Assembly (NCBI GenBank): GCA_963748625.1
Contig: CAVVJT010000007.1
Coordinates: forward strand, 992,001-1,056,000
DNA from: an uncultured Chloroflexia bacterium
Lineage (GTDB): Bacteria > Chloroflexota > Limnocylindria > Limnocylindrales > CSP1-4
Length of the DNA stretch: 64,000 bases
Direction of reading: 5' to 3'
Numbering within the stretch: the stretch's first letter is position 1; every line of letters begins with the position of its first letter. The notes under the pieces were generated by a model. The model worked only from the letters and a program-made list of their open reading frames with translations. It did no database searches and had not been told where the DNA came from. A program made the translations under genes and the position numbers. Below are positions 1-64,000 of the stretch, piece by piece.

Positions 1-934
1 CAACGCGCACCCATCGGCACGGCGCGTATCCAACGCCACGGTCCGCCTCATCCATCGCGCCATCGTGGGGGCGGGCGGCCCGGCCAACTTCATCACGTCG
101 GTGGCGGAGCCGACGATCGAGAGCGCTCGCGCGCTGATGGCCCACCCGGACGTCCGCGTCCTGCTCGTGACCGGCGGCCCGGGCGTGGTCCGCGAGGCCC
201 TCAAGACCGACAAGCGCGCCATCACCGCGGGTCCCGGCAACCCGCCCTGCGTGGTGGACGACACGGCCGACGTGGACAAGGCCGGCGCCGACATCGTGAA
301 GGGCGCGTCGTTCGACAACAACATCGTCTGCACGGACGAGAAGACGGTGATCTGCGTCGCGTCCGTCGCGGACCGGCTCGTGCGCTCAATGGCCCGTAAC
401 GGCGCGTATGTCCTCGCCGAGCACGAGCTGCACCGCCTGGAGCGCGTGATCTTCACCGACGACACCCTGGTCCCGGGCAAGCCCGCGCACATCAACACCG
501 CCTGGGTGGGGCGGGATGCCTCCCGCATCCTCGCGGAGATCGGGGTCCGGCCGTCGGTGGAGCCGAGGATCCTGGTGGCCGAGGTGTCCGTGGACCATCC
601 GCTGGTCTGGACCGAGCAGATGATGCCGGTGCTGCCCGTGGTCAGGGTCCAGACCGTGGACGCGGCCATCGACCTCGCCGTCCGCTCCGAGCACGGCTTC
701 CGCCACACGGCGTCCATCCACTCCACCAACGTGGAGACGATCACGCGCATGGCGCGCGCGATGAACTGCTCGATCTTCGTGACCAACGGGCCGAACTTCA
801 CGGGCCTGGGCGAGGGCGGCGAGGGCTTCGCCACCGTGTCTATCGCCTCCCCGTCCGGCGACGGGATGACCAGACCCCGGACGTTCTCGCGCGAGCGGCG
901 GATCACCGTCGTTGGCGCGCTGCGGATCGTGTAG
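1..934 (+). CDS. CoA-acylating aldehyde dehydrogenase, EutE/PduP family (5' truncated by window edge)
   Basis: Motifs VTGGPGVV, AGPGNPP, SFDNNIVCTDEK (catalytic Cys), EQMMP and GEGF; adjacent to BMC shell genes. Confidence 0.9.
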   Translation, partial: NAHPSARRVSNATVRLIHRAIVGAGGPANFITSVAEPTIESARALMAHPDVRVLLVTGGPGVVREALKTDKRAITAGPGNPPCVVDDTADVDKAGADIVKGASFDNNIVCTDEKTVICVASVADRLVRSMARNGAYVLAEHELHRLERVIFTDDTLVPGKPAHINTAWVGRDASRILAEIGVRPSVEPRILVAEVSVDHPLVWTEQMMPVLPVVRVQTVDAAIDLAVRSEHGFRHTASIHSTNVETITRMARAMNCSIFVTNGPNFTGLGEGGEGFATVSIASPSGDGMTRPRTFSRERRITVVGALRIV

Positions 935-936
935 CG

Positions 937-1583
937 ATGGCCGACGTGGAGCCGCCTGGGCGTCCGCGATCGCCGTCGTGCGGAGCTCGCGTCCATCGCC
1001 ATCGGCATCGAAGCCGGGGACGCGATGGTCAAGCGCTCGCCAGTGGACGTGGTGAGGGCAGGGACCATCCACCCGGGCAAGTACCTGGTCCTGGTCGCGG
1101 GCTCCGTGGCGGACGTCGAGGAGGCCTATGCGGCGGGCCTGGCCGTCGGCGAGCCATGCCTCGTGGACACGGTGCTCCTGCCCAACGTGCACGACCAGGT
1201 CGTCGCGGCGCTCCGCGGTGGCCGACGGACGGGTGCCGGCGAGGCGCTCGGCATCGTGGAGACGGCGACGATCGCCGCGATCGTCGAGGCGGCTGATGCT
1301 GGCCTCAAGGGCGCGCAGGTCGAACTGCTGGAGCTGCAGGCTCGGCGACGGGATCGGCGGCAAGGGCTACCTGCTGTTCGACGGGTCCGTGGCGGACGTG
1401 GAGGCGGCGGTGGCCGTGGCGCTCGACCGGGTCGCCGACGGGCTCGCTGGTTCCGTCCCGGGCGGCCGGAACCCGATCGGCCGGGTCATCGCCCAGCTCC
1501 ACCGCGAGATGCGCTCGGAGCTCGAGGCAGCACCGCGCTTCGGCGAGCGCATGGGGCGCGGACCCGCAGGCGGGGAGGCCTAG
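937..1583 (+). CDS. Tandem-domain BMC shell protein (PduT-like BMC-T), frameshifted
   Basis: ELASIAIGIEAGDAMVK..TIHPGKYLVLVAGSVADVEEA and ALGIVET..AADAGLK..LGDGIGGKGY are split over frames (indels near 960-985 and 1335-1340). Confidence 0.85.
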
Positions 1584-1587
1584 GCAG

Positions 1588-1890
1588 ATGCAGCTCGCGC
1601 GCGTGACCGGCACCGTGGTCGCCACCATCAAGGCCGACAACATGGAGGGCATCCGCCTGCTCATCGTCCAGCCGCTGACGCGGGACCTGGCCCCGAACGG
1701 ACAGCCGGTCGTGGCCGCGGACGCGCTCGACACGGCCGGACCCGGGCAGCTCGTCTACATCGTGGCCGCGCGCGAGGCGGCGGAGGCGATGCCCAACCGG
1801 TTCGTGCCGGTGGACCACGCGATCGTGGGGATCGTGGACGCGGTGGAGGACACGTACGGGCCCGCGTCGGGGCGGGGAGCCCAGCCGTGA
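1588..1890 (+). CDS. eutN: BMC vertex protein, EutN/CcmL family
   Basis: MQLARVTGTVVATIK...AAD..AGPG..V...PVDHAIVGIVD signature. Confidence 0.9.
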   Translation: MQLARVTGTVVATIKADNMEGIRLLIVQPLTRDLAPNGQPVVAADALDTAGPGQLVYIVAAREAAEAMPNRFVPVDHAIVGIVDAVEDTYGPASGRGAQP

Positions 1891-2168
1891 AGCTCGGGCG
1901 GGTGGTGGGCACCGTCGTGTCCACCGTGAAGGCGCCGATCTTCGAGGGGCGGACGCTGCTGCTAGTTGACCTGCTGGACCCCGACGGGTCCGTGAGCGGC
2001 GGCTACCTGATCGCGATGGACACCGTGGGCGCGGGCGCGGGCGAGACGGTGCTCATCCTCGACGAGGGCGGATCCGCGCGCCAGGTCATCGGCGAGACGG
2101 GCGGCGGGCCGCTGCGGACGGTGATCGTGGGGATCGTGGACGCGGTCGAGGGTCCGGCCGCCGTCTGA
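1887..2168 (+). CDS. eutN: BMC vertex protein, EutN/CcmL family (second copy)
   Basis: MKLGRVVGTVVSTVK...DTVGAGAGETV...IVGIVD; GTGA overlap with upstream gene. Confidence 0.9.
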   Translation: MKLGRVVGTVVSTVKAPIFEGRTLLLVDLLDPDGSVSGGYLIAMDTVGAGAGETVLILDEGGSARQVIGETGGGPLRTVIVGIVDAVEGPAAV

Positions 2169-2324
2169 CCAGCCCGGGGAGGCGTGGGGCGGGCACCAGG
2201 TTCCCCGGCGGTCACCACCTGGGCACCGGGCCCAGGCCGGGAGGCGATCGCGGCGCGAAGGAGGCGCCGCCGCCGGCAATGGTTTCAGCCCATGGCCACG
2301 AGGACGCGGGAGTATCGTCGTGGA

Positions 2325-3600
2325 ATGACCGAGCCCACCGTCCACCCGGTCGCGGCGCACGGGTTCGACGCCGGCGCCGATGCCTACGAGCGAGCCCGGC
2401 CGACCTATCCGTCGGCTGTCGTAGCCGCGCTCACGGAGCACCTCGGACTGCGGCCGGGACGCGTCGTCCTGGAGCTCGGCGCTGGCACGGGAAAGCTCAC
2501 CCGCCTCCTGGTCACGACCGGGGTCCGCATCCTGGCGCTCGAGCCCGTCGCCAGGGATGCGCGAGCACCTGCGCGCGGCTGGCGCCCGAGGTCGAGCTGC
2601 TCGACGGCACCGCCGAGGCGATCCCCCTCCCGGGCGGCTCGGTCGACGCCGTTGTCGTGGCCCAGGCATTCCACTGGTTCGACCCGGTCCGTGCGCTCTC
2701 GGAGATCCACCGGGTACTGCGGCCAGGCGGCACGCTCGCTCTCGCCTGGAACTTCCGCGACGAGTCGGTGCCCTGGGTGGCCGAGCTCGGGCGGCTGATC
2801 CACGGGCTCGCGGGCGATTCGCCGCGGGCCCGCGGAGGCCGGTGGCGCGGTGACCTCGCGACGGTGGGCCTGTTCGCGCCGTGGACATCCGTGGTGATCC
2901 CGCACACGCAGGTCATGACGCCCGATGACGTGCTCGCGCGGGTCGGCTCGGTGAGCTTCGTGGCAGCGGCGCCGGCGGAGGCCCGGGCAGCGCTCCGAGA
3001 CCAGGTGGCCGCCCTGCTCGCGAGTCATCCGGACACGGCGGGCCGCGCGTCGGTCGAGCTTCCCTACGAGTCGGAGGTGATGTGGGCGGCCCGGCGCACG
3101 CTCGATCCGGGCGCGTCGGGCATCGTCGTCACCGTGCAACCGCAACCACGGTGGGGTGCCGAAGAAGGCCGTGGATGGGGCACGCGTCGGTCAGCTCGGC
3201 CTTGACGGGGACCACCACGCCGAGCCCGAGCCCGTGCACGGCGGCCCCGACCAGGCCGTCTGCCTGTACGCCCAGGAGGCGATCGAACGGGTCCGCGACG
3301 ACGGCCACCAGGCGTTCCCCGGCGCGTACGGCGAGAACCTGGTGCTCCTCGGGATCGACTGGGCGGCGCTCGGACCCGGCGACCGGCTGCACCATCGGGA
3401 CGGGGTCGGACGCGGTACGGCTCGAGCTCACGACACAGGCGGCGCCGTGCCAGACCATCGCCCACTGGTTCAGCGGCCGGCGGATCGCACGGATCAGCGG
3501 GAAGGCGCACCCGGGCGAGGCGCGGTGGTATGCGCGGGTGCTCGGCGAGGGACCGGTGGCGCCGGGGATGCCCGTCCGCCTGGAGCAGCGCCCGGGCTGA
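2325..3600 (+). CDS. Class I SAM-dependent methyltransferase fused to MOSC (YiiM-like) domain, frameshifted
   Basis: YERARPTYP, VLELGAGTGKLT, AQAFHWFD, LRPGG, then GGVPK..GLDGD..HGGPDQAVCLY..GAYGENL..APCQ; indels near 2560, 3137 and 3390; TATCGT -10 box 6 nt before ATG. Confidence 0.8.
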
Positions 3601-3750
3601 GGCCGGTCCGCCGGTCGGCGGGGCGCGGACGCCCGACCATTCCTGGCGCGCGATGTCACTCCCGATGGCTCTTGGCGTCGCATGCGTGGTGCAGGACGAT
3701 CGACCGGCATCACGGGCCGGGGAGGTCCCGGCGAGCAAGGACGGTGTGCG

Positions 3751-5082
3751 ATGCAGGTCGCCTTCGTTGCCATCAGCGGCGTCCGCTCCTCCAACCCGGC
3801 CCTGATGGAGGTGGGCCTCACGCTCCCAGGCTTCGTGGAGCGCAGCGAGGTGATCGCCTCGCTGCCCAGCCTCGGCCTCCTCACCCTGGCCGGGATGACC
3901 CCCGACGACGTTGACGTGACCTACCACGAGGTCCCGGACATCGCGGCGCTCGCGGAGCTTCCGCCGTGCGACGTCGCCGCGATCTCCTCGTACTCGGCAC
4001 AGATCCGGGATGCCTACACCCTCGCCGACCGGTTCCGTGCCGCCGGCGCGAAGGTCGTCCTGGGGGGCCTCCACGTGTCGGCCCTGCGCCACGAGGCGCT
4101 GGAGCATGCCGATGCCGTCGTGCTCGGCGAAGGCGAGTTGGGCTGGCCCGACGTGATGCGCGATCTCCAGCACGGGCGCCTGTCGCACATCTACGCGCCG
4201 GAGGGCCGTGAGTTCGACCTGGCAGACTCGCCGATGCCGCGCTTCGACCTGCTCGACATCGACCGCTACAACCGGCTGACGGTCCAGACCCAGCGGGGCT
4301 GCCCGTGGCGCTGCGAGTTCTGTGCCGCCTCGATGCGGCTGACCCCGCTGTACAAGACGAAGCCCGTGGAGCGCGTGCTGGCCGAGGTGCGCGCCATCAA
4401 GCAGCTGTGGCCGCACCCGTTCATCGAGTTCGCCGACGACAACAGCTTCGTGAGCCGCCGCCACAGCAAGGAGCTCCTCCGGGCGCTCATCCCGGAGCGG
4501 GTCCACTGGTTCAGCGAGTCCGACATCTCGATCGCCGACGACCCCGAGCTGCTCGAGCTCATGCGGGAGTCTGGCTGCCGGGAGCTGCTGATCGGCCTCG
4601 AGAGCCCGACGAGCTCCGGGGTGGACGGCATCGAGCAGCGCCGGAACTGGAAGCTCGGGCGCCAGCCGGACTACCTCGAGGACATCCGGGTGATCCAGGG
4701 CCACGGCATCGCGGTCAACGGCTGCTTCGTCCTCGGGCTCGACGGCGACGGACCGGACGTGTTCGACGCCGTCGAGGCGTTCGTCGCCGCCAGCGGCCAG
4801 TTCGATGTGCAGATCACCGTCATGACCCCGTTCCCGGGGACCCCGCTCTACGAGCGACTCCTCCAGGAGGGCCGGCTGCTGGAGCCGACCGCGTGGGACC
4901 GCTGCAGTCTGTTCGACGTGAACTTCCGGCCACAGCGGATGACGGCCGATGAGCTGCAGGCAGGGCTGCTCGGCCTGGCCCGGCGCCTGTACACGGTCGA
5001 GGAGCGGGACGCCCGGAGGGATCGCTTCTGGGCCCAGCGCCGGGCGCACCGGCGCGAGGTTCGGGTGGAGGTGCACGCATGA
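3751..5082 (+). CDS. B12-binding domain radical SAM protein
   Basis: N-terminal PSLGLLTLA / VVLGGLH / VVLGEGE cobalamin-binding domain; TQRGCPWRCEFC (CxxxCxxC); PFPGTPLY. Confidence 0.9.
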   Translation: MQVAFVAISGVRSSNPALMEVGLTLPGFVERSEVIASLPSLGLLTLAGMTPDDVDVTYHEVPDIAALAELPPCDVAAISSYSAQIRDAYTLADRFRAAGAKVVLGGLHVSALRHEALEHADAVVLGEGELGWPDVMRDLQHGRLSHIYAPEGREFDLADSPMPRFDLLDIDRYNRLTVQTQRGCPWRCEFCAASMRLTPLYKTKPVERVLAEVRAIKQLWPHPFIEFADDNSFVSRRHSKELLRALIPERVHWFSESDISIADDPELLELMRESGCRELLIGLESPTSSGVDGIEQRRNWKLGRQPDYLEDIRVIQGHGIAVNGCFVLGLDGDGPDVFDAVEAFVAASGQFDVQITVMTPFPGTPLYERLLQEGRLLEPTAWDRCSLFDVNFRPQRMTADELQAGLLGLARRLYTVEERDARRDRFWAQRRAHRREVRVEVHA

Positions 5083-5486
5083 CCGGATCGAGCGCCCACG
5101 GCGTCGCCACCGGGTGGCGCCTCCTGTTCCTCGTCGCGGCGGTGTACGACATCGCCCTGGGGATCGCCTTCATGGTGGCAGGCGAGGCCGTCCTCGACGC
5201 CATCGGCATGGCCGGGCCGCCCCACGTCGCGTACATCCAGCTCGCCGCCGTCTTCGTGGCCGTCCAGGGTGCCAGCTACCTGTTCGCCTGGTGGGATGCG
5301 ATCGCCAACCGGGCGATCGTCTGGGTCGGCGTGATCTACAAGGCCGGCTACACGGGGCTGGCGGCCTGGTACATCGTCCTCGGGCTGATCCCGAGCGTGT
5401 TCTTCATCCCGTGGGCCATCGCCGACCTCGCGTTCCTCGTCGCGTTCCTCGTGTTCCTGCGGCGGCACCCGGGAGCCGCGAGGTGA
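5079..5486 (+). CDS. Small integral membrane protein (about 4 TM)
   Basis: Four hydrophobic segments; ATGA overlap with radical SAM gene. Confidence 0.75.
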   Translation: MTGSSAHGVATGWRLLFLVAAVYDIALGIAFMVAGEAVLDAIGMAGPPHVAYIQLAAVFVAVQGASYLFAWWDAIANRAIVWVGVIYKAGYTGLAAWYIVLGLIPSVFFIPWAIADLAFLVAFLVFLRRHPGAAR

Positions 5487-5986
5487 TCCATCCCGGCGCA
5501 GGGCGGTCCGTTCCGCTGGAGCTCACCGCCGACCCGAGGATGCAGCGACGGGTCCAGCGCCTCACGGTGGTGAGCCTCGTCGCGCTGGGTGCCATCGCGG
5601 TGCTCGCAGCGCTCGGCGGCGCGTCGTGGTTCATCACCGGGCTGCTGGTGGCGGGCTGGGTGCTGATGCCATCCGTCCTCGCGTGGAGCCTGGCGCGGCC
5701 GATGGCGCGCTACCTGCTGGTCGTTCCGGCGACGCTCGTGTCTCTTGCGCTGCTCGCGCTGTCCCTCGGCTGGGCCCAGGGTGCGAGCGGGACGCAGGTG
5801 GGCTGGCTGCTGATCACGGCCGGCGTCCTGCTCGGCGGCACCCTGGGGCTCTGGACCTGGTACCGCGTCCTGCCGGTGCCGCCTGCCTTGGATGATCCCG
5901 TGGCGCCCGGTCGCTGGGCGCTCATCGGCGTCCACGTGGCGCTCGTGCTCGTGGGGCTCGCGGTGCTGGTGGTGCGGCCCGGATAG
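5483..5986 (+). CDS. Integral membrane protein (about 5 TM)
   Basis: GTG start overlapping upstream stop; hydrophobic C-terminal part of ORF 4949..5986. Confidence 0.7.
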   Translation: MIHPGAGRSVPLELTADPRMQRRVQRLTVVSLVALGAIAVLAALGGASWFITGLLVAGWVLMPSVLAWSLARPMARYLLVVPATLVSLALLALSLGWAQGASGTQVGWLLITAGVLLGGTLGLWTWYRVLPVPPALDDPVAPGRWALIGVHVALVLVGLAVLVVRPG

Positions 5987-6159
5987 GCCTCGGGCGAGCC
6001 GGAGCTTCGCCGCCGGATCCGGATGGCGAGCAACGGATCGCGGGCTCGGCCGCCCTCGTGTCCGGTTGCGTCGATTCCGGGGCTTCCCGTCTGGCAGGCC
6101 AGCGTGGACACTACCAGCCACGGTCCGCCGTTCCCGCGGACCCCACGAGGATCCAGCCC

Positions 6160-7566
6160 ATGCGCCCCGCCCCCGACGTCCTGTCCCCCGCCGGCCTCGC
6201 CTCGCTCCGTGCCGGCGTCACCGGGGAGGTGATCACCCCGGCCGACCCTGCCTACGACGAGGCACGCCAGGTCTGGAACGGGATGATCGACAAGCACCCA
6301 GCGGTGATCGTGCGGGCGGCGGATGATGGCGACGTGGTCGCCGCCCTCGCCCTGGCGCGCTCGACCGGGCTGCCGCTCGCGGTCCGTGGCGGCGGTCACA
6401 ACGTGGCCGGCAACGGCACGGTGGACGGCGGCATCGTGCTCGACATGGGAGGCCGCAACCGGGTCGAGGTGGACGCGCCCGCCGGCCAGGTCCACGTGGA
6501 GGCGGGTGCCACGCTGCACGACGTGGACGCCGCCACGGCGGCGCACGGCCTGGCCGTGCCGATCGGCGTGGTCTCGGGCACGGGGATCGCGGGCTTCACG
6601 CTGGGGGGTGGGGTCGGCTGGCTGACACGCCGGTACGGGCTGACCATCGACAACCTCCTGGCGGCCGACGTGATCCTGCCCGACGGCAGCCCGGTCCGCG
6701 CCGACGCGACGTCCCATCCCGACCTCTTCTGGGCCCTGCGCGGCGGCGGAGGCAACTTCGGGGTGGTCACGTCGTTCACGCTCCGGGCCTACCCCCACGG
6801 CCCCGAGGCGTTCGCCGGCACGCTGGTCTACGAGCGCCCGCGCTGGGGCGAGGCGCTGCGCGCCTGGCGGACGTGGACGGCGACGCTCCCCGACGAGCTC
6901 ACGCCGATCGTCACCTTCATGGTTCCGCCCCCGGACTGGGATCTTGGTGACCGCCCCCTGATGTTCGCCGGCTACGCCTGGGCGGGGCACGATCACGCGG
7001 TGGGCCGGGCGGTGGTGCAGCGCATCGTGGACGCGTGCCCGCCCGACGTCGCCGTGACCGACCCGACGCCGTGGGTGACGTTCCAGTCGTCCTTTGACAC
7101 CGCCATGGCCAAGGGTGTCCGGGCGTACTGGCGCAACGCCTGGTTCGCGGACGATGACGACGCGGTGCTCGATGCGATCGAGGAGGGCTGCGGGGCCCAG
7201 GCCCGGGTCGGCACCGCCGTGGACCTGCACCTGATGGGCGCGGCCTTCGCCCGCGTGCCCGAGGATGCGACCGCGTTCCCCGACCGCTCGGCGCACCTGT
7301 GGCTGAACATCTACGGCTTCTGGAGCGATGCCGAGGATGACGCAGCCAACACCGCCTGGGTGAAGGGCTTCTCGGACGCGGTCCGGCCGCTCGCGATGGA
7401 TCGCCAGTACGTGAACTTCATGGGCCGCGAGGAGGGCGGCGACGCACGGGCCAAGGCCCTCGCCGTGTACGGCCCTGGGAAGCTTGCGCGCCTCGCCTCG
7501 GTGAAGCGCCGGTACGACCCCACGAACCTGCTGCGGATCAACCACAACATCCAGCCGGAGGCCTGA
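6160..7566 (+). CDS. FAD-binding oxidoreductase, BBE/6-hydroxy-D-nicotine oxidase-like
   Basis: VRGGGHN covalent-FAD motif, DLFWALRGGGGNFGVVT, C-terminal YVNF..KRRYDPTN BBE domain. Confidence 0.9.
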   Translation: MRPAPDVLSPAGLASLRAGVTGEVITPADPAYDEARQVWNGMIDKHPAVIVRAADDGDVVAALALARSTGLPLAVRGGGHNVAGNGTVDGGIVLDMGGRNRVEVDAPAGQVHVEAGATLHDVDAATAAHGLAVPIGVVSGTGIAGFTLGGGVGWLTRRYGLTIDNLLAADVILPDGSPVRADATSHPDLFWALRGGGGNFGVVTSFTLRAYPHGPEAFAGTLVYERPRWGEALRAWRTWTATLPDELTPIVTFMVPPPDWDLGDRPLMFAGYAWAGHDHAVGRAVVQRIVDACPPDVAVTDPTPWVTFQSSFDTAMAKGVRAYWRNAWFADDDDAVLDAIEEGCGAQARVGTAVDLHLMGAAFARVPEDATAFPDRSAHLWLNIYGFWSDAEDDAANTAWVKGFSDAVRPLAMDRQYVNFMGREEGGDARAKALAVYGPGKLARLASVKRRYDPTNLLRINHNIQPEA

Positions 7567-7651
7567 CCCAGCCGCCGCACCGAAGCCGAGCGCCGCCGTA
7601 GTGTCGTCGAACGCGAGCCGCGCTACCCTTCGGCTAACGCACGGAGGAACC

Positions 7652-7849
7652 ATGTCCGACCACCATTCCCCCGATCTCGTCCTCGGCACGACCCGCGAGG
7701 AGCTGATGGTCCAGCACGCCGAGGCCCGCCAGCGCCGCATCGCGGCCGACGGCGGCAGCCCCGAGTGGGAGGCGGCGTCGCATGACGTCGGCCGGATCGA
7801 GATCGAGATCGCCCGCATCGAGCGGGAGATGGACCCGCCGCTGGTCTGA
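7652..7849 (+). CDS. Small hypothetical helical protein
   Basis: GGAGG RBS before ATG 7652; 65-aa charged helical sequence. Confidence 0.6.
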   Translation: MSDHHSPDLVLGTTREELMVQHAEARQRRIAADGGSPEWEAASHDVGRIEIEIARIEREMDPPLV

Positions 7850-7868
7850 TCGCGGCAGATCGGAGTCT

Positions 7869-8486
7869 CTGACCGAGACGCACGCTCGCTCCAGGTTCGC
7901 GCACCCGGCCGTCAGCAGCCCGAGCAGTGGCCTGCAGGGCTCGCCCGACGGCCCTGGTACGAGTCGGCCCCTTGACGGCGTCGTGCTCGTCCTCAACCAG
8001 AACTACGAGCCGCTCAACGTGACGAACCTGCCACGCGCGTTCCGGCTCGTCTTCGGTTCGCGGGCGGAGGTCATCGTGTACGACCACGCGGACATCCGCA
8101 CCGTCCGCGCCGTCTACCGGGCGCCGTCAGTCATCCGACTCCAGCACCAGGTGCGCCGACCGCGTCCCCGCGTGAAGCTGACGCGGCGCGAGGTGTTCGC
8201 GCGGGACCGGCACACGTGCCAGTACTGCGGCCACATGGGGTCCGACCTCACGCTCGACCACGTCCTGCCCCGCCATCGCGGGGGCGGCCACACGTGGGAG
8301 AACCTGGTGGCCGCGTGCAAGCCCTGCAACCACCGCAAGGGCGGACGCACGCCGGAAGAGGCGCGGATGCATCTCGCCCGCCAGCCGTTCGAGCCGCGCA
8401 GCGACCTCTACTCGCTGTTCTCCCCGTACCTTGAGAACGAGCGCAACGAGTCCTGGCGCGATTACCTGTTCCTCGGCCGGAACTGA
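7869..8486 (+). CDS. HNH endonuclease (McrA/HNH_5-like); start uncertain, possibly CTG
   Basis: VLVLNQNYEPL, PSVIRL, RDRHTCQYCG..TLDHVLP..GG..TWENLVAACKPCNHRKG. Confidence 0.85.
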   Translation: MTETHARSRFAHPAVSSPSSGLQGSPDGPGTSRPLDGVVLVLNQNYEPLNVTNLPRAFRLVFGSRAEVIVYDHADIRTVRAVYRAPSVIRLQHQVRRPRPRVKLTRREVFARDRHTCQYCGHMGSDLTLDHVLPRHRGGGHTWENLVAACKPCNHRKGGRTPEEARMHLARQPFEPRSDLYSLFSPYLENERNESWRDYLFLGRN

Positions 8487-8489
8487 GCC

Positions 8490-9884
8490 GTGGCAGATCC
8501 CGGCGCGATGCCTGACGCCGTCGCGCGCCTGGAGGCGGCCATTCCGCCCGCCGTGCGCGACATCTCGGCACGGCTGACCGGCGCAGGACATGCCACCTAC
8601 GTCGTGGGCGGATGCACGCGGGACGTGCTGCTGGGCCGCCGTGTCGCGGACTGGGACCTGACCACCTCCGCCCGCCCCGATGAGCTGGTCGCGCTGCTGC
8701 CCGGCGCGGTGTACGAGAACCGCTTCGGGACCGTGGCGGTGCGACGCGACGACGACGTGTTCGAGATCACGACCTTCCGCTCCGAGCACGACTACGCGGA
8801 CTTCCGGCGGCCGCATCGCATCGAGTTCGGGGATGACGTGGGGGCCGACCTGGCGCGGCGCGACTTCACCGTCAACGCGATCGCCTACGGGTGGCAACCA
8901 GGCGAGTCGGCCGACCACCTGGTCGACCCGTTCGACGGCGTCGGGGATGTCGGCCTGCGGATGCTGCGGGCAGTCGGTGATCCCGATGCCCGCTTCCGGG
9001 AGGATGCGCTGCGGATGGTCCGGGCGGTGCGCCTCGCCGCGACGCTGGAGTTCGAGGTGGAGCCGGCCACCCTCGACGCCATCCGTGCCAATGCCGGACT
9101 GGCTGAGCACCTGTCGGGCGAGCGCATCGGCATGGAGCTGGAGAAGCTGCTGGCGGCGCCCCGACCATCCATCGGGCTCCGGCTGGCGCTCGACACCGGG
9201 CTGCTCGCGGTGCTGGCGCCGGACCTCGCCGCCCAGCGGGGCGTGCCGCAGAACAAGGTGCCCGGCGAGGATCTCTGGGATCACACGCTGCGGGCGGTCG
9301 ATGCCGCACCGGCGAACCGGCCCGTCGTGCGGCTGGCCGCCCTGCTGCACGACATCGGCAAGCCCTCCACCCTGGCAGACGGTCACTTCCACCACCACGA
9401 CGTCGCGGGTGCCACGCTCGCCGCCACCCTCCTGCGCAGGCTGCGCTATCCCCGGGCGGCTACCGATGAGGTCGTCCACCTGGTCCGCCACCACATGTTC
9501 GTGGCGGACCCCGAGTTCGGGGACCCCGCCATCCGGCGCTTCATCAAGCGGATCGGGGCGGCCCGGCTCGACGCGCTGTTCGCGCTCCGGCGTGCTGACG
9601 ACATCGGCAGTGGCCAGGACCCCGACGAGCCGTCGCTCGCGGCATTCCGGGCGCGGGTGGAGGCGGAGCTGGCCGCGGCCGCGGTGCTCGACCGGTATGC
9701 GCTCGCGATCGACGGCAGCGACCTCATTGGGGAGCTCGGGCTGGTCCCGGGGCCACGGCTGGGCCACCTGATCGACGCGCTCGTTGACCGGGTCCTGGAG
9801 GATCCGGGCTGCAACGAGCGGGCGACGCTACTGCTGCTCGCACAGGGCATGCTTGCAGACATGGAAGAGGCCACCAACCGATGA
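8490..9884 (+). CDS. cca: CCA tRNA nucleotidyltransferase with HD domain
   Basis: [49 protein letters not shown]. Confidence 0.9.
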
Positions 9885-11247
9885 TCGAGCTCCTGCTGGC
9901 GGCCGAGCGCGCCTTGACCCTGGGCCTCGTGGACCAGGCGGAGCGGATGTACCTCCAGGCGTATGCCGCCGACCCGCGCAACTCGATCGCCGTGGTGGGG
10001 CTTGCGCGCGTGGCGCTCGAGCGCGGCGACGATGTCCTCGCGTGGACGCAGGCACGAGCCGCGCTCGAGATCGACCCGGAGAACGTGGCGGCCCAGCGTC
10101 TGGCGGCGCGCCTGGACGAGGTGCACGCGTATCGCGGCGAGTCGCTGGCCGCAATGGCGGCGGCGCGCGGGCTGAGCCGGAGGCCGTGGTCGAGCCGGAG
10201 GCCGTGGTCGAGCCGGAGGGCGAGCTGGTCAACATGGACGCGGAGTCTGTGGTCGAGCCGGAGGCCGTGGTCGAGCCGGAGGCCGTGGTCGAGCCGGAGG
10301 CCGTGGTCGAGCCGGAGGCCGTGGTCGAGCCGGAGGCCGTGGTCGAGCCGGAGGCCGTGGTCGAGCCGGAGGCCGTGGTCGAGCCGGAGGCCGTGGTCGA
10401 GCCGGAGGCCGTGGTCGAGCCGGAGGCCGTGGTCGAGCCGGAGGCCGTGGTCGAGCCGGAGGCCGTGGTCGAGCCGAAGGCCGTGGTCGAGCCGGAGGGC
10501 GAGCTGGTCAACATAGACGCGGAGTCTGTGAATCCTGCCGTTGACCCTCCTCTGGCAGGCAGCGAGAGCCCCCAGAAGGCCACAGGTGGCGCAAACGTGG
10601 ACGGACAGTCTGCAGAACCGGGGGACGAAGCCCCTGGGACCATCGCGAACCCGGGATTCATGGACGATGCGTCCATGCCGGAGCCGCAGCCGGAGGCCGG
10701 GCCGCAGCCGGAGGCCGGGCCGCAGCCGGAGGCCGGGCCGCAGCCGGAGGCCGGGCCGCAGCCGGAGGCCGGGCCGCAGCCGGAGGCCGGGCCGCAGCCG
10801 GAGGCCGGGCCGCAGCCGGAGGCCGGGCCGCAGCCGGAGGCCGGGCCGCAGCCGGAGGCCGGGCCGCAGCCGGAGGCCGGGCCGCAGCCGGAGGCCGGGC
10901 CGCAGCCGGAGGCCGGGCCGCAGCCGGAGGCCGGGCCGCAGCCGGAGGCCGGGCCGCAGCCGGAGGCCGGGCCGCAGCCGGAGGCCGGGCCGCAGCCGGA
11001 GGCCGGGCCGCAGCCGGAGGCCGGGCCGCAGCCGGAGGCCGGGCCGCAGCCGGAGGCCGGGCCGCAGCCGGAGGCCGGGCCGCAGCCGGAGGCCGGGCCG
11101 CAGCCGGAGGCCGGGCCGCAGCCGGAGGCCGGGCCGCAGCCGGAGGCCGGGCCGCAGCCGGAGGCCGGGCCGCAGCCGGAACTCAAGCCCCGCAAGGGCA
11201 TCATCGGCTGGCTCCTGGACCACAACCGCCCGTGGAGGCGCAGCTGA
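9881..11247 (+). CDS. TPR-like protein with long acidic Pro/Glu repeat region; frameshift near 10170
   Basis: N-terminal TPR-like helices (ORF 9881) continue in the frame encoding (EPEAVV)n and (PEAGPQ)n, ending [20 protein letters not shown]; stop overlaps galE start. Confidence 0.7.
10174..10488 (+). repeat. 18-bp tandem repeat GAGCCGGAGGCCGTGGTC (EPEAVV): 2 copies, an interruption, then 13 copies
   Basis: Directly visible; the interrupting segment GAGGGCGAGCTGGTCAACAT(G/A)GACGCGGAGTCTGTG recurs after the array. Confidence 0.95.
10690..11175 (+). repeat. 18-bp perfect tandem repeat CCGGAGGCCGGGCCGCAG (PEAGPQ), about 27 copies
   Basis: Directly visible perfect array without spacers. Confidence 0.95.
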
Positions 11248-12275
11248 TGCGCGTGCTCGTCACCGGCGGGGCCGGGTATGTCGGCGGGGTGTCCGTCGAG
11301 GCGATCCTTGACGCCGGCCACGACGTGGTGGTGCTTGACGACCTGAGCACGGGCCATGAGGCGGCCACGCATCCCGACGCCCTGCTCATCCGCGGCTCCT
11401 ACGGGGACCAGGCGGCGACGCGAGCCCTGCTCGAGGCCGAGCGTATCGACGCCATCCTGCACTGCGCCGCCCGCAGCCTCGTCGGCGAGAGTGTCGAGAA
11501 CCCGGCGAAGTACTACCGCGACAACGTGGCCGGTGGGATCGCCCTGCTGGAGGCCGCGCGCGAGGCCGGCGTGGGACGGATCGTCTTCAGTTCGACAGCA
11601 GCCGTGTACGGCGTCCCCGACGCGACCCCCATCCCGGAGGACGCGCCCCTCCGCCCGATCAACACCTACGGCGAGACGAAGCGGACGTTCGAAGGCGCGC
11701 TCCACTGGTATGGCGGTGCGTACGGCCTCAAATCGGTGATCCTGCGGTACTTCAACGTCGCAGGCGCCACCGTGCGCCTCGGCGAGGTCCACCGCCCGGA
11801 GACCCACCTCATCCCGAACGTCCTGCGTGCGGCCGAGGGCGGGCCACACCTGACGCTGTTCGGCGAGGACTACCCGACGCCCGACGGCACGCCCATCCGC
11901 GACTACATCCACGTGGCCGATCTCGCCGATGCGCATGTCGCCGCCCTTGAGGCGACCGGGCGCGAGGACGCTCCCGATCAGCCGCTGATCTGCAACTTGG
12001 GCACCTCGAGCGGGTTCTCGGTCAAGGACGTCCTCATCGCGGCAACCCGGATCACCGGCCGGGAGATCCCGCACACGGTGGGACCGCGCCGCGCCGGCGA
12101 CCCCCCGGTGCTCGTCGCGTCCAATGAGCGGGCCCGCCACACCCTCGGCTGGACGCCCCGCCGCTCCACACTCGACGAGATGCTCGGCTCAGCCTGGGCG
12201 TGGCGGCGGACGCACCCCGAGGGCTATGCCGACTGTCGGGGCTCAAGCGGGCGGCGATCGACCCCCCTCAGCTGA
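11247..12275 (+). CDS. galE: UDP-glucose 4-epimerase
   Basis: [52 protein letters not shown]. Confidence 0.93.
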
Positions 12276-12414
12276 CCATCGCGTCGGCGAGCCAGTACAT
12301 CCACAGGACGACGATCGCCGCGAACACCGTGCCGGCGATGGTGATGGCGACCACCGCCCACATCGCGCCCTGCCCTCTTCGAGGCCCGGGTCGACCGTCT
12401 CCCACCCCGTTCAC
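12268..12414 (-). CDS. 48-aa prepilin-like small membrane protein
   Basis: GTG overlaps tadG stop (GTGA); RRGQG followed by one hydrophobic helix. Confidence 0.5.
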   Translation of the reverse strand: MNGVGDGRPGPRRGQGAMWAVVAITIAGTVFAAIVVLWMYWLADAMVS

Positions 12415-14681
12415 GGAGCCACGAGGTGAACGGGGTTGCCCCGGATGTCGACCTTCCAGGTCGTGAGGTCGGTGGCCCCGCTCCCGCTCTGGTTGCCCAT
12501 CGTGTAGCGGATCTTCCACCAGCCATCCTCACCGGAGGCGGGGTCGTTCGGCGCTGTGTAGGAGGTGGGGATCTGGATCTCGAGCGTGAGCCAGCACCCG
12601 TTGAACAGGCTGGTCCCGCCGGTATTGGTGGTCACGGCCCAGACGTTCGACGCGTTGTTGCTGTTGCAGTTGCTGGCGCTGGCGTTGGCTGGGGTCCCGT
12701 CGTAGTCGAACTGCACCGGGGTGAAGCCCGACCCTGTGGGCTTGAGGATCTCCAACGAGGCCGAGAGGTTCCCTGTGTCGCCCGGGTCCCAGAGGTTGAT
12801 CACCATCGTCTTGCCGGCGTGGACGGCGTCGATCTGGGCGAGGTAGAACTCGCTCGCCTGATTGGCAGGGAGGCGCACGTAGGCTTCCATCGCACCGATG
12901 CCGTAGACCCGAGGCGTTCCTCCCGACGCCGAGGCGTAGAGCGCGAACGAGTTGAGTGCGGTTGCATCGTCCTGGTCGTTGAGCGCGCTCTTGTCCGTCG
13001 AGTAGGTGTGCAGCCGGTAGGTCCCGGCCGCCAGCCCGGTCGCCAGCTGGACCCATCCGAAGTGCCAGCTCTGTGACGAACAATCACCCGCCACATTGGT
13101 GGACTGGCTCTTGGCGCCGAAGATCACATGGTCCTCGTATGACAGGCGCCGGTAGGTGTTGCCCGTGGACGCGACGAGCGTGTCATCCGAGGTGTCGAGC
13201 ATCGTCTGGTGCGTGTTCAACAGGTCGAAGTACGCGCTGATCGGGTTGCGGCTCGAGGCGCCGTTGCTTCCACCCACGGTCCAGTACTCGCCGGTGCCGG
13301 CGCTGGACGTGCCGTCGCAGAACCCGGGGTCGTACACCCAGACCGTGCCCCCGCCCCCGGCGGGGATCTCGACGGCGTAGTTGTAGTAGTCGTTGTAGTC
13401 GTAGTACGTGTCCGGGTCCGTCCCGCCGACAGCGTTGGTGACCGACTTGCGGGTCGAATACTTCGTCATGAACGCGTCGCCCTGGATGTTGGGAGCGCCC
13501 TGGCTCTGCATCGCGCCCCAGAACTTCTGGGGGCGGGTGATGGCTGCCTGGCCGGGCGGGGGCGGGACCGGGGCGTCGTCGATCAGCACCGTCGTGGTTG
13601 TGGTCGTGGTGGTGGCCAGGTCCCACGAGACACGAACCTCGAGCATGTCAACGTTGAGCGACGTGCTCGACGATCCGCACCCCTTGTTCGCCGTGAACCG
13701 GACACGGAAGCTCGCGTCCGAGAAGTCGTTTCGGGCCCACGTGCGTGAACCCCACGCCGCAAGGTTGGTGGTAGGCAGTGTGTAGTCGCCATTCGTCGTG
13801 CTGGTGCCCAGGCTTGGCGTCGTCACGCGCGTGGACCAGCTTCCGCCGCCGTTCCACGACAGGTCGACGCCGATCGTGGAGCCCGGGCACGACGCCGACA
13901 CGAAGGCATCCTGCAGCCGGACCTCGATGCCCGTGATCGTGAGCACCTGGTTGCCGCCGGGGCTGGGGATCGCGGACCCGCCGGACAGCAGGCCGAAGTT
14001 GGCCCACTGCTGCTGGTGGCCGTTGGTGGTCTCCTGCGCGTACTCGTTGTTGTTCTGGTTCAGCATCGTGGTGATGGTGCGGCCGGAGCCGGTCGCGGAC
14101 TGGCTCCACTGCCCGCCGCTCGGCGCAGTGCCGGTCGCGACGTCCCACCCGGTGTCGCCTGTGCTGTGCGTCGTATTGGTGGTGGTCGTCGTCTCAGGCT
14201 TCACGAGATACCCGACGCCGTAGTAGTTGTCGGGACTGCCCATCGGAACCGGGAGCACGTAGTCGGCCTTGGCTGTCCGCTGAGCGGGCCACGAATTCAC
14301 GCCGACGACCCCGCTGAAGAACGTGCCCACGGTGCCGCTGATCGACACATTCAGGCGGCGATCGTTGTGCGGGTCGACGCTCGGGGTCACCACGACGCCC
14401 CCCGTGCCGTGGGCGTAGCCGTTCTTCGACGCCTCGGCCCTGGCGACGGTGATGGCCTGGGACGGGTTGCCGGGGAGCCAGACAACGCCGGCAAGGGCCG
14501 CTGCATCGGCTGCACGCTGCATCCGCAGGTTGCCGGTCCAGTACCAGGCGACATCGATGACTACCCCGCAGAGAGCGATGAGGACAACGATCGCTGCTGC
14601 GAAGACCACGACGACCTGACCCCGGCTCCGCGTGCGGCGGAACCCGTGTCCGGACGACCTTCGTGGGAACGTGTTGCGCAT
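12411..14681 (-). CDS. tadG: TadG-like pilus assembly/adhesin protein
   Basis: RGQVVVVFAAAIVVL..VIDV...MQRAADAAALAG Tad domain, followed by a large extracellular region. Confidence 0.8.
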   Translation of the reverse strand: MRNTFPRRSSGHGFRRTRSRGQVVVVFAAAIVVLIALCGVVIDVAWYWTGNLRMQRAADAAALAGVVWLPGNPSQAITVARAEASKNGYAHGTGGVVVTPSVDPHNDRRLNVSISGTVGTFFSGVVGVNSWPAQRTAKADYVLPVPMGSPDNYYGVGYLVKPETTTTTNTTHSTGDTGWDVATGTAPSGGQWSQSATGSGRTITTMLNQNNNEYAQETTNGHQQQWANFGLLSGGSAIPSPGGNQVLTITGIEVRLQDAFVSASCPGSTIGVDLSWNGGGSWSTRVTTPSLGTSTTNGDYTLPTTNLAAWGSRTWARNDFSDASFRVRFTANKGCGSSSTSLNVDMLEVRVSWDLATTTTTTTTVLIDDAPVPPPPGQAAITRPQKFWGAMQSQGAPNIQGDAFMTKYSTRKSVTNAVGGTDPDTYYDYNDYYNYAVEIPAGGGGTVWVYDPGFCDGTSSAGTGEYWTVGGSNGASSRNPISAYFDLLNTHQTMLDTSDDTLVASTGNTYRRLSYEDHVIFGAKSQSTNVAGDCSSQSWHFGWVQLATGLAAGTYRLHTYSTDKSALNDQDDATALNSFALYASASGGTPRVYGIGAMEAYVRLPANQASEFYLAQIDAVHAGKTMVINLWDPGDTGNLSASLEILKPTGSGFTPVQFDYDGTPANASASNCNSNNASNVWAVTTNTGGTSLFNGCWLTLEIQIPTSYTAPNDPASGEDGWWKIRYTMGNQSGSGATDLTTWKVDIRGNPVHLVAP

Positions 14682-14693
14682 GGTTGGTTCGCC

Positions 14694-15311
14694 CTACTGG
14701 CTGAGGGGGTTGAGGGCCATGACCGTCTTGTCGTTGATCTGCAGGCTGCCGCTCCCCGACCCTCCGACCAGCCGCAGGACGTTGCCCAGTGGGGTGCTGA
14801 AGTTGTACGTGTAGGTGATGCGGACGCCGATGCTGTCGGGCGCGGTGGTCGCGTTGCTCCGGGAGCAGGTCGCCCAGCCGTTGCTGGCCGGGGCGGCGAA
14901 GTGCAGCGCCCGGCCGTCAACGGTGGGTCCGCTCCCGGGTGTCCATGTGTTGGTGTTGGACCCGATCGGGTTGCCGGCGCTGTTGGCCTTGTAGATGACG
15001 ATCGAGGAGATGTCACCCAGGTGGTCCCGCACCGGCGACCCCTCCGACGTGAGGACGCGCTCCACCGCCGAGATGACGTACTTGTCGACGTCACCGCAGG
15101 TTGCGGGCGACACAAGCGTCGATCCGTCCGAAAGCGCGGATCCCATGCGCGCCCCCTCGCGCGTGGCGTAGTTCAGCGTCAGCCCGTGGTCGAAGGCGAG
15201 GCCGAACTCCAGGATGCCGAACAGGATCATGATGAAGACCGGCACCACCATCGTGAACTCGACCAGACTCTGGCCGCGTTCACCGGTCCGCCGCACCCAC
15301 GCGCATCTCAC
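14694..15311 (-). CDS. tadE: TadE/TadF-like pseudopilin
   Basis: ERGQSLVEFTMVVPVF..GILEFG..ATREGAR. Confidence 0.85.
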   Translation of the reverse strand: MRCAWVRRTGERGQSLVEFTMVVPVFIMILFGILEFGLAFDHGLTLNYATREGARMGSALSDGSTLVSPATCGDVDKYVISAVERVLTSEGSPVRDHLGDISSIVIYKANSAGNPIGSNTNTWTPGSGPTVDGRALHFAAPASNGWATCSRSNATTAPDSIGVRITYTYNFSTPLGNVLRLVGGSGSGSLQINDKTVMALNPLSQ

Positions 15312-15943
15312 AGGATCGGCTCCATGCGCATCGAGTTGGACTTGATGACCGTCAGGAGCGTCCCAAAGGTGCCGCCCAGCGGCGTCTTCCAGGAGTGGTG
15401 GTACGTGACCCGGACGCCGACGAAATCGAGTGGCTGGCCGCCGCAACCGACAAGGATGTTGCAGCGGTTGGCCATCGGGTAGCCGTTGGCCGTGCGGCTG
15501 TACGGGAGCGTGATCGACGTGCCGTCTGGCAGGGTGCAGGAGTAGGAGCCCGTGCGGGCGTAGATCGTGGAACCGCCGATCTGGCTGCCCGCGGCGTTGG
15601 ATTCGAAGATCTCGACGGTCTGGATCATCGTCCGACCGGCCGGAGGGCCGAAGTCGGCATCGACCGCCTTGAGGACCGCGCAATCGCCACCGGGCGAGTC
15701 ACCGGCCTCCGCCGCGAGGAGCGCTCCATCGCGCGTGGCGTAGTCAGCCGAGAGGACGGCGTTGAACATGAATGCGAACTCGAGCACCCCCATCAGGACC
15801 ATCAGGAAGACGGGGATGACGAGCGCGAACTCGACGAGTGTCTGGCCGCGGGCAGCACGAAGCAGTCGGCCAATCTTGAGCAGCAAACCGTTTCCCCCGG
15901 AAGAGCTGGCACAGATGTGGCGACCGGGCGCTGGGAGCGTCAC
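15308..15943 (-). CDS. tadE: TadE-like pseudopilin
   Basis: RGQTLVEFALVIPVF..GVLEF..ATRDGA. Confidence 0.85.
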   Translation of the reverse strand: MTLPAPGRHICASSSGGNGLLLKIGRLLRAARGQTLVEFALVIPVFLMVLMGVLEFAFMFNAVLSADYATRDGALLAAEAGDSPGGDCAVLKAVDADFGPPAGRTMIQTVEIFESNAAGSQIGGSTIYARTGSYSCTLPDGTSITLPYSRTANGYPMANRCNILVGCGGQPLDFVGVRVTYHHSWKTPLGGTFGTLLTVIKSNSMRMEPIL

Positions 15944-16131
15944 CGAGTCCGATCGCTCAGGCGATCAAATCATGCGAAGTTTGCATACCGCATAACGTTT
16001 CGCAGTTGTGTGCGGCAACGCACCACCCTGCCAGTCGCCTTGGCCTCCGGGACCCGGTGGTTCGTCCTCCATCGGCGCGGGGATTGCCTCACCCGCACCT
16101 TGCCGGGGGCGGGAGGTGAGACGGCAGGGCG

Positions 16132-17379
16132 TCAGCCCTCGCGCTGCTCCGGCACGCCCCGCACCAGCACCAGGCCGATCAGCATCGAGATGAGCAGGGT
16201 GACGATCCCGAGCTGGTACGTGGCGACCCCGAGGGTGTTGAAGAACAGCAGGAAGGTCAGGGACCAGAACAGCGAACCGAGCACCTGGGATCCCTTGCCC
16301 ACAAGGCCGTAGAGGCCGTAGAACTCGCCGAGCCGCTCAGGGGGCGAGAGCCGGTACATGAGCACGCGGTCCGCCACCTGCATCCCGGAGAACCCCGCCC
16401 CGATCGCGATGCCCGCGGCCAGGAAGATGATCTTGTCCAGGAAGATCGCGCCGACCGCCAGGGCGACCGCCCACATGCACAGCACGATGAACAGGGTCTG
16501 CTTGGGCCCCCAGCGGTCGGTCAGCTTGCCCCACATGAAGCCGGCGGCGATCGCTGCCAGCGTAAGGCCCAGGAACACCATCGACGATTCCGTCTCGGTG
16601 AACCCGATGGCGCGGACGGCGAATACGGTCATGATCGTGATGCTCGTGTTGAGCGCGTCGGTGTAGAAGAAGCGGGCCAGCAGGAAGCGGCCCAGGCCCG
16701 GGTAGCGGTCCAGCGAGCGCACGGTGTCCCAGGTGGCCCGCCAGGCGGCGGACATCGCCCGGTCGTGGCTCCCGCCCGCGGCGGGCTCGCGGATCACCAG
16801 GAAGATGGGGATGGCGAACACCATGAACAGGACCGGGGCCAACAGGAACGCCTGCTCGGGAGCCATGCCCGTGATCACGATCGTGAGCGCGATCAGCACG
16901 GTGCCCATGTAGCCGACGGCGCTGCCGAGGCCCGAGACCCATCCCCGGTTCTCCGGCATGCTCACCAGTTTGAGCGTGGCGTCGTAGTAGATCAGCGCCG
17001 ACTGGTAGCCGAAGTTGGCCACGCAGAAGAGGAGCACGCCCATGGTGACGTCCACGAACGGGATGGCCATCGCGGGGATGCAGGCCAGCAGGGTGAAGCC
17101 GAACAGGAACGGCAGGCGCCGCCCGAAGCGGTCGGATAGCGCACCCAGCCACGGGGAGACGGCCGCGTTGACGAGGACGGAGATCGCGACCGCGAGCGTC
17201 AGTGCGGAGTTGCCGCCCTGGTCGCCCAGCCTGGCGACGAGATACAGCCCGACCGCCCAGGAGAAGACGGCGTAGGACCAGATCGTGTTCGCGAAGTCAT
17301 AGAGGGCCCACGAGCCGACTGCAACGCGGCGCAGGTTCGGATCACGCTGCGGGACCGCCGTCGCCGGGACTGCCGTCAT
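16132..17379 (-). CDS. MFS transporter (UMF1/Atg22-like)
   Basis: SWALYDFANT, GALSDRFGRR, about 12 TM segments, GEFYGLY. Confidence 0.88.
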   Translation of the reverse strand: MTAVPATAVPQRDPNLRRVAVGSWALYDFANTIWSYAVFSWAVGLYLVARLGDQGGNSALTLAVAISVLVNAAVSPWLGALSDRFGRRLPFLFGFTLLACIPAMAIPFVDVTMGVLLFCVANFGYQSALIYYDATLKLVSMPENRGWVSGLGSAVGYMGTVLIALTIVITGMAPEQAFLLAPVLFMVFAIPIFLVIREPAAGGSHDRAMSAAWRATWDTVRSLDRYPGLGRFLLARFFYTDALNTSITIMTVFAVRAIGFTETESSMVFLGLTLAAIAAGFMWGKLTDRWGPKQTLFIVLCMWAVALAVGAIFLDKIIFLAAGIAIGAGFSGMQVADRVLMYRLSPPERLGEFYGLYGLVGKGSQVLGSLFWSLTFLLFFNTLGVATYQLGIVTLLISMLIGLVLVRGVPEQREG

Positions 17380-17485
17380 GTGCTGTCGCCTCGTGGTGTG
17401 CCTGGATCCCCGCCTCGGCCGGATCATACGGGCCGGGGAAGGTTCCGATCGGACGGTCCCGCGTGGAGCGCGGTAGCATGCGACC

Positions 17486-18235
17486 ATGGCAATCGAACCG
17501 ACCGCCCGCGAGATCGCGGCAGCCTGGGAGCCCCAGCGGCCCGGCCGCCGTGCCGCGAAGGACATCGTGGATCCCCTGGTGGAGCCGGCCTGGGGTGGCG
17601 TGCGCGTGGTGGCGGCGATCACGATCGACGAGGCAGCGCTCTACCGCGCCGGGGAGGAGCTGCCTGCGCCTCCGCTGATCCTTGCAGCGCTCGTCGAAGG
17701 GTTCACCGCCGTGGACGCGGTCGTCGAGGGCCATCTCACCACCAAGGCGCTCGGAGACGGCACGGGTGCCGGTGCCCCGATGGCCAAGGTTGAGCGGCCG
17801 CCGCTCCTGGTTCCACGCGGGCTCTTCAAGAGCGTGCGGGACGACCCCTACGTCAAGGCACGCGACTATGCGAACCGGGAGGCGGAGGTCGCCCGAACCG
17901 TGCTCGAGGCGATCGAGGACGGGGTGCCTCACGCGTTCGTCGCCACGGACCTGCTGTGGCTGGACGGCACGCCGCTTGACGACGTTCCCCTGCTCGAGCG
18001 ACGGCGCCTGCTGGAGGGTGCGCTTGTCGCCTCGGAGCTGGTGCGGGTCTCGCCGACCGTGAAGGCCACTGCCATGCTGACGCTCGTCACCTGGGGCCAG
18101 CTGGGATTCGCCGAGATCTCGTACCGGGCGGCCAACAGCCGGTATGCGGCAGGCGAGGAGAACCCGGACTGGGCCGTGACCCGGCCGCCGGATGGTCCGC
18201 AGGGTCCCTCGAACGGACCGGTCACGGCAAAGTAG
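17486..18235 (+). CDS. ATP-dependent DNA ligase adenylation-domain homolog, catalytically degenerate
   Basis: DLLWLDG..PLLERRRLLE and SRY..G...DW are retained, but motif I KxDG reads EPAWGG; no OB domain. Confidence 0.7.
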   Translation: MAIEPTAREIAAAWEPQRPGRRAAKDIVDPLVEPAWGGVRVVAAITIDEAALYRAGEELPAPPLILAALVEGFTAVDAVVEGHLTTKALGDGTGAGAPMAKVERPPLLVPRGLFKSVRDDPYVKARDYANREAEVARTVLEAIEDGVPHAFVATDLLWLDGTPLDDVPLLERRRLLEGALVASELVRVSPTVKATAMLTLVTWGQLGFAEISYRAANSRYAAGEENPDWAVTRPPDGPQGPSNGPVTAK

Positions 18236-18307
18236 GCGTTCGGCGCGCGACGCCGTCGGGGCTGGCGCCCACGCCCGGGGTCGCGCGGGAGTGGTAGGGT
18301 GGGGCGG

Positions 18308-19678
18308 ATGCCTCCCTCGACGCTGTCCCCCGAGATCCGCGAGCAGATCACGCGCCTGGGGCGTGCCGACATCATGGTCGGGATCCCCAGCTTCAAGAAC
18401 GCGGCCACCATCGGCTACGTGGTCAGGGCCGCCCATGCCGGCCTCGTCCAGTACTTCCCGGACCTCAAGCCGGTCCTGGTGAACTCCGACGCCGGGTCGT
18501 CTGACGGCACCCAGCGCGTCGTCATCGAGACCGAGCCGCCCGAGTACGTGGAGTCGATCCTGCTGGTCCGGCCCACCAACAAGCTCGACCGGGTGACGAT
18601 CACCTACCCCGAGATCGAGGGGACCGGTGGCAAGGGTGCCGCCCTGCGGGCGATCTTCGAGATCGCGGCCGCGCTCGACGTCCAGGCGCTGGTGGTGGTG
18701 GACTCGGACCTGCGCAGCATCGTGCCGGAGTGGATCGAGCTGCTGGCCGGGCCCATCCTCAAGGGCGGGTACGACTACGTCGCCCCGCTGTACTCGCGCT
18801 ACAAGTACGACGGGACCATCACCAACACGGTCACCTATCCGCTGACGCGCGCCCTGTACGGGCACCGGATCCGCCAGCCCATCGGCGGAGACTTCGGCGT
18901 GTCGGGCGATCTCGTCCGCCACTACCTGGAGCTGGATGACTGGACGCCGGAGATCAGCAAGTTCGGCATCGACATCTGGATGACCACGTCCGCGCTCACC
19001 GGCGGCTTCGCCGTCTGCCAGGCACGCCTGGGGGCGAAGGTCCACGATCCCAAGGATCCCGGCTCCGACCTGGGGCCGATGTTCCGCCAGGTCGTGTCCA
19101 CGATCCTCCGGCTGGCCGTGGCCCATCCCGACAGCTGGCTGGGCGTGCGCGGCTCCCACGACGTCCCCGCGTACGGCTTCGAGCGGATCATCGACCCGCC
19201 GCCGCTCGAGGTGAACGCGATCCGCCTGCTGGAGCAGTTCCATGCAGGCTCGCTCACCCTGGCGGACACGTGGCGGCGGATGCTGGCCCCAGCGAACGTG
19301 GAGCGGGTGCTCGCCCTCGCTGCAGACGCAGGCACGATGAGCGAGACGGCCTCGACCAGGCTGGGCATCGGCAGCGAGAGCGACGACCGCCATCCCGACA
19401 CCGCCACGATGGCAGAAGCGCTTGCGGGCTTCCACTTCCCCGACGACCTCTGGGCCCGCGTGGTCTACGACCTGGTCCTCGCCGTCCGCAAGGGCGACCT
19501 GGAGACAGGCGCGATGGTCGCGGCCCTCGTGCCGATCTACTTTGGCCGGGTGGGCAGCTTCGTGATCGAGAACCGGCACCTGACGACCGCCGACGCCGAG
19601 GAGCGGGTGGAGCGCCAGGCCCGGCAGTTCGAGCTCGACAAGGCCTACCTGGTGGAGCGCTGGGAGGCAGGCGCATGA
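18308..19678 (+). CDS. GT-A glycosyltransferase, glucosylglycerate/mannosylglycerate synthase-like
   Basis: GIPSFKNAATI, NSDAGSSDGT, GKG, VVDSDLRS, YDGTITN, RIRQPIGGDFG, FGIDIWMT. Confidence 0.75.
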   Translation: MPPSTLSPEIREQITRLGRADIMVGIPSFKNAATIGYVVRAAHAGLVQYFPDLKPVLVNSDAGSSDGTQRVVIETEPPEYVESILLVRPTNKLDRVTITYPEIEGTGGKGAALRAIFEIAAALDVQALVVVDSDLRSIVPEWIELLAGPILKGGYDYVAPLYSRYKYDGTITNTVTYPLTRALYGHRIRQPIGGDFGVSGDLVRHYLELDDWTPEISKFGIDIWMTTSALTGGFAVCQARLGAKVHDPKDPGSDLGPMFRQVVSTILRLAVAHPDSWLGVRGSHDVPAYGFERIIDPPPLEVNAIRLLEQFHAGSLTLADTWRRMLAPANVERVLALAADAGTMSETASTRLGIGSESDDRHPDTATMAEALAGFHFPDDLWARVVYDLVLAVRKGDLETGAMVAALVPIYFGRVGSFVIENRHLTTADAEERVERQARQFELDKAYLVERWEAGA

Positions 19679-21594
19679 GCGGTGAACCGCTTCCGTCCCG
19701 CGTGGTCATTCCGGTCGCGAACCCGCTCACCGCCGAGGAGCTGATCCGGATCGGCGCGTCCCTCATGGACGAGCGCACCGGCGAGCTGACCGCCCTGGGC
19801 ATCGTCGAGGTTCCCGAGGGCATGCCGCTCTCGGAGGGCGCGACGCGTGCCCGGCAGGCCCGGCGGCTCCTCCAGAAGGTGATGGACTACGTCCCCGAGG
19901 GGACGGTCATCCATCCCCTGGTCCGCATCGGGCGGCATGCCGCGGCCGGCATCGTGGAGGCGGCGGCGGAACAGGATGCCGATCTCCTGATCTTCGGCTG
20001 GGGCGGCAAGTCCGGCCCGCACCGGGACCCCAGCGGGCCGACCATCTCGCCCACGATCGACGAGGTCGTGCGCGAGTCGCCCTGCGACATCGCGGTGGTC
20101 AAGCAGCGGGGCGCCCGGGACATCCGCCGCATCCTCGTCCCCGTCCGCGGTGGCCCCCACGCCGAGCTGGCCCTGCGCTTCGCGGATGCGCTGGCCCACC
20201 GCCACGACGCCACCGTGGTGGTGATGCACCTGGTGCCCGCGGGCGTCACCGAGGCCGTCCGGGCCCAAGCCGAGCGAGCGCTGGCCGCCTTCGTGCGGCA
20301 GTTCGTCACGGCGAAGGCCGAGCCGCTCCTGCGCGAGGCGGCCAACGTGCGCAACGCCATCCTGCGCGAGGCTGAGAACGCGGACCTCGTGGTCATGGGC
20401 GCCTCGGCCCCGCCAGGCGAGCCCGGCGGCACGCTGTTCGGCGCCCTGCCGGAGGCGATCGCCCAGCGTGCCAAGCCAACGGTCATCGTGGTCAAGACCC
20501 GTGACCCGATCAGCCGCCAGACCTTCGAGCAGCTCGCCGGCCGCGCCGAGACCCTGGCCGCCGCCGACCGCGCCGCCGAGGAGTCCCGCGCGGTCCCGGC
20601 CAAGGTGGACCGCTGGTTCGCCGAGGCCAACTTCCACCACTCCGAGTTCGCGGACCTCGGCCGTCTCGTGGCGCTCAAGCAGAAGCAGGGCATCACGGTG
20701 AGCCTGGTGCTGCCAACGCTCAACGAGTCGGAGACGATCGGGCCCATCGTCCGGCGCGCGGTGAAGGAGATGCAGGAGCGCTACCCGCTCCTCGACGAGA
20801 TCCTCGTGATCGATTCCGCGTCCGAGGACGACACCCGCGAGATCGCCGAGTCCGAGGGCGCCCGCGTCGTCCAGCACCCGGACGTCCTCGCCCGCTACGG
20901 CTCGTACCGCGGCAAGGGCGAGGCGCTCTGGAAGTCCCTGTACGAGACATCGGGCGACATCATCGTCTGGGCCGACACGGACGTCCGCAACTGGCACCAC
21001 CGCATGGTCTACGGCACGCTCGGCCCGCTGCTGGTGGAGCCGCGTCTCAAGTACGTGAAGGGCTACTACCAGCGCCCTATCGTGGAGGGCGGCGTCCTGA
21101 AGGAGGGCGGCGGCGGCCGGGTCACGGAGCTGGTCGCACGGCCGCTGATCAACCTGTTCTTCCCGGAGCTGTCGGGCCTGATCCAGCCGCTCTCGGGCGA
21201 ATACGCCGGCCGGCGGTCGCTGCTCGAGCAGATCCCGTTCTTCACCGGGTACGCCGTGGAGATCGGGCACCTGATCGATGTCCTCGACAAGGCCGGCCTG
21301 GGCGGGCTCGGCCAGGTGGACCTGGAGCGGCGCGTACACCGCAACCAGGAGCTCGAAGGACTCTCGCGGATGTCGTTCGTGATCCTGCAGGCCGTGATGA
21401 AGCGGCTCGAGGAGCGGCGGCGCGCGCGGCTGTTCGCGGAGCTGGGCCACACCATGAAGTTGCCGCGCTCGGGCAAGGGCCGGCTCTCGCTCGAGGTGCA
21501 GGAGGTCGCCGACCACGAGCGGCCGCCGATGATCCGCATCCCTGAGTACCTGGAGCGGCGGGCGGCCCGGGACGCCGGCGACGCGGCGGACTAG
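19675..21594 (+). CDS. gpgS: Glucosyl-3-phosphoglycerate synthase with two N-terminal universal stress protein domains
   Basis: Two USP domains (VVIPVAN..DLLIFGW..SPCDIAVVK; ILVPVRGGPHA..DLVVMGA), then LPTLNE, GKGEALWKSL, GGRVTELVARPL, QPLSGEYA, GYAVEIG. Confidence 0.85.
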   Translation: MSGEPLPSRVVIPVANPLTAEELIRIGASLMDERTGELTALGIVEVPEGMPLSEGATRARQARRLLQKVMDYVPEGTVIHPLVRIGRHAAAGIVEAAAEQDADLLIFGWGGKSGPHRDPSGPTISPTIDEVVRESPCDIAVVKQRGARDIRRILVPVRGGPHAELALRFADALAHRHDATVVVMHLVPAGVTEAVRAQAERALAAFVRQFVTAKAEPLLREAANVRNAILREAENADLVVMGASAPPGEPGGTLFGALPEAIAQRAKPTVIVVKTRDPISRQTFEQLAGRAETLAAADRAAEESRAVPAKVDRWFAEANFHHSEFADLGRLVALKQKQGITVSLVLPTLNESETIGPIVRRAVKEMQERYPLLDEILVIDSASEDDTREIAESEGARVVQHPDVLARYGSYRGKGEALWKSLYETSGDIIVWADTDVRNWHHRMVYGTLGPLLVEPRLKYVKGYYQRPIVEGGVLKEGGGGRVTELVARPLINLFFPELSGLIQPLSGEYAGRRSLLEQIPFFTGYAVEIGHLIDVLDKAGLGGLGQVDLERRVHRNQELEGLSRMSFVILQAVMKRLEERRRARLFAELGHTMKLPRSGKGRLSLEVQEVADHERPPMIRIPEYLERRAARDAGDAAD

Positions 21595-21641
21595 GGGCGT
21601 GGAGCCCGGCGGCGTGGGTCCCACGGCAGGCACGTGCGGGC

Positions 21642-21839
21642 GGGGCTTCCCAAGCCCCGATTTCGACGGTGCGCCGTCCGAATGGGGCTCCCGAAGCCAC
21701 GAAACGGCGGCCGCAGGCCCGACGCGGCGTCGTTTTGGGGCTCCCGAAGCCACGAGACGGCGGTCGAGGCACGGAATCGGGGCTTCCGGTGCCCCGGACG
21801 CGGCGCCGGGCGCCCCGGACGCGGCGCGGGCTCCCAGCC
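21642..21839. repeat. Cluster of REP-like hairpin repeats (GGGGCT...GCCMC)
   Basis: Hairpin units start at 21642, 21684, 21737 and 21779; units 2 and 3 nearly identical over about 28 nt. Confidence 0.65.
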
Positions 21840-21855
21840 GTCGGAGCCGCACGTG

Positions 21856-23019
21856 ATGCGTGTCCTGATCGCCCCGGACTCCTTCAAGGGGACGCTCACC
21901 TCGGTCCAGGTCGCCGAGGCGCTTGCTGAGGGCTGGCGCCGGGCGCGTCCGGACGACGAGGTGGCGCTGGCGCCCCTGGCCGACGGCGGCGAGGGCACGC
22001 TGGTGGCGGTGCACGCAGCCGGCGGCTGGACGTGGCGCGAGGCACGGGCCCACGACCCGCTGGGCCGCCCGTGCACGGCACGCTGGCTCGCGAGGGACGA
22101 TGGGCGGGCGGCATTCGTGGAGATGGCGCAGGCCAGCGGGCTCTCGCTGGTGGACCCCGATGAACGCGACCCGGTCGCCGCCACGACGCTCGGCACGGGC
22201 GAGGTCCTCCGCGCTGTGCTGGACGCTGGGATCCGCGAGATCGCGCTGGGCATCGGCGGCTCCGCGACCACGGATGGCGGGGCGGGCATGCTGCGCGCGC
22301 TGGGCGCCCAGGTGCGCGAGGAGCTGGGCGGCGTTGACCTGGCCGGACTCGACCCGCGCTTGGCTGGTGTCCACCTGCGGATCGCGTCAGATGTGACCAA
22401 CCCGCTCCTCGGCGAGCGCGGTGCGGCCGCGGTCTACGGACCCCAGAAGGGCGCCGACCGGGCGACCGTCGCCCTCCTCGACGCGCGCCTCACGCGGTAT
22501 GCCGACGCCCTGGAGGCAGCAGCCGGCCGCCGCGAGCGCGAGACCCCGGGCACGGGCGCCGCGGGCGGCCTGGGCTTCAGCCTGCTGTGCCTGCGCGACC
22601 GGTTCGCGTCCCTGGAGCTTGTCCCCGGCATCGATCTCGTGATGGCCGAGGCCGGCTTCGACAAGGCCCTCTCCCGCGCGGACCTCGTCATCACCGGCGA
22701 AGGGCGGATCGACGGCCAGACCGCGTTCGGCAAGACTGCGATGGGCGTCGCTCGTCGTGCCCAGGCAGCCGGCGTGCGCTGCATCGGCGTGGGCGGCGGC
22801 GTCACGCCAGAGGGGTTCGAGGCCCTGGCCCAGGCCGAGGCCGAGGCGGTCCCGGTGCACGAGACCCCCGTGACCCTCGAGGCGGCGATTGCGGCGGGTA
22901 CCGCGCCCGTCGTCGCCTGCGGAGAGCGCCTGGCGCGGCGCCAGCCGGGGAGCGATCGCGTCGTGATCGGCGATGACGTCGATGCGCCCGTCGCCGACTT
23001 CGAAGAGTCGCAGGCTTGA
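21856..23019 (+). CDS. glxK: Glycerate kinase (GlxK/GarK family)
   Basis: IAPDSFKG, PLADGGEGT, GIGGSATTDGGAG, VYGPQKGA, GAAGGLG, VITGEGRID.QT..GK. Confidence 0.92.
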   Translation: MRVLIAPDSFKGTLTSVQVAEALAEGWRRARPDDEVALAPLADGGEGTLVAVHAAGGWTWREARAHDPLGRPCTARWLARDDGRAAFVEMAQASGLSLVDPDERDPVAATTLGTGEVLRAVLDAGIREIALGIGGSATTDGGAGMLRALGAQVREELGGVDLAGLDPRLAGVHLRIASDVTNPLLGERGAAAVYGPQKGADRATVALLDARLTRYADALEAAAGRRERETPGTGAAGGLGFSLLCLRDRFASLELVPGIDLVMAEAGFDKALSRADLVITGEGRIDGQTAFGKTAMGVARRAQAAGVRCIGVGGGVTPEGFEALAQAEAEAVPVHETPVTLEAAIAAGTAPVVACGERLARRQPGSDRVVIGDDVDAPVADFEESQA

Positions 23020-23044
23020 CCTAGTCCACCGGTTAGTCCACCAT
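23016..23044 (+). promoter_or_regulatory. Putative promoter/operator of vapBC
   Basis: TTGACC-17 bp-CACCAT with two direct repeats TAGTCCACC (23022, 23034); ATG 7 nt downstream, likely leaderless. Confidence 0.55.
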
Positions 23045-23051
23045 GGCTGCC

Positions 23052-23315
23052 ATGGACACCGTCGTCAACATCCACGAGGCCAAGACGCACTTCTCGCGGC
23101 TGGTCGAACGGGCAGAGAAGGGCGAGCGGATCACCATTGCGCGTGCCGGTGTCCCGGTCGCGATGCTTGTCGCGATCGAGCCCAAGACACCCCTCGGGCG
23201 GCCGATCGGGATCGACAAGGGGAAGATCATCATCCACGACGACTTCGATGATCCCCTTCCCGAGTTCGAGGAGTGGATGGAGAAGTCGATCTTCCCGGAG
23301 CCGGACGGCGAGTGA
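23052..23315 (+). CDS. vapB: Phd/YefM-family antitoxin
   Basis: VNIHEAKTHFSRLVERAEKGERITIARAGVPVA...DDFDDPLP. Confidence 0.9.
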   Translation: MDTVVNIHEAKTHFSRLVERAEKGERITIARAGVPVAMLVAIEPKTPLGRPIGIDKGKIIIHDDFDDPLPEFEEWMEKSIFPEPDGE

Positions 23316-23698
23316 GGCTCCTGCTCGACACGCACACGTTCCTCTGGGCGGCCGCGGACAACCCTCGACTCTCCCCTCGGGCCCGCGCGCTGATCAATGA
23401 CCAGTCGACCGAGCTGGTCCTGAGCTCGGTGGCGGCCGCGGAAGTCGCCCTCAAGGTCGCGAAGGGCCGTCTCGAGCTCCCGGAAGAACCCGCGCGGTGG
23501 TTCACGTTGCGCATGCGTGCCTTCGGAGTAACCGAGCTGCCGTTGACGATCGCCCACGCGCTCGCGGCGGCGTCGCTTCCGCCGATTCACGGTGATCCTT
23601 GGGATCGCTTCCTCGTCGCCCAGGCCCGGGCAGAATCGATCCCGATCCTGACAGCCGACACCATCCTCCACCGCTACGAGGTCGAGATCCTGTGGTGA
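23312..23698 (+). CDS. vapC: VapC PIN-domain toxin
   Basis: LLLDTHTFLW, HGDPWDRFLVAQA, ILTAD; overlaps antitoxin stop. Confidence 0.92.
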   Translation: MRLLLDTHTFLWAAADNPRLSPRARALINDQSTELVLSSVAAAEVALKVAKGRLELPEEPARWFTLRMRAFGVTELPLTIAHALAAASLPPIHGDPWDRFLVAQARAESIPILTADTILHRYEVEILW

Positions 23699-24558
23699 CC
23701 GCCAAGCCGGCGACCGAGAAGCCCGCGCCGAAGAAGCCCGCCACCAAGAGGAAGCCGGCCAAGCGCACCCGCAAGCCCGCTGACCCGGCGCAGCAGTGGG
23801 CCGGATACCTGCGGCGCTACCGGCCCGGCCTCCAGTCCTTCGTGCTGGACGGCCTCACCCGCCAGTACGGGGAGCAGACCTGGCACAAGTCGCGCCTGGA
23901 CCCCACCAGCGAGTTGATCCTCACGATCCTCACCCAGAACACGGCCGACGTGAACGCCGAGAAGGCGTACGAGGCCCTGCGTGCCGCCTACGCCTCCGAC
24001 AACGCCCCTGAGATCCACCGCCCCGACATCGGCTGGGGCGGGGGCGGGTTGGGCGACGCACCGCCGCCGGACTGGTCGCACGTGGAGAACGCACCCCTGC
24101 CCGAGCTCGTCGACGTGATCCGGCCCGGCGGCCTCGCACCCCAGAAGGCGCCTCGCCTCCAGGCGACCCTGCGGCACATCCGCGAGCAGCGCGGTGACTA
24201 CAGCCTCGAGTTCCTGGGCGACATGCCCGCCCTCGACGCCCGCGACTGGCTGACCTCCATCGACGGCGTCGGGAAGAAGACCGCGTCGATCGTGCTCGCG
24301 TTCTGCTTCGGCATGCCGCTGATGGCGGTGGACCGCCACGTGGAGCGGGTGAGCAAGCGCATCGGCCTGATCCCCGAGAAGGCGACAGCGGACCAGGCCC
24401 ACGACCTGTACCTGGGCATCCTGGAGCCTGACCAGATGTACGCCGGGCACGTGCTGCTGATCCACCACGGGCGCGAGCTCTGCCACGCCCAGAACCCCAA
24501 GCACGACCTGTGCCCGCTGCGCGACCGCTGCCGGGCCGTGGACAGGAAGGCCCCTTGA
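23695..24558 (+). CDS. nth: Endonuclease III (HhH-GPD DNA glycosylase)
   Basis: ILTILTQNTAD, IDGVGKKTA, AVDRHVERV, C-terminal Fe-S motif (C-x6-H-x2-C-x5-C). Confidence 0.88.
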   Translation: MTAKPATEKPAPKKPATKRKPAKRTRKPADPAQQWAGYLRRYRPGLQSFVLDGLTRQYGEQTWHKSRLDPTSELILTILTQNTADVNAEKAYEALRAAYASDNAPEIHRPDIGWGGGGLGDAPPPDWSHVENAPLPELVDVIRPGGLAPQKAPRLQATLRHIREQRGDYSLEFLGDMPALDARDWLTSIDGVGKKTASIVLAFCFGMPLMAVDRHVERVSKRIGLIPEKATADQAHDLYLGILEPDQMYAGHVLLIHHGRELCHAQNPKHDLCPLRDRCRAVDRKAP

Positions 24559-24577
24559 CGGGCGGGAGAGCACGCAC

Positions 24578-26236
24578 GTGACCCAGCTGTCCGAGACCCT
24601 TGACGACCTGCTTGCGAGGGACTTCGCCGCGTCACCCGTGGCCGCATCGGGCTTCGGCCTGACCGACTTCGACGAGCGGCTGGACGACCTCTCGGCCGAT
24701 GCCTTCGCGGCCCGCGACGCCTATGCGGCAGACCTGCTGGCCCGGCTGGACGGGATCGGGGATGAGGGCCTCACGCCCGACGAGACGATCGACCGTGACC
24801 TCGCCCGCGCGGTGCTCACAGGCCGCGGGATCCTGGCCCCGTTCCAGGCCTGGAAGCGGGACCCCGTCGTGTACACGGGGCCGGTCACCGGCGGCCTGTT
24901 CACCCTGTTCCTCCACCGCCTCCGTCCCGAGGCGGACCTGGTGGACGCGTGCGTGGCACGGCTGGGCCGGGTGGAGTCCGTGGTGGACGCCGGTATCGCC
25001 AACCTGGACCCGGCGCTCGCCCACCCGCTCATCGTTGAGCGCGGCCTCGGCGCCGCCCGGGCGTCCGTGCGCTACGTGCGCGACCTCGTGTGGCAGGACG
25101 TCCAGGACCCGGCGAAGCGCGAGGCGCTGCGCGGGGCCGGTGCGGCAGCCGCGCCGCACCTCGAACGGTTCGTCAGCCACCTCGAGACGCTCCTCGGACA
25201 GGCCCATGGCAGCTGGCAGCTGGGCGAGGAGGGGTACTCGCGGATCCTGCGTGAGCGCGAGGTCCTCGGCGATGACGCCCGCTCCCTGCGCGAGCGCGGC
25301 CAGCGCGAGTTCGACCGCCTCGACGCCGAGATGGCGGCGCTCGCGAGAGACGCCACCGGCAACCCGGACTACGTCACGGTGATCCGCGAGGACGACGCCA
25401 ACCACCCGCCCACGGAGGCCGCGATGCTCGAGGCCTACACGGAGTGGACGGCGAAGGCCCGCGGGTTCCTCGCGGACACGGGGCTGGTGACCCTCCCGCC
25501 CGGTGAGACGTGCGCGGTCGTGCCGTCGCCTGTGTTCCAGCGGCCGGTCCTCGGCGTGGCCTCATACATGTCGCCCCCCGCCTTCTCGCAGAGCTGGAAG
25601 GGCCACTTCTTCGTCCCGTTCGCCCCCGACGGCGCCCCGGAGGAGGAGATCCAGGGGCGCCTCTCCAACAACTCGTACGGCTCCATCCCCACCACCTCCG
25701 TCCACGAGGCCTACCCGGGCCACCACTGGCACCTGGTGATGCGCAAGGGCAACCCGAGCAACGTGCGCAAGGTCTACTCGACGCCCTACTTCAGCGAGGG
25801 CTGGGCCCTCTACGCCGAGCGCGTCATGCGCGAGCGCGGCTTCTTCGAGACCCCGCTCCACGAGCTGCAGCACCTCTCGGCAACCATCTTCCGCGCCGCC
25901 CGGATCATCGTGGACACCTCGCTCCACCTGGGCGAGATGGACTACGAGACCGCGGTGACGTTCATGATGGAGAAGGCCGCCTTGCCGGACCCCGTGGCCC
26001 GCGCGGAGGTGGGCCGGTACTGCTGGTGGCCCACCCAGGCCTCCTCGTACCTGACGGGGTGCCTGGAGATCCTCGCGATCCGCGATCGCTACCTCGCGGC
26101 GCGTGGCTTCGCCGGCACGTCCGCTCGTGACGTCCCGGTCGGGATCGTCCGCGACTTCCATGACGCGATCGCCTCGTCCGGGGCGCTTCCCCTGGGCCTC
26201 GCGGAGCGGGCCGTCATGCAGACCCTGCCGGCCTGA
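24578..26236 (+). CDS. DUF885 family protein (putative metallopeptidase)
   Basis: HEAYPGHH, FSEGWALYAE, RAARIIVDTSLH, PTQASSYLTG. Confidence 0.88.
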   Translation: MTQLSETLDDLLARDFAASPVAASGFGLTDFDERLDDLSADAFAARDAYAADLLARLDGIGDEGLTPDETIDRDLARAVLTGRGILAPFQAWKRDPVVYTGPVTGGLFTLFLHRLRPEADLVDACVARLGRVESVVDAGIANLDPALAHPLIVERGLGAARASVRYVRDLVWQDVQDPAKREALRGAGAAAAPHLERFVSHLETLLGQAHGSWQLGEEGYSRILREREVLGDDARSLRERGQREFDRLDAEMAALARDATGNPDYVTVIREDDANHPPTEAAMLEAYTEWTAKARGFLADTGLVTLPPGETCAVVPSPVFQRPVLGVASYMSPPAFSQSWKGHFFVPFAPDGAPEEEIQGRLSNNSYGSIPTTSVHEAYPGHHWHLVMRKGNPSNVRKVYSTPYFSEGWALYAERVMRERGFFETPLHELQHLSATIFRAARIIVDTSLHLGEMDYETAVTFMMEKAALPDPVARAEVGRYCWWPTQASSYLTGCLEILAIRDRYLAARGFAGTSARDVPVGIVRDFHDAIASSGALPLGLAERAVMQTLPA

Positions 26237-26239
26237 ACG

Positions 26240-27253
26240 ATGCCTGCCACCGGGCGCACGGCCCTCGTCCTCGACGTCGACACGGGCATCGACGACGCCC
26301 TGGCCCTGCTCTACGCAGCGGCCAGCCCGGAGGCCGAGCTCGTGGCGGTCACGTGCCTGTCAGGCAACGTCGAGGCCGGCGACGTCGCTCGGAACACGCT
26401 CGGGGTGCTGGAGATGGCGGGCCGTGGCGACGTGGAGGTGGCGATCGGGCGGCGCGTGCCACTGGTGCGGGCGCTGGAGATCACCCCGGAGACGCACGGT
26501 CCGCGCGGGACGGGGCACGCCATCCTTGCCGATCCTGCGCGCCCGGCCTCGGGACGCTTCGGACCGGACGTCATCGTGGAGGAAGCCCGCCGTCGCCCAG
26601 GGGAGCTCGTGCTGGTCACCCTCGGCCCGCTCACGAACCTCGCGCTCGCGTTGCGCGCCGAACCCGCGCTGCCACGCCTGCTGCGCCGGTGGGTGGCGAT
26701 GGGCGGCGCCTTCACGGTTCCCGGCAACACCACGCCCACGACGGAGTGGAACGTCCACTGCGATCCGGAGGCTGCGCACGAGTGCTTCGCCGCCTGGCAG
26801 CGCGCGGTGGACGACGATCCGGCGACGCCGCGAGCGCTGGTCATGGGCCTCGACGTGACGGAGCGGGCACGGATCATGCCCGATGACCTGCTGGCGCTCG
26901 CGGCCCGGGCGGGCACGACGCCCGGCTCCGGTGACAACCGGATCGTCGGCTTCATCGACGACGCGCTCCGCTGGTACTTCGAGTTCCACGAGCGGTACGA
27001 CGGCTTCTACGGCGCCTTCATCCACGACCCGTTCGTCGTGGCAGCGGCGCTTGACGCGGCGCTCGTCAGGACGGAACCGTACGCCGTCGACGTGGACACG
27101 GCGGGCGGCGCGGCGGACGGGATGACGATCGCGGACCGTCGCGGGATCTGGGGCCGTCGCCCCAACGTGGACGTGGCTGTTGACGGTGGCGCTGAGGCCT
27201 TCCTGGCGCGCCTGATCGAACGGGTGGGCGGGCTGGCCGCCGAGCGCGCCTAG
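26240..27253 (+). CDS. Inosine-uridine preferring nucleoside hydrolase
   Basis: DVDTGIDDA, LGPLTNLA, MGG, EWNVHCDPEAA, GLDVT, IHDP. Confidence 0.9.
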   Translation: MPATGRTALVLDVDTGIDDALALLYAAASPEAELVAVTCLSGNVEAGDVARNTLGVLEMAGRGDVEVAIGRRVPLVRALEITPETHGPRGTGHAILADPARPASGRFGPDVIVEEARRRPGELVLVTLGPLTNLALALRAEPALPRLLRRWVAMGGAFTVPGNTTPTTEWNVHCDPEAAHECFAAWQRAVDDDPATPRALVMGLDVTERARIMPDDLLALAARAGTTPGSGDNRIVGFIDDALRWYFEFHERYDGFYGAFIHDPFVVAAALDAALVRTEPYAVDVDTAGGAADGMTIADRRGIWGRRPNVDVAVDGGAEAFLARLIERVGGLAAERA

Positions 27254-28158
27254 CGGTCCTTGCGATCCCGCACGACGAGCACCGAGCACCCGGCGTGCAG
27301 GAGCACATTGCGCGCCACGCTGCCGAGGATCAGCCGGGCGAGTCCGGTGTGGCCGCGGGTTCCCATGACGATGGTGCCCACGCCCTGCTCCACGGCGTAC
27401 CTGACGATCTCCGACGCGGGATCGCCCTCGAGCGTGATCGCGTCAGCCGCGAAGCCCGCGTCAACCAGGCGATGGGCCTCCCCCGCCGCCTCCTTCTGGG
27501 TCTCCTGGCGCACCTCGTCGGCGGACCTGGCGTAGGACTCGAAGGCCTGGTCGTACATGCCTGGCGTGAAGCCGGCGGCAACCGGCACGGCGATCTCGGC
27601 GACGGTGACGACGGTCAGATGCTCTGATTGAAAGACCGGCCACGCGGTGAACACGGCCTCCGCGGTTCGGGCGGAGTGGGAGCCGTCATCTGCGAACACC
27701 ACGGGACCCAGGTGCTCGGCACGTGCGACAAGCACCGGGCACGGCGCGTGATCCACCACCTCGGACGCGGTCGAACCGAGCACCATGGTGGCGATGGTCC
27801 CGTGGCCCCGGCTGCCGACAACGAGAAGGTCGGCGCCCATCGCCGTGGCCTCGTCCACGATGGAGCTGGCCGGTCGGCCGTGGATGAGGAAGCCCTCGAC
27901 GGTGAGCCCGTCCCGCAGCAGGATGGCTTCGGCCTGGGCGACGGCCTCGCGGTGCTTGCGGGCGTCCACCTCCTCCTCGGTCTCGATGTTGGATCCGGCC
28001 TCCCCCATCGCCGCCCACGTCATGGCGAGCGCGTCAGTGTAGGGCTCCTGGATGGAGATCACGCGGACCAGGGAGTCCGGCGGGAGCTGGAACGAGGCGA
28101 CGAGCTTGACGGCGCGGTCGCTTGAGACCGATCCATCGACGGCGAGCAGGATGCGCAT
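27250..28158 (-). CDS. Universal stress protein (two USP domains)
   Basis: ILLAVDGS..LVVGSRGHG..LGS..APCPVLV; IVMGTRG..LGSVARNVL. Confidence 0.9.
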   Translation of the reverse strand: MRILLAVDGSVSSDRAVKLVASFQLPPDSLVRVISIQEPYTDALAMTWAAMGEAGSNIETEEEVDARKHREAVAQAEAILLRDGLTVEGFLIHGRPASSIVDEATAMGADLLVVGSRGHGTIATMVLGSTASEVVDHAPCPVLVARAEHLGPVVFADDGSHSARTAEAVFTAWPVFQSEHLTVVTVAEIAVPVAAGFTPGMYDQAFESYARSADEVRQETQKEAAGEAHRLVDAGFAADAITLEGDPASEIVRYAVEQGVGTIVMGTRGHTGLARLILGSVARNVLLHAGCSVLVVRDRKDR

Positions 28159-28329
28159 CGGGAACCTCCGATCGCTGCCATCCTCCTCCGCTGCGCTGGA
28201 CGGCGTATCGGCCGAACGGCCCATTGCAGCCGCCCGACCGGACGGCGCCTGAGGCGACGCCCGGCCCCTGTGGGCCGCCGCCGGTAGCGGCCCCGACAGC
28301 GCCAGCCGGCAGCGAGCGTGGAGCGGGGC

Positions 28330-28752
28330 TTACGGCTCCCGGCGCAGCGACACGACGATGAGCAGGAACGTTGTCTCGAGGATGTCGACGCCGGCGATCA
28401 CCAGCGCGACGATCAGCGGCAGCGGATGCCCCATGAGCCAGCCCGCAGCAGCCGCGAAAGCGGCAACCGCGAGGAACACGAAGCGCACGCCGCGCACGAG
28501 CGATGCGAGGTCGCGGGTCGTGAGGTCACCGGAGGGTGTGGCGCGGCTGCTCTCGATCCGCACGATCGCGCGCCGGAGGCACCAGAGGCCCGCGACGACC
28601 GACAGGCCCACGAGCGCTGCCCGCACGATCGCCGGCGGGCTCACCAGCGCCGTGAGGAGGTCGCCGTTCCAGCCGAGGAGCGTGCCGCCCACGAGGGCGA
28701 GCACCCCAGCCAGCATCCAGAGCAGGCGGCCCCGTCCGGGGGTCGCGCTCAC
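28330..28752 (-). CDS. Hypothetical membrane protein
   Basis: Hydrophobic segments; start overlaps upstream stop. Confidence 0.6.
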   Translation of the reverse strand: MSATPGRGRLLWMLAGVLALVGGTLLGWNGDLLTALVSPPAIVRAALVGLSVVAGLWCLRRAIVRIESSRATPSGDLTTRDLASLVRGVRFVFLAVAAFAAAAGWLMGHPLPLIVALVIAGVDILETTFLLIVVSLRREP

Positions 28753-29183
28753 CCGTCAACCAGTTCGAGGGGAACCTCGTGGCGCTCTCCGTTGACGAGG
28801 CGCCAGGCTCGCAGCCCAGGTATCTCCAGGGAGATGAGCAGGTACAGCGCGGACGGCCACGTCGCCCCGTCGATGTCCAGCCGGGACGGCTCAGCCGGCG
28901 TCCGGACGTGGGAGTGGACGATGCCCCAGACGGTCTCGCCAGAGATGTCGGTGGCGTGGGCCACCCGGAGGACGTCCTCGGGCGCGATGCGGTAGCGCGT
29001 GGGCGAGGCGAGCTCGTTGCGGCACGGGACGTAGCGGAGTGCCCGTCCGCCGAGCACCGGGTCCGCAGATCCGACGATCAACCCGCAGGCCTCGTTGGGG
29101 ACCTCGTCGCGGGCATGCCGCTCGATAGCCGCGGCGATCGACCGCGGCAGCTGCGCCAGCGCAGGTCCCGGATGGCCGCTCAG
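28749..29183 (-). CDS. Mov34/MPN/JAMM metalloprotease (Mec/CysO-cysteine peptidase-like)
   Basis: PNEACG and HSH-x7-S-x2-D JAMM motif; frame is open back to a CTG overlapping the moeB stop. Confidence 0.85.
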   Translation of the reverse strand: MSGHPGPALAQLPRSIAAAIERHARDEVPNEACGLIVGSADPVLGGRALRYVPCRNELASPTRYRIAPEDVLRVAHATDISGETVWGIVHSHVRTPAEPSRLDIDGATWPSALYLLISLEIPGLRAWRLVNGERHEVPLELVDG

Positions 29184-30385
29184 CGCGGTCCCTCGAACGG
29201 GTTCGCGAGGGTGACCAGCCCGACCGCGGGGTCGCCCGGCACCGTCGTCGGGCCTGAGGCCGCCGGCATGCCCGGGATCGGCAGCGGGGCCCCGGCCTCA
29301 CGCGCGGCCCGCGCCGCATCGGAGCAGACAGGGCACGTGGGGTCACGCCGCAGCCGCAGCTCGGTGAACTCGGTCTCGAGGGCGTCGAAGAGCAGCAGGC
29401 GGCCGGTCATCGGACTGCCGGCGCCAAGGAGGAGCTTGAGGACCTCGTTGGCCTGGAGCAGGCCCATGATCCCGGGCACGACCCCCAGGACGCCCGCCAC
29501 GTTGCAGGCGGGCGCGAGCTCCGGGGGAGGCGGCGACGGGTACAGGCAGCGGTAGCAGGGCCCCTCGTACGGGACGAAGACCGAGAGCTGGCCCTCGAAC
29601 CGGTAGACCGATGCGTGGACGACCGGGATGCCAGCCGCGACAGCGGCGTCGTTGAGCAGGTAGCGCGTCTCGAAGCTGTCGGTCCCGTCGAGGATGACGT
29701 CGAACCCCGCGATGACGCGCTCGACGTTCGCCGAAACGAGCATCTCGTCGATTGCCACCACCGTCACGTCAGGGTTCAGGGCCGTGATGGTCGTCCTGGC
29801 CGACTCCACCTTCTTGAGGCCGACGCGGTCGGTCGTGTGGAGCACCTGGCGCTGCAGGTTCGAGACATCGACCACGTCGAAGTCGATGAGGGCGAGGGTG
29901 CCCACCCCGGCGGCAGCGAGGTAGAGGGCGGCCGGTGACCCGAGGCCCCCTGCGCCCACGAGGAGCACCTTGGAGGCGAGCAGGCGGGCCTGGCCATCGG
30001 CACCCACCTCGGGGATCAGCAGGTGGCGGCTGTAGCGCCGGCGCTGGGCGTCGGTCAGAGGGCTCGCCGGCACCTCGACCGGTCGGCCCTCGGCGCGCCA
30101 CTGCTCGATGCCGCCGGCCATCGAGACGACATCGGCATAGCCAATCGCTCCAAGGGCCTGTGCCGCGAACAACGAACGCACGCCGGACCGGCAGTACAGC
30201 ACGAGCGGCTGCGCCGGATCCGCCACCGCGGCGCCGATCTCCGTCTCGAGCCGGCTCTTCGGCACCAGGACGGCGCCGGGGATCCGCTCCACGGCCCACT
30301 CGTTGTCCTCGCGGACATCGACGAGCAGCGCGCCTGTGGCGCGCAGGGCATCGGCCTCGGCGGGCGATACCTCGCGGATCGTCAG
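29180..30385 (-). CDS. moeB: Rhodanese-MoeB/ThiF adenylyltransferase (sulfur-carrier activating enzyme)
   Basis: DVRE..E..YCRSGVRS rhodanese; RYSRHLL, GAGGLGS, SNLQRQ, PCYRC, CPVC. Confidence 0.9.
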   Translation of the reverse strand: MTIREVSPAEADALRATGALLVDVREDNEWAVERIPGAVLVPKSRLETEIGAAVADPAQPLVLYCRSGVRSLFAAQALGAIGYADVVSMAGGIEQWRAEGRPVEVPASPLTDAQRRRYSRHLLIPEVGADGQARLLASKVLLVGAGGLGSPAALYLAAAGVGTLALIDFDVVDVSNLQRQVLHTTDRVGLKKVESARTTITALNPDVTVVAIDEMLVSANVERVIAGFDVILDGTDSFETRYLLNDAAVAAGIPVVHASVYRFEGQLSVFVPYEGPCYRCLYPSPPPPELAPACNVAGVLGVVPGIMGLLQANEVLKLLLGAGSPMTGRLLLFDALETEFTELRLRRDPTCPVCSDAARAAREAGAPLPIPGMPAASGPTTVPGDPAVGLVTLANPFEGPR

Positions 30386-30777
30386 CCTGCCTCCTTCGCC
30401 AGGGGCTTCGCGCCGACCTCGTCGAGCAGGTGCTGGAGCGAGTCGAACGAGAGCATCGCGCACTTGAGGCGCGCCGGGCTGATCTCGATCCCGAGCAGCT
30501 CGAGCAGGTCCGTCGCGGCGAACGCCGCCACGTCGCCAACCGGCTTGCCCTTGACCTCGTCGGTCAGGAGGCTCGCGGAGGCCTGGCTGATGGCGCAGCC
30601 GCGGCCCGTGAAGCCAACGTCCGTCACGACGCCGTCCTCGACGGTCAGTTGCATCGTGATCCGGTCGCCGCAGAGGGGATTGGACCCCTCGAACGACGCG
30701 GTGGGCATCTCCAGCACCCCGAAGTTGTGGGGGTGCCGGTAGTGCTCGAGGATGTAGTCGCGGTACAGGTCGTCCAT
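30382..30777 (-). CDS. sufU: SufU/IscU-type Fe-S assembly sulfur-transfer protein
   Basis: LYRDYILEHY, NPLCGD, GCAISQAS, RLKCA. Confidence 0.92.
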   Translation of the reverse strand: MDDLYRDYILEHYRHPHNFGVLEMPTASFEGSNPLCGDRITMQLTVEDGVVTDVGFTGRGCAISQASASLLTDEVKGKPVGDVAAFAATDLLELLGIEISPARLKCAMLSFDSLQHLLDEVGAKPLAKEAG

Positions 30778-31031
30778 GGGTCCGCCGAGTGTAACGCCGC
30801 GTGTCCGCATGCGACCACCTGAGCAGGTCTGAGGAATCGGCCCGCCCGTCATCTCCAGGCTGTGACGGTTGCGACAACGATGCGTTCTGGTATACCGGAG
30901 GTATCGGCTCCCGTTAGACTGGCCCTATTCCCGGTCAGCGATCCATGCCGCGTGCCGGCGGATGCGTGACCGACATCAGGACTAGGGGAGCGGCCCGACG
31001 ACATGCGCGCCGCCGCCCCGGGAGGAGCACA

Positions 31032-32168
31032 GTGCGCAACTCCGTATCCAGGGTGGCTGTCGCCCTGGCATCGATCGCGATCGTCGTCGCCGCATGCGGT
31101 GGTGGCAGCGGCGGTTCCGACAAGGCGAGACCGCCACGTCCGCCGCGGACCTGGGTGGCATCGACAAGCGTCTGGAGGCCGGCAAGGACGAGGGCACGCT
31201 CAACGACGATCGCCCTGCCGCCGGACTGGGCCAACTACGGGGCCAGATCATGGACGACTTCACGACGAAGTACGGCATCAAGATCATCACCGACCAGCCG
31301 GACGCGACAGCCAGCCACGAGATCACCACGGCCAAGCAGCGACAGGGCACCGGCCGCAGCCCGACGTCGTTCGACCTGGGCACCGGTCGTCGCCCAGGCC
31401 AACCTCGACATGTTCGCGCCGTACCAGTCGGCGACGTGGGCGGACATCCCGGACAACCTCAAGGACGCCGCAGGCCCTGGATCAACGACTACACCGGCTA
31501 CATGTCGATCGGCTACGACACCCGCAAGGTCGAGACGCTCACGACGGTCGCCCGACCTGCTGGACCCCAAGTACAAGGGCATGATCGCCCTCAACGGCGA
31601 CCCACCCAAGGCGTCCGCGCGGCTTCAACGGCGTCATGATGGCCTCGCTGGCCAACGGCGGCTCCGCTGACAACATCGCAGCCCGGCGTCGACTTCTTCA
31701 AGCAGCTCTCCGAGGCGGCAACTTCCTGCCCGTGGACCCGACCCCGGCCACGATCACCTCGGGCCAGACCCCGATCGTCATCGACTGGCTGTACAACAAC
31801 GCCTCCCAGATCGGCTCCCAGTCCAAGACGGGCGTGGACTGGAAGGTCGTCGTCCCCGCGGACGCGCCCCCGGTCTCCTCGTTCTACATGGCGACGATCA
31901 ACAAGGACGCCGCCCACCCGGCCGCCGCCCGCTGCTGGGTCGAGTACCTCTTCTCGGACGCCGGCCAGAACACCTGGCTCAAGGGCTTCGCGACGCCCGT
32001 CCGCCTTGCTGCGATGCAGGCGGCCGGAACGGCTGACCAGGAGGCCGTCGCCGCGCTCGGCGCGCCGGCGACCGCGCCGGTGCAGCTGACCGCGGAGCAG
32101 ATCGACGCGGCCAAGGTGCTCCTGACCGACCCGACCAGCGGCTGGAACTTCATCACGCATCCAGCTAG
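31032..32168 (+). CDS. ABC transporter substrate-binding lipoprotein (polyamine/iron/thiamine clade), multiply frameshifted
   Basis: Lipobox VAAC, ALPPDWANYG, DYTGYMSIGY, AINKDAAHPAAAR; fragments spread over three frames. Confidence 0.75.
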
Positions 32169-32201
32169 CCACGGATCCCGTCTGAGCGCGGAGGTGCCCG
32201 C

Positions 32202-33136
32202 ATGACCGTATCCACGGTCGGCGTGCCCGCCCCCTCGGAGCTGCCCGCGGCCGGCCCCGCCTCGGCGGGGCCGGCCGCAGCCTCCGCAGGAGGGCCGGGA
32301 ACTACGTCGCCCTCGTCCCGTTCCACGCATACCTCGGGCTGTTCCTGATCTTCCCGACGGTGGTGGTCCTGGTCGGCGCGTTGACGACCACCGAGGGCCA
32401 GCTCACGCTCGACAACTTCCGTGCGGTCTTCATCGACGCCCTCGTTCGTCGACTCCTTCGTCAAGTCGATCCAGCTCTCGGCCAGTCACCGCACTGCTCG
32501 GGGCCGTCGTCGGCGGCCTGCTGGCGTGGGCCGTCGCGCGCGGCGAACCCGAACGGCACCCAGCGCCGTGCTGATCGTCTCGGTCTCAGGCGTCCTGGCG
32601 CAGTTCGGTGGCGTCATGCTGACGTTCGCCTTCCTGGCGACCATCGGCTACGAGGGCATGCTGACGCTGCTCCTCAACGACATCCTTCAACGTCAAGCTG
32701 GACATGTCGTGGGTGTACTCCATGACCGGCCTGATCCTGCTCTACTCCTTCTTCCAGATCCCGCTGATGCTGATCGTGTTCCTGCCCTCCATGGACAGCC
32801 TGCGCCAGGAGTGGTACGACGCCTCGGCCAGCCTTGGCGGCAGTCCCTGGTCGTTCTGGCGGCACGTTGGCGGCCCGATCCTCACCCCGAGCTTCCTGGG
32901 CGCCCTGCTGCTGCTCTTCACCAACGCCTTCGCCGCCTACGCCACCGCGCAGGCCCTGATCAGCCAGGGGTGCGGGCTCATCACCCAGCAGATCTCGTGC
33001 CAGATGACGAGCGAGGTCGTGCTTGGCCAGGAGAACGTGGGCAAGGCACTCGCGCTGGGCATGATCATCGTCGTCGTCGGTGGTGATGCTGCTGTACGCC
33101 TACATCCAGCGGCGCGCCTCGAGGTGGGTCAAGTGA
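32202..33136 (+). CDS. ABC transporter permease, frameshifted
   Basis: AQFGGVMLTFAF, FQIPLM, YDASASLG (EAA-like loop). Confidence 0.78.
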
Positions 33137-34051
33137 GCGGCGTCGGTCAACACCCAGATGGGCGCTGCCGCCCCCGAGGGCGGCGCGCTCCTGGCCAAGC
33201 CACCGAGGGGCGGCAGGCGCCGCCGGACATCGCGTCGCCAGCGATCGTGCGCTACCTGGTCCTCATCCTCGTGCGTGGGCTACCTGATCGGCCCGCTGTT
33301 CGCGTCACTCGAGTTCGCGACGCGCGGGAACTACGACAAGGCCACCGGGACCTTCGGACGCACCCTCGAGGCCTTCGCATCGATCCTGAGCTATCCGAAC
33401 CTCGTCGAGAGCATCATCGTCGACGCTGCAGATCGCGCGCGCTGACGGTGTTCGGGATGCTCCTGCTGCTCGTCCCGACGATGGTCTGGACCGTGGTCCG
33501 CGTGCCCCGGATGCGGCGAGTCGTCGAGTTCCTGTGCCTGCTGCCGCTGGCGATCCCGGCGATCGTGATCGTGGTGGGCATCGCGCCCATCTACCGCTGG
33601 CTCGGCCAGAACCTCGGCGCCGTTGGCGCATCACCGCTCACGCTCGCCCTGATCAACATCATCCTGGTGCTGCCGTACTCGTACCGCGCCATCGACTCCG
33701 GCCTGCGCGGGCTGGACACGGCGACGCTCGCCGACGCGGCGCGAAGCCTGGGTGCCGGCTGGCCTCGAGCGATCTTCCAGGTCATCGTGCCGAACATCCG
33801 CGGCTGGCGTCCTCTCCGCCTCGGTGCTCGCCATCGCCCTGGTGCTCGGCGAGTTCACGATCTCGTCGCTGCTCTCGTTCAACACCGTCCAGGTGGTCAT
33901 CTACCTGCTGGGCAAGCGTGACGCCTACGTGGCGGTTGCGGTCTCACTGGCCGCCCTGTTCTTCGCATTCGTCCTGCTGTTCGCCATTTCCCGGTTCGCC
34001 CCAGGGGCCGGAAGTCGCACCCAACGAGTCGTCGAGGAGCCCGTTGCATGA
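33133..34051 (+). CDS. ABC transporter permease, frameshifted
   Basis: LPLAIPAIV, LADAARSLGA (EAA loop), VLGEFTI. Confidence 0.78.
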
Positions 34052-35116
34052 CCGCCACGACCTCTGACCCCACCGCCGGCAGCCATGGCGTTGCCGTCGT
34101 CTTCGACCAGCTGCACCGCTGGTACGGCCCGGTCCACGCGCTCGACGGGCTGTCCATCGACATCGCGCCGGGCGAGCTGATCGCCCTGCTCGGGCCGTCG
34201 GGTGCGGCAAGACCACCGCGCTGCGTGCGCTGGGCGGCCTCGACGAGCTCGATGCGGGCCGGATCCTCGTCGGCGGCAAGGACATCACCGGCGTCCCGAC
34301 GAACAAGCGCAACATGGGGATCGTCTTCCAGGCCTACAGCCTGTTCCCCAACATGACCGCGCGCGACAACGTCGCGTATGGCCTCCGGCTTCGAGGCATG
34401 GACAAGAAGGCGCGCAACAAGAAGGCCGAGGAGACGCTCGACCTGGTCGGCCTCGCCGTGCAGGCCAATCGCTACCCGCACCAGATGTCGGGCGGCCAGC
34501 AGCAGCGGGTGGCGCTCGCGCGCGCCCTGGCCATCGAGCCGAGCGTGCTGCTCCTCGACGAGCCGTTGTCCGCGCTCGACGCCAAGGTCCGGCGCCAGCT
34601 CCGCGAGGAGATTCGACGGATCCAGATCATGGTCGGCATCACCACCCTGTTCGTGACCCACGACCAGGAGGAGGCGCTGGCCATGGGCGACCGCGTGGGC
34701 GTCATGTCGGCTGGTCGCCTGGAGCAGATCGCTCCGCCGGCCGAGCTGTACGACCGGCCGCAGACCCGGTTCGTGGCCGAGTTCGTGGGGCTCACCAACC
34801 GCATCCCGGCACGCACCGACGGCACCGACGTGGAGGTGCTGGGCCGACGCATCGCGCTGCTCCCCGGCTCCAGCGATCGCGGCGACGTCCACGCGCTCGT
34901 CCGGCCGGAGAACGTCCGGGTCACCCCGACGGAGAACGGCACAGGCCGGGTCCTTGCGGTCAGCTTCCTGGGCTCGCTGTGCCGCGCCCAGGTGGCGCTG
35001 CCCGACGAGACGCTCGTGGTTGCCCAGATGTCCGCGTCCGATTCCGTGGGGCTCTACCCCGGCATCGCGGTCGACCTGGCCGTGGCGCCGCGCCAGTGTT
35101 CGTCGTCGCCAACTAG
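34048..35116 (+). CDS. ABC transporter ATP-binding protein (PotA/MalK-like), frameshifted
   Basis: LLGPSG, MSGGQQQRVALARAL, LLDEPLSALD, VTHDQEEA. Confidence 0.85.
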
Positions 35117-35180
35117 TCGTTCTCGCTCCGCGCCGCACTGTCGTCGTCGTCGCCCAAGGTTGCTTCACCGATGTCTCCTC

Positions 35181-36559
35181 GTGGACCCTTCCTTGATCCG
35201 CCACATCACCGAGCCCGCCCGCACCATCGACGTCATCCACGAGACGGACGTCCTGGTCGTGGGCAGCGGCCCCGGTGGTCTTGGTGCGGCGCTTGGCGCG
35301 GCGCGGGCCGGCGCCCGGACGACCCTGGTCGAGCGGCACGGCTGCTTCGGCGGCAACATCACCGCGGTCGGCGTCGAGACCTTCGCCTGGTACCGGCGCA
35401 AGGAGACCGTGGACAGCGTCGGCGTGGGCGCCGAGATCGAGGCGCGCGCCCGGGCGGCAGGCGCCACCACGGACGAGTCCCAGTCGACCAGCCAGGCCCT
35501 CGACGCGGACCGGTTCAAGGTCGTCGCTGACACCCTGGTCGAGGAGAACGGGATCCACCCGATGCTCCACCGCATGTTCGTCGCCCCGATCATCGAGGAC
35601 GGCGTCCTGCGCGGCGTGATCACCGAGAGCAAGTCCGGCCGCGAGGCCATCCTCGCCAAGCGCGTCGTGGACGCGACCGGCGACGCGGACGTCGCTGCGC
35701 GCTCCGGCGCCGCGGTCCGCATGGCGCCGCCCGAGGAGCGGCTGTCGGTCTCGGTCCTGTTCTCGATGACCGGCGTGAACAAGCGGCGCTACCTCGAGGG
35801 CATCGCGGCCGACGCGCCAACCTACAGCGACTGGTCCGGCAACTCCGCCTGGAACACCAGACCGACGGCAAGGAGGACAGCCTCTTCTCGCCGTTCCTGC
35901 GCAAGCCGTTCAGCAAGGCCGTGGAGGCCGGCCTCATCCCGTCCGACCTCGTCACGATGGCCGGCACCTACGGCGCCATGCACGACACCGGCGACCTCAC
36001 CTACCTCAACCTGGTCCACATCGACGGGGTGGACGCGACCAGCGCGGACGAGCTGTGCCGCGCCGAGATCGAGGGCCGCAGGCAGGCGATGCACGCGATC
36101 GAGGCGCTCCGCCGGTTCCAGCCCGGCTGCGAGGACGCGACGCTGCGCAACTTCGGGATGACCCTGGGCGTGCGGGACACGCGCAAGATCGACGCGCGCT
36201 ACAACCTCACCGAGGACGACGTGCGGGGCCAGGCCCGGTTCGAGGACTCGATCGGGATCTTCCCGGAGTTCATCGACGGCTACGGCGTGCTGATCCTGCC
36301 GACGACCGGGCGCTACTTCCACGTGCCGTACGGCGCGCTCGTCCCCAAGGGTGTGTCGAACCTGCTGGTCGCGGGCCGCAGCATCGGCGGCGACAAGATC
36401 AGCCACGCCGCGGTGCGCTCGATGATGTGCTGCACGGTGAGCGGCCAGGGCGCCGGCGTGGGCGCGGCAGTCTCGATCCGCGAGGGCGTCGCGTCCGAGG
36501 ACGTGCCGATCGCCAAGGTCCGCGCGGAGCTCGCCCGCCAGGGCGTCCGCCTGGACTGA
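35181..36559 (+). CDS. FAD-dependent oxidoreductase (FAD_oxidored/PF12831-like), frameshifted
   Basis: DVLVVGSGPGG, VDATGDADVA, GVRDTR, VPYGALVP..NLLVAGR; indel near 35860. Confidence 0.82.
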
Positions 36560-36575
36560 CCGGACACGCACCTCG

Positions 36576-37086
36576 ATGGACGACCTGGCCGCGACCCTGT
36601 CGGCGCTGGGCAGCCTCGCGCTCATCGGCTGGATCGTCATCGCCGTCATCCAGCTGCGGCTGCAGTACCTCCAGCGGCGCGAGGACACCGTGCTGCGCCT
36701 GTACGAGCCGCTCCTGTCCGAGCCGCTGGCGCGGGCCTACTGGCGGGTGCAGACCTGGCCCTCGCCGGGACCACGCCGCGTTCCAGGCCGAGGCCACGGA
36801 GGATGACTGGGTCGCGTTCGACCAGGTGGCCACCTTCTACGACACGATGGGCATCCTGCACCACCGTGGTGTGGCGAGCCTGTCCCTGCTCGATGAGCTG
36901 CTCACCTCCTCGATCTTCGAGGCGTGGGACGCCTGCGCGGACATCGTCCGCGGTGAGCGCGAGCGGACCGGCACGCCCCAGAAGTACGCCGCCTTCGAGC
37001 GCCTCGTCAGCTTGCTGGAGGCGCGTCTCGCGGCGCGGGGCGAGCCGTCGGCCCGGCCACCTGGGGAGGGGCACGACGGCGCCTGA
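36576..37086 (+). CDS. DUF4760-like membrane-anchored protein, frameshifted
   Basis: N-terminal TM, then FYDTMGIL..G..W...R.....Y..FE.L pattern. Confidence 0.55.
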
Positions 37087-37089
37087 CCG

Positions 37090-38217
37090 GAGGGCCCGTT
37101 CGCCCGAGGCCTGGACCAGGGTGTGCGCCAGGCGGTCCTCGTCGAGTTCGAAGCCGAGCCCCGGCCGTTCGTCGAGCACGATCACGCCGTCCGCATCGAT
37201 GTCGACCGGCCTCGTCATCGGATAGTCCCGGCGCTCGAGGGTCCAGCCCGGCGGATCGTACGGGAACTCGACATAGGGTGAGCCGGCGAGACCAGCCGCC
37301 AGGTGGATGTTGGCCAGTGTGCCGATGCCGATCGTCCACGCATGCGGCGTGAACATGAGGTGGTTCTCCTGCGCCATGATGGCGACGCGGCGCAGGCCCG
37401 AGATGCCGCCGCACCAGGTGACGTCGGGCTGCAGGACATCGAGGCAGCGACGCTGGATGAGGTTCTGGAACTCGTAGACCTCGAGGTTGCCCTCGCCACC
37501 CGCGATGCGGAGATCGGTGCTCTGCCGCAGCGCCGCCATCCCCTCGATGTCACCGCGATGGAGCGGCTCCTCCATCCAGTAGACGCCGAGGTCCTCCAGG
37601 GCCCTGGCCACGACGAGCGCGTCCTTCAACTGCCACGGCAGCTGGATGTCCCACGGCATGCGCCAGCCCTGGTTGCAGTCGACCATGAGCTCGAGACGAT
37701 CCCCGACGCGACGGCGCACCGCTTCGACCACCGCAACGTCGTCCCGCCAGTCATGACGCCCGAAGCGGATCTTCATGGCCTTGAACCCGCGTGAGATGTA
37801 GAACTCGGCCAGTTCCACCGTCTCGTCGGCAGTGCGGAGGGAGCCCGTCGACGCGTAGGCAGTGCAGCGATCGCTCAGGCCGCCAAGCATCTTCCAGACG
37901 GGCTGCCCGGTGATCTTGCCCGCCAGGTCCCAGAGGGCGATGTCGACCGGCCAGGGACGACCGAAGTAGAAGTTGAGGTTGTCAAGGACTCGGTAGTGGC
38001 GCTCGAGCGCGAGCGGGTCCTGGCCGACGAACAGTCCCTCGTGCCCCTCGAAGCCGCGCATCGTGTACCCGGCTCCAATGCCCGTGATGCCCTCGTCGGT
38101 CGTCACCCGCACCAATGACATGGGGTGGCTTGTCTTCGGTCGAGAGTCGAACGACGCCGCGTACGGAGGATCGAGCGTCAGGCTGTGGTGCGTGATGGTG
38201 ATCGATGTGATCTTCAC
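37090..38217 (-). CDS. Mandelate racemase/muconate lactonizing enzyme family protein (3' end approximate)
   Basis: DIALWDLAGK, KAMKIR, LMVDCNQ, WMEEPL, AGGE, QPD, PH, PGLG. Confidence 0.88.
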
Positions 38218-38234
38218 GAGTGCCCTACCTCGCC

Positions 38235-39689
38235 CTACCGGCTGGCTGCCTCCACTGCACGGTGCATCTGCCCCAAAGTTCCCTCGAGCATGGTCGCAAG
38301 CTCCCGGTACGCCCCCTCGTTGATGGTCGTGTAGACCCTGTGGTTGTCCGGGTCAGGGGTGTACTCGACCTGCTGGTGGACCATGGCGCCGACGGCCTCG
38401 GCGAAGTCGGCATAGGTCCCCGTGGCCACGGCCACGCTGATGGCCGCCCCCAGGGCCGCAGCTCCGTTGACCTCGTTGCGCACGGTCCTGATGCCGAACA
38501 CATCGGCCACGATCTGCATGAACAGGGGGCTGTTCGATCCCCCGCCACAGACGATCAGCTTGTCCTGGACGACCCCGATGTCCCGGTTCATGGCGTCCAG
38601 GTTGTTCTTCATGCGCATCGCGATCGCTTCCATGATCGACCGGTACATGTGGCCCCGCGTGTGCCGCTGATCGAAGCCGATCATGACGCCCTTCTTGTGC
38701 AGCTGGGTCGCCGGGGCAAGCCAGTCGGGAACGGTCAGGAGGCCATCGGAGCCGGCGGGCACCTGGGCAGCCTCCTCCTCGAGCAACTCCTCGGCACGGC
38801 GACCCGTCTCGAGCGCGCGCCGCTCAAGGTCCTCGCCGAAGAGGCTCTTGAACCAGGAGATATGCCACATGCCGCCCCGAATGCCCGTGCTCTCATACAG
38901 GTACCGGAACGGGATGCTGGACAGGTTGGTGAAGAAGCTGTCGGTATCGGGCAGATTGCGATCGCCCGCGACCATCGACGTGATGTAGGTGCCCAGGGAC
39001 AGCAGGGCAACGCGAGGCTCGATCAGCCCTGACCCGAGGGCCTCCACGGCCTTGTCGTTGGCGGTAGCGACCACGGGGATGCCTTCCGGCAGCCCCGTCT
39101 CTCGCGCCGCCGCGGCGGATACGTGCCCGAGGATGTCCCCGGGCAGGCCCATGTCCAGAAGCTTGGCCCTGGGAATCCTGAATGCCGAAAGGACCTCCGG
39201 ATCCTCGGACCAGCTCCAGGTGTCCATGTCGGTCGGGAACTGGTACTGGTAGGAGTTGGCGATCGTGTCCTTCAGCTCGCCGGTGAGCCGGAACGTCAGG
39301 TAGCCCGAGGTCGACCCGGTGTAGCCGATAGCCGGATCATCCTCGAACGGCACGTACGCCCGCACGTCCATCCAGCTCATGACCGGCGCGGCGAGCGAGC
39401 CGTTGTTCCTGAGGAACACCCGGCAGCAGCGGATCGAGCACAGGCCGATCCCCTTGATGTCAGACACGTCCCCGGTGAACGAGGCCATGAGTTCCTGGAG
39501 CGCTGCCTTGGTGCTGTCCCACAGATCGTCGTCGGGATGCTCGACCCAGCCCGGCTGCCGAGACAGCATGGGCTTCAGGGGCTGGCTCGCGCTGAGGAGG
39601 ACCTCCCCCCTCTGGTTGATCATCGAGACTTTGGTGCTCTGGGTGCCGCTGTCGACACCGAGGAAGTACACATCCCGCTTGCTTGTCAT
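38235..39689 (-). CDS. ygcE: FGGY-family sugar kinase, YgcE-like
   Basis: GVDSGTQSTKV, EHPDDDLW, SIRCCR, NDKAVEALG, GGGSNS; matches recalled E. coli YgcE motifs. Confidence 0.82.
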   Translation of the reverse strand: MTSKRDVYFLGVDSGTQSTKVSMINQRGEVLLSASQPLKPMLSRQPGWVEHPDDDLWDSTKAALQELMASFTGDVSDIKGIGLCSIRCCRVFLRNNGSLAAPVMSWMDVRAYVPFEDDPAIGYTGSTSGYLTFRLTGELKDTIANSYQYQFPTDMDTWSWSEDPEVLSAFRIPRAKLLDMGLPGDILGHVSAAAARETGLPEGIPVVATANDKAVEALGSGLIEPRVALLSLGTYITSMVAGDRNLPDTDSFFTNLSSIPFRYLYESTGIRGGMWHISWFKSLFGEDLERRALETGRRAEELLEEEAAQVPAGSDGLLTVPDWLAPATQLHKKGVMIGFDQRHTRGHMYRSIMEAIAMRMKNNLDAMNRDIGVVQDKLIVCGGGSNSPLFMQIVADVFGIRTVRNEVNGAAALGAAISVAVATGTYADFAEAVGAMVHQQVEYTPDPDNHRVYTTINEGAYRELATMLEGTLGQMHRAVEAASR

Positions 39690-39752
39690 CGCGGCCTTCC
39701 TGTGCCTTGGATTCAGGTGGTTGGAGGTTGAGACTGCGTCGCCAAGCTGGGC

Positions 39753-40535
39753 TCAGCGCATCAGGTAGCCGCCGTCGACGGTCAGGACGATGCCGTTCAC
39801 GTAGTTCGAGGCATCACTGGCCAGGAAGACGCACGCGCCCATGAGATCAGCGGTGTCGCCCCAGCGATTCGCGGGAATGTGCGCGAGGATCGTGGCATTG
39901 CGCTGCGGGTCACTGCGCGTCTTCTCCGTCAGCCTGGTGGCGAAGTAGCCGGGAGCGATGGCATTGACCTGGACGTTGAACTGCGCCAGCTCATCGCACA
40001 GTGCCTTGGTCAACCCGACGATCCCGTGCTTGGTGGCGGCATAGGCCGGAGACCACTGCCCGCCAAGGAACGAGTACAGCGAGGCGATGTTGATGATCTT
40101 GCCGCGCTGCTGCTTGATCATGTGCTTGCAGGCCTCGTGGGACATCTCGAAGGCGGCAGTCAGGTTGACGGCCACCATCTTGTCCCACTCCGTGCGCGTG
40201 AACTTGGTGACGTCCTCGATGTTGATCGAGATGCCGGCGCAGTTGACGAGGATGTCGATGCTGCCCCAAGCGGCCACACAGGCGTCGACGGCCCGCTTGG
40301 GCTCGCCATCAGCCGTGATGTCCCCGTACAGATGCCGGTACTGGACGCCGCAGTCCTCGACCAACTGCTTCGTCTCGCCGTCCTCCTCGACCAGGCTGAT
40401 GGCGAGGACATTGGCCCCGCCTCTGGCAAGGGCCACGGAGAACGCCTGCCCGAGGCCGCTGTTGCCTCCGGTCACGAGCGCATTCCTGCCCTTGAGGGAG
40501 AAGGTGCCCAGCGAGAAGTCCGTGACGTTCATCAT
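39753..40535 (-). CDS. ygcW: SDR oxidoreductase, YgcW/KduD-like
   Basis: FSLKG..ALVTGGNSGLGQAF, YAATKHG, NAIAPGY, IPANRWG. Confidence 0.82.
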   Translation of the reverse strand: MMNVTDFSLGTFSLKGRNALVTGGNSGLGQAFSVALARGGANVLAISLVEEDGETKQLVEDCGVQYRHLYGDITADGEPKRAVDACVAAWGSIDILVNCAGISINIEDVTKFTRTEWDKMVAVNLTAAFEMSHEACKHMIKQQRGKIINIASLYSFLGGQWSPAYAATKHGIVGLTKALCDELAQFNVQVNAIAPGYFATRLTEKTRSDPQRNATILAHIPANRWGDTADLMGACVFLASDASNYVNGIVLTVDGGYLMR

Positions 40536-41492
40536 CGATCTCCAGGATGCTGCGTGGTGGAGGCTTCAATCCGGTCGAGAAGCGCTTCGACAAACGCCCG
40601 GCCGTCCCCCTCGACGACGATGTCCGAGATGCTGCAGATCGGGGCGTCCCGGTCCTGGTTGACCGAGATGACGTACTCGGCGTTCCGCATCCCCGCGACG
40701 TGCGCGGACGATCCCGAGATGCCGATGGCGACGTACAGCCGGGGACGCACCGTCCTCCCCGATTGGCCGACCTGGATCTCCCGTGGAGCAGCGCCCGAGT
40801 CCACGGCCTTGCGACTGGCGGCAACCATGCCGTTGAGCGCCGTGGCGAGGCGTCGGAGAAGGTCGAAGTCCCCGATGGCGCCACCGCCACCGGAGACGAG
40901 GACGGCGCTGTCGCGGATGTCGTGGAGCGGCGACCGATCCCTGCGCTCGATCAGGCGGACGTCGCATGTGCTGCCCTGCACGTCGATGTCGACGACCTCC
41001 GCGGTCTTCGCGACCGGGTCCTGATCGCTGAACACCCTGGGCCGCACGGTCATCATCGCGGGTCCACCCCCGCGGCCGACGATCGTGGCCAGCGCGCGTC
41101 CGCTGAACGCCGGCCGGACCATCGAGATGCCGTCGCCGTCAGCGCTGACGCCCGTGACATCCGCGACCAGTCCGGCACGCAGTCGCATGGCCGCGCGGGG
41201 CGCGATCATCCGGCCCCAGTGGGTGCCCGGCACCACGATCGCATCAAAGCCAAACGTCTGGTGCAGGTCCTCGATGCAGCGCGCAAGCGTGGCCGTGCAG
41301 TAGTTCGGGACGGGTCCGCCGCTTTGCCCGGAACACCTGGTCGAACCGGCCGGCAGCGTCTCCGAGTCGCGCGCCGACAGCGAGCGCGTAGGAACGGAAG
41401 CCCCGGTCGCCGAACAGCAGCCGGCCGACCGCCAGCAGGCCGATCGAGTCCTCGACCGCATCCTCGTCGATGTACACGAGCATCCGCTTCAC
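40532..41492 (-). CDS. etfA: Electron transfer flavoprotein alpha subunit (FixB/YgcQ-like), frameshifted
   Basis: GLVADVT, RPAFSG, QVGQSGRTVRP.LYVAIGISG, VNQD..API. Confidence 0.85.
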
Positions 41493-42289
41493 GGCTGGAG
41501 GAACCCCTTCTGCTCCAGCCAGCGGACCACCTGGGAGACGCCCTCCGGGTCCGCGCGGAGCCGCAGCGGGTCCTTGGCCTCGAGGGCGTCCGCGTCAAGC
41601 CTGCGGATCTGGGTGAGCGAGCCGCGGAGGCCCAGGTCCGCCTCGTCCAGACCGAGGTCGCCGGCCCCGAGCACCGCAACCTGACCTGACACGTCCCGGT
41701 CCAGGTCCTCGTACCGGATGGGGGGCAGCTTGCGTCGAGGGTCGTACTGGAACCCGAGCACCGCGGGAAGCGCGATGGAGAAGCGCATCAGCGCCGCCTC
41801 CGCATCGACATCCACCACCGCCCGGTGCTCGCGGAGGTCGAGGTCGACGACGGAGCTGACGCCGACCATGAGCGGGAGCCCCAGGGACTCGGCGACCTGG
41901 GCCGGCACCTGGCCCGTGCCGCTGTCGAGCGTGCGGGTGCCACAGAACACGCAGTCGAAGTCCTGCGTGGCGAGGTAGTGCGCCAGCACCCTGCTCGTCG
42001 CCCAGGTGTCGCTCCCGGCAAGGCGCGGATCGGTGATCAGCGTGGCCCGGTCGACCCCGCGGCGGACGAGATCCTCGAGGTGCGGCAGCGCCCCCCGAGG
42101 AGCCATGCTCAAGGTCTCGATGTGCTCGACACCTGCGACTCGCCGAAGCTCGAGCGCCGCGACCGTGGCGGTCGCGTCCTCGGGGTTGGGCATCAGGCGC
42201 ACATGCTCGCGGACGAGGACGTTCCGTTCGCGGTCATACCGGAGCTGGTCCACATCGGGCACCAGCTTCACCAGGCACAGGATTCTCAC
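41489..42289 (-). CDS. etfB: Electron transfer flavoprotein beta subunit (FixA/YgcR-like)
   Basis: CLVKLVPD, NPED, GSDTWATS, G..TLDSGTGQV. Confidence 0.87.
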   Translation of the reverse strand: MRILCLVKLVPDVDQLRYDRERNVLVREHVRLMPNPEDATATVAALELRRVAGVEHIETLSMAPRGALPHLEDLVRRGVDRATLITDPRLAGSDTWATSRVLAHYLATQDFDCVFCGTRTLDSGTGQVPAQVAESLGLPLMVGVSSVVDLDLREHRAVVDVDAEAALMRFSIALPAVLGFQYDPRRKLPPIRYEDLDRDVSGQVAVLGAGDLGLDEADLGLRGSLTQIRRLDADALEAKDPLRLRADPEGVSQVVRWLEQKGFLQP

Positions 42290-42407
42290 GAGCCCGATCC
42301 CGACCGGCGAGGCGTTGCCGGCGAAGCCGGCGACCCGGACGACGCTCGTGCCGCCACCGCGGGTCGCATCAGCGAGGGTGCAGCCGCGTCGCACGCACCG
42401 GCGAGGG

Positions 42408-43880
42408 TCACTTCTGGAACCGGGCGCCCTCTTCCTGGTAGAAGATGGTGCCGAAGTTCATGATCCCGTTGGGGTCGAACGCCTCCTTCAGCTTCTCGAG
42501 CATGTAGTAGGCCGACCCGTGCTCCTCCCTGGTCCACTCGTTCCGGAACTTCCCGATGCCATGGTGGTGGCACATGGAACCGCCGAGCTTGAGGGTCTCC
42601 TCGACGATGATCCGCTGGATCGGGTGGTGGTACACCCGCATCTCATCCTCGGGTGCGCAGTTGATCGCGTAGTTGTAGACGAAGTACATGTTCGTGCCGT
42701 TGATGTAGCTGTGCGAGGAGTGGCCACCCAGCATCGTCAGGTCGTGAGCCCTCGGGAACTCGGCCCGCACGCGGCTGATGACGCTGTCGTACAGGACTGG
42801 GACCGTTTCCCAATCGGCCGAGACCTCCGTGGTGAACCCGGCATGGGAATCGCCCTCGATCATCCCCTGGAACTCGTCGTCGATGTCCTTCTGGGACCAG
42901 TTGAGGTTCGCGAACCAGGAGGCGATCAGGCTGCTGTCCACCTGCTCGAGGATGCCGTCGCGGAACCTCTCGACCGCCTCCTCGATGCCGGCGGAGGTGG
43001 CCTCCACGATGCCCTTGTTCCCTTCGGCCATGAACAGGAGGACGCACTTGCCCTTGTGGAAGTGGTAGAAGTGCTGCCGAGCATCCTCCTCGGAGTAGAC
43101 GCGGGCGACGGAGGGCCGGTACCCGTTGACCATGACCTCTCGAAGCACCTTGATCCCGCTTGCCACATCCTTGATGAGGTAGCCGAAGAAGGCGTTGTTC
43201 TCGGGGAAGTGCCGGAAGAGCTTGACGGTCACCTCGGTGATGTAGCAGAGGGCACCTTCGTTGCCGATCGCGATGTGGCGGATGTCGGGGCCGCCAGAGC
43301 GGCGGGGCACGTTCTTGATCCGCGACACGTGGCCGTCCGGGAACACGCACTCCAGGCCGACGACCATGTCCTCGATGCCGCCATACAGCGTTGAGAACTG
43401 GCCGATGCTGCGGGTGGCGACCAGGCCGCCGAACTTGGCGACCGGCTTGGACTGGGGCGAGTGCCCCGTGGTCAGGCCTCGCTTGTTGAGCTCATCCTCC
43501 AGCGCCTGCAGGGTGACGCCCGCCTCGACCGTGGCCTGCATGTTGTACTCGTCGATCTTGACGATCCGATTGAGATCCCGGGCGTCCACGACCAGCGTGG
43601 TGTCTTTCCAGTTCTCCAGCCCGCCCTCCGTGGCGGTCTTCCCGGCTCGCGGAATGACGTTGATGCCATGCTCGTTGCACATGGCCAGCAGCCGTGCCAC
43701 GTCCGCCGTCGTCCTGGGGTAGACGATCGCCACGGGCATCGGCACGTCGAGGACCTTCCTGGCCTTCGCGTACTTCTTGTAGCGATCCGCCGAGGCGTCG
43801 TAGAGGTCATCGGGGGCCGTGTTGATCTGACTGGCCGGCAGCACCCCAGACACCAGCCCGAGAACCGTGTTCCTGTCCAT
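42408..43880 (-). CDS. ygcU: FAD-linked oxidoreductase, YgcU/alkylglycerone-phosphate synthase-like
   Basis: TATEGGLE, GHSPQSKP, GGLVATRSIGQFSTLYG.IEDMVVGLE, IKNVPRR, HHHGIGK; matches recalled E. coli YgcU. Confidence 0.87.
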   Translation of the reverse strand: MDRNTVLGLVSGVLPASQINTAPDDLYDASADRYKKYAKARKVLDVPMPVAIVYPRTTADVARLLAMCNEHGINVIPRAGKTATEGGLENWKDTTLVVDARDLNRIVKIDEYNMQATVEAGVTLQALEDELNKRGLTTGHSPQSKPVAKFGGLVATRSIGQFSTLYGGIEDMVVGLECVFPDGHVSRIKNVPRRSGGPDIRHIAIGNEGALCYITEVTVKLFRHFPENNAFFGYLIKDVASGIKVLREVMVNGYRPSVARVYSEEDARQHFYHFHKGKCVLLFMAEGNKGIVEATSAGIEEAVERFRDGILEQVDSSLIASWFANLNWSQKDIDDEFQGMIEGDSHAGFTTEVSADWETVPVLYDSVISRVRAEFPRAHDLTMLGGHSSHSYINGTNMYFVYNYAINCAPEDEMRVYHHPIQRIIVEETLKLGGSMCHHHGIGKFRNEWTREEHGSAYYMLEKLKEAFDPNGIMNFGTIFYQEEGARFQK

Positions 43881-43981
43881 GGCGTCTGCTCCCATCGAAC
43901 TCCAGTTGGGGTGTCAGTGGCCGGGCATGGCGAGTGGCCCGCCTGACCCTGCAGGTCCCGTCGCATCGACCCAAACCAGCA

Positions 43982-44031
43982 GAAAATTTTCGCTCGATTG
44001 CCATATGCTACGTCTATCCTAGAGAATTTTC
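43982..44031. promoter_or_regulatory. Paired palindromic operator sites in the divergent ygcU/RpiR promoter
   Basis: GAAAATTTTC (43982-43991, perfect palindrome) and GAGAATTTTC (44022-44031), 40 bp apart in an AT-rich patch. Confidence 0.55.
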
Positions 44032-44047
44032 CGTGAGAGCGCGCACG

Positions 44048-44768
44048 ATGTTCAACATAGACACGACGCGGCTGACCCCCCTCGATCGCAGGATCGTCGA
44101 CGAACTCGTGGCCCATGCACGGCAACACCCGCCGTTCCGGATCGCGGAGGCTGCGGAGATCTGCGGCTGCTCAATCTCGCAGGTGTCAAAGGCCATCCGG
44201 AAGGCCGGGTTCAGCGGCTACAAGCACTTCCTCCGGGTCCTCTATGCGGGCGAGCAGCCGCGTGAGCCGGCCCTGGACGAGCTCGAGCGCCTCAAGCGGG
44301 TCATCGAGGAGTTCGACATCGCGGCGGTCGAGGAGTTCGCGAGCCTCATCGAGGAGCACGAGCGGATCATCCTGTTCGGCTATGGACCCTCCCTGATCTG
44401 CGCCCAGTACTTCGAGTACAAGCTGCGCTTCAGCTCCACCGCCTTCGTCACCACCGCCCCGGACGAGGAATTCGGCGCGGAGTCTGCTGGAACAGGCAAG
44501 CCTGCTCGTCATCTTCACAGCGACCGGCCAGTACCGTTCCTTCGGAAGCCTCGCCCAGGAGGCCAGCGCCAAGGGCGCCGATGTTGTGGTGGTCTCGGAG
44601 GAGTTCAATCCGCTGCTGCTGGACATCTGCGAGCGGTACTTCGTCCTGACCCGTCACACGCAGCCCGACACCCTGAAACCGCACGAGAAGACCCGGACGG
44701 TGTTCTTCATCTTCCTCGAGGAGGTCATCGCGAGGTTCCAGCGCAGGAGAGCCCAGGGCCGTGAGTGA
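44048..44768 (+). CDS. RpiR/MurR-family transcriptional regulator (HTH-SIS), frameshifted
   Basis: I.EAAEICGCS.SQVSK..RKAGFSGYK HTH; LFGYGPS..CAQY SIS domain; indel near 44470. Confidence 0.8.
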
Positions 44769-44871
44769 GTTGCGGGCCGCGTCCCTGGGAGTCGATAACG
44801 GGTGCATGAACGCAGGCAGGCGGCCGGCGATGCCGGATCATCAAGAACCGAGCTGAGAGGACCACGTACAG

Positions 44872-45794
44872 ATGACCATGCGGATCGGGTTCGTCGGGCT
44901 GGGCAGCCTGGGACGCCACCTCGCCACGAGCCTGGTGCAGGCCGGGTTCCAGGTGACCGTCTTCGACGACGAACGAGGCCGCCGTGGCGGACCTTGTCGC
45001 CGTCGGGGCGGCCGGCGCCGCATCCGCGGCCGACGTGGCCCGTGCATCCGACACCGTCATCACCTGCCTGCCTTCGCCGGAGATCGTCACGCAGGTGGTC
45101 GCGGGGCCGTCGGGCATCCTCGAGGGGCTCGCGCCCGGCGGCACCTGGATCGACATGAGCACCAACGACCTGCACGAGCTGCAGCGCCTGGCGGCGGTCG
45201 CGGCGGAGCGGGGCATCGCCACCCTCGAGGCCCCGGTGACCGGCGGCGTCCACCGCGCGGCGGCCGGGATGATCACGCGTGCTCGTCGGCGGTGACGAGG
45301 CGGTCTTCCAGGCGCACCTCCCTGCGTTCGAGGCGATGGGCGGGAAGATCTTCTACATCGGCGCGCTCGGGCAGGCGTCGGTGATCAAGGTCATCACCAA
45401 CATGCTCGCGTTCATCCACCTCGTGGCGGACGGCGAGGCCCTCATGCTGGCCAAGCGCGGCGGCGTCGATCTCGGCCTTGCGTGGGAGGTCATCAAGGCG
45501 AGCTCGGGCAACAGCTTCGTCCACGAGACCGAGGGCCAGCTGATCCTCAACGGCAGCTACAACATCAACTTCACGATGGACCTCGCCCGCAAGGACCTGC
45601 ACCTCGCGCACATGATGGGTCGCGAGTTCGGCGTGCCGCTCGAGCTTGCGAGCGTCACCGAGCAGATCTTCGCCCGCGCCCGGGCGACCTACGGCGGGAG
45701 CGCGCAGTCGCCGTTGGTGGTCAAGATGCTCGAGGAGGCGGTCGGCACCGACCTGCGTGCGCCAGGCTTCCCGGCGGAGCTGGCTCCGGAGTGA
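44872..45794 (+). CDS. NAD(P)-dependent oxidoreductase, 3-hydroxyisobutyrate dehydrogenase family, frameshifted
   Basis: IGFVGLG..G, ITCLPSP, IDMST, APVTGG, KVITN, LARKDL. Confidence 0.85.
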
Positions 45795-45871
45795 CCGCGG
45801 CGCGGGGGCAGAACGGCGACCGTGGCGCAGGACGCCGGCCACCGGATCGGGCAGGGCGGCCGCTGCCGGCC

Positions 45872-47147
45872 TCAGAGCGGGACGGCGCCGTGCTCCACGG
45901 TGAGGGCGACGATGTCGGCGGCGGGCACGTCCCGTGAGGCGACGCCACGCTGGACGGCGAGCGCCGCCGCCGCGCCCATCGCCTGGCCCATCGCCATGCA
46001 GGTGCACTGGGCCCGGATCCCCGCGAACGCGATCCGGTTCGCGGACACGTTCCGACCGGCCACCGTGAGGCGCCGCGACCCCTTGGGGATCAGGGCCCGG
46101 AACGGGACCGTCGGAATGGTGTCCGGGTCGTCGATGAACGAGACCTCGCAGCCGATCGCCTGGCTGTGCAGGTCGATGTAGTTGAAGGCGTTGCACGACC
46201 TTGTCCGCGAAGTCGGTCGCCTGCACGAAGTCGTCGCTGACCACGGTGTACTCGCCGACGGTGTGGTACGTCTCGCGGGCCAGCGCGTACGGCGCCATGT
46301 AGGCGAGGTACGCGCGCTCGCGCCCGGGATGCACTCGCGCACGAACCGGAACATGCGCAGCATCCGCTCGCGGCCTTCGATGTCGGCTTTCGTCTGCCCG
46401 TCCGCGTCCGAGGTGTCCGCGTCGTAGACGTGGGTGGCGTTGTGCCCGCCGTGCTGCAGGTAGTACAGGAACGGCTCCATGTTGGCGTACGCCCAGTCGC
46501 CCTTCCGGAGCCGGCCGGCGGCCAGCGCCTCCTCGTACAGCGCCTGGACCTCGGACTTCCAGAGCTGCTCGTGCTCGATGCCCTTGATCTGGTACTGGAG
46601 CGTGCCGGGCTGGGACACCGTCGACCGGGTCACCGCGAGTCCGAGGATGCGCACGACGTCGGAATCGCCGGGCAGTCGATGATCTCCCGGCAGCGGGTCA
46701 CGCGCCGCACGCCGCGGCCGAGGGACACGACCTCCCACCAGTCGCCGTCGGCGCTGACCTCGGCGACGAACTCGTGGTAGTGGAGGACGACGCCCGCGCC
46801 GACCGCCTCGGCCTCGGCGATCGACGCGTAGACCGGGACGTTGATGTAGCTGTAGTAGCCGGGCGTCTCCACGGGTCGGCGCTGGCGGTAGTCGGGGACC
46901 GGGAGGCCCTCGATCTCCTTGGACTTCACGTACAGCTCCCAGGGGATCCCCTGGACCACCGGCCCGCGCGGCGTGAAGAAGTGGTTGGGCATCTACACGC
47001 CGCCCGCGGTCATGGTGCCGCCGAGCATCGACCCCGCCTCGATGACCGACGTGATCACGCCGGCACGGGCCGCCTGGAGGGCGGCGATGTGCCCGGCCGT
47101 GCCGCCACCCACGACCACGACATCGACGGTCTCGGTACTGTCTTCAT
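45872..47147 (-). CDS. FAD-dependent oxidoreductase (PF12831-like), multiply frameshifted
   Basis: DVVVVGGGTAG, LGGTMTAGGV, IIDC, VPFRALIP..L.VAGR, CMAMGQAMG. Confidence 0.78.
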
Positions 47148-47192
47148 GGCGCCATTGTGGCCCGTCGCGGGCGCGCGGGCGGACCGGATCGG

Positions 47193-48449
47193 CTAGCCGA
47201 AGAGCTTCTGGACCTCGCGCAGGGCGGCCGCCAGCGCGTCGATGTCGGCCTTCGTCGTGTAGACCTGGAACGAGGCCCGGGCCGTGGCGGCGAGGTCGAG
47301 GCGCTCGTGGAGCGGCATCGTGCAGTGGTGGCCGGCCCGGATCGCGACGCCGAAGCGGTCGAGCACCTGGGCGACGTCGTGCGGGTGGATGCCGGGCAGG
47401 TTGAACGGGATGACGCCGCCGCGCTGGTCGGCGGGCGGCCCGTAGAGCTCGATCCCGGGGACCTCGCGCGGGAGCATCTCGAGCGCGTACGCGACCAGCT
47501 CCTGCTCGTGGGCGGCCAGCCGGTCCATCCCCAGCTCGAGGAGGTAGTCCGCGGCCGCACCGAGGCCGATCTGGGCGCTGATGTCCGGCGTGCCGGCCTC
47601 GAACTTCCAGGGGATGCTCGTTCCACTCGGACCGGCGCAGGTGGACCTCGCGGATCATGTCGCCGCCGCCCATGAACGGCGGCATGGCCTCGAGCAGCTC
47701 GCGGCGACCCCACAGCGACGCCGGAGCCGGTGGGCGCGAGCGCCTTGTGGCCGCGAGAACACGTAGAAGTCGCAGCCGATGTCGACCACGTCCACCGGCA
47801 GGTGCGGCACCGCCTGGGCGCCGTCGACCAGCACGAGCGCGCCGGCCTCGTGGGCCATGCGCGTCATCTCCTTGACCGGGTTGATCGTGCCCAGCGTGTT
47901 CGACACGTGGGTGAACGCGACCAGCTTGGGCCGGAGGCGCAGCAGCACCTCGTAGACGTCGAGGCGCAGCAGCCCGTCGTCGGTGATCGGGATGAACTCG
48001 AGGTCCCCGTCCTTCTCCTGGGCGAGGATCTGCCAGGGCACCAGGTTCGCGTGGTGCTCCATCTCGGTCAGGATGATCGCGTCGCCCCGCTCGATGTGGC
48101 GGCGCCCCCAGGAGTACGCGACCAGGTTGATCGCCTCGGTCGCGTTCCGGGTCCAGATGATCGTGCTCGGGTCGGGCGCTCCGATCAGGCGCGCGACCTT
48201 CTCCCGGGCACCCTCGTACGCGGCGGTCGCGCGCTCGCTGAGCTGGTAGATCCCGCGGTGGACGTTCGCGTTGTCGTGGCGGTAGTAGGCGTCCATCGCC
48301 TCGATCACCGCCAGGGGCTTCTGCGAGGTCGCGGCGGAGTCGAGGTACACCAGCGGGTGCCCGAAGACCTCCTGGTCCAGGATCGGGAAGTCCGCCTTGA
48401 GCGAGGCCGGATCGAGCGGGGTGCGGGCGCGCTGCAGCTCGGTGGTCAT
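47193..48449 (-). CDS. sufS: Cysteine desulfurase SufS, frameshifted
   Basis: [45 protein letters not shown]. Confidence 0.9.
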
Positions 48450-48489
48450 CGGTGGGTCCCTCGGTCCTTCGCGGCTGCCGTGGTGCCTG

Positions 48490-49372
48490 CTACCGGCCGG
48501 CGCCGGCGGCCTCGGGCTCGAGCGGGACCGTGAGCGCCTCGTCGGGGACGCCGAGGTCCGTGCCGTTCTCGCGCAGGATCGGGCCGTAGCCCTCCTCCTC
48601 GAGGCGCAGGGCCAGGTCCTTGCCGCCCGACGTCACGATCCGGCCGGCGGCCAGGACGTGGACGACGTCGGGGGTGATGTAGTTGAGCAGCCGCTGGTAG
48701 TGCGTGATCAGCAGCACGCCCATGTCCGGGTTCAGCTGGGCGTTGACGCCCTCGGCCACGATGCGCAGCGCGTCGATGTCGAGGCCCGAGTCCGTCTCGT
48801 CGAGGATCGCGAACTCCGGCTCCAGCATCGCCATCTGGAGCATCTCGAGGCGCTTCTTCTCGCCGCCGCTGAAGCCGTCGTTGACGTAGCGGGCCGCAAA
48901 GGCGTCGTCCATCTTGAGCAGCGCCATCTTCGCCCGCATCCGCTTGCGGAACTCGAGCATGGAGACGCCGCCCTTGATGGCGTCGGTGGGATCCACGTTG
49001 GGATCCTTGTCGATGCCCTGGAGCTTCGCATTGAGCGCGCTCCGGACGAAGGAGGCGACGGACAGACCCGGGATGGCGGTCGGGTACTGGAAGGCCAGGA
49101 ACAGGCCGAGGCGGGCGCGCTTGTCGGCCGACAGGTCGAGCAGGTCGTAGCCCTTCCAGCGGACCTCGCCGCCCAGGACACGTATGCGCCGGGTGGCCCA
49201 TGAGGGCGTAGGAGAGGGTGGTCTTGCCCGAGCCGTTGGGGCCCATGATCGCGTGGGTCTCACCCTTGCGGATCGTGAGGTTGATCCCCTTGAGGATCTC
49301 GAGGTCGGGCTTGGCCGCCGGGGCGACCCGCAGGTCGCGGATCACCAGCTCCCGGTCGTTGGCGTCGGTCAC
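48490..49372 (-). CDS. sufC: Fe-S cluster assembly ATPase SufC, frameshifted
   Basis: [50 protein letters not shown]. Confidence 0.92.
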
Positions 49373-49920
49373 GAAACGGCTCCTGTGAGCGAGGGTTCAA
49401 TTGACAGGGTTGGGTCCCCCGCCGCGGTACCGGCCGGGGACGTGGCCGGGATCCGCGGGTCGAGGGTGATGTGCGGGACCGGGACGAGGTCCGCGAGGGT
49501 GATCGATTCGAGGGTGCCGGCGATGGCATCGCGGACGCGGACCCAGAGGGTGTGCGTCGTGCACCGCGCCGAGCGGGCGCACTCGGCGTGGCCGGGCTCG
49601 TCCGAGGCGCAGATCATCGGCGCGATCGGGCCTTCGAGGGCGCGCAGCACCTCGCTCATCCGGATGTCGGATGGCGACGAGGTGAGCTCGTAGCCCCCGC
49701 GGGCACCGCGGGTCGAGGTGACGAGGCCTGCGTCCCGGAGGCTCGTGACGAGCTGCTCCAGGTAGGCACGCGGCAGGTCCTCGTCAGCCGCGATCTCGGC
49801 GAGGGAGGCGGGACCGGCCCCGTAGCGTCGTCCGAGCTGGACCATCAGGCGCACGCCGTACTCGCCCTTCGTTGAGAAGGCGACGGCGCCGGTTCCGTGG
49901 TAGCTCGGTCGATTGCTCAG
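49369..49920 (-). CDS. Rrf2-family (IscR-like) transcriptional regulator; probable CTG start
   Basis: [22 protein letters not shown], three Cys (IC..EC..RC); GGAGG 8 nt before CTG at 49920. Confidence 0.88.
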
Positions 49921-50030
49921 GGTCGGGTCCTCCGTGGTCGGAGGTTCCCCAGGGGGACGCCCGCGGCACTTGGACAGCGTCCGAGCCGTTCGTGTCGATC
50001 GCTCGGGGGTTGCCGGGTGCCGCGCCGGAG

Positions 50031-50086
50031 AAATCCGACCACTTTCGTCGGATATGAGTCTAGACCCGCCCGCGGGAGTGCGTCAA
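50031..50086 (-). promoter_or_regulatory. Sigma70-type promoter plus IscR type-1-like operator for rrf2-sufC-sufS
   Basis: Minus strand TTGACG-18 bp-TAGACT, followed by inverted repeat ATCCGAC-N7-GTCGGAT (50033-50053). Confidence 0.7.
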
Positions 50087-50315
50087 CGAGCACTCGACCG
50101 CGTGCGCGATAGCAGACCGAGACCGGCCGGAGACCCGTCGGCGACCGATGCGCGCGTAGCGTGCGCACGCCATCCGGGCACACCATCCGCGCACGCTGGC
50201 CGCGCACGCCATCCAGGCACGAACTGCACAGGTCACCAAGCGAGACGGTCCGAATGGCCGTGGCCCCATCGGCTGCGGACGCCTAGGATCGCCAGCGCCG
50301 GGGAGGGGTGAGGCG

Positions 50316-53300
50316 ATGGAGTTCCGAGTCCTGGGCCGGATCGAGGCGTCCCAAGACGGAACGCGCTGCCCGGTAGCGGCGGGTCACCAACTGTCCTTGC
50401 TCGCCCTCCTCCTGGTGCACGCGAACCGCACGGTCAGGACGGATCGCATCCTCGAGGATCTCTGGGGCGACGAGCCGCCGTCGAGCGGCGCGAAGACCGT
50501 CGGCTTCCACGTGTCCCGCTTGCGCGACGCGCTCGCGCCTGATCGGGGTGGCGAGGCGGCGGCCCGCGGCAACGGGCGCGAGGTGGCGGCCCGTGGCGAG
50601 GCGGCGGCCGGTGGCAACGGGCGCGGTCCCATCCTCACCGTGGAGGGCGGCTACCTGCTCCGGGTGGATCCGGATTCCGTCGATGCCACGCGCTTCGAGC
50701 GGCTCGCGGCCGAGGGACACGCGCTGCTCGCCAGCGATCCGGCCACCGCGGCGGACCGGCTCCGCGCCGCTCTGGGCGAGTGGGACGGACCCGCCTACGT
50801 GCAGGTCGCGGACTTCCCGTTCGCCCAGACAGAGGCCACGCGCCTCGACGAGCTCCGTCTCCGGGCGCAGGAGGACGCCTTCGACGCTGCCCTGGCGCTC
50901 GGCCGCCAGGATGAGGTGGCAGAAGCGCTCGCAGCGCACGTCGCCACCAACCCGCTGCGCGAGCATCCCCGGGCGACGCTGGTGACCGCCCTCTACCGGA
51001 CCGGGCGCCAGGCCGAGGCCCTGCGCGTCCTCGCCGACGGGCGCACCACGCTCGCGGACGAGCTCGGGGTCGATCCCGGGCCGGAGCTCCGCCGCCTGGA
51101 GACGTGGATCCTCCAGCAGGACGCCCGCCTCGACCACGCGGGAGTCCAGCCCGACCGTGCGATCCGCAATCCGTACAAGGGGCTGCGCCCGTTCGGCGAG
51201 GCGGATGCGCCCGATTTCTTCGGCCGCGAGACCATGGTCGACGCGCTCGTCGAGCGGCTGGGCCAGCTGGCCCGCGGCTCGCGGCTGCTCATGCTCATCG
51301 GGCCCAGTGGCAGCGGCAAATCGAGTGTCGCCCTGGCTGGGCTCCTCTCGGCCGTTCGTCGAGGCGTCGTCCCGGCGCTCGCCGGAGCGTCGGTCGAGGT
51401 CCTGGTGCCAGGGCCGCATCCGCGGCAGGACCTGGCCGCTGCCGTCGAGCGACTGCGCTCGGAGGCAGCGCCGATGGGGTTGCTGGTGGTGGACCAGCTC
51501 GACGAGCTCCCGTCCGTGGCCGGAGACGCAGGGACGACCGCGTTCCTGCACGCGCTCGAGGACGCGCTGGCCGCCGAGGGACCGCCGCTGGTCGCGATCG
51601 TGACGCTGCGGGCCGATCGGATCGACCTCCCGCTCGCGGTCCCGGGCCTCGCGGAGCGGGTACGGACGGGCACGGAGATCGTGGCCCCGCTGTCGCGGCA
51701 CGACCTGGAGCGAGCGGTGAGCCGGCCGGCGGAGCGGGTCGGGCTGATGGTGGAGCCGGGCCTGCCCCATGCGATCGCGGCGGACGTGGGCTCACAGCCC
51801 GCCGCGCTCCCCCTGCTGCAGGTCGCGCTCACCGAGCTGTTCGAGCGGCGCGATGGCGACCGGCTCACGCGTGCCGCCTACGTCGCGTCGGGCGGCGTGG
51901 CGGGCGCGCTCGCAGCCAGGGCCGAGGATGCCTGGGCCGCGCTCGATCGCGGCGACCGCGAGATTGCCCGCCACCTGTTCCTGCACCTCGTCGCCATCAC
52001 CGACACGGGAGAGCCGGCCGTGCGCCGGCGCTCACGGGCCGACCTCGACCCCTTGGCCGACGACGCCGGCTCCCTCGACCGCGTCCTCGAGGTGCTGGCA
52101 CGACGGCGTCTGCTGGGGATCGACGTGGATGCGACCTCGGGCGATGCGGTCGTCTCCATCGCCCATGGCGCGCTCCTCACGAACTGGCCGCGCTGTGCGG
52201 GCTGGATCCGCGAGGCGCGTGACGACCTCGCCATGCGGCGGCGCCTGGCCGACGCGACCGCGGAGTGGGAGGCTGCCGGACGAGATGCCGGCTTCCTCCT
52301 GACCGGCTCCCGCCTCGACCTGTTCGGGGCCTGGGCGTCAACGACGAGCCTGCGCCTCGACCCGCACGAGCGGGCCCTGCTGGACGCGAGCCTGGCCGAC
52401 CGCCGGGCGGCCGAGGAGGCGGAGCGTGCCCGAGCGGAACGCGAGCGTCGCCTCGAGCGGCGCGCGTCGACGCGGATGCGGGCCCTGGCTGCGGTGCTCG
52501 CCGCCGGCATCCTGGCCGCCTCCAGCCTGTCGATCGCCCTGTACCGGCAAGGCACGACGGCGACCGAGGAGGCGCGGGTTGCAGTGGCCCGGGAGCGAGC
52601 GGCGGCAGCGGTCGGCACGCTGGGCTCGGACCCCCGGCTCGCGCTCGTGCTCGCGTGGCATGCGGCCGACGCCACCGCCGATCTCGGCTACGTGACTGCC
52701 GAGGCCTACGACGCACTCCACTGGTCGCTCCAAGCGCTCCACGTGGCCTACCCTCCCGACACCCAGGGCACGGCCGTCCGGATGGGGCCGGACGGACCGA
52801 CGGGCGTCCCGCTGCTCCTGCCCGAGGAGCTGATGGCCATGGCGGCCGCCGAGGGGCTCGAGCCGCTCGGCGCCAGCGAGTGCCGCACCTACCTGCACCA
52901 GGAGTCCTGTCCCCTGCCCCCGGCGCGGTCGACCGGAGGTGGTCCCGTGCTCGGGATCCTGCGTGACGGGTCCACGGCGCCCGCGTCTGCGCTCGGGACC
53001 GGAGGGCTCGAGGGCACGACGGTGGACGTCGTCTCGCAGCTCCCGATGGATGCGACGGACGCGCTGTCGTCGCTGCTAGCGGGGACCGGGATCACCGTGC
53101 GCACGAGCACCGACGATGCCACAGGATCCGTGCTGGCCGACCGCCTCGCGCGCGGTCCCGAGCCGGACATCGCGATCGTGGCCGCGCCTCGGACAATGGC
53201 CGGCCTGGCCGCGGACGGGCTGCTCGTCGACCTCTCCACGCTCGGGGCCGGCACGTCGCCGGCGGTCGCGGGCAGTGCGTACCTCGACGGCCTGATGCGC

Positions 53301-54212
53301 GTCGGCGACGGCGGGTCGTGGCCCGCCGCAGGCGGACGGCTCCGTGGCGTGCCGCTCGCGCTCACTGACGAGAGCCTGCTGTGGACGGCCAGCAGCGAGG
53401 AGCCGGGGGTGATGTCGCCTCGCACCTGGGGGGCGGTGACGGCCAACGCGCGAGACGCGGCCTCGGCTGGACGCGCCGGCTGGTGCCTCGGGCTCGCGGG
53501 GGATTCGGCCGGCGCCAGCGACATTGTCGGCGTGTTCGAGGACGGCCTGCTTGACCTCGGGGGCGTCGCCACCTACGACGCGTGGGCGAGCGATCCGGAG
53601 TCGATCGCGATGGAGCGAGGCGGCCCGGCCTTCGCGAGGGTTCTCGAGGTCGCCGACCCCTCGCTCGTGCTCGGAGGGCTCGAGAGTGCGGCGCTCACGC
53701 CACCCGAATGGGCTGCATGGCCGATGTTCGCCTCGCCATCCCGCTGCCTCTACCACCCGGGAGGCGGGCAGGACCGCCTCGAATGGCCCGCCGGCAGCAA
53801 CACCGGGCTCACGGCGGTCCCGGTGCCCGGCACCGCCCCGGACACGGCCGGGCCGGTCCGCGGTCGGGCGTACATCGTCGTGGTCCTGCACGACCGGCCG
53901 GAGGTCCGCTCGCTGCTCCGCCACCTGCTGGATCCAGCGGCAGGCGCGGACCTCGACAGCGTGCTGGCCGCGGCGGGCCTCTGGCGGCCCGGAGGCGCGG
54001 ACGGGCCGGCGCCCGAACGAGACCTGCTGGCGGCCGCCGTGCGAAACGACACATTCCGGGTACGTCTCCAGGACATCGCACCGGCGCCGGTCAGCGAGGC
54101 GCTCGCACAGGGCCTGGAGACCTACCTGGGATCGCCCGTCGAGACGTACACCCTGTTCGCCGGCGGGATCCGCCAGGCATGGGCCCGCGTCGCCCTCGAT
54201 GGCGGTGAGTGA
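50316..54212 (+). CDS. SARP/BTAD regulator - nSTAND1 NTPase - TM - extracellular solute-binding domain fusion
   Basis: FRVLG..wHTH, VDATRFE..PLRE..ELGVDPGPEL (BTAD), NPYKGLRPF, GPSGSGKSS, LVVDQLDE, TM helix, sugar-SBP-like tail (PDIAIV, GLLVDL, WCLGL). Confidence 0.8.
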   Translation: MEFRVLGRIEASQDGTRCPVAAGHQLSLLALLLVHANRTVRTDRILEDLWGDEPPSSGAKTVGFHVSRLRDALAPDRGGEAAARGNGREVAARGEAAAGGNGRGPILTVEGGYLLRVDPDSVDATRFERLAAEGHALLASDPATAADRLRAALGEWDGPAYVQVADFPFAQTEATRLDELRLRAQEDAFDAALALGRQDEVAEALAAHVATNPLREHPRATLVTALYRTGRQAEALRVLADGRTTLADELGVDPGPELRRLETWILQQDARLDHAGVQPDRAIRNPYKGLRPFGEADAPDFFGRETMVDALVERLGQLARGSRLLMLIGPSGSGKSSVALAGLLSAVRRGVVPALAGASVEVLVPGPHPRQDLAAAVERLRSEAAPMGLLVVDQLDELPSVAGDAGTTAFLHALEDALAAEGPPLVAIVTLRADRIDLPLAVPGLAERVRTGTEIVAPLSRHDLERAVSRPAERVGLMVEPGLPHAIAADVGSQPAALPLLQVALTELFERRDGDRLTRAAYVASGGVAGALAARAEDAWAALDRGDREIARHLFLHLVAITDTGEPAVRRRSRADLDPLADDAGSLDRVLEVLARRRLLGIDVDATSGDAVVSIAHGALLTNWPRCAGWIREARDDLAMRRRLADATAEWEAAGRDAGFLLTGSRLDLFGAWASTTSLRLDPHERALLDASLADRRAAEEAERARAERERRLERRASTRMRALAAVLAAGILAASSLSIALYRQGTTATEEARVAVARERAAAAVGTLGSDPRLALVLAWHAADATADLGYVTAEAYDALHWSLQALHVAYPPDTQGTAVRMGPDGPTGVPLLLPEELMAMAAAEGLEPLGASECRTYLHQESCPLPPARSTGGGPVLGILRDGSTAPASALGTGGLEGTTVDVVSQLPMDATDALSSLLAGTGITVRTSTDDATGSVLADRLARGPEPDIAIVAAPRTMAGLAADGLLVDLSTLGAGTSPAVAGSAYLDGLMRVGDGGSWPAAGGRLRGVPLALTDESLLWTASSEEPGVMSPRTWGAVTANARDAASAGRAGWCLGLAGDSAGASDIVGVFEDGLLDLGGVATYDAWASDPESIAMERGGPAFARVLEVADPSLVLGGLESAALTPPEWAAWPMFASPSRCLYHPGGGQDRLEWPAGSNTGLTAVPVPGTAPDTAGPVRGRAYIVVVLHDRPEVRSLLRHLLDPAAGADLDSVLAAAGLWRPGGADGPAPERDLLAAAVRNDTFRVRLQDIAPAPVSEALAQGLETYLGSPVETYTLFAGGIRQAWARVALDGGE

Positions 54213-54309
54213 CTTGCCGGTGGCTAGCCGGGCCCTAACCGCCACCGCCGAGAGTCCGTCCCACCAGCGGGGCACACGGCCCCGCGCAAGGGACGGAAGG
54301 CAGGGTCAC

Positions 54310-54882
54310 ATGAAGCGCATCACCATCCTGGTCGCGGCCATGGCGCTCGCGACCGCCGCCTGCGCAGGTGGCTCGGCGTCCGACAGCACGACGGCAGCTC
54401 CGGTCGCGACGGTTGGGGCCCCCGCCGAGACGCCTGCCGACGCTCCGGCGGCCACCGTCGCGCCGACCGCGACCCAGCAGCCCGAGGCGGCTGCCACGAT
54501 GACCTGGGACGGGACCACCTGCACCTACGCCGGACCGACCGTCGTGCCGCGCGGCGCGCGCCTCACCGTGACGCTGACCAACACGCCCGAGGCCGAGGCA
54601 GGCGGGCGGGATGGCGCCGGGTTCCTCCTCGCCAAGGTCGACGACGGCATCACGCAGGCGGACTTCGATGCCTGGGTGAAGGACCATCCGAAGGGGTCCG
54701 ACATCCCGCCCTGGCTGGACGGGGCCGGAACCCAGATCGTGTATCCGGAACAGGTAAAGGACGGCCTTCCGCTCGTCGCCCGACAGCTGAACGCCAACCG
54801 CTTCATGACCCTGTGCGGCGAGACCCCGAAGGACGGCCAGGCGATGCACTTCGGCGCGATCATCGAGACCACGGGCGGCTGA
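54310..54882 (+). CDS. Hypothetical lipoprotein
   Basis: MKRITILVAAMALATAAC lipobox, Ala/Thr/Pro linker, beta-rich domain. Confidence 0.7.
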   Translation: MKRITILVAAMALATAACAGGSASDSTTAAPVATVGAPAETPADAPAATVAPTATQQPEAAATMTWDGTTCTYAGPTVVPRGARLTVTLTNTPEAEAGGRDGAGFLLAKVDDGITQADFDAWVKDHPKGSDIPPWLDGAGTQIVYPEQVKDGLPLVARQLNANRFMTLCGETPKDGQAMHFGAIIETTGG

Positions 54883-54907
54883 CTCGCGATCGCTCCTCTA
54901 GGAACCC

Positions 54908-54935
54908 ATGGCCCCGGGCAACAGCCCGGGGCCAT
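54908..54935. terminator. GC-rich hairpin, putative terminator
   Basis: ATGGCCCCGGGC-AACA-GCCCGGGGCCAT perfect 12-bp stem after the lipoprotein stop; no U-tract. Confidence 0.5.
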
Positions 54936-55116
54936 CGTCCGCGCGCGGTTCGGTGCGCCCGGGCCGGCCACCCGGGTGCGTGGTAGTCAACAAGGACGCA
55001 CGTCGGGGCCTGGCACGGTGCGCGAAGCGCCCGTTTGCGGGTTCCTGCGGACGCTCAGGCGACAATCGGCCGCATCTGGGTCGACGCGGCGTCTGTTTGC
55101 GGGGTTTCGTTGAGTT

Positions 55117-55198
55117 CCACGCGGCGGGAGGCGGCCACGCGGCGGGAGGCGGCCACGCGGCGGGAGGCGGGAGGCGGCCACGCGGCGGGAGGCGGCCA
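55117..55198. repeat. Short intergenic tandem repeat CCACGCGGCGGGAGGCGG, about 4 copies
   Basis: Directly visible; one unit carries an extra GAGGCGG. Confidence 0.8.
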
Positions 55199-55249
55199 TG
55201 CCGCGGGGCGTGGGACCCCGCGCCCGTTCCGTGCGCGATGCGGCGCTTC

Positions 55250-55750
55250 CTAGCGAACCCGCTCCGTGGTCAGCGCCGCCGCGATCGACAGGGACCAGGC
55301 CTCGATCTCCGCCCATGGGCGGTAGTCCCCCTCGGGAGTGTGGACGGCAGCGATGATCGCCCGCTCACCGAAGCCCAGCTTGTGCTTGTCGAGCGCGCCT
55401 GGGAACGTCCGATGCTCGCGCGCATGGACGAGCTCCACGAGGCGGGCCGCCTCCACCGACTCCTCCACGGGCTTGGGCGGGTCGCCGATGGGCCCACTCG
55501 CGAAGAGCCAGACGGGGATCGCGCGCAGCTCCGGCTTGCAGCGCTCCAGGACGTCGCGGGCGGCGTCGAGCCACTTGCCCACGTAGACGGCACTGCCGAT
55601 CACCGCCGCATCGAAGCCCGCGATGCTCTCGATGTCGACCGGCGCCATGACATGGACCTCGTGGCCGGCGGCCTGGAGCGTCGCCCCGATCGAGGCCGCC
55701 ACCTCGACCGTCGCCCCATGGCGTGAGGCGGCACTGACAAGAACCTTCAC
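55250..55750 (-). CDS. Flavodoxin-domain protein (HemG/Flavodoxin_5-like)
   Basis: VLVSAASRHGAT.EVA, AVIGSAVY.GKW, VWLFASGP, GDYRPW..I.AW. Confidence 0.85.
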   Translation of the reverse strand: MKVLVSAASRHGATVEVAASIGATLQAAGHEVHVMAPVDIESIAGFDAAVIGSAVYVGKWLDAARDVLERCKPELRAIPVWLFASGPIGDPPKPVEESVEAARLVELVHAREHRTFPGALDKHKLGFGERAIIAAVHTPEGDYRPWAEIEAWSLSIAAALTTERVR

Positions 55751-56076
55751 GTACTCCCCTTTCCGCGCCTCCCCGGCCGCTTGGGCGGACGGGGCCGGCG
55801 TCACGGGCGGACCGGGTCAGCGTCGTGGGCGGCGGCGTCGGGCGTGAGGGCCGGATGGGACCGAGGCCGGTTCGCTCGTCACCCGTCACGGGGGCCGCAT
55901 GGCGCGGGACCATGTGCGCGCGGCACGTATCGGACGACAGGGTGGGTACGGCCACCGGCTGGTACCTCCGCGCCATTGGAGGGGTACCCCGCAGCGCGTA
56001 CGGTGCGTTCTGACACCCCGTACCCGGGACTGTACTCATCCGGCACCCGGGGGTCGTTGGGGTCCGCACGTCCACC

Positions 56077-59000
56077 ATGGCCCTCGCGCACGATCGGAGC
56101 GATCGCCGACTTCGGCGCTCCAGACCCGCGATCCGTGCGCTGCCCGCGCCGCTCGAGGAAGCGCGCGTCGCAGCGCTGCGTCGCCTTGTCGCCGAGGCCT
56201 CCGCGAACCTTGAGCTCGAGGAAGTGCTCCACGACGTCCTCGACTCGGCGCAGGAGCTGTTCGGCGCCGACGTGGCCGGGCTCTGGCTGCTCGAGCAGGA
56301 TGACCATCCGCTCCGCCTGGCGGCGGCTCGGAACCTGGATCCGGAGATCATCGAGGCGGTTGCCGCGGTGCGGCGCGACCAGCCGGTGGTGGGGCTGCTC
56401 GCGATCGGCGAGCAGCGGCCAGTGGTCCTCGACGATCCCGAGCATGCCGCGCAGTTCGGAGACATCTACGCGCACCAGGGGTTCCGCACGGTCGCCTTCG
56501 TGCCGCTCGTGTTCCGCGACGAAGCGGTCGGCCTGCTGGCGCTCTATCACCGGGTCGCCTACGACTGGAGCCCCGACGAGCTGGAGCTCTGCTCGGCGTT
56601 CGGGGCGCAGATGGCGATCGCGGTCTCCAACGCCCGCCTCCACGGCTCGGTCCGTGAGGGTGCCGCCCGGCTGCGCGCGATCCAGGAGCTGAGCCTGCGG
56701 CTCAACCGGATCCAGGACACGGAGGGCATCGGGGCGGCGATCGTGGCCGAGGCCGACCGGCTCATCGCCCACGACACGATCCGGGTGTACCGCGTCGACC
56801 ACGTCACCCAGACCTGCGAGCCCATCGCGTTCCAGGGCGAGTTCATGGACATTGGGACCCCGTCCGAGGAGGATCTCCGGCTGCGGATCGGCGAAGGCCT
56901 CACCGGGTGGGTGGCGCTCCACAACCAGACGCTCCGGATCGAGGACGCCAACAACGACGCACGGGGACGCCAGGTGGGCGGCGCCCGCACCGCGGAGTCG
57001 ATGCTCCTGGTCCCGATGTCCTACGAGTCGCGCGTGCTGGGGATCATCGTCGTCTCGAAGACAGGCCGTGCGCAGTACGGCGAGGACGACCAGCGCACGC
57101 TCGAGATCTTCGCGGGCTACGCGGCCCAGGCCCTCGCCAACGCCGAGGCGTTCGGACGGGTGAGCCGCCAGCAGGAGCAGCTGCACCACCGGCTCGAGAG
57201 CCAGCGCCGGCTCCTGGAGGTCAGCGAGCGCCTGCTCGCGACGCTGGATCCTGCGGGCATCCTGGAGCTGATCGCGGACTCGCTGCGCTCCGTGGTGGCC
57301 TACGACTCGCTCACCATCTACCGCGTGGACCGCGCGGCGTGGGTGCGCCGGGCCGTGGTGGCGCGCGACCGTTTCGCCGAGGAGATCCTCTCCCACGAGA
57401 GCCCGCTCGACGTGGGCATCACGGGATGGGTGATCCGCAACGGGGAGGCCGTGCTGGCGAACGACGCCCACCTGGACCCCCGTGCCGAGACGATCCCGGG
57501 CACGCCCGAGGAGCCGGAGTCCATGATCGTGTGCCCGCTCCTCATCGCGGGCGACGTGGTGGGCACGCTCAACATGGCCCGCATGGGTGGTCCTGAGGCC
57601 CACTTCAGCCGCGACGAGTTCGAACTGGTCCAGCTCTTCGCCGCCCAGGCCTCGATCGCGCTGCGCAATGCCGAAACCCACGGCGAGGTGGTGACTCGGG
57701 CCGAGCACGACGCCCTGACCGGGGTGCGCAACCACGGGGCCTTCCAGCGCGAGGTTGGCGCGCTCATCGGGCTGGGCGCTCCGTTCGCGCTGCTGATGCT
57801 GGACCTGGACGACTTCAAGGCCTACAACGACGCGCACGGCCATCCGGCAGGTGACGCCCTGCTGGGCCGGATCGCGGCGGTCATGGCCGACATGGTCCGC
57901 TCCCAGGACCGTGTCTACCGGTATGGAGGCGATGAGTTCGCGATCCTGCTCCCGGACGCGGGGATCGGGGCCGCGCGCGACGTCGCCGAGCGCATCCGGG
58001 CCGCGGTCGCCCGGATCACCGCGGCCATCGGCCCGGTCGTCACGGTGAGCGTGGGCGTGGCCTGCTACCCGGACCAGGCCACCGACAAGGACGGCCTCGT
58101 GGGCGCCGCCGACCGTGCGCTCTACCTCGCCAAGCCACCGGATCGGACACGCCTCCCATCCGTGGATCCCACGCGCGACCTGTACCTTGCGGCCGTGGAC
58201 CAGACCACGCTCAAGCTGCTCGAGCGCCTCGAGCCGCGGGAGCTCCTCACCGAGATCGTCGAGCGTGCGGCCAGCCTGGTCGGCGTGGAGCACGGGTTCC
58301 TCTACCTGCTCGAAGGGCCGGAGCAGACCGGAGCGCCCGGACCGGACGACCTCGCGCTGGTGGCCCGGGTGGGTATCGGCGAGTTCGCGGACTACGAGGG
58401 CTACCGGCTACCACGGGGCACCGGGATCGGCTGGACCGTCGTGAACACGGGTGCACCGGTGGTGGTGGACGACTATGCCGACTACCCCGGGCGTGCACCG
58501 GACCTGTCCGGCGAGCGGTTCGGGGCCGTGTGCGCGGTGCCGCTCACCTCGGGTGACGAGGTGCTCGGCTGCATCGGCCTCGCCTCCGGTGACGCCTCGC
58601 GCCTGTTCTCCGAGCGCGAGGTAGAGGCGCTCGCGCGCTTCAGCCAGCTGGCGTCCGTGGCGCTCGACAACGCGCGGCTGTTCGAACGGGCGCAGACCGA
58701 GGTCCGCTATCGCGCCCACATCGCCCTCCACGACCAGGTGACCGGACTTCCCAACCGGACGCTCCTGCTCAACCGCCTCGCGGAGGAGCTCGACGCCGCC
58801 GGGCGCGACGATGAGCCGCGGCGCGCGGCGGTCAGCAGCCGGATCGCGCTCGTCCTGCTCGACCTGGACCGGTTCAAGGTGGTCAACGAGAGCCTGGGTC
58901 ACGCGGCCGGCGACCTGCTCCTCACCGAGACAGGCAGGCGCCTGGTTGCGGCGGCACGCTCCACCGACACCGTCGCGCGGCTGGGCTCAGACGAGTTCGG

Positions 59001-60063
59001 GATCCTGCTGGGCACCGTCCGCAGCGTGCGTGAGGCGGAGCGCGTCGCGGCGCGCATCCAGGCTGCCCTGGGCGAGCCGTTCGATCTCGACGGCGAGGAG
59101 GTCACCATCGGTGCCAGCATCGGCATCGCGGTGGGCCTGGCGGAGGATGCCCACCCGGCCGACCTGCTCAAGGAGGCGGAGATCGCGTTGCACCGGGCCA
59201 AGGCGGACCCGGTCCGCAAGGTCGTCGTCTTCGATCCGGAGATGCGGACCCAGACCCTGGAGCGCGCCGGCATGGAACACGACCTGCGCCGTGCCATCGA
59301 GCGGTCCGAGCTGTGCCTCCACTACCAGCCACTGGTGGACCTCACGACCGGATCCGTCGTCGGCGTCGAGGCCCTCCTGCGCTGGAACCACCCGACACGA
59401 GGGCTGGTTGCCCCCCTCTCGTTCATCCCGCTCGCCGAGGAGACGGGACTCATCCTGCCCATCGGGCGCTGGGTCCTGGAGTCCGCGTGCCACCAGCTGC
59501 GGGAGTGGCAGCGTCGCTTCCCGGCCGCCGCGCGCCTGCAGGTGAGCGTGAACCTCTCAGCCCGCCAGTTCGCCGAGGCCGACCTCATCGGCAACGTGGC
59601 CGCGATCCTGGACCATGCCGGCCTGCGGCCCGAGGACCTCGAGCTCGAGATCACCGAGAGCGTGGTGATGGACCAGACCGAGGCGTCGATCGAGCGGCTG
59701 CGCGGGCTGCGTGCACTGGGCGTCCACCTGGTGCTCGACGACTTCGGAACGGGCTACTCGTCGCTCGCCTACCTGCGGCGCCTGCCGCTCGACACGATCA
59801 AGGTGGACCGCTCGTTCGTGATGGGCCTGGGCTCGGACCCGGCCGACATGCCCATCGTCCAGGCGGTGATCTCGCTCGCGCACGGTCTGGGCATCGACGT
59901 GGTGGCGGAGGGGATCGAGACGCCCAGCCAGCTCGCGACGCTCCAGCGCCTTGCCTGCGACCGTGGCCAGGGCTACTGGTTCTCACGGCCGCTGCCGGCC
60001 CCGATGCTGGAGGCGCTCCTCGCGGAGGCCGACGGCGCGCAGCTGGTGCTCGGAGGGGGCTGA
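56077..60063 (+). CDS. Multi-GAF diguanylate cyclase/phosphodiesterase (GAF-GAF-GAF-GGDEF-GAF-GGDEF*-EAL)
   Basis: HDALTG..DLDDFK..YRYGGDEF; HDQVTGLPNR..ARLGSDEF; VEALLRW, LEITES, DDFGTGYSSL, VVAEGIE, GQGY. Confidence 0.92.
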   Translation: MALAHDRSDRRLRRSRPAIRALPAPLEEARVAALRRLVAEASANLELEEVLHDVLDSAQELFGADVAGLWLLEQDDHPLRLAAARNLDPEIIEAVAAVRRDQPVVGLLAIGEQRPVVLDDPEHAAQFGDIYAHQGFRTVAFVPLVFRDEAVGLLALYHRVAYDWSPDELELCSAFGAQMAIAVSNARLHGSVREGAARLRAIQELSLRLNRIQDTEGIGAAIVAEADRLIAHDTIRVYRVDHVTQTCEPIAFQGEFMDIGTPSEEDLRLRIGEGLTGWVALHNQTLRIEDANNDARGRQVGGARTAESMLLVPMSYESRVLGIIVVSKTGRAQYGEDDQRTLEIFAGYAAQALANAEAFGRVSRQQEQLHHRLESQRRLLEVSERLLATLDPAGILELIADSLRSVVAYDSLTIYRVDRAAWVRRAVVARDRFAEEILSHESPLDVGITGWVIRNGEAVLANDAHLDPRAETIPGTPEEPESMIVCPLLIAGDVVGTLNMARMGGPEAHFSRDEFELVQLFAAQASIALRNAETHGEVVTRAEHDALTGVRNHGAFQREVGALIGLGAPFALLMLDLDDFKAYNDAHGHPAGDALLGRIAAVMADMVRSQDRVYRYGGDEFAILLPDAGIGAARDVAERIRAAVARITAAIGPVVTVSVGVACYPDQATDKDGLVGAADRALYLAKPPDRTRLPSVDPTRDLYLAAVDQTTLKLLERLEPRELLTEIVERAASLVGVEHGFLYLLEGPEQTGAPGPDDLALVARVGIGEFADYEGYRLPRGTGIGWTVVNTGAPVVVDDYADYPGRAPDLSGERFGAVCAVPLTSGDEVLGCIGLASGDASRLFSEREVEALARFSQLASVALDNARLFERAQTEVRYRAHIALHDQVTGLPNRTLLLNRLAEELDAAGRDDEPRRAAVSSRIALVLLDLDRFKVVNESLGHAAGDLLLTETGRRLVAAARSTDTVARLGSDEFGILLGTVRSVREAERVAARIQAALGEPFDLDGEEVTIGASIGIAVGLAEDAHPADLLKEAEIALHRAKADPVRKVVVFDPEMRTQTLERAGMEHDLRRAIERSELCLHYQPLVDLTTGSVVGVEALLRWNHPTRGLVAPLSFIPLAEETGLILPIGRWVLESACHQLREWQRRFPAAARLQVSVNLSARQFAEADLIGNVAAILDHAGLRPEDLELEITESVVMDQTEASIERLRGLRALGVHLVLDDFGTGYSSLAYLRRLPLDTIKVDRSFVMGLGSDPADMPIVQAVISLAHGLGIDVVAEGIETPSQLATLQRLACDRGQGYWFSRPLPAPMLEALLAEADGAQLVLGGG

Positions 60064-60108
60064 GCGCCCGTCGCGCGCAGACCGGTCGACAGGCGGCAGG
60101 AATCACAA

Positions 60109-60134
60109 ACGGCCGGGTCTTGCGACCCGGCCGT
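60109..60134 (-). terminator. Intrinsic terminator between convergent genes
   Basis: ACGGCCGGGTC-TTGC-GACCCGGCCGT stem with a T-rich tail on the minus strand. Confidence 0.7.
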
Positions 60135-60148
60135 CGTCTGTCCGAAGC

Positions 60149-60862
60149 CTAGTTCCGGCTGCCGCCGAAGATGCGCAGCATGAACATGAACAGGTTGATG
60201 AAGTTCAGGTACAGGTGCAGCGCCGCCAGGATCGCTGCGCGGTTGGCGTCACGCGTCATGGCCACGAAGTCGCCACGGGCGATCCGCTGGACGTCGTAGG
60301 CGGTGAGGGCGGTGAAGATCAGGACGCCCGCGTACGAGATGACCCAGTACAGGATCTCGGACTTGAGGAACCAGTTGATCAGCGACGCGACCAGGATCCC
60401 GATGAGGGCCATGATCGCGATCATCCCGACCTTCGAGAGGTCACGCTTGGTGACGGCCCCGAAGAACGCCGCGGCTCCGAACATCGCCGAGGACGAGACG
60501 AACGCGGACACGACCGCGGTCATGCCGTCCGGCGTCTGGAGGAACGTCCAGATGACCACGCCCAGGGTGAGGCCCATGCTCGCCGCGAAGATGAAGAACA
60601 TCAGCAGCGACAGCGACGCGGGCGCCTTGCGGATCGCGACCTGGATGCCGATGCCGAGGGCGAGCTGGACGATGACGACCAGCAGCCACCACTCGGCGAC
60701 CAGCGTCAGGAGCTGCTCGCTGGTGGCAACCAGCCAGGCCGTCCCGGCGGAGAGGAGGAGGCCGGCGAACATCCAGCCGAAGGCACCCACGAGCATGCTC
60801 TGGACGAGCGCCGGCGCGGGGCGGATGCCGAGTTGGGCGGGGGTATAGGGGGTTCCGGTCAT
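60149..60862 (-). CDS. Bax inhibitor-1/YccA family membrane protein
   Basis: FGWMFAGL, TKRDLS..G, GVLIF.ALTAYD.Q, AL.LYL.FINLF. Confidence 0.9.
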   Translation of the reverse strand: MTGTPYTPAQLGIRPAPALVQSMLVGAFGWMFAGLLLSAGTAWLVATSEQLLTLVAEWWLLVVIVQLALGIGIQVAIRKAPASLSLLMFFIFAASMGLTLGVVIWTFLQTPDGMTAVVSAFVSSSAMFGAAAFFGAVTKRDLSKVGMIAIMALIGILVASLINWFLKSEILYWVISYAGVLIFTALTAYDVQRIARGDFVAMTRDANRAAILAALHLYLNFINLFMFMLRIFGGSRN

Positions 60863-60903
60863 CGGTTCCTCCTCGAGAAGGTCAGTGTGTCAGCTCGTCA
60901 GGT

Positions 60904-61554
60904 TCAGGGGTTGGGGCGCTGTCGTCGATCGGGGCGCGCGGCGGTGGCCTGGTGGGCTTCGGCCTGCTCGGCGAAGCGGGCAAGCACCCAGAGCAGGTCG
61001 GCCAGCCGGTTGAGATAGGGCAGGAGCCGGCTGTCGGCCAGGCCCGGGTCATTGCGTGAGAGGGTGACGGCCCGCCGCTCCGCGCGCCGGAGGATGGTCC
61101 GTCCCATCTCGAGGCCGGCGGACAGGCGGGTCTCACCGGGGACCACGAACTCCTGGGGGAGCGTGATCTGCGCCTCCACCTCCTGGAGCATGTCGTCCAT
61201 GCCGTCCACCATGGCCTGCGACACGCGCGTGACGTCGTCACGGGACTTGTACCTGGCCTCGGGGTTGGTGGCGAGCTCCGCGCCCACCACGAAGAGCTCG
61301 CGCTGGATGCGCAGGACCAGCTCGTTGAGGCGGTGGAGCCTCGGGTTGGCGTCCAGGACGTCGTCCTGGGCCATCACCGAGAGCTCCGCACGGGCGATGC
61401 CAAGGGCCGCGACGGCCTCATCGACGGCGCCGTACGCCTCGGTGCGCAGGTCGTCCTTGTTCACCCGGTCGCCGCCGAAGAGCAGCGCGGTGGTGCCATC
61501 GTCGCCGCGTCCGGTGGCGACGGCAGAGTCGTAGTCGAGGCGGTTGTCGGTCAT
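60904..61554 (-). CDS. pduO: PduO-type cob(I)alamin adenosyltransferase
   Basis: TGRGDDGTT, V.K...R.EAYGAVDE, Q.ELF..GAELA, FVVPG, RRAER, YLNRLADLL. Confidence 0.9.
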   Translation of the reverse strand: MTDNRLDYDSAVATGRGDDGTTALLFGGDRVNKDDLRTEAYGAVDEAVAALGIARAELSVMAQDDVLDANPRLHRLNELVLRIQRELFVVGAELATNPEARYKSRDDVTRVSQAMVDGMDDMLQEVEAQITLPQEFVVPGETRLSAGLEMGRTILRRAERRAVTLSRNDPGLADSRLLPYLNRLADLLWVLARFAEQAEAHQATAARPDRRQRPNP

Positions 61555-61576
61555 CGGGCGGTTGGGAGTTCCGGGC

Positions 61577-61915
61577 TCACCACATCAGGCCGGCGTCGCG
61601 GGGATCCCAGCGCTCGGCGAGCAGGGTCACCTTGACCGGGTGGTCCACGACGGTCTCTGCCTGCTCCTTCACCTGCGAGATCATCGCGCCGGCGTACGGG
61701 CAGAAGGGCGTGGTCAGGATCATCTTGACCTCGGTGGAGTCAGGCCCAAGGATGATCTGCCGGATGAGCGCCAGCTCCACCACGTTCATGCCGATCTCCG
61801 GGTCAACCACGGCGCGGAGGGCGTCGAGGATGGCGAGCTCGGTGGCGCGACGCTGCGCCTCGAAGGCGGCATCGGCGGGGGCGGCGGGCTGGTCGGCTGG
61901 CTGCGTATCAGTCAT
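61577..61915 (-). CDS. sufT: Metal-sulfur cluster assembly factor (SufT/DUF59)
   Basis: L..VVDPEIGMNVVELALI, MILTTPFCP, W.P. Confidence 0.85.
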   Translation of the reverse strand: MTDTQPADQPAAPADAAFEAQRRATELAILDALRAVVDPEIGMNVVELALIRQIILGPDSTEVKMILTTPFCPYAGAMISQVKEQAETVVDHPVKVTLLAERWDPRDAGLMW

Positions 61916-61973
61916 GGTTGCGAAATCCTACCACCAAGGTCGGAAATCGCCACACCGTGGGGCGGCTCTATTC

Positions 61974-61993
61974 GCGCATTTGCGCAAATGCGC
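61974..61993. promoter_or_regulatory. Perfect 20-bp palindrome, putative operator
   Basis: GCGCATTTGC|GCAAATGCGC in the divergent sufT/DUF302 intergenic region. Confidence 0.55.
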
Positions 61994-62038
61994 AATCAGG
62001 CCCCAAGATGGACGCCTTCACGTACCACGGAGACACAG

Positions 62039-62455
62039 ATGTTCCAGGATCGCTACACGCTTGGAGTCCGCGTCAGCGGCGACATCGCCACGGTCCGCGC
62101 GACCACGACGGACGCCCTCAAGGCCGAGGGCTTCGGCGTCCTGACGGAGATCGATATGGCCGCGACGCTGCGCGCGAAGCTGGGCGTGGAGATGGCCCCG
62201 TACCTGATCCTGGGCGCCTGCAACCCACCCTTCGCCCACAGCGCCGTGACGGCGGACCCTTCGATCGGCGCCCTCCTGCCCTGCAACGTCGTCCTGCGGG
62301 CCGACGGGGACGCCGTGATCCTCGAGATCATGGATCCGGCGAAGGTCCTCGCCCTGGTCGGGATGCCCGAGGTCGATGCCGTCGGCGCCGATGTCCGGGC
62401 ACGCCTGGTCCGGGTCGTCGAGGCGGTCGCTGCCGCCACGTCCACCAGCGCCTGA
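62039..62455 (+). CDS. DUF302 domain protein
   Basis: LKAEGFGVLTEID..ATL..KL..Y.ILGACNP..IG.LLPCNVV. Confidence 0.88.
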   Translation: MFQDRYTLGVRVSGDIATVRATTTDALKAEGFGVLTEIDMAATLRAKLGVEMAPYLILGACNPPFAHSAVTADPSIGALLPCNVVLRADGDAVILEIMDPAKVLALVGMPEVDAVGADVRARLVRVVEAVAAATSTSA

Positions 62456-62539
62456 GCGGAGCCCCCGGCGCCGCCTGCCCTGCTCCCTGCGCCGCCCACC
62501 CTGCCCCCACGTCCACCCGCGCCTGAACGGAGCCCAGCC

Positions 62540-63037
62540 ATGGCCATCAAGCACGCAACCGTCACGCTCGCCGGGGGCGACATGCGCTTCGAGGCGCGCG
62601 TCGGCTCCGGGCACACCATCGTCATGGACAACGGCGAGGGCGACACCGGCGCCCGGCCCGCGGAGCTCGTGGGGGTGGCCCTGGCCGGCTGCACCGGCAT
62701 GGACGTGATCTCCATCCTGCGCAAGAAGCGCCAGGCCGTCAGCGGCTACGAGATCCGCGTCGAGGGCATCCAGATCGAGGAGCATCCGAACAGCTTCACG
62801 CAGTTCACCGTGACGCACGTCGTGACGGGCGAGGCGGTCGATCCCGAGGCGGTCCGGCGGGCGGTCGAGCTGTCCGCGACCAAGTACTGCTCGGTGGGCT
62901 CCACGCTGGCATCGGGCGGGCTCACGATCAGCCACCGGTTCGCCGTGCTGGGCCCGGGCGGGGCCGAGGTTGCCGCCGGCGAGGTGCTCGTGATCGGTCC
63001 GCACGAGGCTCCAGCGGCGCTGGCCGCAAGGGCGTAG
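62540..63037 (+). CDS. OsmC/YhfA family protein
   Basis: G.RPAEL...LAGCTGMDVISIL.K.R, AVELS..KYCSV. Confidence 0.88.
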   Translation: MAIKHATVTLAGGDMRFEARVGSGHTIVMDNGEGDTGARPAELVGVALAGCTGMDVISILRKKRQAVSGYEIRVEGIQIEEHPNSFTQFTVTHVVTGEAVDPEAVRRAVELSATKYCSVGSTLASGGLTISHRFAVLGPGGAEVAAGEVLVIGPHEAPAALAARA

Positions 63038-63146
63038 CGCCGGCTCTCCCCTCGGGTCTTCTCCCGACTCCGCCCCGGGTCACCCAGGCACGGCTCCCGC
63101 ATGGCGCATCCACCAACGTCGAGGTTCGTGGACGTCATGTGCACAA

Positions 63147-63176
63147 CGACTCCGCTGGTGACTCCCAGCGGAGTCG
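63147..63176. terminator. Hairpin between convergent genes
   Basis: CGACTCCGCTGG-loop-CCAGCGGAGTCG, 12-bp stem. Confidence 0.45.
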
Positions 63177-63277
63177 CGTCGGAGCGGCGAACCGCCCCGT
63201 GCAGGCGGCCGCGAACCGCCCGTGGAGGCTGCCGCTAAGCGCCGCCAGTGTGCCGAGGAACTGCCCGGGTGCCCCCG

Positions 63278-63604
63278 TCAGGCCGGGACGGCGGCCTTGA
63301 CCGTGACGCCGGCGATGCGGAGGCTCGGCGGGAGCGTGTCCAGCTCGGCCTCGGTCATGCCCGGGCCAGTCAGGGAGCCGTCGGCGTCGAAGAAGTCCGC
63401 GTAGCGGTCCTTGTGCTCGGCGGCGAACGCAAAGGCACTCGCGATACCCATGAGCTTGAGCTCCGGGTGGTCCTTGAGCAGGTCCGTCACGGTGTAGCCG
63501 TTCGCACGGAGCTCCAGCACCTGGCGCACCGTGAGACGGGAGCCATAGCAGAAGGGCTCGCCGTTCATCACGAGCGGGTCTTCCTTGACCCACTTGATCG
63601 TCAT
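63278..63604 (-). CDS. DUF433 domain protein
   Basis: DP.VMNGEP...GSRLTV..VL...ANG.T..DLL.DHPEL. Confidence 0.8.
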   Translation of the reverse strand: MTIKWVKEDPLVMNGEPFCYGSRLTVRQVLELRANGYTVTDLLKDHPELKLMGIASAFAFAAEHKDRYADFFDADGSLTGPGMTEAELDTLPPSLRIAGVTVKAAVPA

Positions 63605-63606
63605 CG

Positions 63607-64000
63607 CTAGATGCCCCGGTAGAGCTTTTCGACGATGGGGTTCTTCTTGCGAGCGTCGCCCGACAGGCGCCGGTACCAGGCGTAGACCTTCACGGCCTCA
63701 TCGAGCGCGGCATCCGCGGGAACCATCTCGTCATCCGAGAGGACGCCACGTGCGGCCGTGCGCAGGCCCTCGAGGATGCGGCAGACATCGTCCATCGGCA
63801 CCTCGCGGCGGCGGAAGACCGGCGCGGCCTGATCGGCGAACTCCTTCAGCCAGTGGCTGTCGCTGCCGGCCACGCAGAGGGCCAGGCGATCGACGTGCAC
63901 CTGCGCGTCCTTGAGCAGGCCCCGCAGGGCGACGTCGTCGAACCGGGTGCGGATCGTGGGATCGGCGTCCACAGCCACCTCGAGCGCACGGGCGGCGAGC
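63607..64000 (-). CDS. Hypothetical all-alpha protein (5' truncated by window edge)
   Basis: Open frame running to the window end with GC-typical codon usage; 2 nt from the DUF433 start. Confidence 0.6.
   Translation of the reverse strand, partial: LAARALEVAVDADPTIRTRFDDVALRGLLKDAQVHVDRLALCVAGSDSHWLKEFADQAAPVFRRREVPMDDVCRILEGLRTAARGVLSDDEMVPADAALDEAVKVYAWYRRLSGDARKKNPIVEKLYRGI

Follow-up and report, generated by a model that had tools for sequence, protein, structure and literature searches.

The ATP-dependent DNA ligases of bacteria have been divided into four classes, LigB, LigC, LigD and LigE. As far as they are described in PMC7470946, all four are active enzymes with at least a nucleotidyltransferase (NT) domain and an OB domain, a pair that this source presents as the minimal scaffold for joining DNA. 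The residue roles used here for LigD, which comprise contacts to ATP, ribose, metal and adenine, are those given in PMC8656161.

Our analysis of a 64,000-nucleotide stretch of DNA from an uncultured Chloroflexia bacterium (the window) concerns a gene, termed PSL-A, that resembles the NTase domain of these enzymes. A preliminary description had read it as an intact 249-residue frame with its own -10 box, and the frame is indeed intact (Table 1). PSL-A is a real gene that looks expressed, and its product stands alone. A 249-codon open frame has a chance of about 4% of occurring in the window (70.6% G+C); the evidence for the gene lies in its homologues and not in the open frame. At E ≤ 1e-3, 1620 homologues were retained among 8000 candidates, and the 120 listed are 240 to 287 residues long. 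The G+C content of PSL-A by codon position is highest at the third position (GC3 0.85), followed by the first (GC1 0.77) and the second (GC2 0.51).

The -10 box also withstands comparison: a TANNNT box, sought 4 to 9 nt upstream of the PSL-A start and lying at 6-7 nt, is present in 47 of the 52 related loci that could be scored. A box so close to the start codon points to leaderless transcription of PSL-A from a promoter of its own. The -10 boxes came to light only through this comparison of loci; a scan of positions 17200-18500 for two-hexamer consensus promoters and for terminators returned nothing, and an Rfam search of 16000-24000 produced nothing credible (one match, E 0.76). Fused or longer forms of PSL-A were also sought and none was found. 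The single longer match, P0304, was rejected as a fusion, as it is a frameshifted read-through of PSL-A and the neighboring gene GT459.

Table 1. Features of the PSL-A locus, numbered from the first nucleotide of the window
Feature	Position	Strand	Remarks
-10-like box TAGCAT	17474..17479	+	6 nt 5' of PSL-A ATG
PSL-A coding sequence	17486..18235	+	ATG start, 249 aa; protein of apparent LigD descent with NTase fold, without catalytic residues
Motif I remnant EPAWGGVR	17582..17605	+	E33 and R40 kept; Lys replaced by A35, Asp by G37
Motif III remnant VEGHLT	17723..17740	+	ribose-contacting Glu replaced by H83
Insertion without ligase counterpart	17741..17845	+	predicted disordered; carries ERPPxLxPR, invariant in the window's subgroup
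Motif IIIa FVATDLLWLDG	17936..17968	+	Thr where the genome's LigD ligases have Phe
PLLERRRLLE helix	17987..18016	+	common to LigD ligases
Motif IV remnant AEISYR	18110..18127	+	metal-binding Glu replaced by Ala (A209); adenine-contacting Lys replaced by Arg
Motif V remnant WAVTR	18170..18184	+	first Lys replaced by Val (V231), second by Arg (R233)
Extended -10-like box TGGTAGGGT	18292..18300	+	7 nt 5' of GT459 ATG; the neighbor's own promoter, outside PSL-A
GT459, distant GpgS-like glycosyltransferase	18308..19678	+	usual 3' neighbor of PSL-A

Motifs were read from alignments with the LigD ligases of the same genome and with M. tuberculosis LigD. The structural motifs DLLWLDG, PLLERRRLLE and SRYAAGEENPDW, listed in the preliminary description, are all found in PSL-A. 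The segment E33-P34-A35-W36-G37-G38-V39-R40 aligns with ligase E-x-K-W-D-G-x-R, AEISYR with EGIVAK and WAVTR with WLKIK, in agreement with the earlier readings of motifs I and IV. The codons reported for A35 (GCC, 17588-17590) and G37 (GGT, 17594-17596) are correct. However, the claim that neither replacement could be a single-base error holds only for Lys-to-Ala, which requires several changes, because Asp GAY becomes GGT by one. Both motif V lysines are missing as described, but the second position remains basic.

The reported lack of an OB domain is borne out, in that PF04679 has no match at the locus, PF01068 is the only Pfam family matched by the window's protein, and the protein ends 16 residues past motif V. 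The genome has four PF04679 matches, all in other ORFs; a separate OB-domain protein that would complete PSL-A was considered and rejected, because all four lie within ligase ORFs. The region cannot be called free of indels, as it had been, because about 25 to 30 residues are inserted between motifs III and IIIa (residues ~86-120), where ligases have gaps.

Across the family, alignments A1 (29 sequences) and A2 (43 sequences) both show an invariant E-P-x-W in which the Lys position varies. Among 284 family sequences, the residues most common at the position of LigD K481 are D (109), A (42), L (39), E (36) and V (26). Thus, KxDG is not retained by homologues, as the pseudo-ligase reading implied, but the replacement is not a fixed Ala. 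One PSL-type sequence among the stored proteins, P0176, has Lys at motif I, with Ser replacing Asp. In the same 284 sequences, the position of LigD E530 is occupied mostly by H (100) and Y (74), that of E613 by R (99) and G (28), with E in only 17, that of R629 by E (144), and that of K635 by V (132) and I (73). The positions of the motif III Glu, the motif IV Glu and the motif V Lys-x-Lys, which contact ribose, metal and α-phosphate, are therefore all substituted and variable family-wide.

Other positions are retained. The equivalent of LigD E479 is Glu throughout A1 and A2, that of R486 is R in 269/284 sequences, and that of K618 is basic in nearly all (R 175, K 99). Of the ligand contacts, just three persist in all four subgroups: E33, R40 and K/R214, whose counterparts in LigD touch adenine or ribose. 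The Phe position of motif IIIa, which we take to be the residue that stacks on adenine in ligases, is T in 156, V in 81 and F in 11 of the 284 sequences, and a non-aromatic residue there in most members counts against an intact adenine pocket. As judged from these alignments, the LigD contacts to the ATP phosphates and to the catalytic metal are all lost or turned acidic. Because these contacts are gone, PSL-A is predicted to be incapable of self-adenylylation or of sealing nicks by the ligase mechanism.

An AlphaFold2 (AF2) model of PSL-A has a pLDDT of 83 and a pTM of 0.81. At E ≤ 1e-3, Foldseek matched this model to 95 PDB chains; every one of the 50 listed belongs to an ATP-dependent DNA ligase (best E among the matches listed, 3.6e-10), as expected if the fold had been assigned correctly. 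In the PDB, a profile of the PSL-A family likewise recovers LigD and ligases of archaea (best E 1.2e-4). Against PF01068, the window's protein reaches 18.2 bits (E 0.0021), short of the gathering cut-off of 26.2 bits; some relatives exceed it (42.5, 36.5 and 47.2 bits). Of 43 diverse members, 41 match PF01068 at E ≤ 0.01, and these match no other Pfam family. The best NCBIfam matches, NF007210 and TIGR02779, point to LigD ligase domains as the closest relatives, with both scores far under their cut-offs. No specific model for PSL-A was found in Pfam, NCBIfam, PADLOC or PHROGs, and the ESM Atlas had no entry for PSL-A or for the one homologue tried.

In a phylogenetic tree, 16 PSL-A rows form one group (support 100/99) whose stem measures 1.52 changes per column, and this long branch is placed among the LigD-type ligases of the phylum. 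Alignment and predicted structure show that, apart from the catalytic positions, the protein retains almost every conserved residue of the NTase domain, along with the ligase fold. The NTase domain of a LigD-type ATP-dependent DNA ligase thus appears to be the ancestor of PSL-A.

A short PSL-type ORF is present in 50 of 61 genomes of the class (Limnocylindria MAGs). By family, PSL-A occurs in 15/17 f1 genomes plus the window's own, 17/19 of f69, 16/20 of f3, 1/1 of f70 and 0/3 of f2, and full-length, stop-free copies occur in four families. PSL-A has thus been retained by a majority of the genomes in this class, whose members are uncultured bacteria of soil and fresh water. Because it was not found in 11 of the 61 genomes, its role is dispensable. 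A metagenome scan with the single PSL-A protein yielded no loci; a scan with A1 yielded 59.

Selection was assessed from pairs with 75-99.5% identity, because dS levels off near 0.55-0.6 in G+C-rich genes such as these; the all-pairs dN/dS (median 0.73) was rejected as a measure for this reason. In the close pairs, dN/dS is 0.11-0.52 (median 0.22) and below 1 in 35/35. PSL-A evolves faster than its neighbors, with a median identity of 51% versus 84% in the same loci and, in the five pairs that have both genes, a dN/dS of 0.18-0.31 versus 0.08-0.20. Nonetheless, the ratios show that PSL-A is under purifying selection. With its fold kept and its catalytic residues lost family-wide, it qualifies as a pseudoenzyme in the operational sense. 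Neither KxDG orthologues, nor neutral evolution, nor another fold was found, so the earlier proposal of a repurposed non-catalytic protein, not a decaying pseudogene, stands.

We lean, by no great measure, toward the reading that PSL-A is a functional non-catalytic binding protein derived from the LigD-ligase NTase domain; this is a candidate role. The protein may act as an autonomous, non-enzymatic binding module that is a subunit neither of its gene neighbors nor of the Ku/LigD machinery. Two surfaces are candidates for its working part. The first would be the remnant adenosine pocket formed by E33, R40 and K/R214, with its phosphate side erased. The second would be ERPPxLxPR, which lies in the predicted disordered insertion (pLDDT below 50 at residues 91-111) and resembles a site where a protein partner could dock. 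In A1, G94, E103, P105, P106 and P110 are invariant.

Several observations weigh against this binding-module reading. E33, R40 and K/R214 may be kept solely for fold stability, and the motif IIIa position is mostly non-aromatic. ERPPxLxPR is seen in the window's subgroup only, and the family at large does not conserve it. The fast evolution of the gene and its dispensability also count on this side.

The genomic surroundings of PSL-A suggest one alternative, namely that it is an accessory or regulatory subunit of a glucosylglycerate-type cluster, composed of the GpgS-like GT459, a Usp-GpgS fusion and a glycerate kinase, in which it might sense or present a nucleotide-sugar or adenine nucleotide. 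The cluster itself is real, in that its Usp-GpgS scores 370.9 bits for NF010496 (cut-off 262), its glycerate kinase matches TIGR00045, and GT459 and Usp-GpgS overlap by 4 nt. GT459 lies directly 3' of PSL-A on the same strand in 52 of the 59 loci with at least 400 nt of downstream sequence (median gap 55 nt), and the same arrangement recurs in 18 of the 20 species genomes from families f1 and f3. Such tight adjacency could reflect a functional link in those lineages, counter to full autonomy of PSL-A.

However, a TANNNT box, sought 4 to 9 nt upstream of the GT459 start and lying at 6-7 nt, is present in 54 of 56 loci, and with this conserved extended -10 box the two genes are probably transcribed separately. 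GT459 also occurs without PSL-A in 12 genomes from other families of the phylum and in five genomes of the class, and a search of roughly 3 kb upstream of such a GT459 came up without a PSL ORF in 15/15 loci. Conversely, PSL-A lies between DEAD-box helicase and HhH-GPD genes in G022 and G229, with GT459 elsewhere. In families f69 and f70, GT459 was not found within about 5 kb of PSL-A in 8/8 loci; the neighbors there are SPFH/Band7 and glutamate dehydrogenase genes in the three loci scanned against Pfam. PSL-A thus occupies three distinct neighborhoods within the class. The flanking DEAD-box helicase and HhH-GPD genes are likewise collinear, and a gene order passed down from a common ancestor may be all that the adjacency reflects.

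Constant co-occurrence and co-transcription of PSL-A with GT459, Usp-GpgS and glycerate kinase were not found, and we consider a role as cluster subunit unlikely. The literature search yielded no paper that links GpgS and glycerate kinase with Chloroflexi. Of the synteny suggested in the preliminary description, that with the glycosyltransferase gene extends to two of the four families that carry PSL-A, with the reservations just given, and that with an MFS gene dissolves, because the MFS neighbor was found only in the window.

The descent of PSL-A raises a second alternative, that it binds DNA ends or nicks, or modulates LigD/Ku end joining as a dominant-negative or scaffold copy of the LigD ligase domain. 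Besides this ancestry, the protein shares the surface elements PLLERKRLL and SRYxPG..W with LigD, its host genome is rich in NHEJ genes (four full ATP-dependent ligases and two Ku genes), and an HhH-GPD glycosylase gene lies about 5.6 kb 3' of PSL-A. Precedent is provided by a catalytically dead yeast Dnl4 that, according to PMC3694833, still supports end joining. However, Ku or LigD genes were never found beside PSL-A in the loci examined, and no fusion of PSL-A to POL or PE domains was found. PSL-A is present in G187 (95% complete), where it is the only PF01068 match, and in G245 (93% complete), and no Ku was found in either genome. Its persistence there counts against a role in NHEJ and weakens the option of an NHEJ modulator that had been raised earlier.

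The family is also acidic, with a median pI of 5.35 and a net charge of -6 (4.9 and -9 for the window's copy), compared with 5.98 and -2 for six LigD NTase domains, and residue comparison of the 284 sequences gives a phosphate-binding cleft that is neutral or acidic. LigD R501 lies in motif Ia, presumably a DNA-contacting motif. This residue, which touches the ATP γ-phosphate and ribose (PMC8656161), is unconserved in the family (R in 112/284). PSL-A furthermore lacks the OB half of the joining scaffold described in PMC7470946. An end-joining function is accordingly improbable in our estimate.

PSL-A could also still be an enzyme of the NTase fold that uses another nucleophile or a non-covalent mechanism. 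Some pseudokinases turned out to be enzymes, which supplies a precedent from other superfamilies, and both the retained adenosine-contact triad and the strong conservation of the fold are compatible with such an activity. However, the residues conserved in at least 90% of sequences are almost all common to LigD; only R187, W203 and N217 are specific to PSL-A, and these form no new conserved polar constellation. Moreover, the Lys, both Glu and the motif V Lys positions are variable and not swapped for one alternative. A surviving catalytic activity is thus very unlikely. That PSL-A is instead a decaying or neutral ligase remnant is scarcely credible. Its faster evolution, its lower GC3 (0.85 versus 0.94 in neighbor genes) and the 11 genomes in which it was not found speak for this reading, which is contradicted by the stop-free copies in four families, the dN/dS of close pairs, the 29 positions that are at least 90% identical across the 284 sequences and the conserved promoter box.

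The same genome contains a second Lys-less gene, termed PSL-B (P0305, G000 contig 4, about 596443-597345). Its motif I reads FEPTWGGHR, in which Lys and Asp are both replaced. Like PSL-A, it encodes a stand-alone NTase domain of about 250-265 residues without an OB domain and has more than 1600 homologues; to judge by the few source names available, it does not extend beyond Limnocylindria MAGs. PSL-B was seen in no family but f1, where 14 of 18 genomes, the window's own among them, have it. Unlike PSL-A, in which the Lys position varies, PSL-B has a conserved Thr or Ser there in 119 of 121 sequences, and it keeps the motif III Glu and the motif IIIa Phe. Its terminal branches are about 0.1, compared with 0.17-1.04 for PSL-A, mostly at least 0.6 outside the window's subgroup, and at 54.6 bits it passes the Pfam cut-off that the window's PSL-A does not. 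A single origin of the two families and separate origins are both compatible with the same tree.

The binding-module reading can be taken further, though with little likelihood of being right in full. PSL-A, and perhaps PSL-B with its Thr/Ser in place of Lys, might be the first bacterial ligase-fold pseudoenzyme with a sensor or adaptor role. The remnant of the adenosine pocket, its phosphate side erased or acidic, would bind an uncharged or cationic ligand of adenosine type, and the ERPPxLxPR loop would relay the state of the pocket to a protein partner. A ligand or partner, if found, would show reuse of the ligase fold after the loss of its chemistry. Source annotations name PSL-A members "ATP-dependent DNA ligase" and PSL-B "bifunctional NHEJ protein LigD"; such labels inflate counts of ligase and NHEJ genes in Chloroflexota MAGs.

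A literature search for Lys-less bacterial ligase-like proteins found no description of one. Among known enzymes, the best Foldseek matches listed for PSL-A are archaeal and eukaryotic ligases (Thermococcus, Pyrococcus and human LIG1/3/4; 4eq5, E 3.6e-10 and TM(query) 0.59; 2cfm, TM(query) 0.61), which differ from it as three-domain active enzymes with 9-20% identity. The LIG domain of M. tuberculosis LigD shares the NTase fold (1VS0, E 5.9e-7; 6NHZ, E 2.5e-6), and sequence similarity to LigD spans the C-terminal half (E 5.8e-4). Elements common to LigD and PSL-A are E-x-x-W-x-G-x-R, FxAxDLLxLDG, PLxERKxLL and SRYxPG....W. In contrast, PSL-A has no equivalents of Lys481, Asp483, Glu530, Glu613, Arg629, Lys635 or Lys637, has no OB, POL or PE domains and no linkage to Ku, and carries the extra insertion between motifs III and IIIa.

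LigC and LigE are, like PSL-A, small stand-alone bacterial proteins of the same superfamily. However, in the account of PMC7470946 they are active ligases with NT and OB domains and the catalytic motifs, whereas PSL-A consists of the NT domain alone, without the catalytic residues. A class-wide, NT-only family that lacks the nucleophile therefore falls outside the LigB/C/D/E scheme as that source presents it.

The gene for PSL-A, a protein with a ligase-type nucleotidyltransferase (NTase) fold lacking catalytic residues, is an ATG-started frame, intact as the preliminary description held. At the window's G+C content of 70.6%, an open frame this long has a probability of ~4% by chance; thus, the existence of the gene is decided by its homologues. 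Of 8000 candidates scored in a word-indexed protein search, 1620 qualified as such at E ≤ 1e-3. The top 120 range from 240 to 287 aa in length and share 55-99% identity with PSL-A, and only four of them carry a precomputed PF01068 match. When cluster representatives were searched exhaustively, 251 matched at E ≤ 1e-3, of which 119 reached E ≤ 1e-10. The G+C content at the three codon positions (0.77, 0.51, 0.85) follows a coding pattern, with the third-position value below that of neighboring genes (0.94).

Features of the PSL-A region and the second Lys-less family
Feature	Position	Strand	Description
Three TadE/TadG-like genes	12411-15943	-	Upstream of PSL-A; TadE or Tad(E/G)-like domains at the N terminus, of the Flp-pilus pseudopilin type
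ATG22/MFS transporter		opposite to PSL-A	Upstream of PSL-A
PSL-A -10-like box	17474-17479		TAGCAT; ATG at 17486
PSL-A	17486-18235	+	ATG start, 249 codons
Conserved cluster	18292-23019		GT459 (distant GpgS paralogue), Usp-GpgS fusion, glycerate kinase
GT459 box	18292-18300		TGGTAGGGT; ATG at 18308
GT459	downstream of PSL-A		457 aa; distant glucosyl-3-phosphoglycerate synthase relative; NF010496 E 2.5e-15, PDB GpgS E ~1e-8
Usp-GpgS fusion	downstream of GT459		Universal-stress-protein/GpgS fusion; its start overlaps the last 4 nt of GT459; NF010496 370.9 bits vs cut-off 262
Glycerate kinase	downstream of PSL-A		TIGR00045
HhH-GPD/EndoIII-type glycosylase	~23596-24558		Downstream of PSL-A
PSL-B (P0305)	~596443-597345 of contig 4 of G000, the window's genome (L005:1282-2184)		Outside the window

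The sole Pfam family matched by the window copy is PF01068 (DNA_ligase_A_M), with a score of 18.2 bits against a cut-off of 26.2. Eleven NCBIfam ligase models also match, all far under their cut-offs, the best being the LigD-type NF007210. Among 43 diverse family members, 41 match PF01068 at E ≤ 0.01 and none matches any other Pfam family. An AlphaFold2 model built with 29 homologues has a mean pLDDT of 83 and a pTM of 0.81, with pLDDT below 50 at residues 91-111 and 240-249.

The motifs read from the sequence in the preliminary description proved right upon profile alignment to Mycobacterium tuberculosis LigD and MAFFT alignment with ligases of the same genome. PSL-A has EPAWGGVR where ligases have E-x-K-W-D-G-x-R (motif I), VEGH for DGE (III), FVATDLLWLDG for FxAFDLLYLDG (IIIa), AEISYR for EGIVAK (IV), and WAVTR for WLKIK (V). 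Some details need amendment. The motif I codons are GCC and GGT as claimed, but the argument that they cannot be single-base errors fails for Asp to Gly, which takes one base change. The first motif V lysine is missing, but the second position is Arg and so remains basic. The region is also not free of indels, because PSL-A has ~25-30 more residues than ligases between motifs III and IIIa.

Residues at the LigD active-site positions were counted in 284 non-identical PSL-A sequences (stored proteins of 200-300 aa plus locus translations), selected with the pattern E[PG]xWxG and with true ligases left out. This selection by itself accounts for part of the invariance of E33, W36 and G38 in the set; however, E33, P34 and W36 are also invariant in two unselected alignments of 29 (A1) and 43 sequences, the latter comprising members 29-49% identical to PSL-A.

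Active-site residues of LigD, with their roles (PMC8656161), and the residues at the same positions in 284 PSL-A sequences
LigD residue	Role in LigD	PSL-A family
E479	Adenine contact
K481	Nucleophile	D 109, A 42, L 39, E 36, V 26, Q 8
D483		G 131, then V, A, D, E, S
R486	Ribose contact	R 269 (kept)
R501	Phosphate contact	R 112 (not conserved)
E530	Ribose contact via water	H 100, Y 74
E613	Catalytic Mg binding	R 99, G 28, A 26; E only 17
K618	Adenine contact	R 175, K 99 (kept)
R629	Phosphate contact	E 144
K635	Phosphate contact	V 132, I 73
K637	Phosphate contact	R 141, P 49, K 25

As predicted from the single window copy, the catalytic residues are replaced: the nucleophile position varies and KxDG is not kept. 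Lysine occupies this position in only four of 241 stored proteins with the pattern, three of which are true LigD-type ligases (EPKWDG, EGIVAK, WLKIK); the fourth is of the PSL type, with Ser in place of Asp. The variable or charge-reversed positions indicate that lysine-adenylylation chemistry is gone throughout the family, and that positive charge has disappeared from the cleft. The family is acidic overall (median pI 5.35, net charge -6; window copy pI 4.9, -9), compared with pI 5.98 and net charge -2 for six LigD NTase domains. Nearly all of the 29 positions conserved at ≥90% in PSL-A are common to LigD, the only PSL-A-specific exceptions being R187, W203 and N217.

These losses are not accompanied by signs of neutral evolution. 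From 65 extracted coding sequences, all 35 pairs whose products are 75-99.5% identical were used to compute Nei-Gojobori dN/dS; more distant pairs were omitted because dS saturates. As expected in the preliminary description, the ratio is below 1 in all 35 (0.11-0.52, median 0.22), which, together with the codon-position G+C pattern, indicates that PSL-A is under purifying selection. Constraint is weaker than on neighboring genes: in the five pairs measurable for both, dN/dS is 0.18-0.31 for PSL-A versus 0.08-0.20 for GT459, and across the same loci median identity to the window copy is 51% versus 84%.

Short PSL-type ORFs (E ≤ 1e-25) are found in 50 of 61 Limnocylindria genomes and not found in the other 11. 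By family, they occur in 15 of 17 genomes of f1 (plus the window's own), 17 of 19 of f69, 16 of 20 of f3, the single genome of f70, and none of three in f2, whose genomes measure 1.1-1.2 Mb. In the shorter f69/f70 proteins (L131-L138), most of the insertion is missing, motif IIIa retains its Phe, and motif I reads ILEP(E/A)WxGTR. In a sample of 301 genomes of the phylum, PSL-type matches are confined to f1 and f3, and the remaining families have only ligase-sized ORFs. These tallies take in the unpublished genomes G173, G272 and G038, no locus of which was used, and which are not among the genomes listed in the GT459 survey of the same sample size. The best 80 loci from species genomes include no cultured organism: 76 are labeled as Chloroflexota, Chloroflexia or Limnocylindria/-ales metagenome-assembled genomes, two as 'Anaerolineaceae' and two as 'Verrucomicrobiia'.

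Synteny with the flanking transporter and glycosyltransferase genes had been suggested as a check. The MFS gene was seen only in the window, whereas GT459, a GpgS-like glycosyltransferase gene, lies downstream on the same strand (median gap 55 nt) in 52 of the 59 loci where PSL-A is followed by 400 nt or more of sequence, out of 79 examined (20 species genomes and 59 metagenome contigs). Among the seven exceptions, GT459 was not found in the 433-835 nt at hand in L075, L084, L076 and L100, and L043 has a 1.5-kb gap; L045 and L050 complete the set. However, this adjacency is poor evidence for a shared function, because gene order is conserved over the whole block (DEAD-box helicase, PSL-A, GT459, Usp-GpgS, glycerate kinase, HhH-GPD/EndoIII glycosylase) in f3 (L044-L054) and, minus the helicase, across f1. 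Moreover, PSL-A remains between the helicase and HhH-GPD genes with GT459 elsewhere in G022 and G229; the helicase gene abuts GT459, and PSL-A was not found, in three f3 genomes (G058, G097, G142); 12 genomes of other phylum families carry GT459 without a PSL-type match; and none of eight f69/f70 loci has GT459, the helicase or HhH-GPD within ~5 kb. In the three of these loci scanned against Pfam, the neighbors are a glutamate dehydrogenase gene and an SPFH/Band7 gene, the latter accompanied by NfeD at one locus; a DinG-like helicase-exonuclease is close by in two. The gene content of the GT459 cluster itself suggests glucosylglycerate-type solute metabolism in Limnocylindria. TadE-type relatives occur near PSL-A in several metagenome contigs at varying distance and strand; one product in the window has 756 aa with long Thr-rich stretches.

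A consensus promoter scan gave no match near PSL-A. Nevertheless, the -10 box proposed for this gene is conserved: among 52 loci with a placeable start codon and at least 45 nt upstream, 47 have TANNNT (TAGCAT, TAGGAT or TACGAT) ending 4-9 nt, mostly 6-7, before the start, and only 15 have a Shine-Dalgarno-like word. An extended -10 box, TGGTA(G/C)GGT, lies 6-7 nt before GT459 in 54 of 56 loci; four of the 56 have a Shine-Dalgarno-like word. We infer that each gene is transcribed as a leaderless mRNA from its own promoter.

A role as a modulator of nonhomologous end joining had also been raised. The window's genome does have two Ku genes, beside two of its four full ATP-dependent ligases (each with an OB domain), but all lie far from PSL-A. 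G187 (95% complete) has no PF01068 match besides PSL-A, and Ku was not found there; nor was it found in G245 (93% complete), which has two other ligases, although incompleteness leaves some doubt in both. These observations, the acidic charge and the unconserved R501 position speak against a Ku/LigD-tied role or classical nick binding.

The same genome encodes PSL-B, of a second family of Lys-less ligase domains. At motif I, 115 of 121 sequences (PSL-B and its 120 listed homologues) have FEPTWGGHR, and four more have FEPSWGGHR. Motifs III (DGE) and IIIa (FDL) are kept; motif IV has Glu replaced by Ala and Lys by Arg, motif V reads LWRsI, and there is no OB domain. Homologues of ~250-265 aa number 1638. 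PSL-B scores above the PF01068 cut-off and is named LigD or DNA ligase in the sources. It was found only in f1 (14 of 18 genomes, the window's own included), where its neighbors, S9 peptidases and an ABC-2 membrane protein, are uninformative. A maximum-likelihood tree was computed for 16 PSL-A rows, 8 PSL-B rows and 11 NTase domains of ligases (35 in all), with the genome's 1023-aa ligase as the root. In it, PSL-A (support 100/99, stem 1.52 changes per column) and PSL-B (100/100, stem 1.29) are each monophyletic and meet the class's own LigD clade in an unresolved fork; the tree is compatible with one loss of the lysine or with two.

PSL-A, then, does not act as a ligase through the known mechanism; it is a stand-alone protein that selection has maintained. 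We lean slightly toward its being a functional, non-catalytic binder that acts on its own, and have much less confidence in any particular ligand. Two surfaces are candidates for such a binding module. The only LigD ligand contacts surviving in all four PSL-A subgroups are the adenosine-touching E33, R40 and K/R214, the phosphate and metal side of the site being erased, so a remnant of the adenosine pocket might still work. Against this idea, the motif IIIa Phe of the genome's LigD ligases, which stacks on adenine, is Thr or Val in most PSL-A members, and the triad may be purely structural. The second candidate is the strongest PSL-specific conservation in the window subgroup, an invariant E103-R-P105-P106-x-L-x-P110-R (A1); lying within the insertion modeled as disordered, it resembles a docking motif.

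This is a large, old family with a second of its kind beside it; its weight is limited by its confinement to uncultured bacteria, fast evolution, dispensability and a function that is only putative binding. PSL-A lacks the nucleophile, the metal and phosphate contacts and, as first described, the OB domain that define ligases, and the window copy misses the Pfam ligase cut-off; it thus qualifies as a ligase-derived pseudoenzyme. Full-text searches for Lys-less or inactive ligase-like proteins returned no paper describing a bacterial protein of this kind. The closest concept among their results is the catalysis-independent action of yeast Dnl4 (PMC3694833). Among bacterial classes, LigB, LigC, LigD and LigE are all active and built of at least NT and OB domains (PMC7470946), and PSL-A works like none of them.

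Follow-up and report, generated by a model that had tools for sequence, protein, structure and literature searches.

A predicted membrane-tethered SARP–nSTAND1 regulator with a solute-binding-protein domain and a linked lipoprotein gene

What might a transcriptional regulator sense when its DNA-binding head is joined, in one polypeptide, to a STAND NTPase, a membrane helix and a domain with the fold of a solute-binding protein (SBP)? A gene of this kind lies in the window, the whole 64,000-nt stretch of DNA that was analysed; all features described here are on its + strand and are numbered by window position. On balance we think it probable that this gene and the lipoprotein gene behind it form a two-gene outside-in module, in which a membrane-tethered SARP/STAND regulator acts together with a lipoprotein that is both its co-receptor and its target.

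The receptor gene (P0001, 50316..54212) encodes 1298 aa in the order SARP head, nSTAND1, TM segment, cap and SBP, as read from the open frame, Pfam and the family alignment. An earlier, sequence-only reading had described an intact 1298-aa frame with wHTH, BTAD and nSTAND1 domains, which the frame, the Pfam matches and the nucleotide-binding motifs confirm; the span it gave, 50316..54882, begins with the receptor frame, but its end belongs to the lipoprotein gene. The start, MEFRVLG, agrees with the N-termini of homologues in family alignment A1. An OmpR-type winged helix (Trans_reg_C; aa 25–76, 50388..50543; 34.5 bits, profile positions 10–60 of 77) is followed, ahead of the wing, by a Gly/Ala/Arg-rich insert of ~28 aa (aa ~77–106, 50544–50633) that only the receptor and P0004 have in common in A1. 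The BTAD domain (PF03704; aa 122–266, 50679..51113) covers its entire profile (1–146 of 146, E 1.6e-41), and PDB sequence matches include AfsR (8hvr, E 4.7e-35) and EmbR (2fez, E 2.6e-29). The nSTAND1 NTPase (PF20703; aa 286–658, 51171..52289) reaches 311.8 bits where the cut-off is 27.1 (E 1.3e-92, profile positions 1–378 of 379). Its Walker A motif GPSGSGKSS (aa 329–337, with K335) and Walker B motif VVDQLDE (aa 391–397, with D393) occupy near-invariant columns of A1, and R432 is conserved. This is the sole full nSTAND1 gene found in its own 4.6-Mb genome. Neighbouring genes carry frameshift splits, and contamination of the genome bin is 7.7%.

Just downstream, where a lipoprotein gene had been noticed, 54310..54882 encodes a 190-aa protein with a signal peptide, a lipobox (Cys18), an Ala/Pro/Thr linker and a 135-aa beta-sandwich domain. 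Of the 48 same-genus genomes compared, nine have a strong lipoprotein match (E <= 1e-17), and the identical nine have a strong receptor-ectodomain match (E <= 1e-23), these genomes being kin and not independent; the lipoprotein gene is immediately 3′ of the receptor gene and on the same strand in 9/9. No strong lipoprotein match was found in the 39 same-genus genomes without the receptor, and neither gene turned up in the 32 sister-family genomes searched. A lipoprotein homologue is likewise directly 3′ of the receptor in L009, and in cyclase-type relatives (L006, P0081) the SBP continues at its C-terminus into a fused lipoprotein domain. These patterns support a functionally linked two-gene module. 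The sequence-only reading had suggested that the lipoprotein might be a co-receptor or a target. The former idea gains support from the fusion, from the strict co-occurrence and from a weak complex prediction, in which receptor and lipoprotein reached an ipSAE of 0.57 (runs 0.57, 0.49, 0.64) against 0.00 for the best of three controls; 116/157 solved complexes and 2/215 mismatched pairs reach the pass mark, and passing scores of <=0.60 comprise 18/157 solved complexes and both of the mismatches. The runs share >=95% of contacts, with partner pLDDT >=89. Based on the three lines together, the lipoprotein is probably a co-receptor that binds the receptor.

The idea of the lipoprotein gene as a target is strengthened by a candidate SARP-type promoter in the spacer between the two genes (54213..54255). 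Three heptamers at 11-nt spacing, CTTGCCG (54213–19), CTAGCCG (54224–30) and CTAACCG (54235–41), are followed after 8 bp by the -10-like hexamer GAGAGT (54250–55; type xAxxxT), the same heptamer, 8-bp and hexamer layout that the Introduction of PMC10936776 states as the SARP promoter rule. The double heptamer pattern has a single site in the window, and 100 shuffles put the expected number at 0. For the triple pattern, the whole genome yields this one site and the reversed control likewise one match, so no regulon emerges. Spacers of L009 and L089 carry a CTWRCCG-type box as in the window, again in three copies with 8 bp and xAxxxT, and eight same-genus orthologue spacers have a like layout with a different box; by box group, the recognition helix begins with AKT (the window and L009) or with AGS or SGS (the eight orthologues). 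Across nine receptor–lipoprotein spacers, whose repeat boxes were identified post hoc, heptamer self-matches (>=6/7) total 27 at offset 11 versus 0–8 at offsets 7–17, and by the same rule just 5/8 orthologue spacers have two or more offset-11 matches. The periodicity extends to 39 upstream regions of BTAD-nSTAND1 genes, with 140 matches at offset 11, 17–54 at others and a shuffle mean of 24 (sd 7.8, max 45). Neither a terminator-like nor a sigma-70-like site was found in the receptor–lipoprotein spacer, so co-transcription of the lipoprotein with the receptor is possible. Through the predicted promoter, the lipoprotein gene is probably a target of the receptor's SARP head.

The fold of the lipoprotein raises the question of which partner does the sensing. 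Its AF2 model (pLDDT 93.9) is a beta-sandwich with an invariant Cys pair, and the best structural neighbours are cupredoxin-type, all with Z < 8, the range that the tool terms a common arrangement: azurin (3ay2, Z 6.8, rmsd 4.2, 111 aligned), the CuA domain of N2O reductase (2iwf, Z 6.8, rmsd 3.0, 96 aligned), EfeO (7wgu, Z 6.5, rmsd 2.9, 88 aligned) and FtrB (8vuk, Z 6.0, rmsd 3.2, 89 aligned). Foldseek adds auracyanin (1qhq, E 3.2e-3), and H71, D12, Y18, Y90 and D120 are near-invariant alongside the Cys pair. These neighbours and residues, in the product of the one predicted target gene, would fit an envelope, metal or redox sensor in which the lipoprotein senses or works, with metal as in EfeO, FtrB and CupA or by thiol/redox chemistry, while the SBP mainly docks; alternatively, the system may merely induce the lipoprotein. 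We consider this unlikely, given the modest Z scores, the absence of a classical Cys-His-Met copper loop conserved across the lipoprotein family, and an SBP that retains both lobes and conserved Trp/Glu/Asp, as would a ligand-binding protein.

The history of the sensor end bears on a second alternative. An extracytoplasmic cap domain (aa 768–865, 52617..52910), defined by alignment to WD40 relatives and by AF2, consists of N-cap helices, a relic blade and a C-cap helix, and is alpha/beta in the model (pLDDT 88–97). The N-cap, DPRLALVLA.., begins at aa 772, and the C-cap, ECRTYLHQESC (aa 855–865), carries the invariant C856/C865 of A1. Of 19 WD40-type relatives 17 were examined, P0053 and P0054 being omitted as near-copies of P0049. 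In 16/17 (the exception is P0066), aa 700–~810 align N-terminal of the propeller and aa 810–866 with the final ~56 residues, and a propeller of 300–590 aa lies between both caps; the caps that the sequence-only reading had taken to flank WD40 repeats are real. It had seen them close together with no repeats between, and a full propeller is indeed missing, but the alignment pairs residues 810–834 (52743–52817) with the relatives' last WD40 blade (VAFSPDG..DG.VRVW), so that they form a relic blade. The distance from TM segment to C-cap is 129–155 aa in SBP forms versus 453–803 aa in WD40 forms, and the SBP is placed after the C-cap, not between the caps. These alignments support replacement of the WD40 propeller by the SBP, with one relic blade remaining. 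On the NTPase tree the receptor belongs to a clade with 100% support, whose 46 rows are 45 SBP forms plus one truncated row, and SBP and WD40 forms are interleaved with at least nine state changes (FastTree only, unrooted), in line with the sensor-domain swapping that had been suggested. The nSTAND1-TM-propeller design is already catalogued, and the SBP form adds to that kind.

Such repeated sensor exchange, like the patchy presence of the module in the genus (10/49 genomes), is typical of accessory or arms-race genes and might point to a surface-facing immune or conflict sensor, which, as has been proposed for nSTAND1 'counter-invader' systems, would detect a phage or competitor molecule at the envelope, and would trigger defence through the SARP head. 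A passage of PMC8195603 names the nSTAND1 clade in a conflict-system setting; moreover, the nSTAND1-TM-SBP chassis bears a TIR head in P0104, and relatives of the SBP are paired with TIR in P0114 and with caspase-TPR in P0175. Nevertheless, heads of SBP forms are mostly signalling types (72 rows: BTAD 48, BTAD+kinase 11, cyclase 5, BTAD+kinase+cyclase 2, kinase only 2, TIR 1, none found 3), pocket-type SBP residues are invariant across the family and not varying, the sole predicted target is the receptor's own partner gene, and the neighbourhood is of housekeeping type (suf/Rrf2, flavodoxin, GGDEF-EAL, metabolic enzymes), with no defence gene seen. We regard an immune role as improbable. Of the earlier interpretation, the domain order, N-in/C-out topology, propeller replacement and lipoprotein link are supported by computation. 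'NLR-like' describes an analogy of architecture; the receptor's output would be transcriptional, and its neighbourhood holds no hint of defence.

Topology was assessed from a continuous predicted helix (aa 701–767, 52416..52616; AF2 and hydropathy) made up of an Arg-rich cytoplasmic stalk, the TM segment and an outer stalk; it comprises residues 2–68 of the AF2 construct aa 700–1298 at pLDDT 85–96. The TM segment (aa 721–744, nt 52476–52547), which matches a helix previously placed near 52480–52545, is the sole hydrophobic segment (Kyte-Doolittle 19-aa mean 2.21). Known sugar-sensing STAND regulators (MalT, GutR) are soluble, and topology here comes from hydropathy and inference; a wholly cytoplasmic MalT/AfsR-like regulator, with the helix buried or in a coiled coil and the SBP binding a cytoplasmic metabolite, is nonetheless very hard to reconcile with the strength of that segment (up to 3.1 in relatives), its Arg-rich N-flank and its counterparts in 132/132 SBP- and WD40-type family rows (hydropathy >=1.84, median 2.58). 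Exactly four Cys past the TM segment are invariant in A1 (C856/C865 and C1057/C1144) and none ahead of it, confining both pairs to the C-terminal part. With its signal peptide and lipobox, the partner is predicted to be a lipoprotein, and fusion of its domain to the SBP in L006 and P0081 places the SBP on the side where lipoproteins lie. Taken together, these computed features support a single-pass, N-in/C-out receptor.

The SBP fold itself (aa ~880–1298, 52953..54209) is confidently modelled by AF2 (aa 700–1298, pLDDT 89.1, pTM 0.87), so that domain parsing, which had been proposed as a check, and Foldseek both agree with the sugar-binding-type domain predicted to follow the caps. The best Foldseek match is the glucose-binding ppGBP (5xpj, E 8.8e-16, TM 0.75 on target), and PDB neighbours of the SBP include AcbH, TtGBP, RafE and chitin-oligosaccharide binders besides ppGBP (E 1e-15 to 1e-10). 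At the sequence level, SBP_bac_1 matches aa 923–1077 with 24.2 bits, under the Pfam cut-off of 26, and NCBIfam names no SBP family for the receptor; relatives of the domain exceed the SBP_bac_1/SBP_bac_8 cut-offs. W1023, W1056, C1057, E1075 and C1144 are invariant across the family. The ligand class is a guess, since the structural neighbours are merely 12–19% identical and one group of them binds dinucleotides; our guess is a sugar or glycan fragment. A transport-coupled tether, in which the SBP still feeds an ABC importer whose genes lie elsewhere while transporter occupancy is merely reported by the cytoplasmic part, draws on a fold that belongs to transport SBPs and on weak matches (27–29% identity) to ordinary 440–600-aa SBP frames in related genomes, but seems far-fetched with no ABC permease gene within about 10 kb of the module, no SBP paralogue in the own genome at E <= 1e-3, an SBP anchored N-terminally to stalk and cap, and closest relatives that are nearly all sensor fusions (24/43 scanned with nSTAND1, 6/43 with Ser/Thr kinase). 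Together with the lack of a lipoprotein paralogue in the own genome, the missing SBP paralogue and permease support a dedicated sensor.

The two-gene outside-in module that we favour builds on computed domain families, fold, family-wide TM segment, cap–propeller relation, fusion, co-occurrence and repeat layout. The SBP would close on a small ligand, for which a sugar or glycan fragment is the likeliest candidate, and the lipoprotein on the same side would help to hold the ligand or help the ectodomains to associate. The change would travel along the stalk-TM helix and favour nucleotide-dependent assembly of the nSTAND1 modules; assembled SARP heads could then sit side by side on the three 11-nt-phased heptamers, 8 bp before the weak -10, and recruit RNA polymerase. 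In this way the receptor would set the level of its own co-receptor, a feedback loop to which further targets may be added. The parts of the model that we infer are the class of ligand, the gating across the membrane, the binding to DNA and whether the feedback is positive or negative. In known STANDs the sensor contacts the NTPase, and no tested precedent is known for gating across a single TM helix.

Repeats were also found 5′ of the receptor gene. A weaker candidate site, GAGACC/GAGACC/GCGACC at 11-nt spacing (50119..50146), lies 170–199 nt 5′ of the receptor start; it is not kept in the eight same-genus orthologues, whose upstream regions lack 11-nt periodicity (2 matches versus 3–31 at other offsets). 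Four copies of a 13-bp tandem repeat, GCGCACGCCATCC, occupy 50163..50214, and 13-nt periodicity, in other sequences, is also present upstream of orthologues L098, L099 and L100. Closer to the gene, the -10-like TAGGAT (50284..50289) lies in a block conserved 5′ of orthologous receptor genes, the L009 block being compared as well, and TAGGCT, TAGCCT or TAGCAT is found at the equivalent place in the eight orthologues.

The receptor gene (50316..54212, + strand) is open for 1298 codons and begins with MEFRVLG, the conserved start of its homologues in the receptor family alignment. An OmpR-type winged helix (Trans_reg_C, aa 25-76; Pfam, 34.5 bits against a cut-off of 26.2) is followed directly by a BTAD domain (aa 122-266; E 1.6e-41, 142.5 bits against a cut-off of 22.1), the N-terminal order of SARP regulators, and comparison of this head with PDB sequences returned AfsR (8hvr, E 4.7e-35) and EmbR (2fez, E 2.6e-29). 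By these matches the receptor carries a true SARP head. The AfsR equivalog family (NCBIfam NF053617) was ruled out, since the receptor scores 156 bits where the curated cut-off is 1430, and matches over aa 2-339 only. The NTPase at aa 286-658 belongs to nSTAND1 (PF20703; 311.8 bits against a cut-off of 27.1, E 1.3e-92, profile positions 1-378 of 379), and Walker A K335, Walker B D393 and R432 all fall in near-invariant columns. Within its own genome (4.6 Mb, 10 contigs) the receptor gene is the sole full nSTAND1 gene, the four other matches being P-loop pieces of 20-29 bits; paralogues were therefore surveyed among relatives from other genomes. Bin contamination is 7.7% and neighbouring genes are split by frameshifts, yet the receptor frame is intact and conserved. 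Between the recognition helix and the wing lies a Gly/Ala/Arg-rich insert with an internal near-duplication (nt 50544-50633, aa ~77-106). In the family alignment only P0004, the closest relative, shares it; the insert that same-genus orthologues have at this position is shorter and Gly/Pro/Asn-rich.

Past the NTPase, the sequence contains one hydrophobic stretch (aa 721-744), preceded by an Arg-rich stretch and followed by an N-cap and a C-cap. A hydrophobic segment is present in all 132 family rows, drawn from proteins and loci (minimum 1.84, median 2.58). In an AlphaFold2 model of aa 700-1298 (pLDDT 89.1, pTM 0.87, 42-row family alignment), aa 701-767 form one continuous helix comprising stalk, TM segment and outer stalk, followed by a small alpha/beta domain (aa ~773-860) and a two-lobed domain from aa ~880. 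Searching with aa 640-880 returned 64 protein clusters: 43 with the SBP layout (~1300 aa), 19 with WD40-type propellers and 2 truncated. We compared the receptor with 17 of the 19 WD40 relatives, leaving out P0053 and P0054 as near-copies of P0049. In 16 of them receptor aa 700-~810 aligns just past the TM helix and aa 810-866 with the last ~56 residues, and an ECxxYLHxxxC motif stands 11-13 residues from the C-terminal end; the lone exception, P0066, has a variant motif. The C-cap motif was found in 59 of 72 SBP rows and 34 of 60 WD40 rows. It follows the TM helix by 129-155 aa in SBP forms (131 aa in the receptor) and by 453-803 aa in WD40 forms, and the median distance from it to the protein end is 446 aa and 13 aa, respectively. 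The sequence-only reading had taken these motifs for caps flanking a WD40 propeller, which proved right: in relatives the propeller sits between them, and in the receptor it is gone. Its statement that no repeats remain there holds for the propeller but not for aa 810-834, which are modelled as a confident beta-hairpin. Because this segment aligns with the last WD40 blade of the relatives (VAFSPDG..DG.VRVW.L), we regard it as a relic blade, the only one left between the caps.

The assignment of the C-terminal half, proposed earlier as an ABC sugar-binding-like domain, was settled by structure prediction. Pfam SBP_bac_1 matches aa 923-1077 with 24.2 bits, below the cut-off of 26, whereas relatives at 29-79% identity do exceed the SBP_bac_1 or SBP_bac_8 cut-offs. 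A Foldseek search of the modelled domain against the PDB gave at least 500 matches at E <= 0.001, and among the matches listed almost all are sugar-binding SBPs. The best was the glucose-binding protein ppGBP (5xpj, E 8.8e-16, TM 0.75 on the target); other neighbours were AcbH, Thermus GBP, RafE, chitin- and xylo-oligosaccharide binders and one dinucleotide binder, at identities of 12-19%. The return of sugar-binding proteins in this search confirms, for the model, a two-lobed SBP fold. W1023, W1056, E1075 and D951 are conserved in the domain. Its own genome contains no second copy of either the SBP domain or the domain of the lipoprotein encoded downstream. By inference the SBP domain must lie outside the cell, since in the cyclase-headed locus L006 and in protein cluster P0081 it is covalently linked to a domain that elsewhere is exported and lipid-anchored. 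The cysteine distribution agrees with this location: in the family alignment four cysteines are invariant (C856/C865 and C1057/C1144), all past the TM helix, and none before the helix is invariant. A ligand, gating across the membrane and DNA binding by the receptor are what we infer.

A survey for interchangeable C-terminal sensors, suggested by the sequence-only reading, was run on these relatives. With only the SBP domain as query, a full HMMER scan recovered 307 representatives at E <= 0.001, 81 of these at E <= 1e-10, and 43 of the long ones among the matches listed were scanned with Pfam. Twenty-four of the 43 are nSTAND1 fusions with wHTH-BTAD, wHTH-BTAD-kinase, nucleotide cyclase (P0081) or TIR (P0104) heads, some of them truncated at the N-terminus. 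Six are Ser/Thr kinase-SBP proteins (P0124, P0137, P0140, P0148, P0156, P0195), and TIR, caspase-TPR, MscS-cNMP and BTAD alone were seen in one case each. We then placed the sensor types on an unrooted FastTree phylogeny of the NTPase region, with 143 rows (72 SBP, 60 WD40, 11 other) after 13 truncated rows had been dropped. The receptor falls in a 100%-supported clade of 46 rows, comprising 45 SBP forms and one truncated row, inside which the cyclase-headed forms are nested. At least nine changes between SBP and WD40 states are needed on this tree, and the starred branches alone force at least six. Based on these state changes and the nested cyclase heads, the phylogeny indicates that sensors and heads are swapped repeatedly on a fixed NTPase-stalk-cap chassis, which bears out the sensor swapping proposed earlier. 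The tree being unrooted and made by a fast method, the direction of change, apparently propeller lost and SBP gained, is read from the relic blade. Every related locus found belongs to a genome bin of uncultured Actinomycetota or Chloroflexota.

Directly 3′ of the receptor gene, the lipoprotein gene (54310..54882, + strand) encodes 190 aa: a signal peptide with lipobox Cys18 is followed by an Ala/Pro/Thr linker and then by a domain of 135 aa that has an invariant Cys pair. The N-terminus reads MKR, a hydrophobic stretch and A-A-C18, which we take to be a lipobox by the usual pattern rule, and the equivalent (A/V/S/G)-C is kept in homologues with a preserved N-terminus. The family is small (13 clusters) and has no Pfam match. 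AlphaFold2 models the domain as a beta-sandwich (pLDDT 93.9) with weak, cupredoxin-type fold neighbours: Z values go no higher than 6.8, the score of azurin 3ay2 (rmsd 4.2, 111 aligned), EfeO 7wgu has Z 6.5 (rmsd 2.9, 88 aligned), and Foldseek gave auracyanin 1qhq at E 3.2e-3, with no PDB match at E <= 0.001. The Cys/His/Met residues of a copper loop are unconserved across the lipoprotein homologues in their alignment.

Three lines of evidence, namely fusion, co-occurrence and complex prediction, tie this protein to the receptor. In L006, whose 1447-codon frame encodes a cyclase-nSTAND1-TM-cap-SBP protein, and likewise in P0081, a lipoprotein-type domain is fused to the SBP C-terminus. Of 48 same-genus genomes, nine have strong lipoprotein matches (E <= 1e-17) and the same nine have strong receptor-ectodomain matches (E <= 1e-23), with the lipoprotein gene directly downstream on the same strand in 9/9; these genomes are kin and therefore not independent. 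A further 25 same-genus genomes gave weak profile matches only, mostly to the signal-peptide and linker part; in G002, G018, G022 and G027 weak matches reach the domain part, within longer frames. Neither gene was found in 32 genomes of a sister family. Complex prediction for the ectodomain (aa 760-1298) and the lipoprotein domain gave an ipSAE of 0.57 (runs 0.57, 0.49 and 0.64), with contacts agreeing to at least 95% and partner pLDDT of at least 89, against 0.00 for the best of three controls. The pass mark is reached by 116/157 solved complexes and 2/215 mismatched pairs, and at ipSAE <=0.60 by just 18/157 solved complexes together with both passing mismatches, so that the prediction lends weak support to association. 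Taken together, the lipoprotein is part of the receptor system. In distant actinobacterial SBP loci (L017, L019-L021, L033, L048-L050, L068) tblastn found no lipoprotein homologue, and a crude lipobox scan of their downstream frames gave nothing convincing.

The two-gene module occurs in 10 of the 49 genomes of the genus. The receptor is closer to L009, from a Chloroflexia-labelled MAG (54% identity, same promoter box), than to eight of its nine same-genus orthologues (among G009-G044), whose ectodomains are 37-39% identical and which carry a different box; the ninth, in G031 (41%), shares the box found in the window. This pattern suggests either lateral transfer of the cassette or two old lineages. 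In one of the genomes a 1387-codon frame (G019:C15:111069-112391) encodes a second, more distant receptor copy (33% identity) with no separate lipoprotein match; since its length equals that of the cyclase-headed P0030, it may carry the lipoprotein domain in fused form.

The 97-nt spacer between the two genes starts with three heptamers, CTTGCCG, CTAGCCG and CTAACCG, at 54213, 54224 and 54235, 11 nt apart, and a -10-like GAGAGT (xAxxxT) lies at 54250-54255, exactly 8 bp past the third. [quoted passage not shown] The spacer contains no terminator-like and no sigma-70-like site. In the window the double pattern has this one site, and 100 shuffles give an expectation of 0. The CTWRCCG triple is unique in the genome, where a search for a wider regulon found no second site; the reversed control pattern also has one match. 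At the same place, L009 has CTAGCCG / CTAGCCC / CTAGCCG, 8 bp, CAGGAT, and L089 (genome G031) has CTTGCCG / ATAGCCG / CAAACCG, 8 bp, GACGAT. In the eight other same-genus orthologues the phase is kept but the box is another, CTCATCG / CTCGACG / CTGAGCC / CTCATGC, 8 bp, CATCGT. Across nine spacers, heptamer self-matches number 27 at offset 11 against 0-8 at offsets 7-17, and at least two offset-11 matches are seen in the window and, by the same criterion, in five of the eight orthologues. The start of the recognition helix also follows the box groups: the eight orthologues have AGS or SGS there, whereas it reads AKT in L009 and the window. The boxes were found post hoc, and on this pattern the lipoprotein gene is a predicted target of the receptor through a candidate SARP-type promoter.

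Upstream of the receptor gene, three perfect GAGACC copies with 11-nt spacing (50119-50146), unique in the genome, form a weak candidate site. Autoregulation through this array was rejected: it is absent from the eight same-genus orthologues, whose upstream regions have no 11-nt periodicity (2 matches, against 3-31 at other offsets), and its box is unlike the one before the lipoprotein gene. What those orthologues do conserve upstream is a block in which a -10-like TAGGMT precedes the start by ~30 nt. In the window, a 13-bp tandem repeat is present in four copies (50163-50214), placed between this -10-like block and the GAGACC array; L098, L099 and L100 also have 13-nt periodicity upstream, with other sequences. 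In 39 upstream regions of BTAD-nSTAND1 genes taken together, offset 11 accounts for 140 matches; the other offsets give 17-54, and shuffled sequences average 24 (sd 7.8, max 45). Many of these genes, mostly WD40 forms, have CTTCAAGCG-type boxes, which in L020, L021, L025, L059, L072 and L073 lie 11 nt apart ~105 nt before the start; some loci carry inverted GCTTGAAG copies ~25 nt farther upstream. Such arrays resemble an autoregulatory SARP site common to the family.

STAND/NLR switches are understood as cytoplasmic proteins in which the sensor domain is in contact with the NTPase. MalT and GutR follow this scheme, inducer- and nucleotide-dependent oligomerization positioning their DNA-binding domains on repeated sites; they differ from the receptor in being soluble, with a cytoplasmic sensor touching the NTPase, in belonging to another STAND clade and in placing a LuxR-type DNA-binding domain at the C-terminus. 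The topology is instead analogous to that of ToxR and CadC, which bind DNA from the membrane: their OmpR-type winged helix is N-terminal and cytoplasmic, a single TM helix follows, and the sensor is C-terminal and periplasmic; some work with a periplasmic or membrane partner (ToxS). Such regulators lack a BTAD and an NTPase module and have small, unrelated sensor domains, whereas the receptor has a BTAD and a 373-aa NTPase between winged helix and TM helix; homology between them is presumably confined to the winged helix. SBPs serve as ligand receptors in signalling rather than transport in LuxP-LuxQ, TorT-TorS and ChvE-VirA, and the SBP-fused Ser/Thr kinases, close relatives of the receptor's SBP domain, join it to a kinase through a TM helix. 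Unlike these two-component sensors and kinases, the receptor has as its output a STAND switch and a DNA-binding head in one chain, and no kinase partner for its gene is evident.

The closest systems also include the nSTAND1-TM-WD40 proteins and the large SARPs. The former share the NTPase clade, the Arg-rich stalk with a single hydrophobic helix, the N-cap and C-cap including ECxxYLHxxxC, and the head set of the SBP family (SARP, kinase, cyclase, TIR). They differ in having a 300-590-aa propeller in place of one relic blade and in ending at the C-cap, past which the receptor adds the SBP fold; a dedicated lipoprotein partner likewise distinguishes the receptor. The nSTAND1 clade was named by Kaur, Iyer, Burroughs and Aravind (eLife 2021, PMC8195603). 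AfsR and other large SARPs of Streptomyces (8hvr, 8jke, 8k60; PMC10936776) and EmbR (2fez) have the same wHTH-BTAD head; in the large SARPs a STAND-type NTPase follows, as in the receptor, and 11-nt direct repeats end 8 bp before the -10 element, the layout of our candidate promoter. The receptor NTPase is nSTAND1 rather than the AfsR NOD, the NCBIfam AfsR match covering the head only; unlike AfsR, the receptor has no TPR sensor and is predicted to span the membrane with an extracytoplasmic sensor. The sequence-only reading had asked whether such an architecture was already functionally characterized; in the literature searched we found no BTAD/SARP-nSTAND1-TM-SBP protein, no lipoprotein partner and no experiment on the layout. 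Among sensors, a 2026 survey of prokaryotic STANDs in Nature names TPR, WD40 and FGE-sulfatase types; the words 'solute', 'periplasmic' and 'BTAD' are absent from its main text. With the chassis already catalogued (nSTAND1, PF20703), the SBP form with a fused or paired lipoprotein appears to be what is new.

The architecture noticed from sequence was thus confirmed, and its interpretation is supported in part. Our joint reading, held tentatively and at somewhat below even confidence, is that membrane-spanning nSTAND1 proteins would be general NLR-like receptors of the outside, in which swappable WD40 or SBP ectodomains on a fixed cap and stalk gate cytoplasmic STAND oligomerization via a single TM helix. 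The lipoprotein of the SBP form would be both co-receptor and direct transcriptional target. No earlier member would have combined a sensor of small-molecule type with a defined output promoter, and this form would thus be the first to allow reconstitution and measurement of STAND gating across the membrane. A large bacterial nSTAND1 family is predicted to place its sensor across the membrane from its NTPase. The SBP variant would be its most tractable entry point, because ligands of an SBP-fold sensor can be screened by thermal shift, because the outside location is pinned by the lipoprotein fusion in relatives, and because one short predicted target promoter offers a direct read-out; SBP sensor, fused or paired lipoprotein and single predicted promoter together make an unusually testable system. 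If the model holds, it would represent a new route of signal across the membrane, from ligand to STAND assembly to transcription in a single chain, and would show exchange of sensor cassettes on a fixed chassis.

Neither an ABC permease nor a defence gene is found near the module. On its downstream side are a flavodoxin-like gene (- strand) and, two genes from the module, a GAFx4-GGDEF-EAL protein (56077-60063, + strand, 1328 aa; four GAF, two GGDEF and one EAL matches), with ordinary metabolic genes farther out. A search of sequencing runs returned no RNA run with a match and eight DNA runs with small shares (0.05-0.10). Upstream, on the - strand, are an Rrf2 regulator, a SufC-like ATPase and a split SufS. 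Split or partial genes are found at 47193-48449 (-), 44957-45794 (+) and 48490-49263 (-): a SufS-like Aminotran_5 is spread over two adjoining frames, one dehydrogenase has its NAD_binding_2 and NAD_binding_11 in two overlapping frames, and the SufC-like ABC ATPase matches part of its profile only. These are either assembly indel errors or pseudogenes; similar frameshifts occur in the receptor or lipoprotein genes of L007, L009 and G016. In the divergent region, the only sigma-70-like site is TTGACG-18-TAGACT (50057-50086, - strand), with a perfect palindrome, ATCCGAC-N7-GTCGGAT (50033-50053), just downstream of it; the two are probably the promoter and operator of the Rrf2 gene (49369-49854).
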